This document shows, piece by piece, positions 1 through 5,918 of a stretch of DNA of 5,918 nucleotides (position 1 is the first letter of the stretch; every line of letters begins with the position of its first letter). The stretch comes from an uncultured Gammaproteobacteria bacterium (GTDB lineage Bacteria > Patescibacteriota > Patescibacteriia > UBA2591 > UBA6264), in the NCBI GenBank assembly GCA_964507075.1, contig CAZDOL010000018.1, forward strand, positions 3,623-9,540. The letters are read 5' to 3'. The position numbers were made by a program, and so were the translations under genes. The notes below the pieces were generated by a model. It had not been told where the DNA came from. It searched no databases and worked only from the letters and a program-made list of their open reading frames with translations.

Positions 1-429
1 TTTGTCGTTCCTCAATTTATTGACGTTGAACCTAAAATTTTAGGTCCGATTACACCACGCCAATTAATTATTTTAATTGTTACATTTGGTTTAGGTTTTA
101 TTTGTTTCAAGTTGTCCGATTTTACGCTTTTTATTTTTGAGGCAATTATTTTATTTATAGTTGGAGGCGCTTTGGCATTTGCAAAAGTTAATCATCAACC
201 AATTCATTCTTTTCTTTTTAATGTTTCTGTCACCCTTAAAAAACCCAAATTAAGAGTTTGGGGAAAAGAATATTCTTCTGTTCCTGAAAAAGAATTAAAA
301 ATTAAAGAAAAATTACCGACAGAGATAATAGATACTCGTCGTAAGCCCCTTTTCCGTTCCAAGCTTTCGCAGATAGCATTATTAGTTGACACTGGCGGAA
401 GATATGATGAGGAAATAGAAAACGAATAG
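1..429 (+). CDS. prgI: PrgI-family (VirB3-like) small T4SS membrane protein; 5' end cut by the window edge
   Basis: Frame 1 is open from nt 1; the ORF track shows only the TTG-initiated part 112..429. Translation from nt 1 is FVVPQFIDVEPKILGPITPRQLIILIVTFGLGFICF... This is the VPQFIDVE..KI.GP.T.RQ N-terminal signature followed by two hydrophobic helices (LIILIVTFGLGFICF and FIFEAIILFIVGGALAFA) that I recognise from PrgI-family proteins. The gene sits just upstream of VirB4, as in Gram-positive T4SS operons. Stop TAG at 427-429. Confidence 0.8.
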   Translation, partial: FVVPQFIDVEPKILGPITPRQLIILIVTFGLGFICFKLSDFTLFIFEAIILFIVGGALAFAKVNHQPIHSFLFNVSVTLKKPKLRVWGKEYSSVPEKELKIKEKLPTEIIDTRRKPLFRSKLSQIALLVDTGGRYDEEIENE

Positions 430-459
430 ACACTAATCTACGAACGAATATACACGAAA

Positions 460-478
460 CACGAATAAAAAATTCGTG
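460..478. promoter_or_regulatory. Perfect inverted repeat CACGAAT-AAAAA-ATTCGTG; operator or weak hairpin terminator after prgI
   Basis: Left arm 460-466 and right arm 472-478 are exact reverse complements with a 5-nt A spacer. The repeat starts 31 nt after the prgI-like stop and ends 48 nt before the next start codon. Confidence 0.35.
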
Positions 479-517
479 ATTCGTAAAAATTTGTTATATA
501 ATTCGTAAAAATTTGTT
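479..517. repeat. 17-nt perfect direct repeat ATTCGTAAAAATTTGTT, two copies with a 22-nt period
   Basis: Copy 1 is at 479-495 and copy 2 at 501-517, identical when read directly from the sequence. The second copy ends 9 nt before the ATG at 526. Confidence 0.9.
497..502 (+). promoter_or_regulatory. Candidate -10 box (TATAAT) for the virB4 operon
   Basis: An exact TATAAT hexamer lies at 497-502, bridging the two 17-nt repeats, 24 nt upstream of ATG 526. The best -35 at 17-bp spacing is only TCGTGA (3 of 6 matches), so support is weak. Confidence 0.3.
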
Positions 518-525
518 TAAGTTTT

Positions 526-1176
526 ATGAACATACCATCTACTCAAAAATATTTAGATATTGCGGAAATCAAAAATGACTGTTTAGTCTTGAAAGACGGC
601 AGTTTAAGAGCGGTTTTACTTGCTTCTTCTATAAACTTTGCTCTCAAATCTGAAGATGAACAAAAAGCCGTTATTCAATCTTACGCTCGTTTTTTGAATA
701 CTTTAGAATTTCCTTTACAAATTGTTATTCACTCCCGACCTTTTAATATTGACCCCTATGTCAATGAATTAAATATTCTGAAACAGAACCAAACTAACGA
801 GCTTCTTAGAAATCAAACAACAGATTATCGTGATTTTATCAAAGAATTAATAGATTTGGGAGAAATAATGAGCCGTCGTTTTTATATTGTTGTTCATTAT
901 AGTCCAGCTGGTGACAAAAAAAGAGGATTTTTGTCCAAAATTTCAGATATATTAAGCGCGGCCATCATAGTAAAGATTAAAAGAGAAAAATTTGAGGCCT
1001 ACAGAGAGATGCTTTTCAAAAGAGTTGATAATGTCATCTCAGGGCTTTCTTCTATGGGTATTAAAACTAGCCCCTTGGATACTCAGAGTTTAATTGAATT
1101 ATTTTATAACGTATACAATCCCGTAGAATCTAAAAATCAAAAATTAATAGATTTAGAAAAATTAAGAATAGAATAA
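526..1176 (+). CDS. Stand-alone homolog of the extreme N-terminal region of Gram-positive VirB4 (PrgJ/TcpF/Tn916 Orf16 type)
   Basis: 216-aa ORF. The segment STQKYLDIAEIKNDCLVLKDGSLRAVLLASSINFALKSEDEQKAVIQSYARFLNTLEFPLQIVIHS follows the pattern I recall at the start of full-length Gram-positive VirB4 ATPases (...DG...y...f.DINY.La..eDk..if..w..FLN.......Q...). It ends in a double stop TAATAA (1174-1179), 4 nt before the next ATG. Confidence 0.7.
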   Translation: MNIPSTQKYLDIAEIKNDCLVLKDGSLRAVLLASSINFALKSEDEQKAVIQSYARFLNTLEFPLQIVIHSRPFNIDPYVNELNILKQNQTNELLRNQTTDYRDFIKELIDLGEIMSRRFYIVVHYSPAGDKKRGFLSKISDILSAAIIVKIKREKFEAYREMLFKRVDNVISGLSSMGIKTSPLDTQSLIELFYNVYNPVESKNQKLIDLEKLRIE

Positions 1177-1180
1177 TAAT

Positions 1181-3064
1181 ATGTCTATAACCCCAGATAG
1201 TTTAATAGAAAAAGAAGAAGACAAAGAAAAAAAGGTTTCTTCTTTGTCAGACCAAAAAGCTCATGAATTTATTGATACTGAAGAAAAATATCAACGTGGT
1301 CGTTTTACGGTTCAAGATTTGATTGCTCCTTCAGCTTTAAGGGTAAATCCTCAATATCTCCAGTTGGGAGATAGATATTTGCGGACGATTTTTGTAGTAG
1401 GATTTCCAAGATATATTTCTGTGGGGTGGTTTATGCCAGTTATTAATTTTAATGCCTATTTGGATGTAGCTATGTTTTTTTATCCAGTTAAAGCAGGCAT
1501 TATACTTAAACAACTTCAGAATAGGGTTGGCAACCTTCAGGCTGAAATGAGCATCGCCCAGGACAAAGGTTTGCCTCGCGACCCCCTTAAAGAAACTGCT
1601 CTTAATGACATTGAACAATTAAGAGATGATTTAACTACTGGTGTTGAACATTTTTTTCAATTTGGTCTTTATATAACTGTTTATGCTAAAAGCGAGAAGA
1701 AATTAGATTTATTGACCGAAAAGATAGAAAGCCTTTTGGCTTCAAAATTAATTTATAGTCGAAGGATTTTTTACCAGTCAGAGCAAGCATTTAATTCTAC
1801 TCTTCCTTTATCTAATGACCAATTAATGATTTTAAATAATATTAATTCTTCTCCTTGCGCTTCCAGCTTCCCCTTTATCTCTGCTGATTTAACCTCAGAG
1901 AATGGTGTTCTTTATGGAGTAAATAGACACAACAACAGTTTAATTCTTTTTGATCGTTTTTCTATGCCTAATGCCAATTTTGTTGTGTTTGCTACCTCTG
2001 GAGCTGGTAAATCATATTTTTGTAAATTAGAAGTTCTGCGCTCATTGATGTTTGGTACAGATGTAATTATTATTGACCCAGAACAAGAATATAAGCATCT
2101 TTCTGATGCTGTAGGTGGTACTTATATCAATATTTCCCTTTCTTCTGAGAGCAAAATTAATCCATTTGATTTACCGAAATCAGAAGATAAAAACATTAGC
2201 GCGGCTGATGTGATTCGTACTAGTGTTATCACAATTAAGGGGCTTTTAAGAATTATGATTGGACAGGAAAATAAAGAAGGGGTTAAGAATTTTACCGCTC
2301 AGGAGGATTCTATAATGGACAGAGCTTTGATTGAAACTTATGCCAAGAAAGATATTGTTCCTGGATGTGACTTAAGTCAGGTAAACATTCCCACCATGAG
2401 CGATTTGCAAGAAATATTAGAGGGAATGGAGGGAGGAGCTGATTTAGCTGAAAGGTTAAAGAAATATACAGAAGGCACTTTTGCTGGTTTTCTTAATAAT
2501 CCTACTAATGTAGAGACGGATAATCAATTAGTTACTTTCTCTGTTCGCGACATTGAAGATGAATTAAGGCCAATGGCTATTTATACTATTGTTAGTTATA
2601 TTTGGAATGTGGTTCGGTCAAAATTAAAGAAAAGGATTTTATTGATTGACGAAGCCTGGTGGTTAATGCAACACGAAGATTCAGCCAAGTTTATCTTTGC
2701 TTTAGTTAAACGTTGCAGAAAGTATTATTTAGGGGTTACTACCATTACTCAAGACGTTAATGATTTTTTGGAATCATCTTATGGTCGGGCAATTGTGACT
2801 AATTCGGCTCTGCAATTGCTTTTAAAGCAATCACCAGCAGCTATTGACGGAGTGGCTAAAACTTTTATGCTCACTGAAGGCGAAAAATATTTATTACTGG
2901 AATGTGGAATTGGTGATGGAATATTTTTTGCTGGTTCTAAACATGCGGCTATCAAGATAGTTGCTTCTTATTCTGAAGACCAGTTAATAACATCAGACCC
3001 CAAACAATTATTAGAGATTGAGGAAGCTAAGAAGGAATTCGCGAGAGAGCAGGGCAAGAAATAA
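1181..3064 (+). CDS. virB4: VirB4/PrgJ-like T4SS ATPase: remainder of the N-terminal domain plus the ATPase domain
   Basis: 627-aa ORF. Walker A is ATSGAGKS (nt 1991-2014). Walker B is ILLIDEAW (nt 2636-2659), the DEAW form typical of VirB4. A TTITQD motif lies at nt 2738-2755. Upstream of the ATPase domain is the VirB4-type segment DLIAPSALRVNPQYLQLGDRYLRTIFVVGFPRYISVGWFMPVINF. Confidence 0.9.
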   Translation: MSITPDSLIEKEEDKEKKVSSLSDQKAHEFIDTEEKYQRGRFTVQDLIAPSALRVNPQYLQLGDRYLRTIFVVGFPRYISVGWFMPVINFNAYLDVAMFFYPVKAGIILKQLQNRVGNLQAEMSIAQDKGLPRDPLKETALNDIEQLRDDLTTGVEHFFQFGLYITVYAKSEKKLDLLTEKIESLLASKLIYSRRIFYQSEQAFNSTLPLSNDQLMILNNINSSPCASSFPFISADLTSENGVLYGVNRHNNSLILFDRFSMPNANFVVFATSGAGKSYFCKLEVLRSLMFGTDVIIIDPEQEYKHLSDAVGGTYINISLSSESKINPFDLPKSEDKNISAADVIRTSVITIKGLLRIMIGQENKEGVKNFTAQEDSIMDRALIETYAKKDIVPGCDLSQVNIPTMSDLQEILEGMEGGADLAERLKKYTEGTFAGFLNNPTNVETDNQLVTFSVRDIEDELRPMAIYTIVSYIWNVVRSKLKKRILLIDEAWWLMQHEDSAKFIFALVKRCRKYYLGVTTITQDVNDFLESSYGRAIVTNSALQLLLKQSPAAIDGVAKTFMLTEGEKYLLLECGIGDGIFFAGSKHAAIKIVASYSEDQLITSDPKQLLEIEEAKKEFAREQGKK

Positions 3065-3088
3065 TCATTAATTACTAATCATTAATTA
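3062..3088. repeat. 13-nt direct repeat TAATCATTAATTA, two copies with a 14-nt period, filling the virB4-to-next-gene spacer
   Basis: Copies at 3062-3074 and 3076-3088 are identical. Copy 1 begins with the virB4 stop codon TAA (3062-3064). Copy 2 ends 2 nt before ATG 3091. Each copy contains the mini-palindrome TAAT-C-ATTA. Confidence 0.9.
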
Positions 3089-3090
3089 TT

Positions 3091-3663
3091 ATGAAGAAAA
3101 AAAATATTTTTATCGCGATTATTATTGTTCTTCTTGTAGGGGGAGTTATTTTAATACTATTAAGCAAAGGAGATGTTGGCGTTAGACCGGAAGATGGCTC
3201 TGTCCCGAGTGTTTTGACGGAAGAAGAGAAAGAGAGTGATGTTTTAGAGAAAATTGGGGAGCAAGAAGAGGAAAAATTCGCTGACCCTCTTATTGTTCTT
3301 CAGAAGCAATTAGAAAATAGGGCTCGTTTTTTCATAGAACGTTACAACACTTATTCTTCAGACAACAATCAAGAAAATTTACGCAGTTTATTGTCTCAAG
3401 TTAGTAATAAGTTGGCAAAAGAGATAGAAGCTCGTCTGATAAAGAAAATCAACCAAGATGATAATTTTTTTAGTTTTCAAACCAAAGTGTTATCTTTGAA
3501 TTTGTCCAATTTTATTGACAACGAAAAAGCAGTTTTTGTGGGTCAAATTCAAACACAAGAAATACATAATGAACAAACAGAAATTCATTACAAAACAGCA
3601 ATACTGGAATTCATTTATGAAAATCAAGAATGGAAAGTAGACAACATTAAGTTAGGTAATTAG
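3091..3663 (+). CDS. Bitopic membrane-anchored protein with an alpha+beta C-terminal domain; candidate VirB8/PrgL-like T4SS component
   Basis: 190-aa ORF. It has a short basic N-terminus MKKKN and one TM helix IFIAIIIVLLVGGVILILL (nt 3106-3162). An acidic linker follows (TEEEKESDVLEKIGEQEEEK). The ~125-aa C-terminal domain (nt 3283-3660) has helix-like segments followed by strand-like segments (FFSFQTKVLSLNL, KAVFVGQIQTQEI, TEIHYKTAILEFIYENQEWKVDNI). It occupies the position after VirB4 where prgL-type genes sit. The functional call is inference. Confidence 0.6.
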   Translation: MKKKNIFIAIIIVLLVGGVILILLSKGDVGVRPEDGSVPSVLTEEEKESDVLEKIGEQEEEKFADPLIVLQKQLENRARFFIERYNTYSSDNNQENLRSLLSQVSNKLAKEIEARLIKKINQDDNFFSFQTKVLSLNLSNFIDNEKAVFVGQIQTQEIHNEQTEIHYKTAILEFIYENQEWKVDNIKLGN

Positions 3664-3697
3664 GTACATGGGTACTTAGGGATTGGGATTAGTATCC

Positions 3698-3729
3698 TAA
3701 TTAACCAATTAACTAATTAACCAATTAAC
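3698..3729. repeat. Four tandem octamers YAATTAAC (equivalently 2 x 16-nt TAATTAACCAATTAAC)
   Basis: TAATTAAC at 3698-3705, CAATTAAC at 3706-3713, TAATTAAC at 3714-3721 and CAATTAAC at 3722-3729, read directly. The array ends 8 nt before ATG 3738. Confidence 0.9.
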
Positions 3730-3737
3730 TAAGTCCT

Positions 3738-4388
3738 ATGCCTACCGATTTTGAGAAATCCAAACAAGAACAAGAAAAAAGAAGAGAGCTCTGGCATGAG
3801 CAACAAAAGGACCGGAGGGAAGAAACAAAACCTAATAATTTAGAAAAACTTGCAAGAAAAGAGTACCAACGCAGATTAAAGCCACAGACGCCAGTGCAAG
3901 CGTTAAGAAGAGCGACCAAAGAGATTGGAAGGGGGAGCGGGGACACAGAAGCAGTCTCTCAAAAGCCAGCAAGAATTTTGGCGCGTTTAAGAGCGCAACG
4001 GTTGCAGGAGTTAAGAGAAAAGAGAAGTAGAGAACAAAAAGGGGGCGGTAAGGTAGAAGAGGCGAAAGAGAAAATAGAAGAAACCAAGAAAGCGGCAAAA
4101 CGTTTAAAAATGATTTATCGGGTAATAAATGGAACAGCGGCAGTAACCTTAGTGGGATTAATTATCACTTTCTTGGTTATGAACGCCCAGCTTATTTTCG
4201 GTAATTTATTGAAATCAAAGATAGTTCCAGCATTATCTAAAATAGAAATTTTTATAATTTTATTCATAGATTTTGCTGTTTTCATAGCTCTCCTTTTGAC
4301 TCTTTTGCCATTAATTGCAACTGTTGCTATAATGATGGAGAGTCCAATTATAAAATTTATCGCAGATTTTTTTAATTTATCTATATGA
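3738..4388 (+). CDS. Bipartite hypothetical membrane protein: K/R/E-rich N-terminal region plus a C-terminal TM hairpin
   Basis: 216-aa ORF. Residues 1-124 (nt 3738-4109) are almost entirely charged or polar, e.g. EKRRELWHEQQKDRREETK, LRAQRLQELREKRSREQK and KVEEAKEKIEETKKAAKRLK. Residues 125-216 hold 2-3 hydrophobic helices (AAVTLVGLIITFLVMNAQLIFG and IEIFIILFIDFAVFIALLLTLLPLIATVAIMM). The TGA stop (4386-4388) overlaps the next ATG in an ATGA junction. The start is uncertain because an internal ATG at 4110 would give a TM-only protein. Confidence 0.65.
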   Translation: MPTDFEKSKQEQEKRRELWHEQQKDRREETKPNNLEKLARKEYQRRLKPQTPVQALRRATKEIGRGSGDTEAVSQKPARILARLRAQRLQELREKRSREQKGGGKVEEAKEKIEETKKAAKRLKMIYRVINGTAAVTLVGLIITFLVMNAQLIFGNLLKSKIVPALSKIEIFIILFIDFAVFIALLLTLLPLIATVAIMMESPIIKFIADFFNLSI

Positions 4389-5551
4389 TTAGCAAAAATA
4401 AAATTTTTCTACTTTTATTCTGTTTATTCTTTTTGTTTGCTAATTTTTCTTTTGTCAGCGCGAACAATGGAGTACATGAAGACTATTCGGGTAAAGTTAA
4501 ATTTGTTCCGCAAATAGGAATTCCAGATAGTAAATTTGAAGCGGGAAAGGAAGTTGTGGTGGATGGAGGAACCTTTATTGACTATCTCAAAGCTATATAT
4601 ATGTGGGCAGTAGGAGCTATTGCAATTATCGCCATAGTAATGATTATGATAGCTGGATTTCAATGGATGACCGCAGCTGGTAATGCTTCGGCAATCGGTC
4701 AAGCTAAATCTCGTATCAGCTCCTCTTTAATCGGTTTGCTTTTAGCGATAGGAGCTTATTCTCTTCTTAATTTTGTTAATCCTTCTTTAGTGCACCTCCG
4801 AACTTTAGATTTAGGTAACATAGAATATGTAGATTTGAATATTGCTAAAACAATTTGCAATGATGGTGCTTTATGTTATGAATGGCATGATCATCGTTGT
4901 TTCGAGATAATGAAGAATGATAATCATGCAGAACAATATTTTCCTTTAAGTGAGTTTGGGATAATCTCTTTAGAGCCAGATATTATATATTATGACATGA
5001 TTCTTGATTTAGGCGTAGATGATAATTATATTTCAGGTTGTGATGTCAAGAACGATTTTTGGGCCATAGAGCACCGGATATTTAAACATTTATTTACTCC
5101 AGGGCATCCAAGATTTATTTTACTTGACGGCAGATATGACCAGGACATAGATCCCGAAAAGAACTTTTATGACTATATTAAAAACGGTTGCGCAGGAATT
5201 ATGGTAATTGCCGATTATGACGCTAATGAAAGTTTAACGGGCTTAAATGTAACAGTTGCTAACAAAAGTGCTGGCAAGGCCTCTGCCTATATTAAGAATA
5301 TTGAAATCTCTACAAATAAATCTTGTCACGTTTGTTGTGAGACAAAGAAGGGTTTTTTTAGTGGTAAAATAAGTTTTCTTCAGAAATCAGCTTGCACAGA
5401 GAAAGGGGAGATAATTGATCCGTCTATATGTTGTCAAAGAATTAATCCAATGACAAAATGTGAGAATTTAGATATAGGGAGCTGTGTGACTTATAGCCAA
5501 TGGTGTAATAAGTGTCACTGGGATGTAGAAAACAAGAAATGTATAGACTAA
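4385..5551 (+). CDS. Secreted TrbC/VirB2-like T4SS pilin-type hairpin fused to a ~250-aa cysteine-rich extracellular domain
   Basis: 388-aa ORF. The signal peptide is MISKNKIFLLLFCLFFLFANFSFVSA, with a VSA|NN cleavage-type site (nt 4385-4462). Two hydrophobic helices flank a short basic loop: YMWAVGAIAIIAIVMIMIAGFQWM - TAAGNASAIGQAKSR - ISSSLIGLLLAIGAYSLLNFVNPSLV (nt ~4571-4792). This is the VirB2/TrbC-like pilin architecture. A 249-aa C-terminal extension follows, carrying 16 Cys. Stop TAA at 5549-5551. Confidence 0.85.
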   Translation: MISKNKIFLLLFCLFFLFANFSFVSANNGVHEDYSGKVKFVPQIGIPDSKFEAGKEVVVDGGTFIDYLKAIYMWAVGAIAIIAIVMIMIAGFQWMTAAGNASAIGQAKSRISSSLIGLLLAIGAYSLLNFVNPSLVHLRTLDLGNIEYVDLNIAKTICNDGALCYEWHDHRCFEIMKNDNHAEQYFPLSEFGIISLEPDIIYYDMILDLGVDDNYISGCDVKNDFWAIEHRIFKHLFTPGHPRFILLDGRYDQDIDPEKNFYDYIKNGCAGIMVIADYDANESLTGLNVTVANKSAGKASAYIKNIEISTNKSCHVCCETKKGFFSGKISFLQKSACTEKGEIIDPSICCQRINPMTKCENLDIGSCVTYSQWCNKCHWDVENKKCID

Positions 5552-5553
5552 AA

Positions 5554-5583
5554 TTAAAAGGGGACTATTGTTAAAAGGGGACT
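5554..5583. repeat. 13-nt direct repeat TTAAAAGGGGACT, two copies with a 17-nt period
   Basis: Copies at 5554-5566 and 5571-5583 are identical and lie immediately after the stop of the pilin-like gene. Confidence 0.9.
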
Positions 5584-5620
5584 GTCCCCCCTCTTCCGCC
5601 TCTTTCTGTGGGTGGGCTTT
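5577..5620 (+). terminator. Candidate intrinsic terminator or GC-rich structured element ending the operon
   Basis: GGGGAC-T-GTCCCC (5577-5589) is a palindrome that can form a 4-5 bp G:C stem. It is followed by a pyrimidine tract CCTCTTCCGCCTCTTTCT. A second possible stem, CCGCC (5596-5600) with GGTGG (5611-5615) including one G:U pair, is followed by CTTT. There is no clean U-run, so confidence is low. This is the only GC-rich patch in any spacer of the window. Confidence 0.35.
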
Positions 5621-5670
5621 AAGCGATATTTTCTGATTTGGCAAAAAATTGACTGAATGTTATTAAATCT

Positions 5671-5702
5671 TGTTGAAGTCTGACTTCAACAGATTCAACA
5701 GA
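5671..5702. promoter_or_regulatory. 9-bp-arm palindrome overlapping a tandem 9-mer; three copies of the TTCAACA motif upstream of the next gene
   Basis: TGTTGAAGT (5671-5679), CTG, then ACTTCAACA (5683-5691) form perfect inverted arms. TTCAACAGA at 5685-5693 is repeated at 5694-5702. The element ends 62 nt upstream of ATG 5764. Confidence 0.45.
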
Positions 5703-5763
5703 TAATAAAATAAATTTAACATAAACAATGTTCCCATGTTCTAATGTTTTAATCAATTAAAAT

Positions 5764-5918
5764 ATGAACGCAAAAACTAAAAAAATTTTAATAATTATTG
5801 GCTTTATAATCTTAGTATTATTTTTGGCTTTTCTTTTATATCTTGTTTTTTTCAAAAAACCGGCAGTTGTAGAGCCAGTAGAAGAACCCCCGATAGAGAT
5901 TCTGCCACGATTGCCAGT
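5764..5918 (+). CDS. N-terminally membrane-anchored hypothetical protein; 3' end cut by the window edge
   Basis: This ORF is not in the supplied track. ATG at 5764 is preceded by an in-frame TAA, and the frame stays open to nt 5918. Translation is MNAKTKKILIIIGFIILVLFLAFLLYLVFFKKPAVVEPVEEPPIEILPRLP, i.e. a basic N-terminus, one TM helix, then a Pro/Glu-rich linker. It has the same strand and style as the upstream genes. Only 51 codons are visible. Confidence 0.5.
   Translation, partial: MNAKTKKILIIIGFIILVLFLAFLLYLVFFKKPAVVEPVEEPPIEILPRLP

Follow-up and report, generated by a model that had tools for sequence, protein, structure and literature searches.

The closest described counterparts of the protein considered here are the VirB2-like pilins of Patescibacteria, for example the essential array of Southlakia epibionticum ML1 (PMC10633639, PMC12102498, PMC12857230), which belong to the same Pfam family, PF18895, and likewise combine a signal peptide with a two-helix hairpin. 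Their genes sit in the same type of chromosomal type IV secretion system (T4SS), monoderm-related, with VirB4, TrsD and PrgI and with no relaxase nearby. This T4SS was essential in the one species tested (PMC10633639), its function is unknown (PMC11665869), and in cultured Patescibacteria the T4SS_pilin proteins are among the functionally uncharacterised secreted proteins with the highest expression (PMC10936435). Published surveys treat the VirB2-like pilins of Patescibacteria as small proteins, and those described form arrays in which 2-11 diverged copies stand together, whereas the protein encoded in the window (the whole stretch of 5,918 nucleotides that was analysed) is single-copy in its cluster and 388 aa long. 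Extended or fused pilins find no mention in the searchable literature on Patescibacteria T4SS pilins. With VirB2, TrbC and TraA (PF04956) the protein shares a leader, two hydrophobic helices and a short basic loop, all recognisable from hydropathy, the AlphaFold model and charge, and in both cases the gene lies beside VirB3-/VirB4-type genes. However, this protein is three to four times longer than these classical pilins and shows no indication of cyclisation. VirB2-like pilins are small (about 90-160 aa) and consist of little beyond the hairpin, after which this protein continues for 249 residues.

The gene belongs to a type IV secretion cluster on a Patescibacteria chromosome, in which genes for a PrgI/VirB3-like protein, TrsD, VirB4, a 190-aa protein and a 216-aa protein precede the pilin gene, and a beta-propeller gene, radA and recG follow on its 3' side (Table 1). 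This order is unchanged in genomes whose pilin shows just 40-66% identity. The window opens 5 nt past the ATG of the PrgI-like gene, whose product is 144 aa in full on L001 and whose orthologue from L007 scored 25.7 bits against PF12666. The TrsD/TraC-like product matched NCBIfam TrsD (E 5e-8), VirB4_plasma (E 2e-10) and PF26593 TraC-like (precomputed tables), and VirB4 reached 332 bits against NF045971 conju_CD1110 (cutoff 325) and E 6e-27 against PF19044. A 7-TM protein encoded upstream is a candidate VirB6. The 190-aa protein had no Pfam or PDB match; a VirB8-like role was considered for it, but a profile search against the PDB returned no VirB8-like or NTF2-like match, leaving that role a guess. 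Directly upstream of the pilin gene and co-conserved with it across L004-L009, the gene for the 216-aa protein overlaps the pilin start with its stop codon (ATGA). This translational coupling, together with the fixed slot after VirB4, suggests that the extended protein is probably a working partner of the secretion machine. The 94-aa ORF that leaves the window at its end repeats the beginning of the beta-propeller gene (430 aa) that lies further downstream. No relaxase was found near the cluster and no intrinsic terminator was detected, and an Rfam search gave nothing useful. A sigma-70-like site at 4305-4333 was set aside: its conservation is confined to close relatives, in which the stretch doubles as coding sequence, and so it proves nothing.

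Table 1. Features of the window and the basis of each assignment.
Feature	Position	Strand	Basis
PrgI/VirB3-like protein with two TM segments	1..429	+	PF12666 PrgI annotation (weak) on L001 275-709
TrsD/TraC-like protein, 216 aa, similar to the N-terminal region of VirB4	526..1176	+	NCBIfam TrsD, VirB4_plasma
VirB4-family T4SS ATPase, 627 aa	1181..3064	+	NF045971 conju_CD1110, PF19044
Bitopic 190-aa protein, single N-terminal TM segment	3091..3663	+	Slot conserved
216-aa membrane protein	3738..4388	+	Charged cytoplasmic N-terminal half, two C-terminal TM segments
Gene under study, 388 aa: T4SS_pilin hairpin and Cys-rich C-terminal predicted ectodomain	4385..5551	+	ORF, PF18895, homologues, AlphaFold
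Predicted signal peptide, residues 1-26, cleavage motif VSA|NN	4385..4462	+	Hydropathy; Ala26, Phe21 invariant
First segment of the mature protein, residues 27-66, with F-x-PQ-x-x-IP motif, predicted outside	4463..4582	+	Conservation
PF18895 T4SS_pilin stretch, residues 68-130: helix 1, basic loop QAKSR, helix 2	4586..4774	+	HMM
Conserved junction motif, residues 132-144, opening a low-confidence linker	4778..4816	+	Conservation, pLDDT
Beta-sandwich domain (model), residues about 150-313	4832..5323	+	pLDDT about 90 or higher, both models
C-terminal Cys-knot module (model), residues 314-388, 11 Cys in 75 residues	5324..5548	+	Conserved Cys
94-aa ORF, start only inside window	5764..5918	+	L001 6044-6328 vs L001 6359-7651

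A preliminary description of this DNA had proposed a signal peptide of residues 1-26, two helices and a basic loop between them, and this layout was borne out by hydropathy, the VSA|NN motif, the helices of the AlphaFold model and the loop charge. The protein starts with a leader of the Sec type, MISKNKIFLLLFCLFFLFANFSFVSA|NN, and two more helices come after it; Ala26 is invariant across 24 homologues, and cleavage probably takes place after it. By hydropathy, residues 1-26 are hydrophobic, as are two further segments at about 64-99 and about 110-136, and the AlphaFold model places helices at 61-97 and 101-136. The loop AAGNASAIGQAKSRIS has a charge of +2/0 and net acidic flanks; charge and hydropathy are consistent with an out-in-out topology. 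Within the net acidic residues 27-66, F40, P42, Q43, I46, P47 and G54 are invariant. The NPSLV noted behind helix 2 is indeed present and invariant in the family, as part of the junction motif NPSLVHLRTLDLG, in which N132, P133, S134, L135, V136, L138 and L141 do not vary; the linker residues 127-150 have pLDDT < 50.

Pfam T4SS_pilin (PF18895) matched residues 68-130 at 28.2 bits against a gathering threshold of 26.6 (E 2e-6, profile positions 9-70 of 71), and most homologues bear a precomputed annotation for the same family, which, with the VirB4/TrsD/PrgI cluster around the gene, agrees with the claim of a pilin-like hairpin. The proposed relation to T4SS pilin, TrbC and VirB2 profiles held for PF18895 and failed for PF04956, which (cutoff 27.9 bits) gave no match to the 388-aa protein at E up to 1; relatives stayed below that threshold (P0029, 18.8 bits; L025, 25.9 bits), suggesting only remote homology to TrbC/VirB2. 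To NF045849, the Mbov_0395 family pilin-like conjugal transfer proteins, the protein is related without being an equivalog (25.5 bits, E 7.8e-6, residues 64-131; equivalog cutoff 40). The class III leader of type IV pilus pilins (G|F/M-x-x-x-E) with its single N-terminal helix is absent from the 388-aa protein.

Truncated variants exist in the family, namely P0015 (317 aa, without the Cys knot) and P0018 (227 aa), which would fit an artefact, be it a pseudogene in decay or an erroneous joining of two genes during sequencing or assembly. The chance of this is negligible, and the gene is no chance ORF either: 21 contigs from several independent samples encode the identical 388-aa protein, and about 28 full-length homologues at 39-66% identity retain the architecture and 14 conserved cysteines, by which an artefact is effectively refuted. 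The extension of the hairpin by 249 aa, asserted in the preliminary description, is therefore real and recurs in homologues. P0015 was also considered as a paralogue in the MAG of P0002; there it belongs to a full second syntenic copy of the locus, with radA and recG, which makes a bin of two strains the likelier explanation.

The tail, residues 140-388, contains 16 cysteines, a 17th (C13) lying within the signal peptide. Its Cys content of 6.4% compares with 0-0.7% in the neighbouring cluster proteins and with a background of 0.73% in 654 ORFs of related loci. The even number of 16 that had been put forward is correct as a count, but only 14 of these residues are conserved, from which seven conserved disulfides would be expected, and family members carry 14-18 cysteines, some of them an odd number. 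AlphaFold models the tail with confidence (pLDDT 86.5) as a beta-sandwich followed by a Cys knot. The former has weak structural matches of the jelly-roll type, and the latter (pLDDT 69-89) holds the conserved C314, C317, C318, C337, C349, C350, C359, C367, C374, C377 and C386. Foldseek searches of the PDB, with full-length and tail-only models, and of BFVD returned nothing at E up to 1e-3; the best values were E 0.02 (PDB) and 0.002 (BFVD) with TM at most 0.3, and no significant match to an adhesin, lectin or CBM fold emerged. The whole-family profile found nothing among PDB sequences at E up to 10, Pfam and NCBIfam gave no match within residues 140-388, housekeeping domains included, and a PHROGs search yielded nothing useful. 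When a tail profile was run against 1.84 billion representative proteins, 18 matches were obtained; in all full-length ones the tail begins right behind the hairpin, at residue 129-145, and the others are fragments. The tail is an orphan domain and, as had been expected, not a common housekeeping one.

Apart from cysteines, the invariant tail residues are Y165, W167, S300 and W379; D, E, H, K and R are all missing from the invariant set. An enzymatic role was rejected because conserved catalytic residues are lacking; a VirB1-like SLT or M15 hydrolase signature is likewise absent from this tail and was seen only in relatives. DNA binding, considered in view of the nearby radA and recG, was judged unlikely because of the net charge of -14. 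Mean pairwise identity is 82% for the hairpin but about 33% for the tail, whose two modules stand at 35% and 31%, and in L005, whose VirB4 is 85% identical, the tail is only about 30% identical. The tail is thus the fastest-evolving part of the locus, and in L008, L009 and L010 the same slot and the same hairpin carry unrelated tails. The missing catalytic residues and the fast evolution together suggest that the putative ectodomain is most likely a contact or recognition module. We favour, at about even confidence, a pilin-derived membrane anchor that displays a variable surface domain for contact with, or recognition of, a host-cell or cell-wall ligand.

The same pace of evolution bears on the idea of a static part of the apparatus that binds no ligand, such as an envelope-spanning stalk or a cap standing in for missing VirB5, VirB8 or VirB10 functions. 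Core machine parts normally evolve slowly, whereas this tail is the fastest-evolving at the locus and is replaced by unrelated sequences in its slot; we hold a static part to be distinctly unlikely, even with the fixed gene slot, the translational coupling, a domain predicted to be rigid and disulfide-locked, and the absence of most outer T4SS parts from Patescibacteria (PMC12102498) on its side.

Tail lengths were also surveyed. A word-indexed search with the hairpin alone gave 39 candidates and 2 matches, too few for a length distribution, and GTDB genome contigs were scanned instead, yielding 79 related genes in a sample biased towards this hairpin. In that hairpin-biased sample about two-thirds of the genes (52 of 79, in 29 sequence clusters) carry tails of at least 100 aa, which are hypervariable and mostly Cys-rich, 45 of the 52 having an even Cys count. 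Different C-terminal domains on the same hairpin, which the preliminary description had suggested looking for among paralogues, were found in relatives. An SLT domain stands behind it in L019 (E 4.7e-15) and L036, and the largest tail cluster is M15/LAS-like, with invariant H, H, D and HWH and one member matching Peptidase_M15_4 (E 2e-5), so that some of these tails are probably peptidoglycan hydrolases. Since such enzymes must act outside the membrane, they support an outward-facing tail, in line with the signal peptide, the positive-inside loop, the Cys enrichment and the even counts. The analysis accordingly supports the preliminary description against the three findings it had named as damaging, none of which was obtained: a hairpin without a pilin-profile match, a tail in the cytoplasm, or a common housekeeping domain. 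The extended build is common in Patescibacteria and apparently undescribed there; a tblastn search of PLSDB plasmids with the hairpin returned nothing.

The SLT and M15/LAS-like tails of relatives show that the hairpin can quite generally carry T4SS accessory domains that lie beyond the cytoplasm. On a bolder reading, which we consider rather unlikely, the T4SS would build the hairpin into a surface array or filament with swappable C-terminal cargo (Cys-rich binding domains in this lineage, SLT and M15/LAS hydrolases in others), an 'armed' pilus that recognises and breaches the host envelope and whose host range is set by cargo exchange. Conjugative pilins have their N and C termini at the outside of the pilus, where short C-terminal fusions to F-pilin are displayed. 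The protein could accordingly be a true filament subunit, its hairpins polymerising like VirB2/TraA with every ectodomain outward in a thick, decorated pilus. The 82% conservation of the hairpin fits a self-assembling core, and in this lineage the 10 kb around VirB4 showed no second PF18895 gene, so that if the machine builds a pilus at all, the extended protein could be its sole subunit. Yet the genome may encode short pilins at other loci, a 28-kDa domain on each core of roughly 7 kDa would be sterically demanding by geometric estimate, and the wall-hydrolase fusions of relatives resemble anchored enzymes more than filament subunits; we regard a true filament subunit as unlikely.

The precursors of RP4 TrbC and Ti VirB2 lose part of their C terminus before they are cyclised, and processing might likewise occur at the invariant junction motif. 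By such a route a cut near NPSLV-x-LR-x-L, within the flexible linker, would leave a short pilin and a soluble Cys-rich factor, or would remove a pro-domain that blocks assembly. Short relatives do terminate 11-27 residues past the motif, but the motif is present in these short pilins too and is thus probably part of the pilin core; moreover, none of the genes in the cluster can be recognised as coding for a protease, and the tail, contig-end fragments aside, never occurs as a separate protein. A pro-protein seems quite improbable to us. The motif is also kept in proteins with unrelated tails, and NPSLV-x-LR offers a module boundary.

For the favoured anchor we propose that the protein is exported by Sec and then cut by signal peptidase I after Ala26, that its two helices insert with the basic loop towards the cytoplasm, and that the beta-sandwich and Cys knot are oxidised and fold outside the single membrane, on a flexible linker. 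An enrichment of an MdbA-like oxidoreductase and VKOR has been reported for CPR bacteria (bioRxiv 10.1101/335083). The hairpin of the Patescibacteria VirB2-like T4SS_pilin family would thereby gain a second job as the anchor of a 249-aa disulfide-rich ectodomain, which may serve as a surface contact or recognition module for a putative ligand on a host cell or cell wall; of the roles named in the preliminary description, adhesin, tip and effector are candidates. As the only pilin gene in the cluster of its lineage, the extended gene is a candidate host-contact or host-specificity element of the machine. The relatives suggest T4SS pilins as carriers of functional domains, for which the searchable conjugative-pilin literature holds no described precedent.

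Among known proteins outside the T4SS pilins, the large extracellular proteins of Peribacteria (PMC4736985) are likewise very Cys-rich and strain-variable, are secreted and have a proposed role in attachment; they differ in their average length of about 1,650 aa and in having no link to a pilin hairpin or a T4SS cluster. VirB1-type SLT hydrolases share their domain with the hairpin-borne tails of the relatives mentioned above, while the tail studied here bears no hydrolase signature. FimH of the chaperone-usher system and the type IVb minor pilins CofB/TcpB, although unrelated to this protein in sequence and assembly system, offer an analogy in two-domain pilus adhesins that may follow the same logic, in which a pilin-type module is joined through a linker to a beta-rich binding domain.

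Within the AT-rich window (31-40% GC), where every substantial ORF lies on the plus strand, the pilin gene is real: the identical 388-aa protein occurs on 21 contigs from different samples and has about 28 full-length homologues (identity 39-66%), which leaves an artefact with next to no credence. The signal peptide, two helices and basic loop of the preliminary description were all recovered. Hydropathy analysis gave three hydrophobic stretches (residues 1-26, ~64-99 and ~110-136), the leader ends at VSA before NN, with Ala26 invariant in an alignment of 24 homologues, and AlphaFold modelled two long helices (61-97 and 101-136). Since the inter-helix loop (…GQAKSR…) has a charge of +2/0, and both the start of the mature protein (27-66) and the stretch past helix 2 are net acidic, an out-in-out topology fits, which would leave the tail on the outer side with or without leader cleavage. 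Cys-rich extensions between leader and helix 1 in several relatives (P0037, L019, L036) are consistent with both protein ends being outside.

Residues 68-130 match PF18895 (T4SS_pilin) just above its gathering score (28.2 versus 26.6 bits), whereas over the same stretch the NCBIfam Mbov_0395 pilin-like model stays below its cutoff (25.5 versus 40 bits). A Pfam search of the 388-aa protein gave no match to PF04956 (TrbC/VirB2), and because relatives come close to the PF04956 cutoff but remain below it (18.8 and 25.9 versus 27.9 bits), classical pilins would be remote relatives at best. The protein thus agrees with the T4SS_pilin family in HMM match, architecture and context, which upholds the hairpin as T4SS pilin-type, but it lacks the "small hairpin-only protein" feature of VirB2-like pilins. 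That such a subunit, pilin-like in its hairpin and oversized beyond it, builds a genuine decorated filament seems rather unlikely.

Features of the window and of related loci
Feature	Contig or locus	Coordinates	Strand	Remark
PrgI/VirB3-like	window	1-429	+	cut by window edge
Direct repeat	window	479-517		ATTCGTAAAAATTTGTT x2, 22 nt apart
TrsD/TraC-like	window	526-1176	+	
VirB4	window	1181-3064	+	NF045971, 332 bits
Bitopic 190-aa protein	window			between VirB4 and 216-aa protein genes
Direct repeat	window	3697-3728		CTAATTAACCAATTAA, three overlapping copies, 8-nt step
216-aa membrane protein	window	3738-4388	+	stop overlaps pilin start codon (ATGA)
Sigma-70-like match	window	4305-4333		TTGCCA, 17 nt, TG-n-TATAAT; 11/12
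Pilin gene	window	4385-5551	+	388 aa
94-aa ORF	window; L001	5764-5918; 6044-6328		continues on L001
430-aa beta-propeller gene	L001	6359-7651		
216-aa protein counterpart	L004	3599-4198		199 aa
~850-890-aa protein	L007; L005	261-2810; 866-3544		upstream of PrgI-like gene
VirB4 with intein	L006	4865-8743		1292 aa
Probable VirB4 intein	L012	between 3156 and 6114		
Hairpin-SLT fusions	L019; L036; L045	7671-9338; 1603-3027; 607-2043		
H/H/D/HWH tails	L078; L061	7812-8735; 7800-8804		plus 11 further loci
Tandem long forms	L053; L028	7839-13541; 7644-12104		four and three genes, 398-590 aa

Gene content marks the neighbourhood as a type IV secretion cluster; on longer contigs a beta-propeller gene, radA and recG come next. 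This downstream order (PD40-like beta-propeller membrane protein, radA, convergent recG) is consistent across L001, the contig extending the window, L005-L008 and L010. Quiñonero-Coronel et al. (2025; PMC12102498) describe T4SS loci adjoining recG and radA as typical of ABY1, a class of Patescibacteria. Among named genomes, the closest relatives are MAGs of Parcubacteria, Magasanikbacteria, Falkowbacteria and Buchananbacteria; we infer that the window lineage belongs to ABY1. The order also agrees with published ABY1 T4SS loci beside recombination and competence genes, and is compatible with a possible role of this T4SS in DNA uptake. The protein encoded upstream of the PrgI-like gene, with no Pfam match in either copy (L007, L005) and 7 predicted TM segments in the first 300 residues of the L007 copy, may be an extended channel subunit of VirB6-like type.

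Several further features of the locus were observed. Between L004 and the window, pilin and VirB4 are 100% identical, compared with only 62% for the 216-aa protein, whose charged N-terminal half carries the divergence and looks like a local hypervariable spot. Immediately downstream of the pilin follows a 94-aa ORF, which L001-L003 carry and L004-L007 lack; it repeats about the first 50 residues of the next beta-propeller gene near-exactly (MNAKTKKILIIIGFIILVL…LPRLPV) and looks like a partial 5' duplication of it. The intergenic direct repeats before the genes at 526 and 3738 may be regulatory sites. The strong sigma-70-like match falls within the last part of the gene preceding the pilin, ~50 nt ahead of the pilin start codon; it is kept in close relatives only, where it is also coding sequence, and its conservation is therefore uninformative. 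In Parcubacteria bacterium 4484_255 (L006), the closest relative with a name, VirB4 contains an intein (Intein_splicing and LAGLIDADG_3); that of the window is without one.

Within the family, hairpins share on average 82% pairwise identity and never less than 67%; the means are 35% for the sandwich (~150-313) and 31% for the Cys knot (314-388). Between the window and the L005 genome, VirB4 is 85% identical, TrsD 82%, the hairpin 78%, the beta-propeller 72%, RadA 65% and the tail about 30%; by sequence identity no part of the locus evolves faster than the tail. Slot, hairpin (38-48% identity) and junction motif NP[SDE]L[VT] persist in more distant genomes, but their tails are unrelated (P0032 in L008, P0036 in L009 and P0034 in L010, for example; proteins of 279-553 aa in total): Pfam finds PF18895 alone in them, and the tail profile gave no match to them even at E up to 10. 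An invariant junction could also mark a pro-pilin from which the tail is cut off there, a reading that we consider unlikely.

The 16 cysteines attributed earlier to the 249-aa tail are present (6.4%; a 17th lies in the leader), against 0-0.7% in neighbouring cluster proteins and 0.73% in 654 background ORFs of related loci. The proposed maximum of eight disulfides is probably one too many: 14 cysteines are conserved in the 24-member alignment (C158, C172 and C219 in the first tail part, the other 11 in the last 75 residues), and as members carry 14-18, some an odd number, seven conserved disulfides would be the better estimate. The other invariant tail residues in this alignment are Y165, W167, S300 and W379; the absence of D, E, H, K and R among them speaks against enzymatic activity. 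The radA and recG neighbours raised the idea that the tail binds DNA, which its net charge of -14 makes unlikely. AlphaFold models a beta-sandwich followed by a small helix-and-strand knot (tail alone: pLDDT 86.5, pTM 0.76; residues 150-320 of the full-length model built with the family alignment: pLDDT ~90), behind a low-confidence linker (127-150). Against 1.84 billion representative proteins the tail profile found 18 matches only; in every full-length one the tail starts straight after the hairpin, at residue 129-145, and the rest are fragments. By this search the tail is an orphan domain found solely as a pilin appendage. That the protein is a purely structural, envelope-spanning part seems quite unlikely for so fast-changing a domain.

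The hairpin profile, run against the species-representative genomes of GTDB, yielded 79 loci, from Patescibacteria MAGs as far as titles inform, and 52 of them extend at least 100 aa past the hairpin, a fraction that is not phylum-wide because the scan pattern (M[IF][MV][IV][AG]GF[QI][WY]) biased the sample to hairpins like the window's. VirB4 lies within the fetched flank of 22 of the 52. Titles reading "uncultured Gammaproteobacteria bacterium" (L013, L015, L017, L023 and others; binchicken assemblies) accompany typical Patescibacteria T4SS loci and appear wrong. The extended tails form 29 BLAST clusters (22 singletons) and average 4.8% Cys, with an even count in 45 of 52, strong indirect evidence of disulfide pairing and hence of an extracytoplasmic location. 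Extended genes stand singly or in 2-4 tandem copies (e.g. L028, L053), and these two arrays consist of long forms, not short pilins. Most short hairpin proteins (90-200 aa) are encoded in tandem arrays in Saccharibacteria and Dojkabacteria-type genomes, matching published pilin arrays.

Two kinds of cargo resemble wall hydrolases. An SLT lytic-transglycosylase domain follows the hairpin in L019 (555 aa; E 4.7e-15) and L036 (474 aa; 21.9 versus 21.3 bits). These pilin-VirB1 type chimeras also include L045, and in L036 and L045 they lie a few kb from a short-pilin array. The largest tail cluster (10 members, most adjoining VirB4; 8 in alignment A4) has invariant His, His and Asp plus an HWH motif, which we take to be a LAS enzyme signature; one member matches Peptidase_M15_4 (E 2e-5), and these tails are probably pilin-anchored LAS-type peptidoglycan peptidases. 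T4SS clusters of the Zambryskibacteria and Nomurabacteria type have this tail past the hairpin more often than any other. The SLT and M15-like cargo suggests that in relatives the hairpin carries accessory domains of the T4SS. As peptidoglycan hydrolases necessarily act outside the membrane, they independently support the predicted topology; together with the charge pattern, Cys enrichment and even Cys counts, they favour the external tail proposed at the outset.

We give about an even chance to the 388-aa protein being a pilin-derived membrane anchor that works with the T4SS and displays, on a flexible linker, a rigid, disulfide-locked, non-enzymatic tail. The tail would then be a contact or recognition module of the secretion machine, and lineage-specific cargo swapping may address different partners or envelopes. 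Indirect support for this reading comes from the enrichment of an MdbA-like oxidoreductase and VKOR in CPR genomes (bioRxiv 10.1101/335083) and from cultured Patescibacteria, in which T4SS_pilin proteins rank with the most strongly expressed of the secreted proteins of unknown function (PMC10936435).

Extended pilins or pilin-hydrolase fusions find no mention in the searchable literature. PF18895 dominates freshwater-specific structural clusters in one structure-clustering preprint, which diverse tails would fit. VirB2-like pilins are already known in Patescibacteria T4SS clusters (PMC10633639, PMC12102498, PMC12857230), and the large-tail form, as predicted here, departs from their small hairpin-only type. 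This form is unrelated in sequence to FimH and CofB/TcpB. These two-domain pilus adhesins are its closest analogies, in function only.
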